From an uncultured Mycoplasma sp. (lineage in GTDB: Bacteria > Bacillota_I > Bacilli_A > RF39 > UBA660), in contig CAZTRE010000005.1 in the NCBI GenBank assembly GCA_964616405.1, positions 1-51,703 on the forward strand: 51,703 nucleotides of DNA, read 5' to 3'. The translations under genes and the position numbers were made by a program. This document shows positions 1 to 51,703 of the stretch, piece by piece. The number at the start of each line of letters is the position of its first letter. The first letter of the stretch is position 1. Under the pieces are notes generated by a model, which searched no databases, was not told the origin of the DNA, and saw only the letters and a list, made by a program, of their open reading frames with translations.

Positions 1-59
1 TATGTTAACATAATTTAACTATTTTAAGGTATGCTGTTGCAAAAAATGAGTGAATATAA

Positions 60-88
60 TTGAAAAATTTAAAAAGATGTGATATAAT
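60..88 (+). promoter_or_regulatory. sigma-A-type promoter upstream of ORF 112..594
   Basis: TTGAAA (60-65), 17-nt spacer, TGaTATAAT (80-88). An AAAGGAGAG RBS precedes the ATG at 112. Confidence 0.5.
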
Positions 89-111
89 ATATCAGCCAAA
101 GGAGAGAGAAC

Positions 112-594
112 ATGAAAGAATTAATGGATATACAGGTAATTGAAACTACACGTGGTGGAGTTTTTAGTTTAGATAAAGGATATACTGGTAAGTTATTATT
201 AGGAAGCGATAATTATTTTGAAGGTATAGTTAGAGATCATAGAACTGTTAGTGATTATAGTCTTATTTTTGGACAGTTATATGAAAATGGAGATATTAAT
301 TTTATGAAAGTAGCTCCTAACGATGAAAGAGTGGCAAGACAAGTTGTTGTTGGTACAATTGATGGTGTTTATGTTGGACAAAGTTTTTGTAAAAGCAGTA
401 AATTTGAGTATGCGGATTGTGGATTACGAGTAAATGTTTCAAAAGCCGAGATAATTCGAGATGTCGAAGAAGATGAGGTTAATAAGTTATCTTCTATGAT
501 TAAAGAGTTTGAAACTAAATTAGGTGAAGAAGGAAGAAAATTTCTTGCTTGTGAATATAAGCCGGCAACTCCTAAAAAAAATGTAAAACGATAG
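112..594 (+). CDS. hypothetical protein (160 aa)
   Basis: Long ORF with a good RBS and its own promoter and terminator. No recognisable motif. Confidence 0.6.
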   Translation: MKELMDIQVIETTRGGVFSLDKGYTGKLLLGSDNYFEGIVRDHRTVSDYSLIFGQLYENGDINFMKVAPNDERVARQVVVGTIDGVYVGQSFCKSSKFEYADCGLRVNVSKAEIIRDVEEDEVNKLSSMIKEFETKLGEEGRKFLACEYKPATPKKNVKR

Positions 595-610
595 TGTTTT
601 ACGTTTTTTT
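583..610 (+). terminator. rho-independent terminator overlapping the stop of ORF 112..594
   Basis: GTAAAAC/GTTTTAC 7-bp stem (583-589 / 596-602) followed by a T7 run (604-610). Confidence 0.5.
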
Positions 611-630
611 GTGATAAAATGTAGGTGTAT

Positions 631-706
631 GCCGATTTAGCTCAGTTGGTAGAGCAACTCCCTCGTAACGAGTAGGTCGAAGGTTCAAGTCCTTTAATCG
701 GCACCA
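631..706 (+). tRNA. tRNA-Thr (anticodon CGT), CCA encoded
   Basis: Folded by hand into a 76-nt cloverleaf: acceptor GCCGATT/AATCGGC, D arm GCTC-AGTTGGTA-GAGC, anticodon loop CTCGTAA, T arm GAAGG-TTCAAGT-CCTTT, 3' ACCA. Confidence 0.9.
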
Positions 707-715
707 GATTGAAAG

Positions 716-750
716 AAAACTCGAGCTTTTATGCTTTGAGTTTTAATATA
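716..750 (+). terminator. terminator after tRNA-Thr
   Basis: AAAACTCGAG / TTTGAGTTTT stem containing G-U pairs, followed by a T-rich tail. Confidence 0.4.
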
Positions 751-853
751 CATAAATTTATGTTACAATATTTATAGATTTAAATTTGTTTATGTTAAAC
801 AAAAAGTGCTTTATATTGACGTAATATAAAAAATTATGAAAGGGATCAAAATT

Positions 854-1807
854 ATGAATGAAAAAGTAATAATTAAAGCTATTAATAAAAGTAATCTGTT
901 AAAAGCAATAGTAGATTATATGGAATCAGAAAAAATTGAATATAGTGTTCAAGAAAAATTGTTAAAAACATGTGATGCAAAAAAAATTATTTATATTGAA
1001 GAAGATGAAGGACAATGTATTGAAGATTGTTTTAATAATAAAAACATGTCTTTTATTGTAGTAAGTGGTAAAAAAAGAGTTATTGATTCAAAGGCAAACG
1101 TTAATTATATTATTACAAATTTAGTTTATGATAAAAATGATTATACAGATGTTCAAAAGGAGTATTTGTGTAAGAAGGGAATATACCATGTTTTTCTAGA
1201 AAAGCTTGATGAACTATTAGTAAATGTTAATAATTATAATGAAATGATATATGATCTTACAGAATTGAAACCAATGCCTAATAATTGGATCTTTAATTTT
1301 GATTCTATTAACGACACATATAGTTGGCTATTAAAAAAGGAAAAAAAGTTATCAAATAATTTTGTTCGAAAAATAATTAATTTTTATAATGATAAAATAT
1401 ATGATGACTCTCTACGCGAAATTAATTACTTAACCGAAAAATTAACACAAATAAAAAGTGGGAAAAAGATTGTTGATATATTTGTATGTAGTAAAGAGGA
1501 ATTAAAAAAATTTGAAGAAAATTATTTCTTTAAATTGCTTATAAAAAATATATGTTCTACATATAAAGTTTATTTAATTGATAAAAATAAATTATTGGTA
1601 AATGATAATGAGTTAGCTTTGAAATTAATGGATGGAATAATAATTTATAATGATTGTGTGTATAAAGATACTTATGATGATGAATTATCATTAGGCTATG
1701 TTGACTGTAGTGAAAGCACTATTAAAGAATATAATAAATATTTTGATTATATTTTGAAAGAATATTGTGTTGAAATAAAGAGTGAGAGTGATTTGCATGA
1801 ATTTTAA
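854..1807 (+). CDS. hypothetical protein (Asn/Lys/Ile-rich, ~317 aa); alternative start at 836
   Basis: Long ORF. The ATG at 854 has an AAAGGGA 8 nt upstream, while the ATG at 836 has no SD. The 3' end overlaps the next gene by 11 nt. Confidence 0.55.
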   Translation: MNEKVIIKAINKSNLLKAIVDYMESEKIEYSVQEKLLKTCDAKKIIYIEEDEGQCIEDCFNNKNMSFIVVSGKKRVIDSKANVNYIITNLVYDKNDYTDVQKEYLCKKGIYHVFLEKLDELLVNVNNYNEMIYDLTELKPMPNNWIFNFDSINDTYSWLLKKEKKLSNNFVRKIINFYNDKIYDDSLREINYLTEKLTQIKSGKKIVDIFVCSKEELKKFEENYFFKLLIKNICSTYKVYLIDKNKLLVNDNELALKLMDGIIIYNDCVYKDTYDDELSLGYVDCSESTIKEYNKYFDYILKEYCVEIKSESDLHEF

Positions 1808-2543
1808 GGGAAAAGTTGTCTTAGTAACAGGATCTTCACGTGGGATAGGAAGAAGTATTGCGGTTAAATTTGCTAAAGAAGGTGCTACTGTAATTATTAA
1901 TTATCGAAGTAATGAAAATGAGGCTAAAGCAATAACAGAAATAATTTCTAGTTATGTTAGTGATTGTATGTGTATTCAAGCAGACGTTTCTAAGGAAAAA
2001 GATGTAAAAAGAATGATTAATACAATTATAGAAAGATATGGACATATTGATATACTTGTAAATAATGCAGGTATAGCAATTGATAATGATTTTCAAAATC
2101 GACATGTTAAAGATTGGCAAGAAACAATTAATACTAATTTAATTGGCGTCTTTTTAACTTCAAAATATGCTGGAAAACATATGTTAGAAAATCAGTATGG
2201 TAAAATTATTAATATTTCATCAACTAATGGAATAGATACAATTTATCCATATAGTATAGATTATGATGCCTCTAAAGCAGGACTTATAAATATGACAAAG
2301 AATTTGGCTATAGAGTTTTCACCTGTAATTAATGTTAATGCAGTTGCTCCTGGATGGGTTGATACTGGTATGAATGATGATTTATCTAAAAGTTATTTAA
2401 AAACAGAGATGGAAAAAACTTTACTTAAGAGATTCGCCGAACCAGAGGAGATAGCAAATGTTGTATTATTTTTAGCGTCTGATTTAGCTCGTTATATTGA
2501 TGGAGAAACTATTAGAGTTGATGGTGGATTAAAAATTGAATAG
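1797..2543 (+). CDS. short-chain dehydrogenase/reductase, FabG-like 3-oxoacyl reductase family
   Basis: TGSSRGIGRSIA cofactor-binding motif, NNAG, S...YxxSK (YDASKAG), PGWVDT. Length is typical of classical SDRs. The start was moved to MNFKGKVVLVTG. Confidence 0.85.
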   Translation: MNFKGKVVLVTGSSRGIGRSIAVKFAKEGATVIINYRSNENEAKAITEIISSYVSDCMCIQADVSKEKDVKRMINTIIERYGHIDILVNNAGIAIDNDFQNRHVKDWQETINTNLIGVFLTSKYAGKHMLENQYGKIINISSTNGIDTIYPYSIDYDASKAGLINMTKNLAIEFSPVINVNAVAPGWVDTGMNDDLSKSYLKTEMEKTLLKRFAEPEEIANVVLFLASDLARYIDGETIRVDGGLKIE

Positions 2544-2594
2544 TAGTGCTGATGTATAAATTTTCAAAAGGCACTGAATTTATAGGTATTAAAG

Positions 2595-2630
2595 AAAACC
2601 ACTAGTTTGTGAATTGAACTAGTGGTTTTT
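2595..2630. terminator. bidirectional terminator between convergent genes
   Basis: AAAACCACTAGTT ... AACTAGTGGTTTT perfect 13-bp inverted repeat flanked by A and T runs. Confidence 0.75.
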
Positions 2631-2677
2631 GTATTATTGTTAAATATAAAGTTTACTTTATTATCTAATTCGTTTTA

Positions 2678-3235
2678 TTATTTTTTAATAGGATTACATT
2701 GTTGCTTACTTTCGCCTTTTTTATCTACAGTTTGATCTTTAAAGTAACCTGCAAATTTTACAAAATAATCTTCTACTTCTTCTACAGTTGTTTGTTCGTT
2801 TATAGGCATTCTCAAAAATATAGCTTCTGTTGAAGAATCTTGCCATGGATACAATAAGACCATATGTCTTTTTTCAAATTCAATTAATTTTTCATCTATT
2901 TCTATATTTTGGGGAACGTTTTCTTCACCTAATACTTGTTTTATAAAATCATAATCAAAAATTCCTGTTCTTAAAGAGAATTCTATATTGCCTTTCATTT
3001 CGGTTGGATGTACGAACCAGATTGTTTTTGGTCCAACTTCTTCCTCCAATTGGAATGCTAAGTCTTTATTTTCGTTGGATAGGTTGTTAAAGTTAAGCAT
3101 CAGCCATGCATATCCTTTGCCAGCATCTAGAAAGGTATGATTTTCAAATGCTTTTTCGATTGTACCATAAATATCTTCTTTTTCTAGAGCCGTTTCGCCT
3201 GCTTTTGTAATATTATTTCTATTAGCGCTACTCAT
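2678..3235 (-). CDS. hypothetical protein; the frame stays open upstream to 3382 without a start codon (see findings)
   Basis: 185-aa ORF from the first ATG, which has only a weak SD. 49 further in-frame sense codons lie upstream. A strong AAGGAG+ATG (3381) sits in a different frame. Confidence 0.55.
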   Translation of the reverse strand: MSSANRNNITKAGETALEKEDIYGTIEKAFENHTFLDAGKGYAWLMLNFNNLSNENKDLAFQLEEEVGPKTIWFVHPTEMKGNIEFSLRTGIFDYDFIKQVLGEENVPQNIEIDEKLIEFEKRHMVLLYPWQDSSTEAIFLRMPINEQTTVEEVEDYFVKFAGYFKDQTVDKKGESKQQCNPIKK

Positions 3236-3711
3236 TACAGTTTGTATTCCTTTTTGTTTGAATATTTTACAGGCTTTTCTTAATGGTAATTCTATTATTT
3301 CATCTATTATATCTGTGGTCTCATCTTGTTTTAATAAATTAACAGCAGCGTATTTATTGGTGCAATTTCGCTTATTAACATTTTAATTCTCCTTTTATAA
3401 AATATTTTCTATTTTAAACTATTTAGTTGTGTTTAGAGTCAAATAACTTTATTTATTTACATAATATCTAACTTTATTTTAATTATACTCTTAATTGACA
3501 AATAAGAAAATATGAATATTTTATTTCTAAATATATTTTTATTATAAATTAGTGTTTTTGTTTTATTATTACATTTTTTGTAATCTTATGTTTTGATTTA
3601 CTATTCTTTTTTGAATATAAATTAGCAATTTTTATTATAAAATTATTAGGAAAAAATTGGTATTATTATTTTTTTAATAATGATTGATACTAATAATGAA
3701 AAGTGATTTTT

Positions 3712-3740
3712 TTGACTTTTTTGGATATTTGTGGTATAAT
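3712..3740 (+). promoter_or_regulatory. near-consensus sigma-A promoter of the NlpC/P60 gene
   Basis: TTGACT (3712-3717), 17-nt spacer, TGgTATAAT (3732-3740). A CGCGA-catc-TCGCG hairpin (3751-3764) lies in the short leader. Confidence 0.65.
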
Positions 3741-3778
3741 CTTATTCGTTCGCGACATCTCGCGGAAGGGAGAAATTT

Positions 3779-4747
3779 ATGAAAGCAAATGATGTTCCCC
3801 GATGGGGAAAGAGATATTTTATAATTACTCTTTTATTTGTTATTATAGTTGGAATTTATGCTTTAAGATGTAGTATCATTTATGAGAGTATTGATGTAAA
3901 GGTAACAAAAAATGCAAAAATAGAATATGGTTCAGCTAATTATAAAGTTGAAGATTTAATAGATAAAATTTCTGGTGATAAGATTAATATTGTTAAAGAT
4001 GTTAATACTAGTGTTGTCGGAAAACAAAAAATTATTTTAGAAGTAACAAAAAGTAATGTTACAAAGGAAATACCTATTAAGGTAGAAGTAGTTGATAGTG
4101 AGGCTCCTGAAATTAACGTAAAAGAGGAAGTTGTTTATGTTAATAACGGATTTTCATATGATTTAAATGAAAATATTGCTAGTGTAGTAGATATTGTTGA
4201 TGGAAACTTAGAATATATAGCTAATGATAAAGTAAATGATAAATCAAGAAATTATTATACTATTTCTGATTTTGATTCTAATACTGATGGAGAACAAGAA
4301 GTAGAAATTAAGGCCGTTGATAAATATGGTAATATTTCTATTAAGAATTTCATAGTAAAGGTTATTAGTAATGGTAAAGAAAAAACAATTTCAAATATTG
4401 CCTATTCTTTAGTAGGAAGTCCTTATGTTTCTGGTGGTAATTCACCAGCAGGATTTGATTGTAGTGGATTTGTTCAATATGTTTATGCCTGTGCAGGCCT
4501 TAAAGTAAGTCGAAGCGCTTCAACACAACTTTATGATGGATATGAAGTTGCTTATAGTAATATAAGAGTTGGAGATATAATTGTTTGGGGATATGGTAGT
4601 GATGCTATTACTCATACGGCAATTTATGTTGGTAATGGATTGATGATTCATGCGGCTACACCAGCAGAAGGTGTAGTTGTTAATCAAGTGGCCGGATGGG
4701 GTGCATATAGTGGTGTACATATTGTATCTGTTAGGCGAATGAAATAA
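3779..4747 (+). CDS. membrane-anchored cell-wall hydrolase with a C-terminal NlpC/P60 domain and Ig-like (DUF5011-like) repeats
   Basis: N-terminal TM helix (YFIITLLFVIIVGIYAL). C-terminal GSPYVSGGNSPAGFDCSGFVQYVY ... THTAIYVGNGLMIHAA, giving the NlpC/P60 Cys/His signature. Confidence 0.85.
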   Translation: MKANDVPRWGKRYFIITLLFVIIVGIYALRCSIIYESIDVKVTKNAKIEYGSANYKVEDLIDKISGDKINIVKDVNTSVVGKQKIILEVTKSNVTKEIPIKVEVVDSEAPEINVKEEVVYVNNGFSYDLNENIASVVDIVDGNLEYIANDKVNDKSRNYYTISDFDSNTDGEQEVEIKAVDKYGNISIKNFIVKVISNGKEKTISNIAYSLVGSPYVSGGNSPAGFDCSGFVQYVYACAGLKVSRSASTQLYDGYEVAYSNIRVGDIIVWGYGSDAITHTAIYVGNGLMIHAATPAEGVVVNQVAGWGAYSGVHIVSVRRMK

Positions 4748-4800
4748 AATATGTATATTTTTCCTATTTGTGGTTAATGCTATTTATAGGAGGAGATATT

Positions 4801-5001
4801 ATGGAGACACTTCAAAAAGTGTTATTAGTTATTACTATAATCGGAGCAGTAAACTGGGGATTAATTGGTTTATTAGACTTTGATTTAGTTGCTATGATAT
4901 TTGGCGCTGGTACTTTATTTACAAGAATTATTTATACTTTAGTTGGTATCTGTGGTCTTGTTAATATTGGTATCTTATTTAACCATATAGAAGCAAAATA
5001 A
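4801..5001 (+). CDS. DUF378 family small membrane protein
   Basis: METLQKVLLVITIIGAVNWGLIGLLDFDLVAMIFG... matches the DUF378 pattern (NWGLxG). A GGAGGAG RBS precedes the ATG at 4801. Confidence 0.75.
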   Translation: METLQKVLLVITIIGAVNWGLIGLLDFDLVAMIFGAGTLFTRIIYTLVGICGLVNIGILFNHIEAK

Positions 5002-5006
5002 CGATT

Positions 5007-5029
5007 AAAGACTTCGGTCTTTTTTTTTG
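5007..5029 (+). terminator. rho-independent terminator
   Basis: AAAGAC-ttcg-GTCTTT hairpin followed by a T9 run. Confidence 0.7.
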
Positions 5030-5200
5030 ACTTTTTTATTCAGTAGGTTGATAAATTGAATTAAAAATGTTATCATATATATTGATAATAGAAATAATGT
5101 TGGGTCATTTTATGTTTATTAATGAATCTAACAATATTATCGAAATTGGAATATGATTTGTATAGACAAAGTGTAATATGCAGAAGGTGAGGATGATGCG

Positions 5201-6031
5201 ATGTCAATAACAATTACAGATATACTAACCATTATTAGAAAATTATGTGATATATTTTTAGTTTGGTTTGTATTTTATTATATTTTAAAAAATATTAAAA
5301 ATAATGTTAAGCTTTCTATGTTATTTAAGGGAGTAGCTTTTATAATAATTTTAAAACTTGTCAGTGATAAATGTGGATTTGTTACAATAGGTGTTTTACT
5401 TGATTATATTATTCAATGGGGTCCTATTGCATTAATTGTTATTTTTCAACCTGAAATTAGAAATGTTCTTGAACAATTAGGTCGTACTCAGTTACTTGGA
5501 CGTCATAAGGTGTTAACAGTTGATGAACGTGAAAGAATGGTTTATGAAATGATTAATGCTATCGATTATTTAAGAAAAGAAAGAATAGGTGCATTAATAG
5601 TAATTGAAAGAGATATCAGTTTAGGAAATTATATTGATAAAGCTAAAAAATTATATGCAGATTTAACTAGTGATTTATTAATTGCTATATTTTATGAGGG
5701 TAATCCATTACATGATGGAGGAGTTATTATCCAAGGTGATAGAATTACGTGTGCTGGAGCAGTTTTCCCAACTAGCAATAGTCCAAAATTAAATAAGAGA
5801 TTAGGTACTCGTCATAGAGCGGCATTAGGATTAGCAGAAGAAACTGATGCAATTTGTATTGTTGTTTCTGAAGAGACTGGTAGAGTATCAATTGCTGTAA
5901 AAGGTGAAATGCTTTATAATTTAACACTTGATGATGTTAGAATGATGTTAATAGATGAGTTAAAACCAAAACAAGACGTAGAATTTGAAGAAGATGAAGA
6001 AGAGGAAGATATATATGAAGAAGATATTTAA
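5201..6031 (+). CDS. cdaA: diadenylate cyclase CdaA (DisA_N/DAC domain, three N-terminal TM helices)
   Basis: DGGVIIQGDRITCAGAVFP ... RLGTRHRAALGLAEETDAICIVVSEETGRVSIA. Unusually acidic C-terminal tail (EFEEDEEEEDIYEEDI). Confidence 0.92.
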   Translation: MSITITDILTIIRKLCDIFLVWFVFYYILKNIKNNVKLSMLFKGVAFIIILKLVSDKCGFVTIGVLLDYIIQWGPIALIVIFQPEIRNVLEQLGRTQLLGRHKVLTVDERERMVYEMINAIDYLRKERIGALIVIERDISLGNYIDKAKKLYADLTSDLLIAIFYEGNPLHDGGVIIQGDRITCAGAVFPTSNSPKLNKRLGTRHRAALGLAEETDAICIVVSEETGRVSIAVKGEMLYNLTLDDVRMMLIDELKPKQDVEFEEDEEEEDIYEEDI

Positions 6032-7373
6032 GCAAATAGGTAAGTTTTTTTATCATATCGGATTATTCTTCGATAAGTGGTTAATAACTCCTATTACAAA
6101 ATTAATATTGATAGTAATGAATTTTTTTAAAAACAATTCCAAAAATATTGATAAGTTTATTGGTAAAAAGTCAACTTTATTAGTTATAAGTTTGATTTTA
6201 GCCGGGGCAACATTTGTTATTGTTGATCAAGAATCAAATGTTATGATTGATCAATATGCGGAGATTTTATATAATCAACAAGTTACAGCTGTTTATAATG
6301 AAGAATTATATGTAGTTGAAGGGTTACCAAAAACTGTTGATATTACATTAATTGGTCAAAGAAGACATGTTTTCTTAGCCAAACAATCGCCATCTAAAGG
6401 AGTGTCTGTTGATTTAACTGGACTTAAGCCAGGAAATCATAAAGTAACGTTGAAATATACGCAGAGATTAAAGTCATTAGACTATAGACTTGATCCCTCA
6501 ACTGTTACTGTTACTATTTATGAAAAGGTTAGTGATACACGTAGTTTAACTTATGATGTATTACATAAAGATAGTTTAGATAAAAAGTTATATATAAGTG
6601 ATATTGAATTAGATAGAACTGATGTAATTATTAAAGGCGCTGAATATAAATTAGATCAAGTTGCTTCAGTTAAAGCGTTGATTGATATTAATGAAATTCC
6701 AAATCCTAAAGCTGGTGAACTTGAACTTAAAGAGGTGCCACTTGTTGCTTATGATACTAATGGTAAAGTTTTAAATGATGTTGAAATTGTTCCTAAGACA
6801 GTAAAAGCTAAGATTACCATTACTTCACCAAGTAAAGAAGTACCAATTAAAGTTGTACCTGAAGGAAAACTTGCTTTTGGTAAGTCAATTAAATCTATGG
6901 AATTAAGTACATCAACTATAACTGTTTATGGTGAACAGGATGCTATTGATAAGATTGAACAATTAGAGGTTTCTATTGATACTGATGGTTTAGATGAGGA
7001 TAAGGAATACCATGTTACATTGAAGAAACCTAATGGTATTACTGATTTAAGTATAAAAACATTGACAATTAAGGTAATATTAGATAATTCAATCAGTAAG
7101 GAATTTGAAGACTTGTCAATTCAATTTAGAAATTTAGGACCTAATTTTAAGGTTCAAGCATTAACTGATGATGATAGAAAAGTAAATGTTGTTGTTTCAG
7201 GTAGTGCTGATGTTGTGGATAAGATTGAGGCTTCGTCTATTAAGCCATATATTGATTTAAAAGATTATGGTGTAGGTGAACATGAAGTAGTTGTTAAAGT
7301 TACTGGTGATGACTTGAAACTACATTATGAATCTAAGACTAAAAAAGTTAAAATAAGAATTACAGAGAAATAG
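6015..7373 (+). CDS. cdaR: CdaA regulatory protein CdaR (YbbR-like repeat protein)
   Basis: Overlaps the cdaA stop by 17 nt. N-terminal TM helix followed by repeated beta-rich YbbR-type modules. Positionally conserved partner of cdaA. Confidence 0.8.
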   Translation: MKKIFKQIGKFFYHIGLFFDKWLITPITKLILIVMNFFKNNSKNIDKFIGKKSTLLVISLILAGATFVIVDQESNVMIDQYAEILYNQQVTAVYNEELYVVEGLPKTVDITLIGQRRHVFLAKQSPSKGVSVDLTGLKPGNHKVTLKYTQRLKSLDYRLDPSTVTVTIYEKVSDTRSLTYDVLHKDSLDKKLYISDIELDRTDVIIKGAEYKLDQVASVKALIDINEIPNPKAGELELKEVPLVAYDTNGKVLNDVEIVPKTVKAKITITSPSKEVPIKVVPEGKLAFGKSIKSMELSTSTITVYGEQDAIDKIEQLEVSIDTDGLDEDKEYHVTLKKPNGITDLSIKTLTIKVILDNSISKEFEDLSIQFRNLGPNFKVQALTDDDRKVNVVVSGSADVVDKIEASSIKPYIDLKDYGVGEHEVVVKVTGDDLKLHYESKTKKVKIRITEK

Positions 7374-7394
7374 TTTAAGACTATTTCTTTTTTT
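7367..7394 (+). terminator. terminator overlapping the cdaR stop codon
   Basis: GAAATAGT-ttaag-ACTATTTC 8-bp stem followed by a T7 run. Confidence 0.65.
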
Positions 7395-7450
7395 GGAATA
7401 AATAATTTATCCATAAATATAATTTAATAGAAATATTTGTGGGGTGAACT

Positions 7451-8437
7451 ATGAAAAAAATATTATTAGTTTTATGCTCTTTTGTATTTTTGTTAAGTGG
7501 ATGTGGAAAAGTTAGTGAAAATGATATAGTTAAAGAAGTAAAGAATAATATTAAAAAGAGTTATTTGTTGTCAGGCGATTTATCGATTTTAAATAATGAT
7601 GAAGTTTATAATTATGATGTGGAGGTTAGTTATAAACAGGATAGATTTTACAAAGTAGTTTTAACTAATACAAGTAACGATTATACGCAAGTAATATTAA
7701 AAAATAGTGAAGGTGTATATATTTTGACTCCATCATTAAACAAGAGTTTTAAGTTTCAAAGTGATTGGCCATATAATAATTCGCAAATTTACTTATTGGA
7801 AGCTTTGATGAATGATATTGAAAGTGATAGTAAAAGAAAATTTAAAGAAGAAGATGGGAAATATATTTTTGAAACTAAGGTTAATTATCCAAATAATAGT
7901 AATTTAAAGAATCAAAAGATTGTTTTTAATAAAAACTTGGAGATTGAAGAGGTAAAAGTATATGATGCGAATGAGACTATAAGAATGGAATTTGATATTG
8001 AAGATATTGATTATTCACCAACGTTTAAGAAAAATTATTTTGAAGTTGACAATGTAATGCGTACTTTTGGGGAAGATGAAGCTGTGGCAAGTTCTAGTTT
8101 AGATGAATCTATTTTTCCGTTATTTTTGCCTAGTGGTACTAAATTAAGTAATAGTGAAAAAATTATAATGGATGAGGGAGAACGTATTATAATGACCTTT
8201 GATGGGGATAAGCCATTTTTATTAGTAGAAGAAACTGCTAATGTAATGGATGAGTTTACGGTAATTCCAACTTATGGAGAACCATATATGTTAATGGACA
8301 CATTGGGAGTAATGACTAATAATTCATTATCATGGACTAGTGGTGGTATTGATTATTACTTAGTTAGTGAAGTTATGGAAAAAGATGAATTGGTTGAAAT
8401 TGCTCAATCTATAAGTAATATTCCTACCCTTAAATAG
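7451..8437 (+). CDS. lipoprotein, possibly LolA-like/DUF4367-type
   Basis: Signal peptide with lipobox LLSGC. The family guess rests on the general N-terminal beta-rich half and the C-terminal SLSWTSGGIDYYLVSE...DELVEIAQSI pattern. Confidence 0.6.
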   Translation: MKKILLVLCSFVFLLSGCGKVSENDIVKEVKNNIKKSYLLSGDLSILNNDEVYNYDVEVSYKQDRFYKVVLTNTSNDYTQVILKNSEGVYILTPSLNKSFKFQSDWPYNNSQIYLLEALMNDIESDSKRKFKEEDGKYIFETKVNYPNNSNLKNQKIVFNKNLEIEEVKVYDANETIRMEFDIEDIDYSPTFKKNYFEVDNVMRTFGEDEAVASSSLDESIFPLFLPSGTKLSNSEKIIMDEGERIIMTFDGDKPFLLVEETANVMDEFTVIPTYGEPYMLMDTLGVMTNNSLSWTSGGIDYYLVSEVMEKDELVEIAQSISNIPTLK

Positions 8438-8487
8438 TCTTTACCTGAATTTTCCTTTGTGCTATAATAAATTCGTGGTGATTAAAG

Positions 8488-9015
8488 ATGGCAAAAAGTA
8501 AAAATGTTAAAAATAAAAGTAGGAAAAAGGCTGAAAGTAAAAAAATTGATGAAGTAACAATGAACAATTCCAATGAAGTATATACGTTATTAAAGATTTT
8601 ATTTGGAGTTTTAGTTGTTTTAGGGGCTTTCTATCTTATTACTATTTTAGCAACTGGTAAAGATATTAAAAAAGAGAAAGTAGAAGCAGCTATTCAATAT
8701 GAAGAAATACTTGCAGGGACCTCTTTTACGCAAAGAGAAGACGAATATATAGTTGTATATTATGACTTTAGTGACACTTCTATGTCTAGTGTTTCTTCAG
8801 CGATTACAGATTATAGTGTTAACGGAAGTAAAACAATTTATACAGTTGATATGAGTGCAGGATTTAATCAGAAGTTCAAGGGTACTAAGGCAAATGAGAA
8901 TCCAGAGAGTGTAGATGAACTTTCTATAGCTGAGACTACTTTAATTGTATTTAAAGATGGTAAAGTAGTTAAATATATTGAAGGCAGTGACGAAGTAATT
9001 AGTAATTTAAAGTAA
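8488..9015 (+). CDS. membrane-anchored protein of unknown function (possibly a thioredoxin-like fold without CxxC)
   Basis: Lys-rich N-terminus, one TM helix (LLKILFGVLVVLGAFYLITILA), then a ~110-aa extracytoplasmic domain. Confidence 0.55.
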   Translation: MAKSKNVKNKSRKKAESKKIDEVTMNNSNEVYTLLKILFGVLVVLGAFYLITILATGKDIKKEKVEAAIQYEEILAGTSFTQREDEYIVVYYDFSDTSMSSVSSAITDYSVNGSKTIYTVDMSAGFNQKFKGTKANENPESVDELSIAETTLIVFKDGKVVKYIEGSDEVISNLK

Positions 9016-9040
9016 AGAGACAGTAAAATGTCTTTTTTTA
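9015..9040 (+). terminator. probable terminator
   Basis: AGACA-gtaaaa-TGTCT short stem followed by a T7 run. Confidence 0.4.
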
Positions 9041-9107
9041 TTTATAATTTGTTCTTTTTAATAAGGGATTATGGTATTATTGATAGTAGTGAGAGAGGAG
9101 GCTTTGT

Positions 9108-10430
9108 ATGAAAAAGAGAAAGAGAATTAAGAAAAATAAGCAAAATAAAATAAGTAAATTATTTTCTTCGTTAAAATCTTTTTTTAATAAGAAAAAGTCT
9201 AGGCCTCATTCTATATTAAAGAAAAAAAAGATAATAGAGATTGATGATGATAAGATTGGTAATATTGTCGTTGATAAAAACGATAAATTTAATTTAGTTG
9301 AAGTAATGCTTATTGTTTTGGTGACTGTTTTATTTGGGATGGTTGTTGGCTATGCTTTAAGTTTTACGAAAAGTCCTGGTGTAGAAGTATCTGATGAGGT
9401 TCAAGAATTGGTTTCAACATATGAAAATATTTTGGAAAATTATTATGGAGAAATTACGGAAAAAGAACTTTTAGATGCAGCCATTTCAGGAATGATTGGA
9501 GAATTAAATGATCCTTATTCTGCTGTTATGACAGGAGATAATGCAGAGATTTTTAATGATACTGTAGATGGTTCTTTTATTGGAATTGGTATTGTTGTTG
9601 AATGGAATGACAATAAATTTAAGATTACACAGGTTTATGAAAATTCTCCGGCAGATAAAGTTAAACTTCAAGTAAATGATTATCTTACTAAAATAAATGA
9701 TGAAAAACTTGATGGACTTACATTAAATGAATTGTCTTTAAAAATAAAAAATAAAAATCAAGTTAAAATGACTATTTTACGGGGAGAAGAAGAACTTGAT
9801 GTAATGGTAAAACCAGATGTTGTGGAGGTTATGTCTGTAAACAGTAGAATAGTCGATGATAATATTGGGTTAATTAAGATTAATTCTTTTGCTTCAAATA
9901 CTGGGGAACAGTTTGAGAAACAGTTAAAGAAGTTAGAAACAAAAAAAATTAATTCACTAATTATTGATGTAAGGGGTAATCCAGGAGGAAGACTTGGTGA
10001 AGTTAACGAAATTATGGATTTATTTTTAGATAAGAAGAATGTTATTTATCAGATTGAAACAAAGTCAAAGAAAGAGAAAATTTATACGAAAGATTCTATT
10101 AAAAGAAAATATCCTATTGTAGTGTTAGTTGATTATGATACTGCATCAGCAGCGGAAATTTTAACGGCAAGTTTTAAAGATAATTATAAAAAAGCAACAA
10201 TTATTGGAACTGTTACTTATGGTAAAGGTACGATTCAAAAGGCAGTTAATTTATCAAGTGGTTCGACTATTAAATATACAACACAAAAGTGGTTAACACC
10301 AAAAGGTGTTTGGATTAATGAGGTTGGACTTATTCCAGATGTATTATTAGAAGCAGGGGATGAGTATGATAATTCTCCTAGCGATGATCACGATTTACAA
10401 TTACAAAAAGCCATTGAAATATTGAACTAG
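9108..10430 (+). CDS. S41 family C-terminal processing peptidase (CtpA/CtpB-like) with a PDZ domain
   Basis: TM anchor, PDZ-like segment (GIGIVVEW...ENSPADKVKLQVNDYLTKIND), IIDVRGNPGGRL, TASAAEIL, GTVTYGKGT. Confidence 0.88.
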   Translation: MKKRKRIKKNKQNKISKLFSSLKSFFNKKKSRPHSILKKKKIIEIDDDKIGNIVVDKNDKFNLVEVMLIVLVTVLFGMVVGYALSFTKSPGVEVSDEVQELVSTYENILENYYGEITEKELLDAAISGMIGELNDPYSAVMTGDNAEIFNDTVDGSFIGIGIVVEWNDNKFKITQVYENSPADKVKLQVNDYLTKINDEKLDGLTLNELSLKIKNKNQVKMTILRGEEELDVMVKPDVVEVMSVNSRIVDDNIGLIKINSFASNTGEQFEKQLKKLETKKINSLIIDVRGNPGGRLGEVNEIMDLFLDKKNVIYQIETKSKKEKIYTKDSIKRKYPIVVLVDYDTASAAEILTASFKDNYKKATIIGTVTYGKGTIQKAVNLSSGSTIKYTTQKWLTPKGVWINEVGLIPDVLLEAGDEYDNSPSDDHDLQLQKAIEILN

Positions 10431-10453
10431 GAAGAGATCTTATAAAATTAAAA

Positions 10454-10500
10454 TTCAAACTAAAATAGAAAGTTAAATTCTACTTAGTTTGAATTTTTTT
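10454..10500 (+). terminator. probable terminator after the ctp gene
   Basis: TTCAAACTAA ... TTAGTTTGAA 10-bp inverted repeat with a ~20-nt loop, followed by a T7 run. Confidence 0.5.
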
Positions 10501-10549
10501 GTGAAAAAATCAGTGTAAAAATTGCCAAACCTTTTCGTCATAACTTGAC

Positions 10550-10711
10550 GTGGGGAGAGAAGTAAATGTTACTATTCAGCCAGGTAAATCAGTAGTAGTG
10601 ACTATTGTAATTAGTTGGTTATCTGCTGACAATGTTAAACAACCAGAATTAACTAATGGAAGTGCAACTATGGAATATAATGTTACTTTAGGTTTTTCTC
10701 AAGCGGAGTAA
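10550..10711 (+). pseudogene. orphan 3' fragment of a secreted beta-sandwich-type protein gene (possibly TasA/camelysin-like)
   Basis: 53-codon open frame ...GREVNVTIQPGKSVVVTIVISWLSADNVKQPELTNGSATMEYNVTLGFSQAE*. It has no RBS and no ATG. A stop lies immediately upstream, and another frame carries EKISVKIAKPFRHNLTWGEK*. Confidence 0.3.
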
Positions 10712-10719
10712 TTCGTTTT

Positions 10720-11247
10720 TTAATTATGTATTATATGAGAATCAATAATTAATTGATAACCTTCTTTATTAGGACTACAAGTTGTGAGAACTAGTTGATT
10801 TGTATTAGCTTTAGGGATAGATATTGTCCCTATTTTTTTTGTTTCCCAGATATTCTTGATTTCATAGGTATATTCTTTATTTTTATAGGTAAGTTTAATT
10901 CTATCGGTTTTGGATAATTTATCTAGATTTTTGAAATAAGCAATACGACCTGTTCCTGAATGAGCCGCAATAAAAATAGTAGTGTTTTTTTCTTCTGGAC
11001 TCTTAGATACAGGTAATATTGTTACATGCTTTTCAATAGTGTTTTCTTTTGAATCTATGTTGTATAATTTTTCACTTAAGTTAATTTTACTAATATTTAG
11101 ATAACCAATTGGTAATTCTCTAGTAATAGGTGTAGATATCTTTTCTTTTATTGTTGTCGTAATACTTGTTGAATTAATGGAATATTTTTGATATATAAGA
11201 ATACAGATAAATAGATAGATGACTATTAAGATTACCTTTTTCCACAT
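10720..11247 (-). CDS. sortase family transpeptidase (small, atypical)
   Basis: N-terminal TM anchor, AAHSG (His motif), LVLTTCSP (TLxTC Cys motif). Overlaps the upstream adhesin gene by 16 nt. Confidence 0.75.
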   Translation of the reverse strand: MWKKVILIVIYLFICILIYQKYSINSTSITTTIKEKISTPITRELPIGYLNISKINLSEKLYNIDSKENTIEKHVTILPVSKSPEEKNTTIFIAAHSGTGRIAYFKNLDKLSKTDRIKLTYKNKEYTYEIKNIWETKKIGTISIPKANTNQLVLTTCSPNKEGYQLIIDSHIIHN

Positions 11248-12650
11248 AGTATACTCTGTATAAATTTAATTATTTTTTCTAATAGTGAAGTGTTTTTTGT
11301 ATTTGGGACATCTATCTTATAATTTTTTAGGTTGTATGTAATTACTTTATTATCTTTTACTTCAAATTCTATTGGCTCTATTTTAGTATAACCATCTGTT
11401 GTGGTTAATTGAACTATTTTATATTTACCATAAGGTAATTCTAATTCAGCAATTCCATCGATATTTGTAGTTATGGTTTTTATTAGTTTATCTTGACTGT
11501 ATATGTTGAAACTAATATTTTCTTCTGGTTTAAAATTATCTTCGGTACCATACTCTTTTTTAATTATTATTTTTGTTTTAATAACTTTATTGGGAATAGT
11601 TATTTTAATAGTTGGATTATTTTCACTGATTGTAAAGAAATATTTATTAGTGTTTAATTCGTAACCCTCACCTGGTTTTATTTCTTGTAGATAATATGTT
11701 TTGAATGGTAAATTTTTAAGTTTAATGGTTGAATTATTTAAGGGTATTTCTTTGATAAGGGTATTATCAGCATTATATAATCCAAAAATGGCACCAGTTA
11801 ATGAAGCGTCGCCTTGTGGAATATTCTCGTTTGTTTCTGCATCTATTTTGATTAGTTCTACTTCTGTATTAATTACTTTTAGGGTAAATTGTTCTAATGT
11901 TTTGGTTGGATCTCCAACGTCCATAACGCTTTGAGATTTATTGCAGGTATAAAACAGAGGATGTCTATTATATAATTTATGTTCTTTTTCAAGAGTAAAA
12001 GTGTGAGTTCCTAGTTGTGGATTATTTATTTTTATGGTATTTCCTTTGATTTCAATGTTGTCTTTTGATGTGTAACTAGATAATACATTATTTGTATCTG
12101 TTAGTGTTAATGATTCTCCTTCAACAATGGAGTATGTTTGATTGTTTAAACTGGTTGATTGTTTATAATTATTTACCATGGCTCTTAGTTCGTTTAGTTC
12201 ATCATTAAATATGTGTGCAGTATTTGGATTTTTATTTGTAGTCATATGATATTTCATGGAAGAATTTACTACTTCCCAGATTAGAGTTTGAGTTATAGGA
12301 TACCATTTTGCATCAGTGTGTCCGGGATATCCATACCCAAAATGAGAAAGTAGTGTTACATCTAGTATTTGCCAAGATGAAAGGTTCTGGGGTGTTTCAT
12401 TTCCATCATAAATATAGCCATCATTAAAGTAAACTGTTGGATCAATGCAATATGCAATCTCATGTGAATCAGTTTTTCTAATGAATCTTGCTTGACTATA
12501 GTAGCCTTTTCCACTTGGAGTTATCTTGTGGATAAAAATATTACTGATATATTCTGCTTGATAAAATCCTTGAGTTTTAGCTTGTACATTATTTAATGGT
12601 AATAATAAAGTTAAAAATAAACTTATTAAGAAAATTATTATTTTTTTCAT
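11232..12650 (-). CDS. surface adhesin with a Cys-Gln thioester domain (TQXA type) and two SpaA/Cna-B-like beta-sandwich domains
   Basis: Signal peptide ending VQA-K. AYCIDP (thioester Cys) and PITQTLIWEV (TQxxIW Gln motif). GAIFGLYNADN...YYLQEIKPGEGYEL and GIAELELPYGKYKIVQLTTTDGY are Cna-B/SpaA-like. Confidence 0.75.
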   Translation of the reverse strand: MKKIIIFLISLFLTLLLPLNNVQAKTQGFYQAEYISNIFIHKITPSGKGYYSQARFIRKTDSHEIAYCIDPTVYFNDGYIYDGNETPQNLSSWQILDVTLLSHFGYGYPGHTDAKWYPITQTLIWEVVNSSMKYHMTTNKNPNTAHIFNDELNELRAMVNNYKQSTSLNNQTYSIVEGESLTLTDTNNVLSSYTSKDNIEIKGNTIKINNPQLGTHTFTLEKEHKLYNRHPLFYTCNKSQSVMDVGDPTKTLEQFTLKVINTEVELIKIDAETNENIPQGDASLTGAIFGLYNADNTLIKEIPLNNSTIKLKNLPFKTYYLQEIKPGEGYELNTNKYFFTISENNPTIKITIPNKVIKTKIIIKKEYGTEDNFKPEENISFNIYSQDKLIKTITTNIDGIAELELPYGKYKIVQLTTTDGYTKIEPIEFEVKDNKVITYNLKNYKIDVPNTKNTSLLEKIIKFIQSILCGKR

Positions 12651-12852
12651 AAATTGCCTCCTTTTTTTCTTAACGTTTTAGATAATAACATGGGATTTTT
12701 AAAAGGACAAATGGCAGTTTTGATAAATTTAAGGTAATTTTGTTGTGGAAAAATGTTTTTCACAAGATAAAAAAGTTGTTTTTGGTAGAAAAAATGATAT
12801 CAAAAAACAAGTTTAGTACTTTTATGATATAATTGTTATGTGAGGTGATTTG

Positions 12853-14469
12853 ATGACTGATATAGAAATTGCGAGAAGTATTAAAATGAAAGATATTAGA
12901 GAAGTTGGAGAAATGTTATCTTTAAAAGAAGATGATTTAATTTTATATAATAATGATAAAGCTAAGATAAAACGTGTTCCTGATGCAGAAAATGGTAAAT
13001 TAGTTTTGGTTACAGCTATTAGTCCGACCCCATTTGGTGAGGGAAAAACTACTGTTTCTATTGGTTTAACTGATGCACTTAGAAAAATGGGTGAAAAAGC
13101 AGTTGCGGTATTAAGAGAGCCTTCAATGGGACCTGTTTTTGGAATGAAAGGTGGGGCAACAGGCGGAGGTTATAGTCAAGTTGTGCCAATGGAAGATATC
13201 AATTTACATTTTACTGGTGATTTTCACGCTATTACATCTGCTAATAATTTGTTATGTGCTGCCATTGATAATCATATTTATTTTGGTAATGAACTTGATA
13301 TTTGCGAAGTAAACTTTGGAAGATGTTTAGATGTAAATGATAGGGCTTTAAGATCAGTAAATCTTGATACAAGAAGAGAAAGTTTTAATATAACTGCAGC
13401 GAGTGAAATAATGTCTATATTTTGTTTAGCCACATCTTTAGATGATTTAAAGAGAAGAATTGGTAATATCGTTATTGGTTATAATAGTAAGCATGAAGAA
13501 ATATATGCGAGACAATTAAATATTGAAGGTTCAATGGTGGCCTTGTTGAAAGATGCCTTCTTGCCTAATTTAGTGCAAACATTAGAGGGAAATCCCGTTA
13601 TTATTCATGGTGGACCTTTTGCGAATATTGCACATGGTTGTAATAGTGTAGTTGCTACTAAAATGGGATTAAAACTTGGGGATTATGTAATTACAGAAGC
13701 TGGATTTGGGGCTGATTTAGGAGCTGAAAAATTCTTTGATATAAAGTGTCGTCAAGCTAACTTATCTCCTGATGCCGTTGTTTTAGTGGCTACTATTAAA
13801 GCTTTAAAGTATCATGGTGGAGTAAGCAAGGATGAGATTTATTTAAAGAATGAAGAAGCTTTAAAGTTAGGTTTAACTAATTTAGAAAGACATATCGAGA
13901 ATATTAAAAAATATGTTGATGATGTAGTTGTTTGTCTAAATAGATATGATACTGATTTAGATTCAGAAATTGAAATGGTTGAAAATTGTTGTTTAGAACA
14001 TAATGTTTTATTTGCTGAGAGTAAAGCTTATTCTTTAGGAGGAGCTGGTGCTATGGACGTTGCTTCTAAAGTAATTGCTGCTTGTTCTCTTAATAATAAA
14101 TTTCAAATGTTGTATCCAAATGAATTTACTTTAACTGATAAAATAAAAACAATTGCCAAGGAAATATATCGTGCAGATGATGTTATTTTTAGTCAGAAGG
14201 CAATGAGTAAAATAGACTCATTGGAAAAAAATGGTAAAGGAAAGTTACCTGTATGTATTGCTAAAACTCAATATTCTTTTTCTGATGATGCTAAGAAAGT
14301 TGGGGCTCCAGAGCATTTCAATATTTCCGTGCGTGATGTTATTTTATATAATGGTGCTGAATTTATTACAGTGTTGTTAGGAAATATAATGACTATGCCT
14401 GGTCTATCTAGAAAACCAAATTATGAGCAAATAGATGTTATTGATGGTAAGATAGTTGGGTTATCATAA
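12853..14469 (+). CDS. fhs: formate--tetrahydrofolate ligase
   Basis: ISPTPFGEGKTTVSIGL P-loop. Similarity to FTHFS is recognisable over the full length (GPFANIAHGCNS, ITEAGFGADLGAEKF). Confidence 0.93.
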   Translation: MTDIEIARSIKMKDIREVGEMLSLKEDDLILYNNDKAKIKRVPDAENGKLVLVTAISPTPFGEGKTTVSIGLTDALRKMGEKAVAVLREPSMGPVFGMKGGATGGGYSQVVPMEDINLHFTGDFHAITSANNLLCAAIDNHIYFGNELDICEVNFGRCLDVNDRALRSVNLDTRRESFNITAASEIMSIFCLATSLDDLKRRIGNIVIGYNSKHEEIYARQLNIEGSMVALLKDAFLPNLVQTLEGNPVIIHGGPFANIAHGCNSVVATKMGLKLGDYVITEAGFGADLGAEKFFDIKCRQANLSPDAVVLVATIKALKYHGGVSKDEIYLKNEEALKLGLTNLERHIENIKKYVDDVVVCLNRYDTDLDSEIEMVENCCLEHNVLFAESKAYSLGGAGAMDVASKVIAACSLNNKFQMLYPNEFTLTDKIKTIAKEIYRADDVIFSQKAMSKIDSLEKNGKGKLPVCIAKTQYSFSDDAKKVGAPEHFNISVRDVILYNGAEFITVLLGNIMTMPGLSRKPNYEQIDVIDGKIVGLS

Positions 14470-14507
14470 AAACTAAAGAAGTACTTGAATGGAATTTTTG
14501 ATCATAT

Positions 14508-14543
14508 AAAAACCTCGTTTCTATGTTTTGAAACGGGGTTTTG
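14508..14543. terminator. bidirectional terminator between fhs and the convergent dehydrogenase gene
   Basis: CCTCGTTTC-tatgtttt-GAAACGGGG stem flanked by A and T runs. Confidence 0.7.
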
Positions 14544-14558
14544 TGATTTTATTTATTT

Positions 14559-15632
14559 TTATTTTACATATGTTTGTAATGGTTTAGGACGATACATTAA
14601 TTCATCCATATCACATGTAGGAACAAATCCTGGATGGGCATTGATTACATCTGGCAATCTATTTACAATTGTCGCACATGTTAATTCAACTGTTGCTGGT
14701 CTATTAACTGTAATCGTTGTATCTGGTTCACCGATGACTGACCATTCATTTTTATCGAATTCATCTGGTCCATAAACTTTACCAATACATTCACTTTCAA
14801 TGATAATTCCTTCTTTAGTTTCAGTAGTAACGATTGCGCTCATTCCTGTTGCATCTCCTTGTTTAACAGTCATATTTAAGGTAGATGATGCAATATCTTT
14901 TTTATATGTAGTTGGAATGCATTTTTGTGATTGTGATTTTACTGTTAGTCCTAGTTTTCGCGCTAACCAACCATTAACATTCCACATGTATGATGGAGAA
15001 TATGTTCCGCTGTTAATTAGAGAGTCTCTTTCTTCTTTACTCATTCTATCAACACTAGCAATTTTTTCATCAAATTCATCTAAGGTTAAGCCAGCTCCGT
15101 GAGCTTCAGCTAAGGCAATTCCGTAGTCTTCAACGTTATATGAAGAGCTTCCTTTTATTTTAGTGATATTGTGTGTTGAAGATGCGATTGCACTGATTAA
15201 TTCTCCCCAATAAACATCTTGATAGCCAGAGCCTGCAATTGTACAGTTATTTTGTTTAGCAAGTTCATCAATCTTATTAGTTAAGTTTGGATTTGAATTG
15301 AATGAGAAGAAGGCTTCTTCACAAGTAGTGATAGCATTAATTCCTAATTTTGCACATAGCATTAGTGCATCTTCTACATCACTTAATAAACTCATTGTTG
15401 TAACTATTACAATATCAGGTTTAACCTCCTTTAATAATTCTTCAGCACTATCAATAGAGGTTACTTTAATTCCTTTTTCTCCACAACCAATTATTTCACC
15501 AATATCTTTTCCAATAACTGTAGGATTAATATCAATGGCACCAACAATTTCTGCTCCCTTCTCATACACATAACGCATTGTGTATACAGACATTTTTCCA
15601 GTACCATATTGTACTACACGAATTTTTTTCAT
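14559..15632 (-). CDS. DapB-like NAD(P)-dependent amine dehydrogenase family protein (2,4-diaminopentanoate dehydrogenase-like)
   Basis: MKKIRVVQYGTGKMS Rossmann start, EIVGAIDINP. The length and layout resemble Ord/nat-AmDH proteins as I remember them. Confidence 0.55.
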   Translation of the reverse strand: MKKIRVVQYGTGKMSVYTMRYVYEKGAEIVGAIDINPTVIGKDIGEIIGCGEKGIKVTSIDSAEELLKEVKPDIVIVTTMSLLSDVEDALMLCAKLGINAITTCEEAFFSFNSNPNLTNKIDELAKQNNCTIAGSGYQDVYWGELISAIASSTHNITKIKGSSSYNVEDYGIALAEAHGAGLTLDEFDEKIASVDRMSKEERDSLINSGTYSPSYMWNVNGWLARKLGLTVKSQSQKCIPTTYKKDIASSTLNMTVKQGDATGMSAIVTTETKEGIIIESECIGKVYGPDEFDKNEWSVIGEPDTTITVNRPATVELTCATIVNRLPDVINAHPGFVPTCDMDELMYRPKPLQTYVK

Positions 15633-15725
15633 TTGTTTTCCTCCTTATTTTTAGAATACTCTAGGATCTAAAAATTATTAATAATTTAATAAAAACAAAA
15701 AAAGAGACTAACTCCTTTTATGCTT

Positions 15726-16409
15726 TTAACGTGATGAAGTTTTATCTGAATCTGACTCAGTTGGTTCATTTGGTGTTATTACAGTTGTTTGTTTTTCATA
15801 AATCCATATTTTTCCAGTATATAATTTATTATCATAAGTAATTGTGTATTGATATTCTCCTGGTTGGGATGTATTGACATCTTTTAAATTTAAAATAATA
15901 TTATTTATAACTTCTTCTGATAAGTCTCCAACAATATATGTAGAAACGTTTGTTGATAATGCGGAACCTTTTTCAAGACTTAGATTTTTAAGTTTAATTT
16001 CTACTTTAGGTAATTCCTTGGCTTTTATAACAAAAGAAGCATTATATTTTTTCTTTTTATATGTAACTGTATATGTGTATGTTCCCGCTTGATTTATATT
16101 AATCATAGAAGTATCTAATTTTAGAGCTTTTAAAACACTAGGGTCAATTTCTTTGGCATTTTCAATATAATCTTTGATATTTAAACTTAAAGGATTATTT
16201 ATTTCTAATTCCATGTCTTTTAATTTTATTTCGTTAGTTTGTGCTTGAGCTACTCTTGTTTCTGATATATCTAATGAGTAAGTTTTTTTAATAGATGTAC
16301 GTTCTCCAGATGCAGTCATTATTAATCCACTACTTACCATTAATAGTCCGCAGCAAGCAATTGTCATTGATAAAATCCTGTGTTCTTTTTTGGTTAACTT
16401 CTGTTTCAT
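15726..16409 (-). CDS. membrane-anchored protein with two tandem beta-rich repeats, unknown function
   Basis: TM helix (ILSMTIACCGLLMVSSGLIM). Internal repeat: NQAGTYTYTVTYKKKKYNASFVIKA versus TSQPGEYQYTITYDNKLYTGKIWIYE. Confidence 0.6.
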   Translation of the reverse strand: MKQKLTKKEHRILSMTIACCGLLMVSSGLIMTASGERTSIKKTYSLDISETRVAQAQTNEIKLKDMELEINNPLSLNIKDYIENAKEIDPSVLKALKLDTSMININQAGTYTYTVTYKKKKYNASFVIKAKELPKVEIKLKNLSLEKGSALSTNVSTYIVGDLSEEVINNIILNLKDVNTSQPGEYQYTITYDNKLYTGKIWIYEKQTTVITPNEPTESDSDKTSSR

Positions 16410-16528
16410 TACACATACTCCTATCTTTATTTGATTATATTATATTTTCGAATTAATAACAAGGAATTTTGTAACATTTTGTTGAATTTTGTAGGAATGT
16501 GGAATATAATTTTTATAGAGGTGAGTTT

Positions 16529-16951
16529 ATGACAACGATTTGGTTAATTGCTTTTTTTGGACTATTGTTAATTGAACTTGTAACGGTTGATCTTGTGTCT
16601 ATTTGGTTTGCATTAGGGGCACTTGCTGCATTAATTACAACGTTTATAACAGAGTCTATTTTGATACAAACAATCGTATTTATATTTGTATCAATCATTG
16701 CATTACTTGTGACACGTCCACTTATGAAAAAGTTTAAGATAAACGGATTTGAACCAACTAATACTGATAGGGTGATTGGTAAAGTAGCAGAAGTTACAAA
16801 GGAAATTAAACCTAATTCATATGGTGAAGTAGTTGTGTTTGGTAACGAATGGATGGCTGTTAGTAAAGAAAAGATAGCAGTTGGAGAAAAAGTTGTTATT
16901 GAAAAGATCGATGGAGCAAAACTTATCGTTAAAAAAGAAGGAGAAAAATAA
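16529..16951 (+). CDS. NfeD family membrane protein
   Basis: Two or three TM helices, then a C-terminal OB-like segment GKVAEVTKEI...GEVVVFGNEWMAV...GEKVVIEKIDGAKLIV. Directly precedes an SPFH gene. Confidence 0.8.
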   Translation: MTTIWLIAFFGLLLIELVTVDLVSIWFALGALAALITTFITESILIQTIVFIFVSIIALLVTRPLMKKFKINGFEPTNTDRVIGKVAEVTKEIKPNSYGEVVVFGNEWMAVSKEKIAVGEKVVIEKIDGAKLIVKKEGEK

Positions 16952-16953
16952 AT

Positions 16954-17889
16954 ATGGAAATTTTATTAATTATCTTGATAGTTATAGTGGCAATTTTAGT
17001 ATCGGGAATTAGAATTGTATCACAATCAAAAGCACAAGTTATTGAAAGACTTGGAGCATATCATAGAACCAATCATACTGGTTTACAATATGTTGTTCCA
17101 TTTTTCGAACGTGTATCAAATACTGTAAGCTTAAAAGAAATCGTTAGAGATTTCGCACCACAACCAGTTATTACAAAAGATAATGTAACAATGCAAATTG
17201 ATACAGTTGTTTATTTTCATATAACTGATCCGAAAATGTATACTTATGGTGTTGAAAATCCAGTTAATGCTATTGAAAATTTAACGGCAACAACATTACG
17301 TAATATTATTGGTGAGTTGGAATTAGATGAAACTTTAACATCTCGTGATGTTATTAATACGAAAATGCGTTCAATTTTAGATGTTGCTACAGATCCTTGG
17401 GGAATTAAAGTAACCCGTGTAGAAGTTAAAAATATTATTCCACCAAGAGATATTCAAGAAGCAATGGAAAAACAAATGCGAGCTGAACGTGAAAGACGTG
17501 AAGCTATTCTTAAAGCAGAAGGAGAAAAGAAAGCAGCTATTTTAATTGCTGAAGGTGAGAAGGAAAGTGCAATTTTAAGAGCCGATGCTAAGAGAGAATC
17601 ACATATTCGTGAGGCTGAAGGTGAAGCAACAGCAATAATTAAAATCCAAGAGGCAACAGCAGAAGGTTTAAGATTATTAAAAGAGGCTAAAATGGATGAT
17701 GCTGTATTAAAGTATAAGAGTTATGAAGCAATGACTCAAGTTGCTAATGGTAATGCTACAAAGATTATTGTACCAAGTGAATTACAAAATTTTGCAACAG
17801 CAGGAATGGTATTTGGGGAAATGCTTAATTCAAAGGATTCATCAACAGCAACTAAATCAAAAATGACTGCTACACGTTCAGAAAAATAA
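16954..17889 (+). CDS. SPFH/band-7 (stomatin/prohibitin-like) protein
   Basis: TM anchor, SPFH core (VITKDNVTMQIDTVVYF...TLRNIIGELELDETLTSRD), Ala/Glu-rich coiled-coil tail. Confidence 0.88.
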   Translation: MEILLIILIVIVAILVSGIRIVSQSKAQVIERLGAYHRTNHTGLQYVVPFFERVSNTVSLKEIVRDFAPQPVITKDNVTMQIDTVVYFHITDPKMYTYGVENPVNAIENLTATTLRNIIGELELDETLTSRDVINTKMRSILDVATDPWGIKVTRVEVKNIIPPRDIQEAMEKQMRAERERREAILKAEGEKKAAILIAEGEKESAILRADAKRESHIREAEGEATAIIKIQEATAEGLRLLKEAKMDDAVLKYKSYEAMTQVANGNATKIIVPSELQNFATAGMVFGEMLNSKDSSTATKSKMTATRSEK

Positions 17890-17940
17890 ATAGTGATAAA
17901 GACTGAAAAGACTAAATAGAATGATTTTGTAGTTTAACTA

Positions 17941-17977
17941 AAAAATACCACATAATTATGTTAGTGGTATTTTTTTT
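17941..17977. terminator. bidirectional terminator
   Basis: ATACCAC-...-GTGGTAT stem flanked by A5 and T7. Overlaps the stop of the DUF1294 gene. Confidence 0.6.
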
Positions 17978-18225
17978 GTAATTATTAGGAGCATTAGAAT
18001 TGTTACTGAGATTGGAATTATAATATAAAATTTTGGTTTTCTAATTTTATGTCTAAATAATAACATTCCAAAAAGAGTTCCAATACAACCTCCAAAAGTA
18101 CTTAAAGTTAGTAAAATGTGTTCACTAACTCTTTTTTTGCACTTTATTGCTAGTAATTTGTCTAATCCCATTATGAGAAAAGAAGTAATATTAATCCCTA
18201 TTAGATAAAGTTTAATTGTCATCAT
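17956..18225 (-). CDS. DUF1294 family membrane protein
   Basis: GLDKLLAIKCKKRVSEHILLTLSTFGGCIGTLFGMLLFRHKIRKPKF matches the DUF1294 pattern. 14-nt overlap with the upstream gene. Confidence 0.75.
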   Translation of the reverse strand: MMTIKLYLIGINITSFLIMGLDKLLAIKCKKRVSEHILLTLSTFGGCIGTLFGMLLFRHKIRKPKFYIIIPISVTILMLLIITKKIPLT

Positions 18226-19171
18226 TTAATTTCTTTCCTTGATAAGAATTTCTTCTGACCATTTCTTTATCAATATCATTTAAGACGCAGAATTTTTTTG
18301 TTAGCCATGTTGGTTCAATTAAATCATCTATTTTTGGATCTCCAGTAATTCTATGTATTACTATTTCGGGTCTTAATAATTCTAGTTGGTCAATAACAAT
18401 GTCAATATATTCATCTTTAGTTAAAACATGAAAGTGATCTTTTTTATAGAGGTAAGCTAAAGGAGTATCCTTTAAAATACTTAACATATGGATTTTTATT
18501 CCTTGAATATCTAGATTATTTAAATATTTAACAGTATTTAACATATCTTCTTTAGTTTCATAGGGAAGTCCATTTATAATATGAACAACGACATCGATAT
18601 TTTTTTCTCTTAGTTTTTTTGCCATGTTTTCAAAGGTTTCTAAACTATGACATCTGTTAATTAGCTTTGTTGTTTTTGGATTAGTTGTTTGAAGACCTAG
18701 TTCTATGGTTAAATAGGTTTTTTTGTTTAATTCGGCTAAGTATTCTAAGCATTCATCAGTAATTGAATCTGGTCGTGTGGAAATATTTAAACCAATAACA
18801 TCTTCTTGGTCAAGAATTTTATTGTGAAGTTTTTTTAAAGTCTCCACAGGGGCATAGGTATTGGTTCTAGCTTGAAAATAGCCAATATATTTAGCCTTTG
18901 GCCATTTTTTCAACATGTTTTTTTTAACTTCTAAAAATTGTTTTTCTATTTCATCTTCTTTATTTCCGGCAAATTCTCCGCTACCAGTTTTTGAACAATA
19001 AATACATCCCCCATATCCAATTGTTCCATCAATATTTGGACAAGAGAAACCAGCATTTAAACTAACTTTAAAAATTTTTTCATTAAATCTTTGTTTGTAG
19101 TAATAATCTAGGGTATGATATCTTTTATTTGAGTTAGAATATTTGAAATTATTTATCATATTAAGCCTCAC
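18212..19171 (-). CDS. TIGR01212 (YtqA/YhcC-type) radical SAM protein; GTG start at 19171 or ATG at 19159
   Basis: FSCPNIDGTIGYGGCIYCS cluster motif and the typical ~310-aa length. Confidence 0.8.
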   Translation of the reverse strand: MRLNMINNFKYSNSNKRYHTLDYYYKQRFNEKIFKVSLNAGFSCPNIDGTIGYGGCIYCSKTGSGEFAGNKEDEIEKQFLEVKKNMLKKWPKAKYIGYFQARTNTYAPVETLKKLHNKILDQEDVIGLNISTRPDSITDECLEYLAELNKKTYLTIELGLQTTNPKTTKLINRCHSLETFENMAKKLREKNIDVVVHIINGLPYETKEDMLNTVKYLNNLDIQGIKIHMLSILKDTPLAYLYKKDHFHVLTKDEYIDIVIDQLELLRPEIVIHRITGDPKIDDLIEPTWLTKKFCVLNDIDKEMVRRNSYQGKKLNDDN

Positions 19172-20345
19172 ATATTGTATATAAATAAATTGCTTTAAGT
19201 AAATTTATTGGATTTAAAAGAGCTTCGTTTCTTAAAGAGCGATATTCCTCATTTATAATCTTTAAATATAATTTTACTTCATTTTTTGTGTTATTGTTTT
19301 CTTTAATATAAACATTTAATTGCTTTTTTAAAGCTTTATTAAAGCTCTTGTATGTATAGATTTTTGAATCATCTAATTCAAAAGATTTAGCTAGATTTTC
19401 CATAACTTTTAATATTAACTTTTCAAGCAGATCGCTTTGTAATTCTTGATTTAAGCTAATATCTATATTGATGAGATTTTCAAATGAGCGTATTGCCTTT
19501 TTGTATTTTAATATTTTGTTTAAAAAATGTAGATACGTTTCTTTATATATTTTTTGATTCTTTTTTAGACTGTTTCTTTTAAAGGTATATTTATTACCTT
19601 CTAATGTTTTAAATGTTTTCATTGTGTCATTATAACCATATTTAATACTTTTTAAGGTAGATTCTTCTTTAAAATATAGAAAACTAGTTAACTTATTTTT
19701 AGGTTTAATTGTAGTTGTCTTTACTTTTTTAATAGGTGATTGTTTGATGCCAGGAGCATTTAAATCTACGGCAACTATTTCAGTTGCGCCCATAGAGATG
19801 GCTAAATTTATAGGCAGATTATCGTAGTATCCACCATCAATATATTTTTTATTACCAATTTGCTTTTCCTTAAAAGCAGGGAAACACGACGCTGAAGCTA
19901 CTAAATAGGAAGGAAAGAGTTCTTGTTCAATAGAATTTTTGGTAACTTCTACGGCTTTTTTATCTGTAATATTGTAGGTTACTAAGCCATAATTAATTTT
20001 TGAAGAAAAAAATTTTCTTTTATTAAAAGCCTGATTAATTATATTTTCTAATTCGGTTGTATTCATTCCACCATCTTTAAGAATGTGCTTACTATACATT
20101 TTATAAATATCTAAATTAGTTGCTGTATCAGTTGTTTCTTCATTAAATAGAGATTTTAAGTTTATTTTCTGCCATATTTTTATGGCTTTTTTATAATTGC
20201 TTTGAACTATTAAGACGCCATTTAGGGCACCAACTGAGGTACCTGTAACAATATCAAATTTCATATTTAATTTTTTTAATGCTTTCCAAACGCCAATTTG
20301 GTAAGCTCCTTTGGCTCCGCCTCCGGATAAAACTAATGCTTTCAT
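19161..20345 (-). CDS. patatin-like phospholipase
   Basis: LSGGGAKGAYQIGV oxyanion motif, GTSVGALNG (GxSxG nucleophile), DGGYYDNLP (catalytic Asp). Confidence 0.85.
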   Translation of the reverse strand: MKALVLSGGGAKGAYQIGVWKALKKLNMKFDIVTGTSVGALNGVLIVQSNYKKAIKIWQKINLKSLFNEETTDTATNLDIYKMYSKHILKDGGMNTTELENIINQAFNKRKFFSSKINYGLVTYNITDKKAVEVTKNSIEQELFPSYLVASASCFPAFKEKQIGNKKYIDGGYYDNLPINLAISMGATEIVAVDLNAPGIKQSPIKKVKTTTIKPKNKLTSFLYFKEESTLKSIKYGYNDTMKTFKTLEGNKYTFKRNSLKKNQKIYKETYLHFLNKILKYKKAIRSFENLINIDISLNQELQSDLLEKLILKVMENLAKSFELDDSKIYTYKSFNKALKKQLNVYIKENNNTKNEVKLYLKIINEEYRSLRNEALLNPINLLKAIYLYTICEA

Positions 20346-20454
20346 ACTTCACCTTTTTCGATTAAAAGTTGAGTTTTAAATACTCAAAATTGTCTAAATT
20401 GTAACATAAATTTACTAAAAAAGCAATTTAGTATGGTATACTGATTATAGGTAG

Positions 20455-21588
20455 GTGGTGCATTTGAAAAAGAAAAAGTTAAAGTTGAAGAAAAATGTTT
20501 TGAAATGGCTTAAATGCGCTGGAGTAGTTTTAATTGTAATTTTAATAGGATATTTTATATACGCTAAAGAACTTGGAAATTTTACTAAATTAGATTATAG
20601 TAGAAAAGCTAGTAGAGAGATTTTATTTAGTGGAAATAAAGATTATGTTTTATCAGTAGGAAAGAATAAGACTTTAAATGCAGCATTCGAAAGTCGTGAT
20701 TATAAAGATAAATATTTAACTAATTATGCAAAGATTAAATATCAGCATCAAGAAAATATAATTAAGAATATTAATGTGTTATTAAATATGGGATATTCTA
20801 ATAATGATGTTTCAATTATTTTGGCCCATGGAAATGATAAAGAAGTAAGTGATTTTGCGAAAAGAGAGAGAGTAAAATATTTGGAAGAATTTTATCAATA
20901 TCCATACGCAAAATTGAGAAATTATGATCGATATATAAAGTATACTGATGAGACTGGTGAGGATGAAATGACAACGGTTATTCATGTTAATCTTAATATG
21001 GATAAAGAAGAATATGTTGACTCTAAAAAACAGACAAAATTTAGTTTTGACATGTTGGTGAATAAGTATCATTCAGTTGAAAAAGATTTTGAACCTGATA
21101 ATTTGATTACTATTGCGGAAAAATACACGGATGATGAAAAATTAAAGGGTAATAGGGAAGCTGTTAATGCATTAATTCAGATGATGGAGGCAGCAAAAAT
21201 TGATGATTTGGAAATGAAAGTAAATTCTGCATATAGAAGTTATGAAGATCAAGAGGAATTAGCTGAATATTACCGAAAATGGTATGGTGATAATTACGTT
21301 ACAAATTATGTTGCGAAACCAGGTTTTTCCGATCATCATACGGGACTTGCTTTTGATATAGGTAATACTTCTAAAACCAAGTTTATTGAATCTAAGGAAT
21401 ATAAGTGGTTACAAAATAATGCTTATAAGTATGGTTTTATTGCGCGTTTTCCAAAGGGTGGAGAAAGTATTACAGGGTTTAGGAGTGAACCACAACATTA
21501 TCGATATGTTGGTAAAAAAATAGCTAAATATATAGAAGAAAATAATATTACTTTTGAAGAATATTATGTTATGTTTTTAGACAAATAA
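20455..21588 (+). CDS. VanY/M15B-type D-alanyl-D-alanine carboxypeptidase, membrane anchored (start ambiguous: GTG 20455/20458 or TTG 20464)
   Basis: LVNKYHSVEKDFEPDNL, SAYRSYEDQ, SDHHTGLAFDI (SxHxxGxAxD), EPQHYRYVG. Confidence 0.85.
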   Translation: MVHLKKKKLKLKKNVLKWLKCAGVVLIVILIGYFIYAKELGNFTKLDYSRKASREILFSGNKDYVLSVGKNKTLNAAFESRDYKDKYLTNYAKIKYQHQENIIKNINVLLNMGYSNNDVSIILAHGNDKEVSDFAKRERVKYLEEFYQYPYAKLRNYDRYIKYTDETGEDEMTTVIHVNLNMDKEEYVDSKKQTKFSFDMLVNKYHSVEKDFEPDNLITIAEKYTDDEKLKGNREAVNALIQMMEAAKIDDLEMKVNSAYRSYEDQEELAEYYRKWYGDNYVTNYVAKPGFSDHHTGLAFDIGNTSKTKFIESKEYKWLQNNAYKYGFIARFPKGGESITGFRSEPQHYRYVGKKIAKYIEENNITFEEYYVMFLDK

Positions 21589-21614
21589 AAAACCTTAACT
21601 TATTTTAAGGTTTT
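21589..21614. terminator. bidirectional terminator between the two convergent VanY-type genes
   Basis: AAAACCTTAA-cttatt-TTAAGGTTTT perfect inverted repeat. Confidence 0.75.
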
Positions 21615-21615
21615 T

Positions 21616-22668
21616 CTATGCAACTTTTAAGTATTCTTCTAGAGTTACGTTTTGATTATAAATATTGGTGGCATGAGGGTTTCCAACATAACGAACATGC
21701 CATGGTTCATATTTATACCCAGTTATATGTGATTTGCCTTGGGGATATCTAATGATAAATCCATACAAATGAGCATTATTCTGTAACCAAATTCCAGCAG
21801 GCGTTGAACCATAGTAGTCATCTATTTTTCCAATGTCAAAGGCTAGTCCCGATTGATGTTCTGAATGTCCAGGTCTAGCAGAGTAAGTATCGGCCTTAGC
21901 TTGCCCATCCATTTGTACGTAATTGTTATAAATTGTTTGTTGATTTGAATATGATCTAAATCCTGAAATTAATGGGATTGTGTGTCCTGCCGTTGCTGCC
22001 CCTCTTTGTAATTCTTTTAATGCAGCTAAGGCTTCAGAATCAGCACCTGGATTATAAGTACTTGGGAGTGAATATTGTTTGTTGACAAGAAGTATTCCAG
22101 TGATATATGTCATTCCGTTTACAACATTTATTCTTTCATTAACTGTAACTTTCCGTTTAACAGTCGTTTTGTTTTTATTAGAATCTTTGACAGTATAAAT
22201 TATTTCATATTCACCGGCCTGGTTAGAATTTACATTGTTAGTGATTTTGACTTTTTCAGTTAAATTTCCATCATAATTGTCAGTTGCTACAAATCCTGGT
22301 TCTTGATATTCATCATTAATATAAATAGAAATATCTCCTGCTGTAAGTGTTATTTCTGGTTTTGTAGTATCTACTACGATGACTTTACGTTTAACACTTT
22401 TACTAATAATAGATTTTTTTACTGTATAGGTTAGAGTATAAGTATCAACTTTTGTTGCATCAACTTTGCCAATTGTTTTATAAATATTTTGGGGACCAGT
22501 AATTGTAATACCAGGTTCTTTATATTTATTATTTACTTCAATTTTGATAGTACTTTTTCCATTTAGTTTAATATTTATAGACAAAAATAGAATGATAAAA
22601 TAACCTATAATAAATAATAAAATAATTCCTATTATGATTGTTGAGTATATGCGAATTTTTTTCTTCAT
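21616..22668 (-). CDS. VanY/M15B-type peptidase with N-terminal anchor and two Ig-like (DUF5011-like) modules
   Basis: YKEPGITITG..., DTTKPEITL...YQEPGFVATDNYDGNLTEKV, then LVNKQYSLPSTYNPG, SGFRSYSNQ, SEHQSGLAFDI, EPWHVRYVG. Confidence 0.85.
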   Translation of the reverse strand: MKKKIRIYSTIIIGIILLFIIGYFIILFLSINIKLNGKSTIKIEVNNKYKEPGITITGPQNIYKTIGKVDATKVDTYTLTYTVKKSIISKSVKRKVIVVDTTKPEITLTAGDISIYINDEYQEPGFVATDNYDGNLTEKVKITNNVNSNQAGEYEIIYTVKDSNKNKTTVKRKVTVNERINVVNGMTYITGILLVNKQYSLPSTYNPGADSEALAALKELQRGAATAGHTIPLISGFRSYSNQQTIYNNYVQMDGQAKADTYSARPGHSEHQSGLAFDIGKIDDYYGSTPAGIWLQNNAHLYGFIIRYPQGKSHITGYKYEPWHVRYVGNPHATNIYNQNVTLEEYLKVA

Positions 22669-22801
22669 TTTTTTATTTTCAACTCCTTAATTATTTATTT
22701 AATTATATCATACTTTTGTGGTAAAAACGTTCCTTTTTAGACTTGGAATATTTATGTTGATATGTTATTATGTTATTAGAGTAAAAAGAAGGTGGTTGAT
22801 T

Positions 22802-25222
22802 ATGTATCCGCTTGGAAGACAATTTACAGTTGATAGTGCAAAGTTGGTTAGTGATAAGAAGACTATTTTCGCAGGTAATAATTATAGAATCTCTGTTATT
22901 TCAGAACGCGTTGTTAGATTAGAGTATTCTGTCAACGGACAATTTATTGATAGACCTACACAGTTGATTAAAAGAAGAAACTTAGGAGTACCAGATTTCG
23001 CAATTAGACAAGATGCTCATTTGGTGGAAATAAGTACTAAATACTTTGTACTTACATATATTAAGGGTCAACCTTTTGTTGGACCACGAGTTGATCCAAT
23101 GAAAAACTTAAAAATCACACTTCGTAGCCGTGAGAAAGATAGAAATAAAGACTGGTATGTTGGACATGCTGAAGCAAGAAATTTGCATGGTAATATGATT
23201 GGTGTTGATGTAGAAATACCAAAGGGTTTGGAAAATGGTTTGTTTTCGTTAGATGGATTTGCTTCGTTTGATGATAGCAAATCAAAAATTATAATGGAAG
23301 ATGGTACTTTAGCTGAGCCAGTAGAAAATCATTTAGATATATATGTTTTTATGTATGATAGAGATTTCAAACAAGCACTACTTGATTATTTTAAGATGAC
23401 AGGAGCTCCAGCTTTAATTCCTCGTTATGCTTTAGGTAATTGGTGGTGTAGAAATACTGTTTACGATGATACAAGTTTATATCAATTGATTAGAAATTTT
23501 GAAAGAGGAAAGATTCCAATTTCAGTTATGTTGTTTGATCATGATTGGCATTATAGAAATGTAGGAAATAATAAAAATTTGAAAGCTGGTTTTACATTTA
23601 ATAAAGATTTATTTATTGAACCAGAGAAGACTATTGAAGATTTACATAAACGTGGTATTCGTGTAGGCTTGTGTATTGATCCCATGAATGGAATTTATCC
23701 ACATGAGATGTATTACAAACAGGCAAGTGAAGTATTGGGCGTGACTGAGCCTAAAATTATTTTATTTGATCCCCTTAATCCAAAATTATTAGATGTTTTA
23801 TTTAAAATGTTCTTACATCCGTTAGAAGCTCAAGGAGTTGATTTCTTTTGGAATGATTCAACTGGGAAAGGCGATATTAACAAGTTATGGGCATTAAATC
23901 ATTATATGTTTTTAGATAGTGGGCGTGCTAATACGAAAAGACCAATGCTTTTAGGTAGAGGAAGTGTTTATGCTCCACATAGATATCCAGTCTTATATGG
24001 AGGATCTAGTGAAATTAGTTGGGAAGCTTTAAAACAGTTACCTTTTATGTATTTAAACGCTGCTAATATTGGTGTTAGTTGGTGGAGCCATGATGTTGGT
24101 GGAAACCATGGTGGTATTGAAGATGGAGAACTTTACGTTAGGTATTTGCAATTAAGTACTTTTGCGCCTATTTTACGTTTCCATGCTGCAAGAGGAGCTT
24201 ATTATAAAAAAGAGCCTTGGTTATGGGATGTTAAAACTGAGCAAATTGCGATAGATTATTTAAGACTTCGTCATAGATTAATTCCATATTTATATACAGA
24301 GGCTTATAATTATACAAAGTCTGGTACACCATTAATCCAACCATTTTATTATAATTATATGTGGACTTATGATGATGAGTTATATAGAAACCAGTATTAT
24401 TTTGGTTCACAATTACTTGTTTGTCCAATTCTTACTACAAAAGATATAACAATGAATCGTACAATTCATAGATTCTTTATACCTGATGGAACTTGGTATG
24501 ATTTTATTACTGGTAAAAAGTTTCCTGGCAATAAAAAATATGTTTCATTTTTTAAGGAAGAGGATTATCCAGTATTTGCTCATGCAGGTTCAATTATTCC
24601 TTTATCTAATAGAAGTGATTATAATAATACAGGGTTACCAGTTGACTTAGAAATTCAAATATTCCCTGGAGTAAGTAATACATATACAATGTATGAAGAC
24701 GATGGCGTTACGGCATTATATAGAGAAGGTTATTATTTGAAAACGTCAATTGATTATAATTATTTAAGAGATAATTATACTGTGGTTATTAGGAGTATTG
24801 ATGGTAAAAGTGGAATTGTACCTGATAAGAGAAATTATAAAATGGTGTTTAGGAATACTAAGAAACCACAAGAAGTTCTTACGTATTTTAATGCTGAAAA
24901 AATACCATTTGAAGCTTATATAGATGGAAATGATTTTATTGTAGAACTTAAAGATATTCCAACTATTGGTCAAGTTACTATTACTTGTAAGGGTAAAGAT
25001 ATTGAAATTGAAGCAGCTCGTTTAATCAATGATGAAGTAGATAGTATCTTGATGGATTTAAAGATTAATACATATTTGAAAGAAGAAATAGCAGCTATTA
25101 TGTTTAGTAAAGAACAAATTAGTAAAAAGAGAATTGCTATTCGTAAATTGAAGAAAAAGGGACTTTCTAAAGAATATATCGGTTTATTCTTGAAATTATT
25201 AGAGTATTTGAGTGAGGTTTAG
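22802..25222 (+). CDS. glycoside hydrolase family 31 enzyme (specificity unknown)
   Basis: GAPALIPRYALGNWWCR, IPISVMLFDHDWH, GVDFFWNDS (nucleophile region), WWSHDVGG. The start was moved to MYPLGRQ (GAAGGTGG RBS). Confidence 0.8.
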   Translation: MYPLGRQFTVDSAKLVSDKKTIFAGNNYRISVISERVVRLEYSVNGQFIDRPTQLIKRRNLGVPDFAIRQDAHLVEISTKYFVLTYIKGQPFVGPRVDPMKNLKITLRSREKDRNKDWYVGHAEARNLHGNMIGVDVEIPKGLENGLFSLDGFASFDDSKSKIIMEDGTLAEPVENHLDIYVFMYDRDFKQALLDYFKMTGAPALIPRYALGNWWCRNTVYDDTSLYQLIRNFERGKIPISVMLFDHDWHYRNVGNNKNLKAGFTFNKDLFIEPEKTIEDLHKRGIRVGLCIDPMNGIYPHEMYYKQASEVLGVTEPKIILFDPLNPKLLDVLFKMFLHPLEAQGVDFFWNDSTGKGDINKLWALNHYMFLDSGRANTKRPMLLGRGSVYAPHRYPVLYGGSSEISWEALKQLPFMYLNAANIGVSWWSHDVGGNHGGIEDGELYVRYLQLSTFAPILRFHAARGAYYKKEPWLWDVKTEQIAIDYLRLRHRLIPYLYTEAYNYTKSGTPLIQPFYYNYMWTYDDELYRNQYYFGSQLLVCPILTTKDITMNRTIHRFFIPDGTWYDFITGKKFPGNKKYVSFFKEEDYPVFAHAGSIIPLSNRSDYNNTGLPVDLEIQIFPGVSNTYTMYEDDGVTALYREGYYLKTSIDYNYLRDNYTVVIRSIDGKSGIVPDKRNYKMVFRNTKKPQEVLTYFNAEKIPFEAYIDGNDFIVELKDIPTIGQVTITCKGKDIEIEAARLINDEVDSILMDLKINTYLKEEIAAIMFSKEQISKKRIAIRKLKKKGLSKEYIGLFLKLLEYLSEV

Positions 25223-25233
25223 GAGGTTATACT

Positions 25234-26190
25234 ATGAGTAATAGACGTGAAGAAATAACTGATAGGGTTAAACGAATTACTAAGTTAGAAGAGGAAACAA
25301 TTCTAAGATATAGTGAAGAAATTGATTACGATGATAATTTATCTATGTATGATGTAATGATTAAGCATTTTGCTTTGGGAGATTTGGATGATGTTTTCTT
25401 GACTGATGTTACAAAGAATATGAGTAAAGATGAGGCAAAAAAACTATTTGATTTAGTTAGACAATATGTTTCATTATGTTTTGCAAAGGGTGATGTTGAT
25501 TATTGGGTATGCTCTTTAGAAAATGCTAGTGCCGTAGATTATCAGTTTATTGCAACTTCTATATTTGATAATTATGATTATTTGCTTGAGTTAGCAAAAG
25601 ATGGTGGAGAAGCCGTTTTGAAGCAACTTGTTGCATTAAGAGAAAATAAAGATTTACAGGATGCAGCTGTTATTCAGTATTTGAGAGATTACTTTATTGA
25701 TGATCGGGCTTTAAAAGTTGTATTAATGGATATGACAGAAGAAAATAGTCCTTATGATATTTTCTCTAATGAACAAAAAGCAATTTTGTTTACTTATCCT
25801 GAAGGAACTTTATATTCGTTTGGCGAAGTTGATAGTTCTAAAGTAGTTAAAATTACTTCGCCATATGTTTTAGGAAGTAGATTATTTAATGACTTTCATC
25901 AATATATATCCTCTGATTTAATTGGTGATATTTCTAGTCAGAATGTTGATGAAGTATCTAAGTTATTAACTAATTTCTTTTCGGATGATAGTTTTGATTT
26001 TGAGGAAGCAGCTTTTGATTTGTCTGTTAGATATCGAGATTATGTGGCGCAGAATGATATGGATTTTGATAGTGAAGTTGAGGGCGTTGTTTATGATGTT
26101 GATGGAAATGATATTAAAAATGCCTGGGATAGTGGAGATGGAGTTCTAGGCAGTTCCTATGAAGTTCCTTATGGTGGAGGTACTAAGTAA
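25234..26190 (+). CDS. acidic hypothetical protein (318 aa)
   Basis: AGGAGG RBS 11 nt after the GH31 stop. No recognisable motif. Asp/Glu-rich. Confidence 0.6.
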   Translation: MSNRREEITDRVKRITKLEEETILRYSEEIDYDDNLSMYDVMIKHFALGDLDDVFLTDVTKNMSKDEAKKLFDLVRQYVSLCFAKGDVDYWVCSLENASAVDYQFIATSIFDNYDYLLELAKDGGEAVLKQLVALRENKDLQDAAVIQYLRDYFIDDRALKVVLMDMTEENSPYDIFSNEQKAILFTYPEGTLYSFGEVDSSKVVKITSPYVLGSRLFNDFHQYISSDLIGDISSQNVDEVSKLLTNFFSDDSFDFEEAAFDLSVRYRDYVAQNDMDFDSEVEGVVYDVDGNDIKNAWDSGDGVLGSSYEVPYGGGTK

Positions 26191-26198
26191 AAAAACAC

Positions 26199-26447
26199 TT
26201 GAAAAATGAGTTAGAAAAGCATATACTAGTAGTATATTTTGGAAATATTGCTGGTAGTAGTAATAATATTCTTTCTTTTAGAGAGCTTATGGTTGGTGAA
26301 AATAAGTATTGAGATGTTATGAACTTGACTGGTTTTAGAATATGTAGGGCAAGACCTTTATCTCTATTAAAGCTGCATAGTTTACTATGAAGTAAGGTGG
26401 TACCGCGAAAGTTTTCGTCCTTATAATTTATGTAAGGGCGTTTTTAT
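26199..26447 (+). promoter_or_regulatory. T-box leader, Leu specifier (CUU), with its promoter and terminator/antiterminator
   Basis: TTGAAA-17-TATACT (26199-26227). AGAGAG stem I element. Candidate specifier GAA-CTT-G (CTT at 26324-26326). T-box AAGGTGGTACCGCG (26394-26407). Terminator CGTCCTTA...TAAGGGCG plus T run (26416-26447). Confidence 0.88.
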
Positions 26448-26465
26448 TTGGAAAAGGAGAATATT

Positions 26466-26837
26466 ATGCAAGAGTTAATTCTATTTATACTTACATATTT
26501 ATTTGTATTTATTATTTATGAAATATTTATTGTGAGAAGAACTTTGAAAAGAGAAAAGAAAAAGGGTAAGAAGAAAGATAAAGAGACTAAGATGCCAGTG
26601 GAGATTAAATATTTAGTTAATAAATATAAGTTTGATATAAAGAAGGTAAATTATTATAAGTTATTACATATAATGGCAGCGGTATCATCTTTTGATATTT
26701 CATTTATTGTATCGTTGTCACTTTTAACGAAAAATTTTATATTACAAATGTTAATTATATTAGTATTGGTTGTACCTGTTATACTGATAAGTTATCATAT
26801 AGTTTATTTAGTTTATAAGAAGAAAGGATTGATATAA
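26466..26837 (+). CDS. small polytopic membrane protein of unknown function, first gene of the T-box(Leu) operon
   Basis: AAAGGAGA RBS. TM helix, a very basic linker (RRTLKREKKKGKKKDKETK), then two more TM helices. Its TAA stop abuts the leuS ATG with no spacer. Confidence 0.65.
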   Translation: MQELILFILTYLFVFIIYEIFIVRRTLKREKKKGKKKDKETKMPVEIKYLVNKYKFDIKKVNYYKLLHIMAAVSSFDISFIVSLSLLTKNFILQMLIILVLVVPVILISYHIVYLVYKKKGLI

Positions 26838-29222
26838 ATGGATTTTAGAACAATAGAAAAGAAATGGCAAGATTATTGGGAAAACAAAGAAGTTTTTAAA
26901 GCTGTAACAGGAGGGGAAAAGACACCTTATTATATATTAGTTGAATTTCCTTATCCAAGTGGAGCTGGTCTTCATGTTGGGCATGTTAGAAGTTATACTG
27001 CTCAGGATGCACTAGCTAGAATGAAGAGAATGCAGGGTTATAATGTTTTATACCCAATGGGATGGGATGCTTTTGGTGCACCTGCTGAACAATATGCAAT
27101 AAAGAATCATATTCATCCTAAAGATGCTGTAAAAGAGAATATTGCGACATTTAAAGGTCAAATGCAGGATTTGGGATTCTCATTCGATTGGACTCGTGAA
27201 TTTTCAACAACTGATCCAGAATATTATAAATGGACACAATGGCAATTTTTACAATTTTATAAGCATGGGATGGCTTATAAGGATACTATTCCTGTAAATT
27301 GGTGCCCTACATGTAAGTCAGTACTTTCTAATGAAGATGCTGCTGGTGGGGTATGTGAAAGATGTGGCTCTAGTGTTATTCAAAAGGAAAAGAGCCAATG
27401 GATGCTTAGAATGAGTGATTATTCAGAAGATTTACTTACTGGATTAGATGATACAAACTTTGCTGAAAGAGTTAAATTAGGTCAAATTAATTGGATTGGT
27501 AAATCAACTGGTGCGCATGTTAATTTTAAAATAGATGGTCATGATAAGGAATTTACTGTATTTACAACTCGTCCTGATACTCTTTTTGGAGCAACTTATT
27601 GTGTATTAGCACCTGAACATAAATATATTGATGCCATTACCACTGAAGAACATAAAAAAGAAGTTGAAGAGTATAAAAAAGCTTGTAGTTTAAAGAATGA
27701 TATGGAAAGAACAGAGCTTAATAAAGATAAGACAGGTGTATTTACTGGAGCTTATGCTATAAATCCAGTTAATGATGAAAGAATTCCAATTTATATATCT
27801 GATTATGTTTTAGCAAGTTATGGTACTGGAGCTATTATGGCTGTTCCAGCACATGATGATCGTGATTATGCGTTTGCTAAAAAATTTAATATTCCAATGA
27901 TTCAAGTATTAGAAGGTGGAGATATTTCTAAAGAACCTTATGTTGGTGATGGTCTTCATATTAATTCTGGATTCTTGAATGGATTAAATAAAGAAGATGC
28001 TATTAAAGTAATGATAGAGTGGCTAGAAAAGAATGGTTGCGGTGAAGCCAAGGTTAATTATAAGATGAGAGATTGGATTTTCTCTAGACAAAGATTTTGG
28101 GGTGAACCAATTCCAATGATTAATTGCCCAAAATGTGGTTGGGTTCCTGTGAATGAAGAGGATTTACCATTATTACTTCCTGATGTTGCCGAATATGAAC
28201 CTACTGAAAATGGAGAAAGTCCACTTGCTAACATTAGTGATTGGGTTAATTGTAAATGTCCAAAGTGTGGTCATGATGCAAAAAGAGAAACTGATACAAT
28301 GCCTAACTGGGCTGGATCTAGTTGGTATTTCTTAAGATTTATGGATGCCCATAACGATAAAGAATTTGCATCAATGGAAGCTATGAAATATTGGAATAGA
28401 GTCGATTGGTACAATGGTGGTATGGAACATACTGCAAGACACATATTATATGCAAGATTCTGGGTACAATTCTTATATAATATTGGTTTAGTACCAAATA
28501 AAGAAATGATTTGGACAAGAGTAAGCCATGGGATGGTTCTTGGCTCTAATAATGAAAAAATGAGTAAGTCTAAGGGTAATGTAATTAATCCTGACGACAT
28601 TGTTAAGGAATATGGTGCTGATACATTACGTTTATATGAAATGTTTATGGGAGATTATCAACAAGATGCTCCTTGGAATACAGATTCATTAAGAGGATGT
28701 AAGAGATTTATTGATAAAGTAATAAGACTTAAAGATAAAGTTGTTGATAAAGATGAACTAAGTAAAAACTTAGAAGTTATTCAAAATAAAACAATAAAGA
28801 AAGTTACTAATGATTTAACTAATATGGCTTATAATACGGCTGTTTCTGCTTTAATGATTTTGGCTAATGAATATGATAATAATACTATTACTAAAGCAGA
28901 TTATCGTTTATTATTAACACTTCTTAATCCAATTTCTCCTCATGTAACTGAAGAACTTAATGAACAAATGGGATATGAACCATTATGCTATGCAAAATGG
29001 CCAGAATATGATGAGAAAAAGACCATTGAATCAGAAGTTGAAATTGGTGTTCAAGTAAATGGTAAAGTACGAGGTACTATTAAAACTGCTTTAGATGAAG
29101 CAGAAGATTCTATTAAAGAAAAAGCAATGAATGAAGATAATGTTAAGAAACATTTAGAAGGAAAAGAAATAGTTAAAATAATAGTTATTAAAGGTAGAAT
29201 TGTTAATATTGTTGTTAAATAG
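26838..29222 (+). CDS. leuS: leucine--tRNA ligase
   Basis: HVGHVRSYT (HIGH), KMSKSKGN (KMSKS), CP1 editing region. 794 aa. Confidence 0.97.
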   Translation: MDFRTIEKKWQDYWENKEVFKAVTGGEKTPYYILVEFPYPSGAGLHVGHVRSYTAQDALARMKRMQGYNVLYPMGWDAFGAPAEQYAIKNHIHPKDAVKENIATFKGQMQDLGFSFDWTREFSTTDPEYYKWTQWQFLQFYKHGMAYKDTIPVNWCPTCKSVLSNEDAAGGVCERCGSSVIQKEKSQWMLRMSDYSEDLLTGLDDTNFAERVKLGQINWIGKSTGAHVNFKIDGHDKEFTVFTTRPDTLFGATYCVLAPEHKYIDAITTEEHKKEVEEYKKACSLKNDMERTELNKDKTGVFTGAYAINPVNDERIPIYISDYVLASYGTGAIMAVPAHDDRDYAFAKKFNIPMIQVLEGGDISKEPYVGDGLHINSGFLNGLNKEDAIKVMIEWLEKNGCGEAKVNYKMRDWIFSRQRFWGEPIPMINCPKCGWVPVNEEDLPLLLPDVAEYEPTENGESPLANISDWVNCKCPKCGHDAKRETDTMPNWAGSSWYFLRFMDAHNDKEFASMEAMKYWNRVDWYNGGMEHTARHILYARFWVQFLYNIGLVPNKEMIWTRVSHGMVLGSNNEKMSKSKGNVINPDDIVKEYGADTLRLYEMFMGDYQQDAPWNTDSLRGCKRFIDKVIRLKDKVVDKDELSKNLEVIQNKTIKKVTNDLTNMAYNTAVSALMILANEYDNNTITKADYRLLLTLLNPISPHVTEELNEQMGYEPLCYAKWPEYDEKKTIESEVEIGVQVNGKVRGTIKTALDEAEDSIKEKAMNEDNVKKHLEGKEIVKIIVIKGRIVNIVVK

Positions 29223-29232
29223 GTTAATAAGA

Positions 29233-29257
29233 AGGTTTCAATTTTGAGGCCTTTTTA
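29233..29257 (+). terminator. terminator after leuS
   Basis: AGGTTTCA-attt-TGAGGCCT stem (two G-U pairs) followed by a T run. Confidence 0.55.
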
Positions 29258-29319
29258 TTCTCAAAGAAGTAAAGCAATTTATTGATGCTAAAAATTTACT
29301 ACATGATTGGAGGACTACT

Positions 29320-30267
29320 ATGAGTAATTTAGCTATTGAAGCTGCTGCAGCTTCGACTTTGTTTGAAAAAACAAACTCGGATTTAAAAAGAAAATATTTA
29401 ATAAAAAATATAGAGATGATTAATGAGGTAATGAAACAGGCCCCTGGATATTGTGGATCTTTTGGTACGGGGTATCCTTTTTATGCATTAAGTAATGATT
29501 TGACTGGTGATTTGCCTATTATTGATGAACAAATTCGTTATAATAAGGAGTTATTATTATCTGCTGCGAAGAATGGAGATAATTGGATTTGTGAGAGATG
29601 TTTATGTGAAAATGGTAAAGACATGGTGGATTTAAAGCAAATCTGTGGGCCATGTTTAATGCAGTTTCCTGATTTAAAACCACGGAAGGTTTTAAATCGG
29701 TTACCTGATGTTGATATGTGGATGATATGTGAAGATGGAAAGGTTGATGAGGCTAAAACAGAACTTATTCGATTGTTTGATGAGGCTTTAATGAATACTT
29801 CTGATGTTGATCCTATTGCAACTATTAAGGATGTTTCACAGATTGTGGAAGATTTAGGTAACGGTATAATGCCTGAGAAAATGTTGCCATTAGATGTTCA
29901 CATTATTGAATGTTCTAAAATGAAACAATTGATGTTACAAATGCCTTGGACCCTACATTATGCAATGGTACGAGAAAATAGTCCATATTTACCAATAAAT
30001 CCATATTCACTTAGAAAGGAATGGCAAAATAATGACACTTATAATTTTGTACTTGATTTTATGTATACTTTAACGCCATTTGATTGGGATGAAGAATTGG
30101 AAAGAAGTCTTGATTATACTAGAAATGTAATATCTTTATGTTTTAGTACAGAAGATATTGAATCTATATTACATAAGGTTGCTTCTCCAGTTGTAGAAAG
30201 ACGTTTTGAAAATAAGCAATTACAAGATTGCTATAAAAGGAGGATTAAATCATGGGGAAAAAGATAG
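29320..30267 (+). CDS. hypothetical protein with a CxxCxC-x12-CxxC cluster and nucleotidyltransferase-like acidic motifs
   Basis: GGAGGA RBS. WICERCLCENGKDMVDLKQICGPC. GSFGTG ... LPDVDMWMI ... LPLDVHII. Confidence 0.6.
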   Translation: MSNLAIEAAAASTLFEKTNSDLKRKYLIKNIEMINEVMKQAPGYCGSFGTGYPFYALSNDLTGDLPIIDEQIRYNKELLLSAAKNGDNWICERCLCENGKDMVDLKQICGPCLMQFPDLKPRKVLNRLPDVDMWMICEDGKVDEAKTELIRLFDEALMNTSDVDPIATIKDVSQIVEDLGNGIMPEKMLPLDVHIIECSKMKQLMLQMPWTLHYAMVRENSPYLPINPYSLRKEWQNNDTYNFVLDFMYTLTPFDWDEELERSLDYTRNVISLCFSTEDIESILHKVASPVVERRFENKQLQDCYKRRIKSWGKR

Positions 30268-31148
30268 ATTTACATATTCATACTATTTGTTCTGATGGAG
30301 TATTAACACCTAAAGAAGTTATTGATAAAGCAAAGGAAAATGGTGTTAGTGTAATAGCTATTGCTGATCATGATACGGTTGATGCATATACTTTAGAATT
30401 ATTTAATTATGCTGAATCACAGGGAATTAAGTTAATTCCTGCAGTTGAAATTTCTACTAAAAAGGGGAATTTGGGCTTTCATGTTTTAGGTTATAATATA
30501 GACTTAAATAATGAAGCATTACTAAAAAGATTAAATTCATTAAGAAATGCAAGACATGATTATTTATATAAAGTAACATCAAAGTTAGTTGATCTTGGCT
30601 ATGTTGTTAATTATGCAGAATTAGATAAGATTGATGCTGTTACTAAGGCACATATTGCATTAGATGTTACTGGTAATGAAAAAAATAGAGAATTATTATT
30701 AAAAGAATTTGGCCATATTCCTGATAAAGGGGAATTTATTGAAACTATTATGAATGAGGGTTGTCCGGCGTATGTTGTTAAGGATAGTATTACGCCTAAA
30801 GCTGCAGCAGAGTTAATCCGTTTGGCAGGTGGAAAAGTTATTTTGGCACATCCGGTTGCTTATAAATATGAGGATAATTTAACGGAAAGAGATACATTGG
30901 AAATTGTTAGAGAGATGGATGCTGATGGAATTGAGGCAAATTATATTTATATAGATCGTAATAATAAGAAGATAAATGATATTGCTGTGTGGAATAAATT
31001 CGCTGAAGAAAATAAGCTAAAAACAACAATTGGTAGTGATTTTCATGTTGATAATGGAATTTATCCAGTAATTGGATTACTCAATGAAGAAATAAATTTA
31101 AGTGAAGAAAAGCTAGATTCTATAGTTAATTGGATAGAAGAAAATTAA
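30252..31148 (+). CDS. PHP-domain phosphoesterase (TrpH/YciV-like)
   Basis: IDLHIHTICSDG ... IAIADHD ... AHP ... GSDFH metal-binding motifs. AAGGAGGA RBS lies inside the upstream gene, with a 16-nt overlap. Confidence 0.85.
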   Translation: MGKKIDLHIHTICSDGVLTPKEVIDKAKENGVSVIAIADHDTVDAYTLELFNYAESQGIKLIPAVEISTKKGNLGFHVLGYNIDLNNEALLKRLNSLRNARHDYLYKVTSKLVDLGYVVNYAELDKIDAVTKAHIALDVTGNEKNRELLLKEFGHIPDKGEFIETIMNEGCPAYVVKDSITPKAAAELIRLAGGKVILAHPVAYKYEDNLTERDTLEIVREMDADGIEANYIYIDRNNKKINDIAVWNKFAEENKLKTTIGSDFHVDNGIYPVIGLLNEEINLSEEKLDSIVNWIEEN

Positions 31149-31209
31149 ATGTTTTCTTTTTTCGCCTTTTTTCTTATATATATTTGAGTATAGTTGAATT
31201 GGTGATAAT

Positions 31210-31380
31210 ATGAAAGTAAAGATTTTTGATTTGGAAGATGAAAAAGATTTAGAGGAAGAAGTTAATAAATTTTTAAGTGAAAATACAATTAATGTTATTG
31301 ATATTAAATATCAAGTCAGTGTTGGTATATTTAGTGAAGAGCAAGTCTTTTGCTTTTCGGCGATGATTGTTTATAGTTGA
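31210..31380 (+). CDS. Cse60-like small sporulation protein (56 aa), absent from the ORF track
   Basis: MKVKIFDLEDEKDLEEEVNKFLSENTINVIDIKYQVSVGIFSEEQVFCFSAMIVYS, which resembles Cse60/YteV proteins from memory. GGTGA RBS, with a terminator directly after. Confidence 0.5.
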   Translation: MKVKIFDLEDEKDLEEEVNKFLSENTINVIDIKYQVSVGIFSEEQVFCFSAMIVYS

Positions 31381-31411
31381 CATTAAGATTTTAGTCTTAA
31401 TGTTTTTTTTT
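31380..31411 (+). terminator. rho-independent terminator
   Basis: ACATTAAGA-ttttag-TCTTAATGT stem followed by a T8 run. Confidence 0.75.
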
Positions 31412-31450
31412 AGTTATTTGTGGTATTATAATAATATTAGGAGGAATACA

Positions 31451-33085
31451 ATGAAAGATAAAACATTAAAGAAAAATTCTTTTGTTGCAGGAGCATTTAT
31501 TACAACGTTTGGAATTGTTATTTCTAAAATATTGGGAATTATCTATGTTATTCCATTTCACGCTGTAATAGGTGAACAAGGTGGAGCTCTTTATGGTTAT
31601 GCATATACTATTTACGCTTTGTTTATGTCTTTAGCTACTGCAGGTATTCCACTCGCAATGAGCAAAATAGTAAGTGAGTATCAAACACTTGGTTATTACG
31701 GAGCAAAAAAACGAGCTTTTATTTTAGGAAAAAGAATCGCATTATTACTAGGATTTGTTTGCTTTTTAATATTGATGTTAACTGCTCCACTGTTAGCAAA
31801 AGCAGTACTTGGTGATTTAGTTGGCGGCAATACTGTTCAGGATGTAACTTTTGTTATTAGGGTTATTTCGACGGCTATTTTGGTTGTGCCAGTTTTAAGT
31901 ATTTATAGAGGATATTTTGAAGGACATAGGTTTATGAGCCCACCTTCAATTTCTCAAGTTTTAGAACAAATTGTGAGAGTTTTAATTATTGTGATGGGAA
32001 GTTATACAGCTATAAAAATATTTAAACTTGATTTGACTAGTGCAGTAGGGATAGCGTTAGCTGGAGCTACTATTGGAGCAATAGTTTCTTATATCTATTT
32101 AGTTGATAAGAGAAGAAAGAATAAGAAAAAGTTTGATGAAAAGGCACGTAATGTTAATGAGCCAATCATTACAAATAAGATGATTTTTCGAAAGTTGGCA
32201 ACTTATGCGATACCATTTATTTTAATTGATATTTTTAAATCACTTTATAATTATATAGATATGGTTACTGTGGTTAGAGGATTAGTTGAAATTAGTAGTT
32301 ATAGTGTTAGTGATGCAGAAACTATTATGAGTATGTTGTCTACTTGGAGTGCTAAATTTAATATGATTATTTTATCAGTTTCAACAGGGATTATTGTTAG
32401 TTTAATACCTAATTTAACACAGAGTATTGTTAAAAAAGATAAACAAGATATTAATAAAAAAATTAATCAAGCATTGAGTATTTTGTTATTTTTGATGGTA
32501 CCAATGACTATTGGTCTTAGTTTTTTAGCGGAACCTGTATGGATGTTATTTTATGGAGAAAGTGTTTATGGAGCTAGCGTGTTATCTTTCTTTATATTTG
32601 TAGGTTTATTTATGGGTTTGTTTACGGCTTCTATATCAATTGTTCAAGTACTTAAGGACTATAAATGTGTATTTGTTAGTTTAATTGTAGGAGTTATTTT
32701 AAAGGCTATATTAAACACTAGTTTGATTGGAACCTTTTCAAAGTTAGGCTTGCCTGCTTATTATGGAGTAATTACAGCTAGTTTAATTGCATATGCAGTT
32801 TCATTTATAATTTGTTTAGTTGTGTTAAATCGAAAGTATAAAGTTAATTATGAAGATACGGTTAAAAACTTTTTAGATATTTTATCTGGTTGTATGTTAA
32901 TGATTGTTATTTTATTTTTAATGAAATTTATTGTACCAATTGTAAGTACTAATAGAATAATTAATTTATTTATTATTTTAGGATATACAGTAGTTGGGGG
33001 TAGTATTTACATGGTGTTTATGTGGCGTACTAAAACCATTCAAAATGTATTTGGTAAGAAGTTAAGTGGAATAATTAAAAAGTAA
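31451..33085 (+). CDS. MOP-superfamily flippase (MurJ/SpoVB/YtgP-type polysaccharide biosynthesis protein)
   Basis: ~14 predicted TM helices. N-terminal FVAGAFITTFGIVISKILGIIYVIPF and the overall layout are typical of SpoVB/YtgP. The start was moved to MKDKTLKK (AGGAGGA RBS). Confidence 0.75.
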   Translation: MKDKTLKKNSFVAGAFITTFGIVISKILGIIYVIPFHAVIGEQGGALYGYAYTIYALFMSLATAGIPLAMSKIVSEYQTLGYYGAKKRAFILGKRIALLLGFVCFLILMLTAPLLAKAVLGDLVGGNTVQDVTFVIRVISTAILVVPVLSIYRGYFEGHRFMSPPSISQVLEQIVRVLIIVMGSYTAIKIFKLDLTSAVGIALAGATIGAIVSYIYLVDKRRKNKKKFDEKARNVNEPIITNKMIFRKLATYAIPFILIDIFKSLYNYIDMVTVVRGLVEISSYSVSDAETIMSMLSTWSAKFNMIILSVSTGIIVSLIPNLTQSIVKKDKQDINKKINQALSILLFLMVPMTIGLSFLAEPVWMLFYGESVYGASVLSFFIFVGLFMGLFTASISIVQVLKDYKCVFVSLIVGVILKAILNTSLIGTFSKLGLPAYYGVITASLIAYAVSFIICLVVLNRKYKVNYEDTVKNFLDILSGCMLMIVILFLMKFIVPIVSTNRIINLFIILGYTVVGGSIYMVFMWRTKTIQNVFGKKLSGIIKK

Positions 33086-33089
33086 GTTT

Positions 33090-33123
33090 AGATAACTAAT
33101 TGTGAATATTAGTTATCTTTTTT
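33090..33123 (+). terminator. rho-independent terminator
   Basis: AGATAACTAAT-tgtgaat-ATTAGTTATCT stem followed by a T run. Confidence 0.75.
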
Positions 33124-33226
33124 GTGAAAAAAGATGTAATATAATTAAGGATTAGTTTTAAAAATGTTTATTTATTTGAAGTTTTATGTTATAATAGTGC
33201 TATTATTTTATGAGGGGTGGATATAT

Positions 33227-34828
33227 ATGCCTAAAAAGCAGATAACTACAGATGATATTAAGGATATGTTAAATACTATGACTGATGATTTAGGGGATAA
33301 TATAAATAGTATAAAAAAGTTATTTGGCAGCTTAGATTATGTGAACGATGATAAACAATCAATTCTTCATATCTTAGTTGATAAAATATATGATGAAAAA
33401 AAGTGTAAGTTGGCAATTAAAGCACTTTTAAAAAATAAAGTTGATCCTAATCTTGAAGATTTTGCAAAGCAAAATTTTATTCAAACCGCATTGTATACTG
33501 GTTATAGTGAAAATTTTATCTTTGGAATAATATTAGAATCTTTAGATTTTGGTTTAAATGTTAATCATGTTGATTTTGATGGGGAGACTATAGTACATAG
33601 TCTCATTTATAGTGATGCTTATACAGGCGGTATTGGGAGTATTTATGGATTATTATTGACAAACAAGTTTGATTCATCGATAAAAGATAATGATGGTTTT
33701 GATATAGTTAAAGCATTGGATTGTCAAGGTAATTATTCACAGGAACAGATAGAAAGAGTGAAAAAACTATTTACCTCTTCAGATAAAACTAAAAAGGAAT
33801 ATTTATTTTTAGAAGATGATGCTGCAGATATTAAGTCTAATGGTAATAATAATTCACCAAAGTCAGCTTTAATACCTTTATCTGATAACGAGTTGGAGGA
33901 TCTAGAGGAGTTTGGTGTAGTTTTAAATACTAAAGATTATACTACATCTCCTGCAGTAGGTAGAGAAAAAGAGCTAAAAAATATTATGGTTACTTTAGCT
34001 CAGAAAAAGAAAAGCCCAATTATTGTTGGAGAATCTGGGGTGGGAAAAACGGCATTAGTGGAAGAACTTGCTTATAGAATTCAAAATGGTCAAGTGCCAA
34101 AATTTTTACAAAATAAAATCATTTTAGAAGTTACGCCTAGTGAATTGGTTTCTGGGTGTGAGTATGTAGGTTCATTTGAAGAACAAATGAAGGATTTGAT
34201 GGAATTATGTGAACAATATGGTGTAATTTTATTTATAGATGAAATTCATTCGGTTTATGGAATCGGCGCTAGCCGTAGAAATGATAACGATATGGCATCG
34301 ATGCTAAAGCATTATGTAGATAGAACAGGTGTCAAAGTTATTGGAACAACAACAGAGGCGGAATATGATAAATATTTTTCAAGTGATGCTCTTAAGAGAA
34401 GATTTGAAACGATTAATGTCAAGGAGCCAACTGATGAAGTTATGACTCAAATAATTGAAAAAGTAGTAGATGATTATACTGCTTCTACGGGAATTTCATT
34501 TAGTGATGATAGTGTAAAACATCAAATTCTAGATATTGTATTGGACTCTACAAGAGAAAATCATAGGGTATATAGAGATAAACTTTGTAATCCAGATTTA
34601 GCAATTTCAATTATTGATAAGGCTTTTGCTATAGCGCAAGTAGATGAAAGCGAATCAATATCTTCCGATCATTTTGCGCAAAGCTATGAGCTTTGTGATA
34701 GAATTTATGAAAACGCAAGGAAAGATGCAATAGCTAAATTAAATAACGTAGTTAGTGATACACATGATAATTTGTCTAAACCAAAAGAAAAGGTTATAAA
34801 AGTAGATTTTAATAAGCCTAAAAAATAG
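33227..34828 (+). CDS. AAA+ ATPase with a single ClpA/B/C NBD1-type module fused to an N-terminal ankyrin-like repeat region
   Basis: AVGREKELKNIMVTLAQKKKSPIIVGESGVGKTALVEELAYRIQNGQVP (Walker A), ILFIDEIHSVYG (Walker B), VIGTTT, ALKRRF, NPDLAISIIDKAF. The N-terminus has SILHILV...ALLKNKVDPNLED-type repeats. Confidence 0.75.
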   Translation: MPKKQITTDDIKDMLNTMTDDLGDNINSIKKLFGSLDYVNDDKQSILHILVDKIYDEKKCKLAIKALLKNKVDPNLEDFAKQNFIQTALYTGYSENFIFGIILESLDFGLNVNHVDFDGETIVHSLIYSDAYTGGIGSIYGLLLTNKFDSSIKDNDGFDIVKALDCQGNYSQEQIERVKKLFTSSDKTKKEYLFLEDDAADIKSNGNNNSPKSALIPLSDNELEDLEEFGVVLNTKDYTTSPAVGREKELKNIMVTLAQKKKSPIIVGESGVGKTALVEELAYRIQNGQVPKFLQNKIILEVTPSELVSGCEYVGSFEEQMKDLMELCEQYGVILFIDEIHSVYGIGASRRNDNDMASMLKHYVDRTGVKVIGTTTEAEYDKYFSSDALKRRFETINVKEPTDEVMTQIIEKVVDDYTASTGISFSDDSVKHQILDIVLDSTRENHRVYRDKLCNPDLAISIIDKAFAIAQVDESESISSDHFAQSYELCDRIYENARKDAIAKLNNVVSDTHDNLSKPKEKVIKVDFNKPKK

Positions 34829-34863
34829 AAGTGTGTTTATAATTAAAATATTTATTCAAAGAA

Positions 34864-34895
34864 AAAACTTATTTCTGATTAGAGAGATAAGTTTT
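34864..34895. terminator. probable bidirectional terminator
   Basis: AAAACTTAT ... ATAAGTTTT inverted repeat with a 14-nt loop. Overlaps the FemAB stop codon. Confidence 0.45.
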
Positions 34896-36195
34896 ATTTA
34901 TGTATTTTTTTCTTTAGATTTTTTAAACCATGGTACATACCAAAAGCTATATTATAAGTATGATACCAGAATGGGGAGATGATAAGGTCAAATTCCCCAA
35001 TTAATTCTGAGACATGTCCACCAAAACTTTTTTTAAATAGGAATAGTCCATATAATGGATTTTCTTTTCTAAAGTCGCCGGTAATGCCATAGAAATTATA
35101 TTTTTTGTAGTGTCCTTCAACGGCCATTTTTACTCCGGCAAAGTGAACTGTATATGCAGATTGGAATTGCATTAATTTTTCGTTTGAACCACCATATAGT
35201 GATAATACTTCATTACCATATACTAGGAATAATATTCCACCAAGAACGACTTTTTTGCCATGTTCTTTTTTTAATTCAGCAATTTTTTCTAGTTGTTTTT
35301 CTAAACGTTTAATAGTTTCCTTGTTTTGTGTATTACTTTGTTCATACTTTTTATCATTCATCTTTAAGAGATTATTCTCTTTTTTATTAATACGATCTTC
35401 TAAGTCATGTTTATTTTGATTAAGCTCTTCTTGTGTATTCTTTTTGTATAAATCAAAATCAATTTCAGCAATTAGTATTTTTAAAATACCACTATCATGA
35501 AGAGAATCCCACATACTTTCATAGTACGATAGTGGTCTATCAACAAATTCACGTCTGTCACTAGTATGTTGCATAATATCTTTAAAAATTGGTAATTCAT
35601 CACGTGATATTTCACGAGTTGTAATGCCACATTTTTCATTTTTACGTAAAATTTGTCTGGTTTTTGATTCCATGTCTTTCATTACTTTATCTAAGTTTTT
35701 ATTTTCAGTATCAATTACATGCATCCATCTTGGTTGGAGAGTATCTTGCATAACGTTGAAGCCATAATGTTTATAAGATAATTTTTTTAAATTTTCTACA
35801 GCGTGTTTATTATTTTTACCATTCTCAATTATTTTGCCATCATTATCGTGTTCTTGATATTCTAGGTAAGGATCAATTTTTACAAAGATGGCACCATGTT
35901 TTTTAGCGTAAATTTTTAATTGTTTAGTAAAGTTTTCTAATAAATCATAGTTATTGTAGTCAATTAGAAAACCTCGTGGAGAATAAAACATTTTCTTTTT
36001 AACAAGGGGAACTGTTTTAGAAAGTAATAGAGCCGCTGCGACTATTTTTTTATTATCTTTTAATCCTACATAGTGTGCTTCCCAACCATTTTTTGCTTTT
36101 AAATCTGCCCATTCCTTAGTCTGATGAAAGGTTATTTGGCTATGTTTATCTGCATAATCTTTAAATTCTTTTTTGTTAAGAGTTACTAATTCCAT
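34894..36195 (-). CDS. FemAB family peptidoglycan aminoacyltransferase (with coiled-coil insertion)
   Basis: FHQTKEWADLK, SPRGFLIDY, a coiled-coil insert (QEELNQNKHDLEDRINKKENNLLK...), KYNFYGITGDF. Confidence 0.8.
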   Translation of the reverse strand: MELVTLNKKEFKDYADKHSQITFHQTKEWADLKAKNGWEAHYVGLKDNKKIVAAALLLSKTVPLVKKKMFYSPRGFLIDYNNYDLLENFTKQLKIYAKKHGAIFVKIDPYLEYQEHDNDGKIIENGKNNKHAVENLKKLSYKHYGFNVMQDTLQPRWMHVIDTENKNLDKVMKDMESKTRQILRKNEKCGITTREISRDELPIFKDIMQHTSDRREFVDRPLSYYESMWDSLHDSGILKILIAEIDFDLYKKNTQEELNQNKHDLEDRINKKENNLLKMNDKKYEQSNTQNKETIKRLEKQLEKIAELKKEHGKKVVLGGILFLVYGNEVLSLYGGSNEKLMQFQSAYTVHFAGVKMAVEGHYKKYNFYGITGDFRKENPLYGLFLFKKSFGGHVSELIGEFDLIISPFWYHTYNIAFGMYHGLKNLKKKIHK

Positions 36196-36198
36196 TGC

Positions 36199-37383
36199 TT
36201 ATTTTCTCCTTTTTCTAAAAATCGGTAATATTTTTCGTTCTATAATGTACATAAAAGAGTTAGTTATTAGATCATAATCTCCAATGTATTCAATTAATTT
36301 TCCACCAAATTCCTTTTTAAAGTCATTAATTTCAAGAGTCTGTTCAATTGGACTAAGTTGTTTGAAATAGTGAAATCCTTGATTTTTATAGTAATTAAGA
36401 TATTCATTATATATTTTATATTTTAGATTAGTTTCATCTAAGATATTATTACTAGCTTCGCTTAAAACCCAAACAGTATTATTATGTTCCATCATCATAG
36501 TTATTGATGTTGTTAAACAATTTCCATATTCTAATTTATAGTTTTTAAATCGCTCATAGTCCTTTTGCAAAAGTTCTCTTTGGGATTTTAAATTAGCTAA
36601 TTTTTCTTTAGAAGAAGGATCTAAATTATCAATTGGAATAATTGACATTTGATTATTTATTCGATGAATATCTTTTTCTATGGATTTTAAAGTTTTAGTA
36701 ATGTGTAATTTATTTAAAAATAATCTAACCTTAGTGTTCTCATTATTACTAAAAATATCATACATAGTTTCAAAAGATTCATTTTGTGTTGTTCCTTGAA
36801 GGGCAAATAATTCAGTTAAGTCCTTATATGTTCCTGTTGTTAATTCTATAATATATTTTTCAGTACTAGCTAGTTTATCTTTAATATTATTTGTATAATT
36901 TTTTAAATCAATTAGATAATTATATTCTAAAAGTTTAGTCTTAGATTTTTTTCTATAACCAAGTTCTCTAATGTTTTGAATTATCTCTTCTGCATCTTCA
37001 TTAATAGAAGATATTTGATCGTTATTATATGTTTTATATATAATAGCGGGATTTATTTTAATAGATATAGCTTTTTTATGATGGGCGAAATCTTTTAGTT
37101 TTTGTGTAAATATTGCTAGTAAATGTTTATTTTTATAATCTATTAAAAAACCACGAGGGGCATATAAACTACAACAATTCATTGGTAAGTGTTCTTCTAA
37201 TAATAATGTTGCGGCAATAACTTCTTCATTTTCATTTATAAGGCCAAGATAATATGGAGTAGTATGATTTGTTATTTTATCAAATTCTCCCCATGAGCTT
37301 GTTTGCATGAAATGAGATGAGTCAATTTGTTTTTGCGTAAAATTGTCAAACTCAATTTTACTGATACTTCTTAATTTTAACAT
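36199..37383 (-). CDS. FemAB family peptidoglycan aminoacyltransferase, divergent paralogue
   Basis: FMQTSSWGEFDK, APRGFLIDYKN, a coiled-coil insert, C-terminal FKKEFGGKLIEYIGDYDL. A 3-nt gap separates it from the downstream paralogue. Confidence 0.75.
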   Translation of the reverse strand: MLKLRSISKIEFDNFTQKQIDSSHFMQTSSWGEFDKITNHTTPYYLGLINENEEVIAATLLLEEHLPMNCCSLYAPRGFLIDYKNKHLLAIFTQKLKDFAHHKKAISIKINPAIIYKTYNNDQISSINEDAEEIIQNIRELGYRKKSKTKLLEYNYLIDLKNYTNNIKDKLASTEKYIIELTTGTYKDLTELFALQGTTQNESFETMYDIFSNNENTKVRLFLNKLHITKTLKSIEKDIHRINNQMSIIPIDNLDPSSKEKLANLKSQRELLQKDYERFKNYKLEYGNCLTTSITMMMEHNNTVWVLSEASNNILDETNLKYKIYNEYLNYYKNQGFHYFKQLSPIEQTLEINDFKKEFGGKLIEYIGDYDLITNSFMYIIERKILPIFRKRRK

Positions 37384-37457
37384 TATTTTGTCATCCTTTC
37401 ATGTTATAAGTATATCATAAAGGACTAAATGTTGGCATAAAAAAAGAAGAAAATCTA

Positions 37458-37643
37458 CTACATCATATGGAGATTGTCATCTTTTTGCATATAGTTTTGT
37501 TTTTGTTTAGACTCTAATCTTTTTAAACGTTCATTTATATTAAATATTTCTTGTCTAATTTTAAGTAATTCTTCTTGAATATTTGGTGGTAATGAGGGTT
37601 GAGGCATAGATGGATTTGGAAAAAATGGATATTGCATATTCAT
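37458..37643 (-). CDS. small Pro-rich/coiled-coil protein (61 aa), unknown function
   Basis: MNMQYPFFPNPSMPQPSLPPNIQEELLKIRQEIFNINERLKRLESKQ... A TATAAT lies ~30 nt upstream. The start was chosen downstream of the ORF-track start. Confidence 0.45.
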   Translation of the reverse strand: MNMQYPFFPNPSMPQPSLPPNIQEELLKIRQEIFNINERLKRLESKQKQNYMQKDDNLHMM

Positions 37644-37721
37644 AATTATCAACCTGACTTTCGATTTTATTATATGCAAATAGTTATAAATATGTGATAA
37701 AATATAACTAGGTGATTATAA

Positions 37722-38366
37722 ATGAGACTTAGAAATGTAAAAAACAAAGAGGAAATACTTGCTTCATCGAGATATTTGGTAAAAAATCCCGAAGAAAATA
37801 GAGGTAAATGGAAAGATCTATTTGGTAATGATAAACCAATTTATATTGAAATCGGGATGGGAAAAGGTAAATTTATTATTCAAAATGCTATTGAACATCC
37901 AGAAATTAATTTCATTGGTATAGAGAAATTTGATAGTGTTTTGGCAAGATGTTTGCCAAAGATGCCGGAGGGATTAGATAATTTATTAATAGTTAGAATG
38001 GATGCTTTAAATATTGAAAAAGTATTTTTTAAAGAAATAAAGAGAATATATTTAAACTTTTCTGATCCATGGCCAAAGGCCAGACATCATTTAAGAAGAC
38101 TATCGAGTAAAGTTTTCTTAGAAAAATATGATCTTATTTTTTCAGGTGATAGAGAGATTTATCAGAGAACAGATAATCAGGAACTATATATTTATTCGCT
38201 AGAAAGCTATAGTGAAAATGGGTATATTTTAAGTGATATATCATTTGATTTACATAAAGATAAAGAAGACCTTATTACTACTGAATATGAGGATAAATTT
38301 TCTAGTAAGGGAATGCCAATATATTCTGTCGTTGCGAGGAAAAGTGTCCAAAATAGTAAAAAATAG
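37722..38366 (+). CDS. trmB: tRNA (guanine-N7)-methyltransferase
   Basis: IEIGMGKGKF SAM motif, FSDPWPKARHHLRRL. 214 aa. Confidence 0.92.
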   Translation: MRLRNVKNKEEILASSRYLVKNPEENRGKWKDLFGNDKPIYIEIGMGKGKFIIQNAIEHPEINFIGIEKFDSVLARCLPKMPEGLDNLLIVRMDALNIEKVFFKEIKRIYLNFSDPWPKARHHLRRLSSKVFLEKYDLIFSGDREIYQRTDNQELYIYSLESYSENGYILSDISFDLHKDKEDLITTEYEDKFSSKGMPIYSVVARKSVQNSKK

Positions 38367-38423
38367 TAAAATATTTTTACATTTACAAAAAATTTGGTAT
38401 AATGTATTAAGAGTAGGTGAAAT

Positions 38424-39092
38424 ATGAAAAAGATTATTGTTTTACTCTCTATTGTTGTATTATTTTTATCTGGGTGTAGTGTTAAAAAACTTGATAATAC
38501 TGATTTAGGTAAAAATATTAAAATTTTACTTTCTGATGATGTAGAATTGTATAACGTATTTTTTGAAGGATATAAATATTATGTTCCAAAGGGGTTAGGG
38601 ATACATAAAAAAGATGAATATAATGCAGTACTTCTAGATAGAAATTCGAATAAGTATTACTTATATATTGATGCAATTAGTTATTATCATAAAACTGAAA
38701 ATACTTATATGGTTGATGAAAACATTCATTATTCTAATAAGTTAAATTATAATGGTAAGAGTGGTTATATAAATATAGAAAAGATCGATGATAAGTATTA
38801 CGTTCAATTTATGTTTAATTATGCAAAGATGGAAGCATATGTATCAGAAGAAGATTTAACAACGGTAGTTAATAATATGTGTTATGTTTTAAGAACTATA
38901 AAGTTTAATGATAAAGTTTTAGAGAGTTTAATAGGAGATAATGTATTAAGTTATCAAGAAGAAGACTTTACTTTGTTTGATGATGATAGTTCAAATGAAG
39001 ATTTATTGGAAGTCGTTGGAGAAAGCGATTCTAAAAAGGATAAAAAGCCTAAAGACGATGAAAAGATAATAAATGTAGATAAAGACTATTAG
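38424..39092 (+). CDS. lipoprotein of unknown function
   Basis: Signal peptide with lipobox FLSGC. Acidic/Lys-rich C-terminal tail. Confidence 0.65.
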   Translation: MKKIIVLLSIVVLFLSGCSVKKLDNTDLGKNIKILLSDDVELYNVFFEGYKYYVPKGLGIHKKDEYNAVLLDRNSNKYYLYIDAISYYHKTENTYMVDENIHYSNKLNYNGKSGYINIEKIDDKYYVQFMFNYAKMEAYVSEEDLTTVVNNMCYVLRTIKFNDKVLESLIGDNVLSYQEEDFTLFDDDSSNEDLLEVVGESDSKKDKKPKDDEKIINVDKDY

Positions 39093-39104
39093 AGAGGTGA
39101 ATTT

Positions 39105-40205
39105 ATGGGCTTATTTGATAAAATAAAGAATGCTTTATTTGAGGAAGAATATGTTGAAGTTGAAGAAAAACCTAAAAAGCCGAAAAAAGAAATTTCTAAG
39201 AGTAGAGATGTTGAACGTCCTATTGCGAAGAAAGTAGTTTTGCCAGAAAAGAAAGAGCCTAGGGTAGAGGAACTTGATGAAGATGAGTTATTAGATGAGG
39301 ATTTTGAAATTAACCCAAGTGATTCTAATAGACATGCTGAAGATAGAAAAAGTTTTAAAGTTATGGATGATGATGACTTTAAAGTAGATGATGAGATTAG
39401 CCATCGTATAAGTGAACCAAAAATTGTTAAAGTAATTGATCAGGATGAAACTGAGATTCTTGATGAGGCACGTTTTTATAAAAATAAAAAAGATAGAAAT
39501 GAAAAAAGTGCATATGGAATTAATGAATCTAATAAAGTTAATATGCCAGAATATGGAAACAATAAGAGTTCTTATGATAGTATGTCTTATGGTAATATTT
39601 ATGAAAAGAAAGAAGATAGAACTCATTTTAAACCATCACCAATTATTTCACCAATTTATGGTATCTTAGATAAGAATTATAAAAAAGAAGATGTAGTTAC
39701 TAAAAAAGAAATTCGTTTGACTAGTAGTTATGCTAGAGAAAACTTAAGTGTTGAGGATGTTCGTAAAAAAGCATATGGAAGTTTAAGTGACGATATAGCA
39801 AAAGGAATGGATGAAGAACCTGTAAAAAAGGCTTCTTTTGAAGTTGAAGAAAAGGTTGATGAAGATGCTAATTTATTAGTTGACTTAAGCGATACTGAAG
39901 AAAAACCTGCTGTAAAAGAAGTAACTATGGGAGATGCTTTGGAATATTTTGAAGATTTAGGTTTAGAATATAATGTAGATTATGTTGATGCAACTAAGAA
40001 AGCTCCTATTGGTCGAAGAACAAAAGAAAGTTATGATGAGGAAGAGTCTCCAGAGATTATTTCTAAGGTTAAAGAGTCACAAGAAGATAAGGTTGTGGAA
40101 AAGTTAACTGAGAAAAAAGAAGTTCAAGAAATAACTCCTAAAGTTGATGATTCTGATGATAACTTATTTGATTTAATTGATTCGATGTATAAAGAGAATG
40201 ATTAG
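39105..40205 (+). CDS. highly acidic low-complexity protein with a conserved-looking N-terminal amphipathic peptide and a C-terminal peptide
   Basis: MGLFDKIKNALFEEE... at the N-terminus and ...DDNLFDLIDSMYKEND at the C-terminus. GAGAGGTGA RBS. Confidence 0.6.
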   Translation: MGLFDKIKNALFEEEYVEVEEKPKKPKKEISKSRDVERPIAKKVVLPEKKEPRVEELDEDELLDEDFEINPSDSNRHAEDRKSFKVMDDDDFKVDDEISHRISEPKIVKVIDQDETEILDEARFYKNKKDRNEKSAYGINESNKVNMPEYGNNKSSYDSMSYGNIYEKKEDRTHFKPSPIISPIYGILDKNYKKEDVVTKKEIRLTSSYARENLSVEDVRKKAYGSLSDDIAKGMDEEPVKKASFEVEEKVDEDANLLVDLSDTEEKPAVKEVTMGDALEYFEDLGLEYNVDYVDATKKAPIGRRTKESYDEEESPEIISKVKESQEDKVVEKLTEKKEVQEITPKVDDSDDNLFDLIDSMYKEND

Positions 40206-40217
40206 GAGGAAAAGAGA

Positions 40218-40508
40218 ATGGAATCTTTAAATATGATTTTACCTGTATTATTGTATATCGCTGGTTTCATATTATTAATAGTATTAATTATTTTGGGAAT
40301 CAGATTAATTCAAGTGATTAATAAAGTAGATAAAGTTGTTGATAACGTAGAAGAAAAGGTTAATACATTAAATACAGCATTTGATGTAGTAGGAAAAGTG
40401 TCAGATACTTTGTCTGCGGTAGGAGAATCAGTGATTACAACTATTGTAGGTGGAATTTCTAGAATATTTAATAAGAGAATGAAGAAAGAGGAGGATTTTT
40501 ATGAGTAA
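40218..40508 (+). CDS. DUF948 (YtxG-like) membrane protein
   Basis: One TM helix, then the IQVINKVDKVVDNVEEKVNTLNTAFDVVGKVSDT coiled segment. Precedes a YtxH-like gene, as in Bacillus ytxGH. Confidence 0.7.
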   Translation: MESLNMILPVLLYIAGFILLIVLIILGIRLIQVINKVDKVVDNVEEKVNTLNTAFDVVGKVSDTLSAVGESVITTIVGGISRIFNKRMKKEEDFYE

Positions 40509-40908
40509 AGAAAAGAAATTAGGTTTTGGAAAGTTTTTAGCAGGAGCTGCTCTTGGAGCAGGACTTGGAATTTTATTCGCACCAAAAAAAGGTAGTGAAA
40601 CAAGAGCTGAGTTAAAAACTAAAATTGATGATTTAGTAAAACAAATTAAGAAAATCGATGTTGAAGAAGTTAAAGATGAATTCGAAAGCAAACTTGAAAA
40701 TCTAAAAGAAGAATTAGCTGATTTAGATAAAGAAAAAGTGTTAGATATAGCTAAAAAGAAATCTAAAGAATTGAAAGTTAAAGCTCAAGAATTAGTTGAT
40801 TTAGCTATTGAAAAGGGAACACCAATTTTAAGAGATATGGCTGAAGAAGTTAGATTAAAAACAATTGATGTTACTAAAGAAGTATTAAAAAAATTAGAAA
40901 ATAAGTAA
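40501..40908 (+). CDS. YtxH-like general stress protein
   Basis: FGKFLAGAALGAGLGILFAPKKGSETRAELK signature followed by a long helix. 8-nt overlap with the upstream gene. Confidence 0.8.
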   Translation: MSKEKKLGFGKFLAGAALGAGLGILFAPKKGSETRAELKTKIDDLVKQIKKIDVEEVKDEFESKLENLKEELADLDKEKVLDIAKKKSKELKVKAQELVDLAIEKGTPILRDMAEEVRLKTIDVTKEVLKKLENK

Positions 40909-40956
40909 GAATGGCTAAAAAATGTCATTCTTTTTTTATTGAGGCATAGGATTAGT

Positions 40957-41871
40957 ATGGAGATTTTTAGAAAAACATATTTTAGTAAACAAATAGAATT
41001 AGAAAATAACACTGTTACAGATGTTTTTTCTGGAATAGATTATGCGAATATTAGTAATGATGGTTATATGGTACAAGGATTAGTGTTTGCCAAAGAATAC
41101 TTGGTTATTTCGGCTTATCATAAAATAGTAGGAAGACAAAAAGATAAATCAAGATTATATTTTTATAATAAAAAGACTGGGATATATTGTGGCCATGTTG
41201 AACTTGATAATTCAGCTCATGTAGGCGGAGTGGCATTTGATAGTAAAAATGGTATTTTATTTGTGACTGGAAGTCGTGGTAAAGTAAATGCTTATAGTTT
41301 TGAAAGTTTAATTAGAAAGCTTAATAAAAATGGCAAAATGATAAAGTATGATAGTAGTAGTTTAAATATAAGCTTAGTTTTAGATGGTAATGTTAGTGCC
41401 GCAACTATTTATTTTTATGAAGGTTATTTATATGTAGCCACTTGTTCAAATATTGGAAGAGTTGTAAGGTATAAAATTAGATATAATAAGAATATGGTAT
41501 TAATCGATGGGTATAAGATATTTAATAACGCTCCCGCATGCATTCAAGGATTATGTGTGTTTAGATATGAGGAGAAATTATACTATCTGTTTAGCCAATC
41601 TTATAGTAAATTACCCTCAACAATAAAAGTATTAGATGAAAACTTTAATTTTATTGGACAAGTAACTAAGTGTATAACGGGTATTGAAGGAATTGATATT
41701 TCAAAAGAAGGAAGTGTCTATGCTGTCTTTGAAAATTCGGTTACAAAGATATATGATATTAATTTATGTAAATTTAGTTATAAAAAAAGAAAATGTTTAG
41801 AAAAAAAATATATTTCTTATGGTAGGCTTCATCAAAATATATTGGATGCAGCTAGTAAAAATACTATTTAA
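40957..41871 (+). CDS. hypothetical protein, beta-rich (possibly beta-propeller-like)
   Basis: Long ORF. The start is uncertain (ATG 40939 or 40957). No motif recognised. Confidence 0.5.
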   Translation: MEIFRKTYFSKQIELENNTVTDVFSGIDYANISNDGYMVQGLVFAKEYLVISAYHKIVGRQKDKSRLYFYNKKTGIYCGHVELDNSAHVGGVAFDSKNGILFVTGSRGKVNAYSFESLIRKLNKNGKMIKYDSSSLNISLVLDGNVSAATIYFYEGYLYVATCSNIGRVVRYKIRYNKNMVLIDGYKIFNNAPACIQGLCVFRYEEKLYYLFSQSYSKLPSTIKVLDENFNFIGQVTKCITGIEGIDISKEGSVYAVFENSVTKIYDINLCKFSYKKRKCLEKKYISYGRLHQNILDAASKNTI

Positions 41872-41993
41872 AATTTAATAAATTATAATTATAATAGGAT
41901 AGATGGTGAATGATCGTAGATAAAAAGTTGGTTGTTTAGCCAAGTTAAATTGTAAAAATAAATTTATAAGTATTTAAAAATAATATAAAAATG

Positions 41994-42245
41994 TTGAATT
42001 ATTTAATATTTATGGTATTATATAAGTATGTTTTCGGTGAAAAATATCAGTAGTTTATTTACTAATATAAATAGAGATTTAGTGGTTGGTGGAAACTAAA
42101 GGCAGTAAATAGACGAATTACATGTTTGGAGAAAAAACGTTTATCGCGTTAAGATATAAAGGGCATAGACTGAATTTAGTTTATGAATTAAGGTGGTACC
42201 GCGAATATTTCGTCCTTATGAGGATGGAGTGTTCGTTTTTTTTAT
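41994..42245 (+). promoter_or_regulatory. T-box leader, Tyr specifier (UAC), with its promoter and terminator/antiterminator
   Basis: TTGAAT-16-TGgTATTAT promoter (41994-42021). ATAGAGA stem I element. Specifier GAAT-TAC-A (TAC at 42119-42121). T-box AAGGTGGTACCGCG (42190-42203). 15-bp terminator helix 42202-42216 / 42221-42235 followed by a T8 run. Confidence 0.88.
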
Positions 42246-42265
42246 TTATGAGAAGGAGGGATTAT

Positions 42266-42811
42266 ATGCATACAGAATATGAAGTAAGAGTTTTAGAGAT
42301 TAATAAGGAAGCTGTTGAGAAAAGGTTAAAGGAGTTAGGGGCTGAATTTTGTTGGGATAAAATTCAAAGAAGATATGTTTATGACTTTATTCCAAAGATA
42401 GATGGTAAATGGATTAGACTTAGAACTAATGGAGATAAGAGTACTTTAACTATTAAAAATTTGGTATCTTCAGAAATTGATGGAACGCAGGAATTAGAAA
42501 TAGAAGTGGATAATTTTGAAAGATGTCATCTTATTTTAAAAGAGTTAGGCTATGAGCCTAAGGGGTATCAAGAAAATAGGAGATGTCATTATGTGCTTAA
42601 TGGAGTAGACGTTGATATTGATTTTTGGCCATTAATTCCAACTTATATGGAGATTGAAGGTAAGAGTGAAGCTGCTGTATACAACGCGTTAGAAACATTA
42701 GGTTTTAAGAAAGAAGATGCTACTACGAGAGATGTTGAGGGAGTATATTTAGATTATGGATTTAATTTGAATGAGATATATGATTTACATTTAGAGGAGG
42801 ATAGAAAATAA
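42266..42811 (+). CDS. CYTH-domain protein (class IV adenylate cyclase / triphosphate tunnel metalloenzyme family)
   Basis: MHTEYEVRVLEI (ExExK-like start), WIRLRTNGDKSTLTIK, ELEIEV, YMEIEG: alternating acidic/basic beta-strands typical of CYTH. AGGAGGG RBS. The ORF-track N-terminal extension runs over the T-box and was rejected. Confidence 0.7.
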   Translation: MHTEYEVRVLEINKEAVEKRLKELGAEFCWDKIQRRYVYDFIPKIDGKWIRLRTNGDKSTLTIKNLVSSEIDGTQELEIEVDNFERCHLILKELGYEPKGYQENRRCHYVLNGVDVDIDFWPLIPTYMEIEGKSEAAVYNALETLGFKKEDATTRDVEGVYLDYGFNLNEIYDLHLEEDRK

Positions 42812-44043
42812 TGACAAATTGGGAAGAATTACAATGGAGAGGTTTAGTTAAGGACGTTGCGGGAGAAGGCATTGAAGATAAGATTAATAATGAGAGTGTG
42901 ACTTTTTATTGGGGAACTGATCCAACGGCGGATAGTCTACATTTAGGACATTATAGTTCATTGATTACAGCAAAAAGATTAATGCTTATGGGACATAAAC
43001 CAATTCTTTTATGTGGAGGAGCAACGGGTAGAATTGGTGATCCAAGACCTACTGCAGAAAGAGAAATTATGAGTTTAGATGAGCTTGATAAAAATATTAA
43101 ATGTATTAGAGCTCAAATTGATAAAATATTTGATGGTAAAGCTAAACTTGTTAATAACTATGATTGGTTTAAAGATTATAATTTCTTAGACTTCTTAAGA
43201 GATATTGGTAAGTATGTAAATGTTAATTACATGTTATCTAAGGATATTATTGATAGACGTTTAGAAACAGGAATTACTTATGCTGAATTTAGTTATATGT
43301 TGATTCAAGGATTTGATTTCTTACATATGTATGAAGAAATGGGTTGTACAATGCAAGTTGAAGGTTCTGATCAATGGGGGAATATCACAACAGGAGTGGA
43401 TTTAATCCGTAAGATTAAAGGAGAAGAAGCATATGCATTTACGATGCCACTTATATTAGATTCTACAGGTAAAAAGTTTGGTAAAAGTGAAGGAAATGCT
43501 TTATGGTTAGATGAAGCAAAGACATCTAGTTATGAGTTATATCAATATTTGCTTAATACTGATGATTCTAAAGTTTATGAATATTTAAAAGTATTTACTT
43601 TCTTAACTCCTGAAGAAATTGATAAGGTTATGGAAAAACATAATGAAGCACCACATTTAAGAGAGGCTCAAAAGAGCTTAGCTAAATGTATTATTACTGA
43701 TTTACATGGTGAAGAGTCTTATAACAATGCTGTTTTAATTAGTGAAAAGTTTTTTACTGGTGATATAAGTAAGTTTAGTGAAGAAGATATTAAAGTTGCT
43801 TTTAAAGGATTAGAACCATTTAAAATAAATACTGATACAAATATTGTGGATTTATTAGTTACTGGCGGTGTTTGTTCTAGTAAAAGAGAAGCTCGTGAGT
43901 TTATTAATAATGGTTCTATTACTCTTAATGGGGAAAAAGTAAATGATTTAGAACTTATGATTACTAGAGATAATTGTTTAGTAAATAAATATATGATTAT
44001 TAGACGTGGTAAGAAAAAATATTATGTTGGAATTTATGAATAG
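42811..44043 (+). CDS. tyrS: tyrosine--tRNA ligase
   Basis: DSLHLGH (HIGH), KFGKSEG (KMSKS), C-terminal S4-like domain. The ATG overlaps the CYTH stop (TAATG). Confidence 0.96.
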   Translation: MTNWEELQWRGLVKDVAGEGIEDKINNESVTFYWGTDPTADSLHLGHYSSLITAKRLMLMGHKPILLCGGATGRIGDPRPTAEREIMSLDELDKNIKCIRAQIDKIFDGKAKLVNNYDWFKDYNFLDFLRDIGKYVNVNYMLSKDIIDRRLETGITYAEFSYMLIQGFDFLHMYEEMGCTMQVEGSDQWGNITTGVDLIRKIKGEEAYAFTMPLILDSTGKKFGKSEGNALWLDEAKTSSYELYQYLLNTDDSKVYEYLKVFTFLTPEEIDKVMEKHNEAPHLREAQKSLAKCIITDLHGEESYNNAVLISEKFFTGDISKFSEEDIKVAFKGLEPFKINTDTNIVDLLVTGGVCSSKREAREFINNGSITLNGEKVNDLELMITRDNCLVNKYMIIRRGKKKYYVGIYE

Positions 44044-44057
44044 TAAAATTGACATTT

Positions 44058-44092
44058 AAAGAAGATACTATATAAGGTATTTTCTTTTTTTT
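44058..44092 (+). terminator. terminator after tyrS
   Basis: AAAGAAGATAC ... GTATTTTCTTT stem followed by a T run. Confidence 0.6.
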
Positions 44093-44186
44093 CTGTGGAA
44101 AAGAATTATATATTTTGTTAAAATGAGGATAGGAGTTATGCAAGTTTATTATTTATAGTGATGTATTAAAAATATTGGAGGATTAA

Positions 44187-44729
44187 ATGAAAATAACGTT
44201 AATAAGACATGGTCAAACAGAAAGTAATAATTTAGGTATATGTCAAGGAAGTACTAATTTGTTATTGAATAATGCAGGAAGAAGAGAATGTCAAAGATTA
44301 AGAGTAAAAATAAAAGATAAACATTATGATGTTTGTTATACATCACCTTTGGCAAGAGCAGTTGAGACAGCAATGATTTTAATTGGCGATAGAACTAGAA
44401 TGCTTCCTGATAAGAGGCTTGATGATCGCACTCTAGGTCAATTAGAGGGTCAACCACGCAGTAATTACAATGTAAAACTTTATTGGGATTATAAATTAAA
44501 TAGTAATGAACAAGGAGTTGAACCAGTTCAAGATATGTTTAAAAGATGTAGAGATTTTTTAGAATTTTTATATAAAGAACATTCTAAAGAAAGTGTTATG
44601 ATTGTATCACATACAGCTATTATTAGAACACTTAGACATATATTATTAAAGAGTGATTTAAATAAAGAATTAGAAATTGTTAAAATAGAAAATTGTTACT
44701 TTGAAGAGTTTGAAATAGATGATAAATAA
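44187..44729 (+). CDS. histidine phosphatase (phosphoglycerate mutase-like) family protein
   Basis: ITLIRHGQTESN catalytic motif and SHTAIIR. 180 aa. Confidence 0.85.
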   Translation: MKITLIRHGQTESNNLGICQGSTNLLLNNAGRRECQRLRVKIKDKHYDVCYTSPLARAVETAMILIGDRTRMLPDKRLDDRTLGQLEGQPRSNYNVKLYWDYKLNSNEQGVEPVQDMFKRCRDFLEFLYKEHSKESVMIVSHTAIIRTLRHILLKSDLNKELEIVKIENCYFEEFEIDDK

Positions 44730-45014
44730 TATTGTCTGTTTATGAAGAAACTCTTCTTTTTTATACTTATTTAATTTTATATTTATGTATTATATAATAA
44801 TGCATAAGGAGGGATTAGGTATGTCTGTAGAGTAAGAAGTTTAAAAAGAGAAATAGAAAGTAACCGTGTTATTACTTTTTGGGAAATAGAGTATAATAGT
44901 GTTTTTAAACATAAGGAATATGAAGTATCTGATATTGAAGAAATTGAGAAAAAAGATCAAACTGACGCTATATTACATTGGATAGAATATAAAACTAGGG
45001 ATGTTATATCAAAA

Positions 45015-45524
45015 ATGAGTGAAGCTTGTATACCATATGATCAGATTTTATTTGATTGTAAAACGGGCCTTTACTTACCGTTTTCTTATGTAGCTATGTT
45101 AAATAAGTATAATTTGAAACGCAGGATGTATCCGGGTGATAGCTATGATGAGGAAAGAAAGAAATTAATGAGTAAAGTTGAAGAGTATGCTTTACCAATT
45201 GTACCAGTAAGTGTTTCGCTTTCTGCTGAAGGTACAGGAACTCAAACTGTAAATTTAGCAAATTTTTCTGACTTTGATGAAAGAATTTCTGCTTTGAGTA
45301 AAGAGTCTTTTGATGGAGCAGTTAACTTTAATAATTTTATAAATTCATTGAATCAAGAAGGTTATCATGTTAACACACTTAATGGTAATTCCTATGAAAC
45401 TTTAGTTGATCATATTTATTGGATGAATTATGCTTATCCTAATAATGTGATGAATATTAGAGCAGATTTAGGCAGGATAATAAAATTAGATGATAAGCCT
45501 AAACAAGCTGTTAAGAAGAAGTAA
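45015..45524 (+). CDS. hypothetical protein; the frame is open upstream to 44808 without a start codon (see findings)
   Basis: 169-aa ORF from an ATG that lacks an SD. 69 in-frame sense codons lie upstream. A strong AAGGAGGG + ATG (44821) is out of frame. Confidence 0.5.
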   Translation: MSEACIPYDQILFDCKTGLYLPFSYVAMLNKYNLKRRMYPGDSYDEERKKLMSKVEEYALPIVPVSVSLSAEGTGTQTVNLANFSDFDERISALSKESFDGAVNFNNFINSLNQEGYHVNTLNGNSYETLVDHIYWMNYAYPNNVMNIRADLGRIIKLDDKPKQAVKKK

Positions 45525-45545
45525 ATTATATTTTTTAGCAAAAGA

Positions 45546-45580
45546 AAAAGCTTAGATATCAATTGATGTCTAAGCTTTTT
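45546..45580. terminator. bidirectional terminator between ORF 45015 and rpsD
   Basis: AAAAGCTTAGA ... TCTAAGCTTTT inverted repeat. Confidence 0.75.
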
Positions 45581-45587
45581 ACTTATA

Positions 45588-46190
45588 TTACTTGTTGTAG
45601 AATTCAACGATTAATGCTTCATTGATATCAGCATTAAGTTCATTTCTTTCAGGGAGTCTAACGAATGTTGCTTCTTTTTTATTTTCATCATAAGTAATGA
45701 ATTCAACTCTCTTAGTTGTTTTTTCTAATGATTCGTTAACAACTTTTAGGTTTTTATCATCTTCTTTTAATGAAATAACGTCTCCAACTTTAACTCTATA
45801 TGAAGGAATATCAACTTTTTTACCATTAACAGTAACGTGTCCGTGGTTAACAAGTTGTCTAGCTCCACGACGAGTAGTTGAGAAACCAATGCGGTATACT
45901 AAGTTATCTAAACGTGATTCTAATAATCTTAAGAAGTTAGTACCATGAATACCTTGCATTTTTCCAGCCTCTAAGAAAGTTTTGTGGAATTGTTTTTCAT
46001 TAACTCCATACATAAAACGAACTTTTTGTTTTTCTTTTAATTGATTACCATAGTCAGATGGTTTACCTTTACGAGCATTACCATGTTGACCTGGACCATA
46101 TGGACGTTTAGCTAATTCTTTACCTGTTTCACTAATTGAGAATCCAACACGACGAGCTTGTTTATAAGCTGGACCTGTATATCTTGCCAT
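45588..46190 (-). CDS. rpsD: 30S ribosomal protein S4
   Basis: [19 protein letters not shown]... plus the S4 RNA-binding domain ([28 protein letters not shown]). 200 aa. Confidence 0.97.
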
Positions 46191-46349
46191 AATTAATTTC
46201 TCCTTTCTCTGTATTACAAATCAATGAAATGAATTAGTCGTATCTTAGGGAGTTTTTCTTATCGTTTCGCATAAACAGCTACTGTTACTAAGCTAATATG
46301 TGAAAAACACTTTAAAATACTCTAATTCCGCTGTTTCAAGGAATTTGCA
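46191..46349 (-). promoter_or_regulatory. long rpsD 5' leader, candidate S4 autoregulatory element
   Basis: ~160 nt lie between the consensus promoter and the rpsD ATG. It contains AACAG-tag-CTGTT, and a second AAACAG competes for the same CTGTTT. Confidence 0.4.
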
Positions 46350-46355
46350 TTTTTA

Positions 46356-46384
46356 ATTATATGTTAAAAGTGTTGATATGTCAA
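46356..46384 (-). promoter_or_regulatory. consensus sigma-A promoter of rpsD
   Basis: On the minus strand: TTGACA (46384-46379), exactly 17 nt, TATAAT (46361-46356). Confidence 0.75.
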
Positions 46385-46430
46385 GGGTCTTGTGAATTTT
46401 ATTCGTAAACACTTGGTAATCAGTTACAAT

Positions 46431-46456
46431 ATAAAAGAGAAACAAATCTGTTTCTC
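46431..46456 (-). terminator. terminator of the alpha-CTD-like operon
   Basis: GAGAAACA-gatt-TGTTTCTC stem followed (minus strand) by TTTTAT. Confidence 0.7.
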
Positions 46457-46460
46457 CATA

Positions 46461-46625
46461 TTAAATATTTGTTTGTTTTAATTCATCTTTTTGTAAAAGA
46501 AGCTCTTTCTTTTGAATGTTTAATTTTATAATTTCATTTTGATTTTTGATTTTTTTAATTTCTTCTTCTAGATCATTAATTTCAGCATCTAAATGTGTAA
46601 TTATTTTAATTTGATTTTCTACCAT
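46461..46625 (-). CDS. 54-aa coiled-coil mini-protein, absent from the ORF track; overlaps the 3' end of the upstream ORF in another frame
   Basis: MVENQIKIITHLDAEINDLEEEIKKIKNQNEIIKLNIQKKELLLQKDELKQTNI. GAAGG lies 8 nt upstream of the ATG. The terminator follows immediately. Confidence 0.45.
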   Translation of the reverse strand: MVENQIKIITHLDAEINDLEEEIKKIKNQNEIIKLNIQKKELLLQKDELKQTNI

Positions 46626-47031
46626 GAGGAATACCTTCTTTCAAATTATTTACTGTAGAGACAATTTTTTTATCTAAGGCAGTTTCTTGCGCTAATAGGG
46701 CTTGTCTTTCAACCATTAATTGGTTGTATTTTTCTATCAATTGTTCTTTTCGTTGAATTCGGTTTTTAATAGCATCATTTTCTATTTGAGCTTGTAGAAC
46801 CATAGCCTCAGTTGGTCTAAAAGTAACGTCTGGTCGATTGGCTGTTTTTATCTGGGCTTCTGCAGGTTGTTTAAATTCTAATTCCATATTTTGCATTAGG
46901 GCAAGTATTTTTTGTTGTCTTAAGGGACCCATTCCATTTAGTTGTAGAACATCAGGGCCAAAGTTTACTAAATCTTCGATTGTGTATATGCCATTTTGAT
47001 ATAATAATTTAGATAATCTACTATTTTGCAA
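46606..47031 (-). CDS. protein with one RNA polymerase alpha-CTD-like HhH module plus a coiled coil (TTG start)
   Basis: SRLSKLLYQNGIYTIEDLVNFGPDVLQLNGMGPLRQQKILALM resembles the RpoA CTD. The C-terminal half is heptad-rich. Confidence 0.55.
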   Translation of the reverse strand: MQNSRLSKLLYQNGIYTIEDLVNFGPDVLQLNGMGPLRQQKILALMQNMELEFKQPAEAQIKTANRPDVTFRPTEAMVLQAQIENDAIKNRIQRKEQLIEKYNQLMVERQALLAQETALDKKIVSTVNNLKEGIPHGRKSN

Positions 47032-47070
47032 ATATTCCTCTAATAAATCTACTCCATTAGCTTTTAGTTT

Positions 47071-47574
47071 TTATGTAACTTCGTCTATTGATGGTTCTTC
47101 ATTTTTTAGTGTATAACCCAAACTATGAACATAGTCTTTTAACAGTTGTATTCTTTCTGTGCCAAGATTTCGTGATATTGCGAGAGCTCTATAATCGTGA
47201 TCTACTAAATCACCAAAAGTGAAAACTCCACTGTGTTTTAGAACTGTTTTTATAGCCGTAGGAAGATCTAAGGCATCAATTTTAATTAAACCAATATCTT
47301 GGGGTATTCCCATATTTTCAAATTCATTTTTAAAAGTTACACCATAATCATAATGTAATAGTTTTTCAAGTTCTCTTAAAGCGAAAGGTTTTAGATAGTC
47401 TTCGTGAGTGCCAGATCTTTTTTTACTTGGTTCAAAAATATTGATTATTTTCTCTTTTTTTTCATTGATTAAGTCATTTAGTGTGATGTAGCCCATATCC
47501 TTTAGACTTTCTTTTGTATCATCACTTAAATCTAAGTATTTAATTAAAATTTCTGTTGGTTGTATATTACTCAT
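47071..47574 (-). CDS. protein with two RNA polymerase alpha-CTD-like HhH modules
   Basis: AGGAGG RBS. LDLSDDTKESLKDMGYITLNDLI and IDALDLPTAIKTVLKHSGVFTFGDLVDHDYRALAISRNLGTERIQLLKDYVHSLGY. Confidence 0.65.
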   Translation of the reverse strand: MSNIQPTEILIKYLDLSDDTKESLKDMGYITLNDLINEKKEKIINIFEPSKKRSGTHEDYLKPFALRELEKLLHYDYGVTFKNEFENMGIPQDIGLIKIDALDLPTAIKTVLKHSGVFTFGDLVDHDYRALAISRNLGTERIQLLKDYVHSLGYTLKNEEPSIDEVT

Positions 47575-47838
47575 TTTTACCTCCTGATTATTTGTATAAT
47601 AAATTAGGTTCTGTTTATGTTCTTATACTATTTTAGTGTATCATGTGTGGTTGTTTTTTTCTATATTTATAAATATAAAAACAATAATTTGACATTTTAG
47701 ACAAATTTTAATTTATTTATTTGTTTTATAGCTTTTTTTAATTTCTTTATAGTAGGAAGGAAATATTTATAAAAAATGTAGAAATATGTTGTATAAATGT
47801 GATAGAATATGATTAGAATTGAGAATAGAGGTGAGAAT

Positions 47839-49551
47839 ATGGAAGGACAATATCTTATTATTGGATCAGTAGCTATTGTTGTGGTTATTGTTGTTTTAAT
47901 TATTCTTCACTTTATTAAGGATGCACGACTAAAGTATTATCGTGAAAAAATTAAAAATTTGGAAGTACAGAGAAATTTAGTTGCCTCTACTCCTGTTTTA
48001 TTAGAGTTATCAAAAGTAGAACCTATTATTAAAAATGATAAAATGGAAGAAAAGTACAATAAATGGCAAGATAGATTTTCATATATTAGAGAACGTCGTT
48101 TGGCTGTTATAGACGATATGTTAATTGATTTAGATGTTTTTATGGATAAACGTGATTATAAAACTTGTACTATTAACATTGCCAAAGTAGAAATTGAAAT
48201 ATATAAAGCTAGAGAGTCAGCAGAAAGATTGTTAGACGAAATTAAAGATATTACTCTTAGTGAAGAAAAGTATCGAGCTATTGTAATTAAGCTTAAAACT
48301 AAATATCGTAATTTAAATAAAGAGTTTTTAGATCATAAACAATTGTATGAGTCTATGCAAGAAGCTATTAGTTTACAACTTGATAATATTGAGAGTAAAT
48401 TCTTAGATTTTGAAAAAGTCATGGAAAAGAATGAATATAGTGAAGTTGTTCATATCGTTAAAGCGCTTGATGCAATGATTGAGCATATGGATATTATTAT
48501 TAAAGAAGTTCCTGATGTTTTATTAATGGCTAATCAAGTAATTCCTAATCGAATGAAGGAAGTAAATTTAACTTATAAAGATATGCTTAATCAGGGATTT
48601 CCATTGGATTATTTAAATATTGAATATAATTTGGAAGAAACTAGTAAAAATATTGAGGCTATTTTGGATAGGGTTAAAATACTTAACTTAGAAGGAGCAA
48701 TGTTTGATTTAAAAACGATGCTTGAATATTTTGATTCATTATTTATTGATTTTGAGAAGGAAAGACTATCAAGAAAAGTATTTGAAGAAGTTAATACTGA
48801 TTTTAAGAAGAAAATTGAAAAAACTAATAAACTAGTAAGTGATGTTTATGATCAACTTGATGATATTAAAAATATGTATGATTTGGAAGATCAAGATATT
48901 GAAATAATTCATGAAGTTAATAAAGTATTAATTGTGATAAATGATGATTATAAAAAATTATTATCTAAAGTTGAAGCTGGAGCTACACCTTATTCAATGT
49001 TAAATGAAGAGATTGAAAACTTAACATTGAGACTTGCTTCAATGGAAGAAGAATTTGATAAGGCTCTAAAGTCACTTGGTAATATGTATGAAGATGAAGT
49101 TCGGGCTAGGGAACAATTAGAAGAAATTCAAGAATTTTTAAAACAATGTAAGACAAAAATGCGGACTTATAAATTGCCAGTTATAACAGATAATTATTTT
49201 GTACAATTGTCTGAGGCAAATGAAGCAATAGTTGAAGTTATAAAAGAGCTAGAGAAAAAACCAATTGAAATTAAAGTGTTAAATACACGTGTTGATACAG
49301 CTAGAGATTTAGTTTTAAAACTTTATAATACAACTAATGAAATGATTAAGACAGCACAGCTTGCTGAAATGTCTATTGTATATGGTAATAGATATCGTAT
49401 GAGTTATCCGGAAGTTGATAAAGGTTTATTTGACGCAGAAATTCAATTTTTTAAGGGTAATTATAAAGCTGCTTTAGATATTTCAATAAAATCTACGGCG
49501 TTAGTAGATGAGGATATTTATAAAAAATTATTACGCGTATATGATAAGTAA
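47839..49551 (+). CDS. ezrA: septation ring formation regulator EzrA
   Basis: N-terminal TM helix followed by ~540 aa of spectrin-like coiled coil. The size and the position upstream of thiI match Bacillus. Confidence 0.85.
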   Translation: MEGQYLIIGSVAIVVVIVVLIILHFIKDARLKYYREKIKNLEVQRNLVASTPVLLELSKVEPIIKNDKMEEKYNKWQDRFSYIRERRLAVIDDMLIDLDVFMDKRDYKTCTINIAKVEIEIYKARESAERLLDEIKDITLSEEKYRAIVIKLKTKYRNLNKEFLDHKQLYESMQEAISLQLDNIESKFLDFEKVMEKNEYSEVVHIVKALDAMIEHMDIIIKEVPDVLLMANQVIPNRMKEVNLTYKDMLNQGFPLDYLNIEYNLEETSKNIEAILDRVKILNLEGAMFDLKTMLEYFDSLFIDFEKERLSRKVFEEVNTDFKKKIEKTNKLVSDVYDQLDDIKNMYDLEDQDIEIIHEVNKVLIVINDDYKKLLSKVEAGATPYSMLNEEIENLTLRLASMEEEFDKALKSLGNMYEDEVRAREQLEEIQEFLKQCKTKMRTYKLPVITDNYFVQLSEANEAIVEVIKELEKKPIEIKVLNTRVDTARDLVLKLYNTTNEMIKTAQLAEMSIVYGNRYRMSYPEVDKGLFDAEIQFFKGNYKAALDISIKSTALVDEDIYKKLLRVYDK

Positions 49552-49556
49552 AGAAG

Positions 49557-49581
49557 CACTGGCAAGTTTGTCAGTGTTTTT
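49557..49581 (+). terminator. terminator after ezrA
   Basis: CACTGGCA-agtt-TGTCAGTG stem followed by a T5 run. Confidence 0.65.
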
Positions 49582-49634
49582 GTTGTTTATAGAGGTTGTT
49601 TTGTGGTAAAATATGCGTGATGGAGGAAAGGATT

Positions 49635-50822
49635 ATGAACAGAGTTATATTAATTAAATATGGGGAACTTAGTACTAAAAAAGGAAACAGGAATTTTTTT
49701 ATTAAGACTTTGTATGATAATGTAAAAAATAAATTAAAAAATTATGATGTGAAAATATCTAAAGATAGAGCTAGAATGTATATTGAGTTTTTAGATAGTG
49801 ATTTAGAAGATATTAAAAAAATAATTGATCGAGTATTTGGTATTCATATGTATCACATTGCATATATTGTTGATACTAATATTGAAACTATTAAGAGTAA
49901 TGTTTTAAATATTGTTTCGAAGGAGAAATTTAAGACTTTTAAAATTGAAGTTAAAAGAAGCAATAAAAATTTTCCTATTCATAGCCAAGAATTTAATCAT
50001 GTACTTGGTGGAGTAATCTTAAAAAATATTAATAATATTAAGGTTGATGTACATAATCCTGATATATTAGTTAAAGTTGAGATTAGAGAAAAGAATACAT
50101 ATATTTACTTAAATAGTTATAAAGGTAGTGGTGGATATCCTGTTGGGACACAACCAAAAGGTATGTTGATGTTATCAGGTGGAATTGATTCACCTGTTGC
50201 GGGATATTTAGCCATGAAACGTGGTGTAAAGATAGAAGCTGTATATTTCGAAGCTATTCCACATACTAGCTTGGAGGCTAGAAATAAAGTAATTAAATTA
50301 TGTAAAAAGTTAGCGGCTTATACTGATCATATTAATTTGCATATTGTTAATTTCACGCCTATTCAGGAACAAATTTATAAAAATTGTCGAGAAGACTACT
50401 GCATTACTATTATGCGTAGAATGATGTATCGAATTATGGAAAAGCTTGCTAATAAATATAAGGGCTTGGCAATTATTAATGGTGAATCAGTAGGACAAGT
50501 TGCTTCACAAACACTTGTTAGTATGAATGTAATTAATAATGTTACTAATATGCCAGTAATTAGACCAGTTGCCTGTTTAGATAAATTAGAAATTATGGAT
50601 ATCGCAAGACATATAGATACTTATGAAACAAGTATTTTACCATTTGAAGATTGTTGTACGGTTTTTGTACCTAAGCATCCGGTAATTAATCCAAGAATTG
50701 ATACAGCGATTTATGAAGAAGAAAAATTTAATTATCAAGAAATGATTGATAAAGCAGTTGAGGATATTAATACAATTAAAATTGTTGAAGATGAAGATGG
50801 CGAATTTAGCGATTTGTTATAA
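49635..50822 (+). CDS. thiI: tRNA 4-thiouridine synthase ThiI (no rhodanese domain)
   Basis: IKYGELSTKKGNR (THUMP N-terminus) and SGGIDSPVAGY PP-loop. The start was moved to MNRVILIKYGE (GGAGGAAAGG RBS). Confidence 0.92.
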   Translation: MNRVILIKYGELSTKKGNRNFFIKTLYDNVKNKLKNYDVKISKDRARMYIEFLDSDLEDIKKIIDRVFGIHMYHIAYIVDTNIETIKSNVLNIVSKEKFKTFKIEVKRSNKNFPIHSQEFNHVLGGVILKNINNIKVDVHNPDILVKVEIREKNTYIYLNSYKGSGGYPVGTQPKGMLMLSGGIDSPVAGYLAMKRGVKIEAVYFEAIPHTSLEARNKVIKLCKKLAAYTDHINLHIVNFTPIQEQIYKNCREDYCITIMRRMMYRIMEKLANKYKGLAIINGESVGQVASQTLVSMNVINNVTNMPVIRPVACLDKLEIMDIARHIDTYETSILPFEDCCTVFVPKHPVINPRIDTAIYEEEKFNYQEMIDKAVEDINTIKIVEDEDGEFSDLL

Positions 50823-50893
50823 ATTTCCAATAAAAAATGTGTATTAAAAAGCTCATTGTTTCGCATTCTAGTAATGTACAGGAGGTGAAACAA

Positions 50894-51100
50894 ATGAACA
50901 ACCAAAACTCAATGAAGATGAGAGTTCCAGGAGCTAAACAAGCTATTGAAAAAATGAAATACGAAATAGCTAACGAATTTGGTGTTAATTTAGGACCAGA
51001 TGCTTCTAGTAGAGCTAACGGATCAGTTGGTGGTGAAATTACTAGACGTTTAGTTCAAAATGGTATGAACCAAGTTAGTGGAAGCTACAACAATAAATAG
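50894..51100 (+). CDS. alpha/beta-type small acid-soluble spore protein
   Basis: KYEIANEFGVNLGPDASSRANGSVGGEITRRLV is the canonical SASP motif. AGGAGGTGA RBS. Confidence 0.92.
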   Translation: MNNQNSMKMRVPGAKQAIEKMKYEIANEFGVNLGPDASSRANGSVGGEITRRLVQNGMNQVSGSYNNK

Positions 51101-51109
51101 TGAAGCTTA

Positions 51110-51142
51110 AAAGATAGGCCTTAGGGTCTATCTTTTGTTTTT
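51110..51142 (+). terminator. terminator after the SASP gene
   Basis: AGATAGGCC-ttag-GGTCTATCT stem followed by a T-rich run. Confidence 0.7.
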
Positions 51143-51216
51143 TGTACTTTTGGGTGGAAAAATAAATATAATTCGTGTATAATACTAATAGATTATTTGA
51201 AAGAGGTGTGTTAGTT

Positions 51217-51703
51217 ATGAAAATAATGTCAATTAATGCAGGAAGTAGTTCTTTAAAATTTAGTCTATTTAATATGGACAATGAAGAAGTTATTGCTAGT
51301 GGATTATTTGAAAGAATTGGTATTGAACAAAGTTGTTATACAATTAAGTATAATGGTGAAAAGGTTAAACAAGAAGTTGATTTACCTGATCATAGTGTAG
51401 CTGTTTCTATTCTTTTAGAAAAGTTAGTTGATTTAGGAATTATTAAATCATTAGATGAAATTAATGGAGTAGGACATAGAATCGTTAGTGGTGGAGATCG
51501 TTATAGTGAGTCAATCTTAGTTACTGATAAAGTAGTTGAAGATATTATTGAATTAAAAGATTATGCGCCATTACATAATCCAGCTCATGTACTTGGAATT
51601 AACGCTTTTAGAAAAGCTTTACCTAATGTACCTATGACTGTAGTATTTGATACTGCATTCCATCAAACAATGGATCCAGTAAGTTATTTATATCCTGTAC
51701 CTT
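51217..51703 (+). CDS. ackA: acetate kinase, 5' partial (runs off the window)
   Basis: MKIMSINAGSSSLKFSLF ... GHRIVSGG ... PLHNP ... VFDTAFHQTM. No stop before the window end. Confidence 0.93.
   Translation, partial: MKIMSINAGSSSLKFSLFNMDNEEVIASGLFERIGIEQSCYTIKYNGEKVKQEVDLPDHSVAVSILLEKLVDLGIIKSLDEINGVGHRIVSGGDRYSESILVTDKVVEDIIELKDYAPLHNPAHVLGINAFRKALPNVPMTVVFDTAFHQTMDPVSYLYPVP

Follow-up and report, generated by a model that had tools for sequence, protein, structure and literature searches.

An interrupted gene for three RNA polymerase alpha-CTD-like modules and its small overlapping partner gene in an accessory cassette between ezrA and rpsD

The DNA analyzed here (the window) is a stretch of 51,703 nucleotides. 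In the divergent ezrA-rpsD spacer it carries three open reading frames on the minus strand, ORF A, ORF B, and ORF C, whose coordinates are as given in an earlier reading made from the letters of the window without database searches (the sequence-only reading). That reading had left a choice between a set of free-standing proteins resembling the C-terminal domain (CTD) of the RNA polymerase (RNAP) alpha subunit, and one protein of approximately 370 aa broken by a nonsense codon and a frameshift. We consider it almost certain that ORFs A and B are pieces of one gene, that ORF C is a separate conserved gene, and that the cassette holding them is an insertion. The features of the locus are as follows.

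46410..47760 (approximate extent), minus strand: accessory cassette of ~1.35 kb in the divergent ezrA-rpsD spacer
47580..47585, minus strand: Shine-Dalgarno sequence AGGAGG of the large gene, read off the sequence, 5 nt upstream of the ATG at 47574
46606..47574, minus strand: large gene, 322 codon positions, interrupted at codon 168; ortholog of the single 307–341-aa proteins P0001-P0055
47071..47574, minus strand: ORF A, 167 aa, ATG start; 5' piece of the large gene with modules D1 and D2
about 47341..47559, minus strand: module D1, in ORF A
about 47101..47310, minus strand: module D2, in ORF A
47071..47073, minus strand: premature TAA at codon 168, within the helix joining D2 to D3
47032..47070, minus strand: 13 untranslated sense codons (KLKANGVDLLEEY) that encode the first conserved segment of module D3
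47031, minus strand: possible restart TTG, 13 codons past the stop, with Shine-Dalgarno-like GAGGA upstream at 5-nt spacing
46606..47031, minus strand: ORF B, 141 aa, TTG start; 3' piece of the large gene
extending to about 46870, minus strand: remainder of D3, in ORF B
about 46636..46809, minus strand: C-terminal helix of ~58 residues, in ORF B (AlphaFold2 helix 266–323 of P0001)
46634..46638, minus strand: Shine-Dalgarno sequence GAAGG of ORF C, within the conserved K-E-G codons of the large gene
46461..46625, minus strand: ORF C, 54 aa, ATG start; helical (coiled-coil) partner gene with a 20-nt overlap with the large gene
46427..46457, minus strand: intrinsic terminator closing the cassette, with a 9-bp stem, a 4-nt loop, and a T run (stem-loop 46457..46436)

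The ezrA-rpsD gap measures 1618 nt in the window and 248–296 nt in the closest relatives, and the cassette was absent from the rpsD loci of all 80 related genomes scanned. Homology of the spacer to these relatives runs from the ezrA side until about 47755–47772 and begins again near 46400, immediately before the -35 box of rpsD; owing to the AT-rich flanks, the cassette boundaries are good to about +/-25 nt. The comparison indicates that the cassette is an insertion foreign to the rpsD-ezrA neighborhood, in line with the statement in the sequence-only reading that this gene order normally carries no such gene. The AGGAGG at the start of ORF A and the terminator, which that reading had taken to bracket the unit, were both located; 3 terminator-like sites were counted in the region, where 0.5 would be expected. 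A promoter scan found no consensus sigma-70 promoter upstream of ORF A, there were no Rfam matches in 46100..47900, and the GC content of the cassette locus is 27.5% against 28.5% for the window. Identification of the cassette as a mobile element (IS, transposon, prophage, or defense island) was considered and rejected: flanking repeats and insertion scars gave AT-rich chance matches only, the large protein had no PHROG match, no viral contigs matched the core family, and PADLOC returned weak domain-level matches to PglW only.

The relationship between ORFs A and B was analyzed through their homologs. When the fused A+B+C sequence was used as a query, six proteins of 273–330 aa were recovered, all covering A, the gap, and B, and a search of 1.84 billion representatives with a hidden Markov model produced 51 matches at E<=1e-30. 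Proteins of this family (P0001-P0055) are 44–52% identical to A+gap+B, and in every full-length relative examined the large protein is a single ORF of 307–341 aa that continues over the stop site. An alignment of 6 close members (A1) and another of 25 diverse members (A4) are both co-linear and unbroken at this site, and both terminate at ...KEGxxHGRK, where ORF B ends, the tail KEGIPHGRKSN of ORF B being the native C-terminus of the large protein. Apart from the TAA at codon 168, neither a stop nor a frameshift was found in the 322 codon positions of the large gene. The window thus lacks the one ORF of ~300–340 aa (D1-D2-D3, linker, long helix, KEG..G[RK]K tail) because of this TAA; all parts of the large gene are present and co-linear, which makes it a broken member of the family. 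Judged by these alignments, ORF A, the gap, and ORF B are one gene, and the proposal that A and B are pieces of one protein split by a nonsense codon was borne out. The intact gene normally encodes a protein of ~322 aa with three tandem alpha-CTD-like (HhH)2 modules, a linker that is presumably disordered according to the structural model, a long C-terminal amphipathic helix, and a short basic tail. The protein as a whole is acidic (pI 5.7).

ORF C behaves differently. Its orthologs are 49–56 aa long and overlap the end of the large gene by 14–20 nt in 8 of 8 loci, including loci in which the large protein is only ~30% identical to that of the window. Identity to ORF C is 70–79% where identity of the large protein is 44–52%, and the arrangement aaagaagg...ATG/TTG was present in 7 of 7 loci checked. 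The overlapping small ORF is arranged in the window as it is in L001, L004, L005, L006, L090, L091, and L094. The large gene of the window is two codons longer (SN), which gives a 20-nt overlap as in L090 (against 14 or 17 nt in the five remaining loci that were measured), and ORF C does start inside the last codons of ORF B in a different frame, as had been described. Because ORF C and its overlapping start are conserved in all eight loci examined, the frame switch between B and C is a matter of design; on this comparative evidence ORF C is an independent, strongly conserved gene and the frame switch is not a lesion. The sequence-only reading had reasoned that separate ORFs shared by relatives would make the split a design and not a disruption. 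This holds for the B/C split, since the two are conserved separately, but not for the A/B split, which no relative shares and which is a disruption.

The modules themselves were examined by several methods. Pfam detected PF03118 in ORF A with a score of 37 bits (cut-off 23.8 bits; E = 2.8e-9); the match falls into two stretches, and two modules had been recognized there by eye. D3, the third module assigned to ORF B, is matched by profiles only: the family profile matches RpoA CTDs via profile positions 167–231 with E = 1e-3. Profile-profile comparison (hhalign) gave probabilities of 97% for D1-D2 (E = 3e-11), 94% for D2-D3 (E = 1.5e-7), and 83% for D1-D3. The structure check that had been called for was done on the closest relative, P0001, and not on the window's own protein. 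Its AlphaFold2 model has a mean pLDDT of 85.5, with a low-confidence linker, and its best PDB matches by Foldseek are RNAP alpha chains or isolated alpha-CTDs. Isolated CTD chains, from E. coli, B. subtilis, and Caulobacter, superpose on this ortholog with target TM-scores of 0.78–0.91 (best rmsd 1.0–1.3 A over 64–68 residues). The window modules share with the RpoA alpha-CTD both the (HhH)2 fold and the signature L-x-L...GDL...N-x-G; D1 has an inserted beta-hairpin and is without the second hairpin signature. Pfam, the PDB profile, AlphaFold2, Foldseek, and hhalign agree, and the modules are real and not a product of chance.

The residues by which alpha-CTDs contact UP elements have fared less well. 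At the positions of the E. coli 265 determinant (R265, N268, G296, K298, S299), D1 has D, E, K, F, A, D2 has A, T, G, E, R, and D3 has R, K, G, L, R. Agreement with E. coli is confined to G296 in two modules (D2 and D3) and to R265 in D3, so that the determinant is lost in D1 and D2 and partial in D3, which shares with RpoA the basic residue at the R265 position and G296. The basic residue is found in D3 of 15 of 26 members including the window, and G296 in 24 of 26. Matches to NCBIfam rpoA models are limited to their C-terminal ~70 positions and score 40 bits against cut-offs of 228–523. An alpha N-terminal domain was not found with these models, and hence the protein is no RNAP subunit; unlike RpoA, the family has three tandem CTD-like copies followed by a coiled coil.

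We then turn to the stop itself. The TAA (47073–47071) is in frame with ORF B and is followed by the 13 sense codons, which contain no in-frame ATG or GTG, as the sequence-only reading had traced by hand. Its alignment of these codons with the first conserved segment of the module also proved right: they match the start of D3, and all 7 of the family-invariant residues that fall in the gap (L170, G174, V175, L177, L178, E179, and E180 of A1) are intact. The stop lies in a column that is variable among relatives (E, T, Q, K, D, A, or N), the codon-level alignment showing GAA, CAA, ACT/ACA, GAT, GCC, or AAT at this position. Because the closest relative (L001) has GAA there and another (L006) has CAA, the TAA is a one-base lesion, a single change from either codon being sufficient. 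Since the 7 invariant residues of the gap are all kept, the lesion should be either recent or a base-call error. TAA terminates 31 of the 45 long ORFs of the window and acts as a genuine stop here. Genetic code 4, in which TGA is read as Trp, was considered and set aside: no real gene of the window has an in-frame TGA, and the interrupting codon is TAA.

Our preferred explanation, held with a confidence somewhat above even, is that the stop is a genuine recent nonsense mutation in a dispensable gene. In that case a 167-aa D1-D2 fragment would still be made, with the D3/coiled-coil part nearly or entirely missing, and ORF C would be largely uncoupled from translation of the large gene. Considerably less probable, and first among the alternatives, is that the gene is intact in the organism and that the T at 47073 reflects a consensus, assembly, or base-call error, or a strain variant. 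One base, relative to GAA or CAA, would explain everything; there is no second lesion, and conservation is perfect on either side of the stop. The window is one complete NCBI contig, probably metagenome-assembled, and its nearest relatives are all metagenome-assembled genomes from animal and human guts. Substitution errors are, however, uncommon in short-read consensus sequences, and the site is not one of homopolymer-length error. No near-identical second sequence was found in any collection searched: exact look-up gave no other contigs carrying ORF A or ORF C, cluster look-up placed the ORF A and ORF B clusters on this one contig only, and the JGI metagenome contigs held no same-species copy, only one distant relative at 30% identity. 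A real mutation and a consensus or base-call error therefore look alike in these collections.

Marginally weaker than a sequence artefact is the possibility that the stop is real and the split tolerated or adapted, with ORF A acting as a free D1-D2 protein and ORF B reinitiated at the TTG at 47031, which would yield three small proteins. The window has GAG and TTG where relatives carry GAA and TTT/ATT, ORF B is without further lesions, and internal restart-like sites have a frequency of 1 per 431 codons of the window, which puts the chance of such a site here at ~3%, a post hoc figure computed once the site had been seen. Stand-alone proteins of both kinds also exist: the A-like P0066 (158 aa) occurs on 4 contigs without D3 downstream, and the B-like P0118 (139 aa) has an ATG start. 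Against this, none of the relatives in A1 and A4 is split at the stop site. A TTG-started ORF B would be without GVDLLEEY, the conserved first segment of D3, whereas the natural B-like proteins P0118 and P0073 retain it, and the 7 of 7 invariant gap residues argue that too little time has passed since the stop arose for the split to have become adapted.

Programmed stop-codon readthrough or recoding into the full-length protein, the other route raised by the sequence-only reading, found no support and we regard it as very improbable, even with the frame kept and the downstream part intact. A stop is present at this site in 0 of 31 aligned relatives (6 close, 25 diverse), and conservation is the rule for recoding sites; among the terminator contexts of the window, TAA followed by A is used most often (20 of 45 genes), no suppressor tRNA is encoded within the window, and neither an Rfam element nor another structure was found at the site. 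The protein of ~370 aa made of A, B, and C, suggested by three contiguous ORFs with one RBS and one terminator in common, can be dismissed with near certainty, frameshift included, because the large protein ends at ...HGRK, the end of B, in all relatives, all of which have the small ORF apart, in another frame, with its own ATG/TTG and its own Shine-Dalgarno sequence, and a ~370-aa protein was not found in the homolog searches. The stop and the frame switch are thus ordinary, a one-base lesion in an accessory gene and a normal translational-coupling overlap, and the annotation should show an interrupted gene and a small gene in place of three ORFs or a recoding site.

The family to which the locus belongs (P0001-P0055, from uncultured gut Bacilli), defined by the triple alpha-CTD/coiled-coil protein and its ~50-aa partner, is undescribed and rare. 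Neither a name for it nor a paper on it was found in any source, the literature on alpha-CTD-like, RpoA-like, or PF03118 proteins yielded nothing relevant, and NCBIfam has no model for it. Scanning GTDB species representatives with family patterns gave 112 pattern matches, none of them a relative; the diverse alignment A4 has no stretch conserved enough for such a scan. The window shares with the other members the KEG..GRK C-terminal tail and the overlapping small gene (70–79%), and differs from them in the premature TAA at codon 168, which its copy alone carries. Gene neighborhoods of the family loci are not conserved and give no functional clue.

Free alpha-CTD-like modules outside RpoA, as in this family, also occur in phage proteins annotated as 'RNA polymerase alpha subunit C-terminal', and the best viral structural matches are phage proteins of 105–140 aa. 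More distant alpha-CTD arrays contain 2–11 modules and are fused to Sigma70_r4, Spo0A_C, helicase, or TPR domains. These stand-alone and fused proteins match the family via the domain only, with E of about 1e-8 to 1e-14, and are without its coiled coil, GRK tail, and small partner; as far as could be found, all are uncharacterized. Another likeness is to NusA, whose C-terminal AR1 and AR2 are tandem acidic (HhH)2 modules that serve protein-protein interaction in transcription, the window protein being likewise acidic. However, the NusA repeats lie within a larger RNA-binding factor without a coiled coil or small partner, and neither the sequence nor the structure searches with the family produced a match to NusA.

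The alpha-CTDs of RNAP bind UP elements, sigma region 4, and activators. By analogy, the C-terminal helix of the intact large protein may pair with the small protein, or with itself, to form a coiled coil; in such an assembly several weak HhH modules would be presented jointly, and these could bind AT-rich DNA or transcription partners as the RNAP alpha-CTDs do. We offer only tentatively the reading of the intact module as a coiled-coil-joined HhH array with such binding. That the proteins might compete with or mimic the RNAP alpha CTD, as the sequence-only reading had suggested, is no more than a possibility. Its fullest form, which we hold to be doubtful, is that the intact cassette is an undescribed two-protein transcription-associated module of small-genome gut Bacilli, in which a free-standing triple alpha-CTD array, oligomerized by coiled-coil pairing with a 50-aa partner, would occupy UP-element-like AT-rich DNA or capture alpha-CTD-binding regulators or sigma region 4, thereby competing with or substituting for the polymerase alpha-CTD. 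If this last reading were true, the window would hold a natural knockout or a natural split of the module.

Several observations touch on function. The fusion of distant alpha-CTD arrays to Sigma70 region 4, Spo0A_C, and helicase domains is a hint, as are the basic residue at the R265 position of D3 and G296 with the frequencies given above. Against the proposed function stand the absence of the canonical DNA-binding determinant from D1 and D2, the loss of K298 from all three modules, and the acidity of the protein. The interest of the locus is in the family, a two-gene module built from three copies of the RNAP domain that reads UP elements and touches activators. Should its proteins prove to bind promoter-upstream DNA or alpha-CTD partners, the family would represent a new type of transcription modulator in the poorly known, uncultured gut Bacilli. 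It would also provide a working model for the wider set of alpha-CTD arrays that carry sigma region 4, Spo0A_C, or helicase domains as fusions. The natural truncation described here, together with the stand-alone A-like and B-like proteins found elsewhere, marks the domain boundaries of the large protein.

The observation as first reported was confirmed: the three ORFs traced by hand are all present on the minus strand, and the in-frame TAA, the 13-codon gap devoid of ATG and GTG, the AGGAGG at ORF A, and the terminator were each found in the sequence. The features of the unit are as follows.

47071..47574, minus strand: ORF A, 167 aa, ATG start
47073-47071, minus strand: TAA ending ORF A, in the same frame as ORF B
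46606..47031, minus strand: ORF B, 141 aa, TTG start
46461..46625, minus strand: ORF C, 54 aa, ATG start
46457..46436, minus strand: terminator-like hairpin followed by a T run (sequence scan)

By sequence reading, AGGAGG lies 5 nt upstream of the ORF A ATG, the 13 sense codons between the TAA and ORF B (KLKANGVDLLEEY) contain zero in-frame ATG or GTG, and the ORF C ATG falls within the final codons of ORF B in a different frame. Searching with the conceptual fusion as query returned six proteins of 273 to 330 aa (43% to 49% identity), with coverage of ORF A, the gap, and ORF B but not of ORF C. In the alignment, six close relatives were unbroken across the TAA position, and their C-terminus (KEGxxHGRK) coincided with the exact end of ORF B. 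A search with an HMM, run exhaustively over 1.84 billion representatives, gave 413 matches at E ≤ 1e-3 (51 at E ≤ 1e-30), among them ORFs A and B of the window itself, annotated as separate proteins (P0032 and P0036), and all 25 diverse full-length members (288 to 341 aa) were continuous at the TAA site. The window has GTT ACA TAA AAA CTA where the closest relative has GTA TTA GAA AAA TTA, and a second relative has CAA at the codon of the TAA; because relatives have GAA or CAA there, the stop arose by one base change. All 7 positions with an invariant residue among close relatives (L, G, V, L, L, E, and E) are kept in the untranslated 13 codons, and no further stop or frameshift was found across the 322 codon positions of the large gene (46606..47574), indicating that the lesion is either recent or not real. 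These alignments indicate that ORFs A and B are one gene, and that ORF C lies outside it. The proposal of a single protein broken by a nonsense codon was thus borne out for A and B, and the proposed protein of approximately 370 aa, with C joined through a frameshift, was rejected because the relatives end where ORF B ends and no protein of that size was present among the fusion-search or HMM matches.

The switch of frame between B and C, which had been read as a possible disruption, recurs in the family. In every readable locus (L001, L004, L005, L006, L090, L091, L094, and the window), an ORF of 49 to 56 aa begins 14 to 20 nt before the large-gene stop in the same relative frame. The small protein is 70% to 79% identical to ORF C where the large protein is only 44% to 52% identical to that of the window, and it is recognisable even where the latter identity drops to approximately 30%. 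Its Shine-Dalgarno sequence (GAAGG) is embedded in the large gene where the conserved K-E-G motif is encoded, and the codons for the conserved H/N-G overlap its ATG. The overlap is a standard translational-coupling arrangement and part of the family design, not a frameshift lesion.

The resemblance of the modules to the RNA polymerase alpha-CTD, claimed from the sequence alone, held up by several comparisons and is real. ORF A matched Pfam PF03118 over two stretches (E = 2.8e-9, over the curated cut-off), each of the three modules in the family profile (D1 and D2 in ORF A, D3 in the gap and ORF B) matched RpoA CTDs of solved structure, and profile-profile comparison showed the modules to be mutually homologous (D1-D2 97%, D2-D3 94%, D1-D3 83%). 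The AlphaFold2 model of the ortholog P0001 (25 family sequences, mean pLDDT 85.5) contains helical modules at approximately residues 8-75, 88-152, and 160-230, a disordered segment (237-263), and a long helix (266-323). Its best PDB matches were RNAP alpha chains or isolated alpha-CTDs, the latter with target TM-scores of 0.78 to 0.91 and an rmsd of about 1.0 to 1.3 Å for the best; the alpha-CTD/HhH fold was thus recovered for this ortholog. The best viral structural matches were small phage proteins that carry an alpha-CTD annotation and are uncharacterised. The domain of the large protein is the known (HhH)2 fold of the RpoA alpha-CTD; however, the protein lacks the RpoA N-terminal domain, and rpoA models match it only with their last ~70 positions, so it is not RpoA. 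When the modules were aligned one by one to the E. coli CTD (numbering checked), the structural signature was kept (L260/L262, G279-D280-L281, N294, and G296). At the R265 position the window has D in D1, A in D2, and R in D3 (K or R in the D3 of 15 of 26 members), and the K298 position is non-basic in all three window modules and mostly so across the family. The DNA-binding determinant is thus mostly lost. The whole large protein is acidic (pI 5.7).

We somewhat favour the explanation that the TAA is a genuine nonsense mutation that arose recently in an accessory, dispensable gene. A consensus error or a minor allele in this probable MAG is improbable. The collections searched gave no second copy of the window's sequence against which to compare the base. 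Slightly more improbable still is that the split is tolerated or adapted, with both halves working. An SD-like GAGGA and the TTG lie 13 codons past the TAA (one comparable internal site is found per 431 codons, hence a post hoc chance of ~3%), GAG and TTG stand in the window in place of the GAA and TTT/ATT of relatives, and stand-alone proteins, both A-like (P0066) and B-like (P0118), occur naturally among the matches, but an ORF B started at the TTG would lack the conserved GVDLLEEY that natural B-like proteins keep. Programmed readthrough, the recoding suggested by the sequence-only reading, is very improbable, because zero relatives have a stop at this site, no terminator context is commoner within the window than TAA followed by A, and neither a suppressor tRNA (window) nor an RNA element (Rfam at the locus) was found. 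From the initial interpretation, the A/B disruption and the alpha-CTD likeness thus stand, and the 370-aa protein and recoding do not. Separately, a natural family member with D1 and D2 only (158 aa; region L087 3001..4311) occurs in 4 contigs with no D3 or coiled coil downstream; the methyltransferase beside it is apparently broken into two ORFs (78 aa and 172 aa). Among the 45 window ORFs of at least 120 aa, 31 end in TAA, 14 in TAG, and none in TGA, and real genes of the window contain no in-frame TGA, so TGA seems to serve in this 28.5%-GC genome neither as a stop nor as a sense codon.

No such gene had been expected between rpsD and ezrA, and scanning the GTDB species representatives with the neighbouring RpsD as query agreed: in 80 loci from uncultured gut Bacilli MAGs (RpsD identity up to 91%; NCBI labels include 'uncultured Bacilli/Tenericutes/Mollicutes/Erysipelotrichaceae bacterium', Clostridium sp. 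CAG:710, and Candidatus Coprosoma), none encoded the large or the small protein. The divergent ezrA and rpsD are 248 to 296 nt apart in the closest relatives (EzrA 71% to 76% identical) versus 1618 nt in the window. The relatives' spacer aligns with the window from ezrA to ~47755-47772 and again from ~46400, immediately ahead of the conserved rpsD promoter, and these two stretches bracket an insert of ~1.35 kb. Unrelated genes (0.8 to 2.6 kb) occupy the spacer in 12 of 37 related loci (including L010, L028, L030, L041, L043, L048, L058, L060, L061, L062, and L067), which makes it a recurrent insertion site in the lineage. Several of these inserts encode similar ~290-aa proteins of unknown function. 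No terminal repeats were found around the cassette, nor any phage or defence signature apart from weak PglW matches at the domain level, and its GC content (27.5% versus 28.5% for the window) is not anomalous. The relatives' cassettes adjoin different housekeeping genes at each locus.

The stop and the frame switch are in themselves ordinary; the interest lies in an undescribed triple alpha-CTD and partner module. The core family has no name in any source searched, no curated model in Pfam or NCBIfam beyond the alpha-CTD domain, and no published description that we found in the literature. The module consists of two translationally coupled genes, encoding a large protein of three alpha-CTD-like modules plus a long terminal helix, and a small, highly conserved helical partner. 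Both helices carry a conserved Asn (N276, near-invariant among diverse large proteins; N30, invariant in the small protein). We tentatively propose, as a possible but rather doubtful function, that the two helices would form a coiled coil, so that several weak HhH modules would be joined in a single particle, which might bind either AT-rich DNA or the usual protein contacts of the alpha-CTD. Given the poorly conserved R265/K298 determinant and the acidic charge, a protein-binding role would fit just as well. Distant alpha-CTD arrays are fused to sigma-70 region 4, Spo0A_C, or SF2 helicase. Partners of these types adjoin the alpha-CTD at promoters, and the fusions hint indirectly at the proposed function. 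These arrays (P0119, P0124, P0125, P0135, P0142, P0148, P0063, and P0166-P0175, all outside the window) combine 2 to 11 alpha-CTD modules with Sigma70 region 4, three Spo0A_C, SF2 helicase, or TPR repeats, and no characterisation of this wider class was found.

Two further observations concern the flanking genes. The rpsD promoter (46384..46356, minus strand) is a perfect TTGACA-17-TATAAT, followed by a 5' leader of ~165 nt (promoter and leader within 46190..46384, minus strand) that is conserved in 11 related genomes (counterparts in L007, L009, L012-L017, L022, and L023 at about 5838..6003). Of the 26 pairs predicted for a long-range helix in this leader, 13 show compensatory changes. The leader matches no Rfam family and is probably an S4 autoregulatory element that Rfam does not yet include. 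Finally, the ezrA ORF as listed begins at ATG 47809, and alignment of relatives suggests that the gene really begins at the second ATG, 47839 (MEGQ; region 47809..47841), which is preceded by a GAGGTGA ribosome-binding site.
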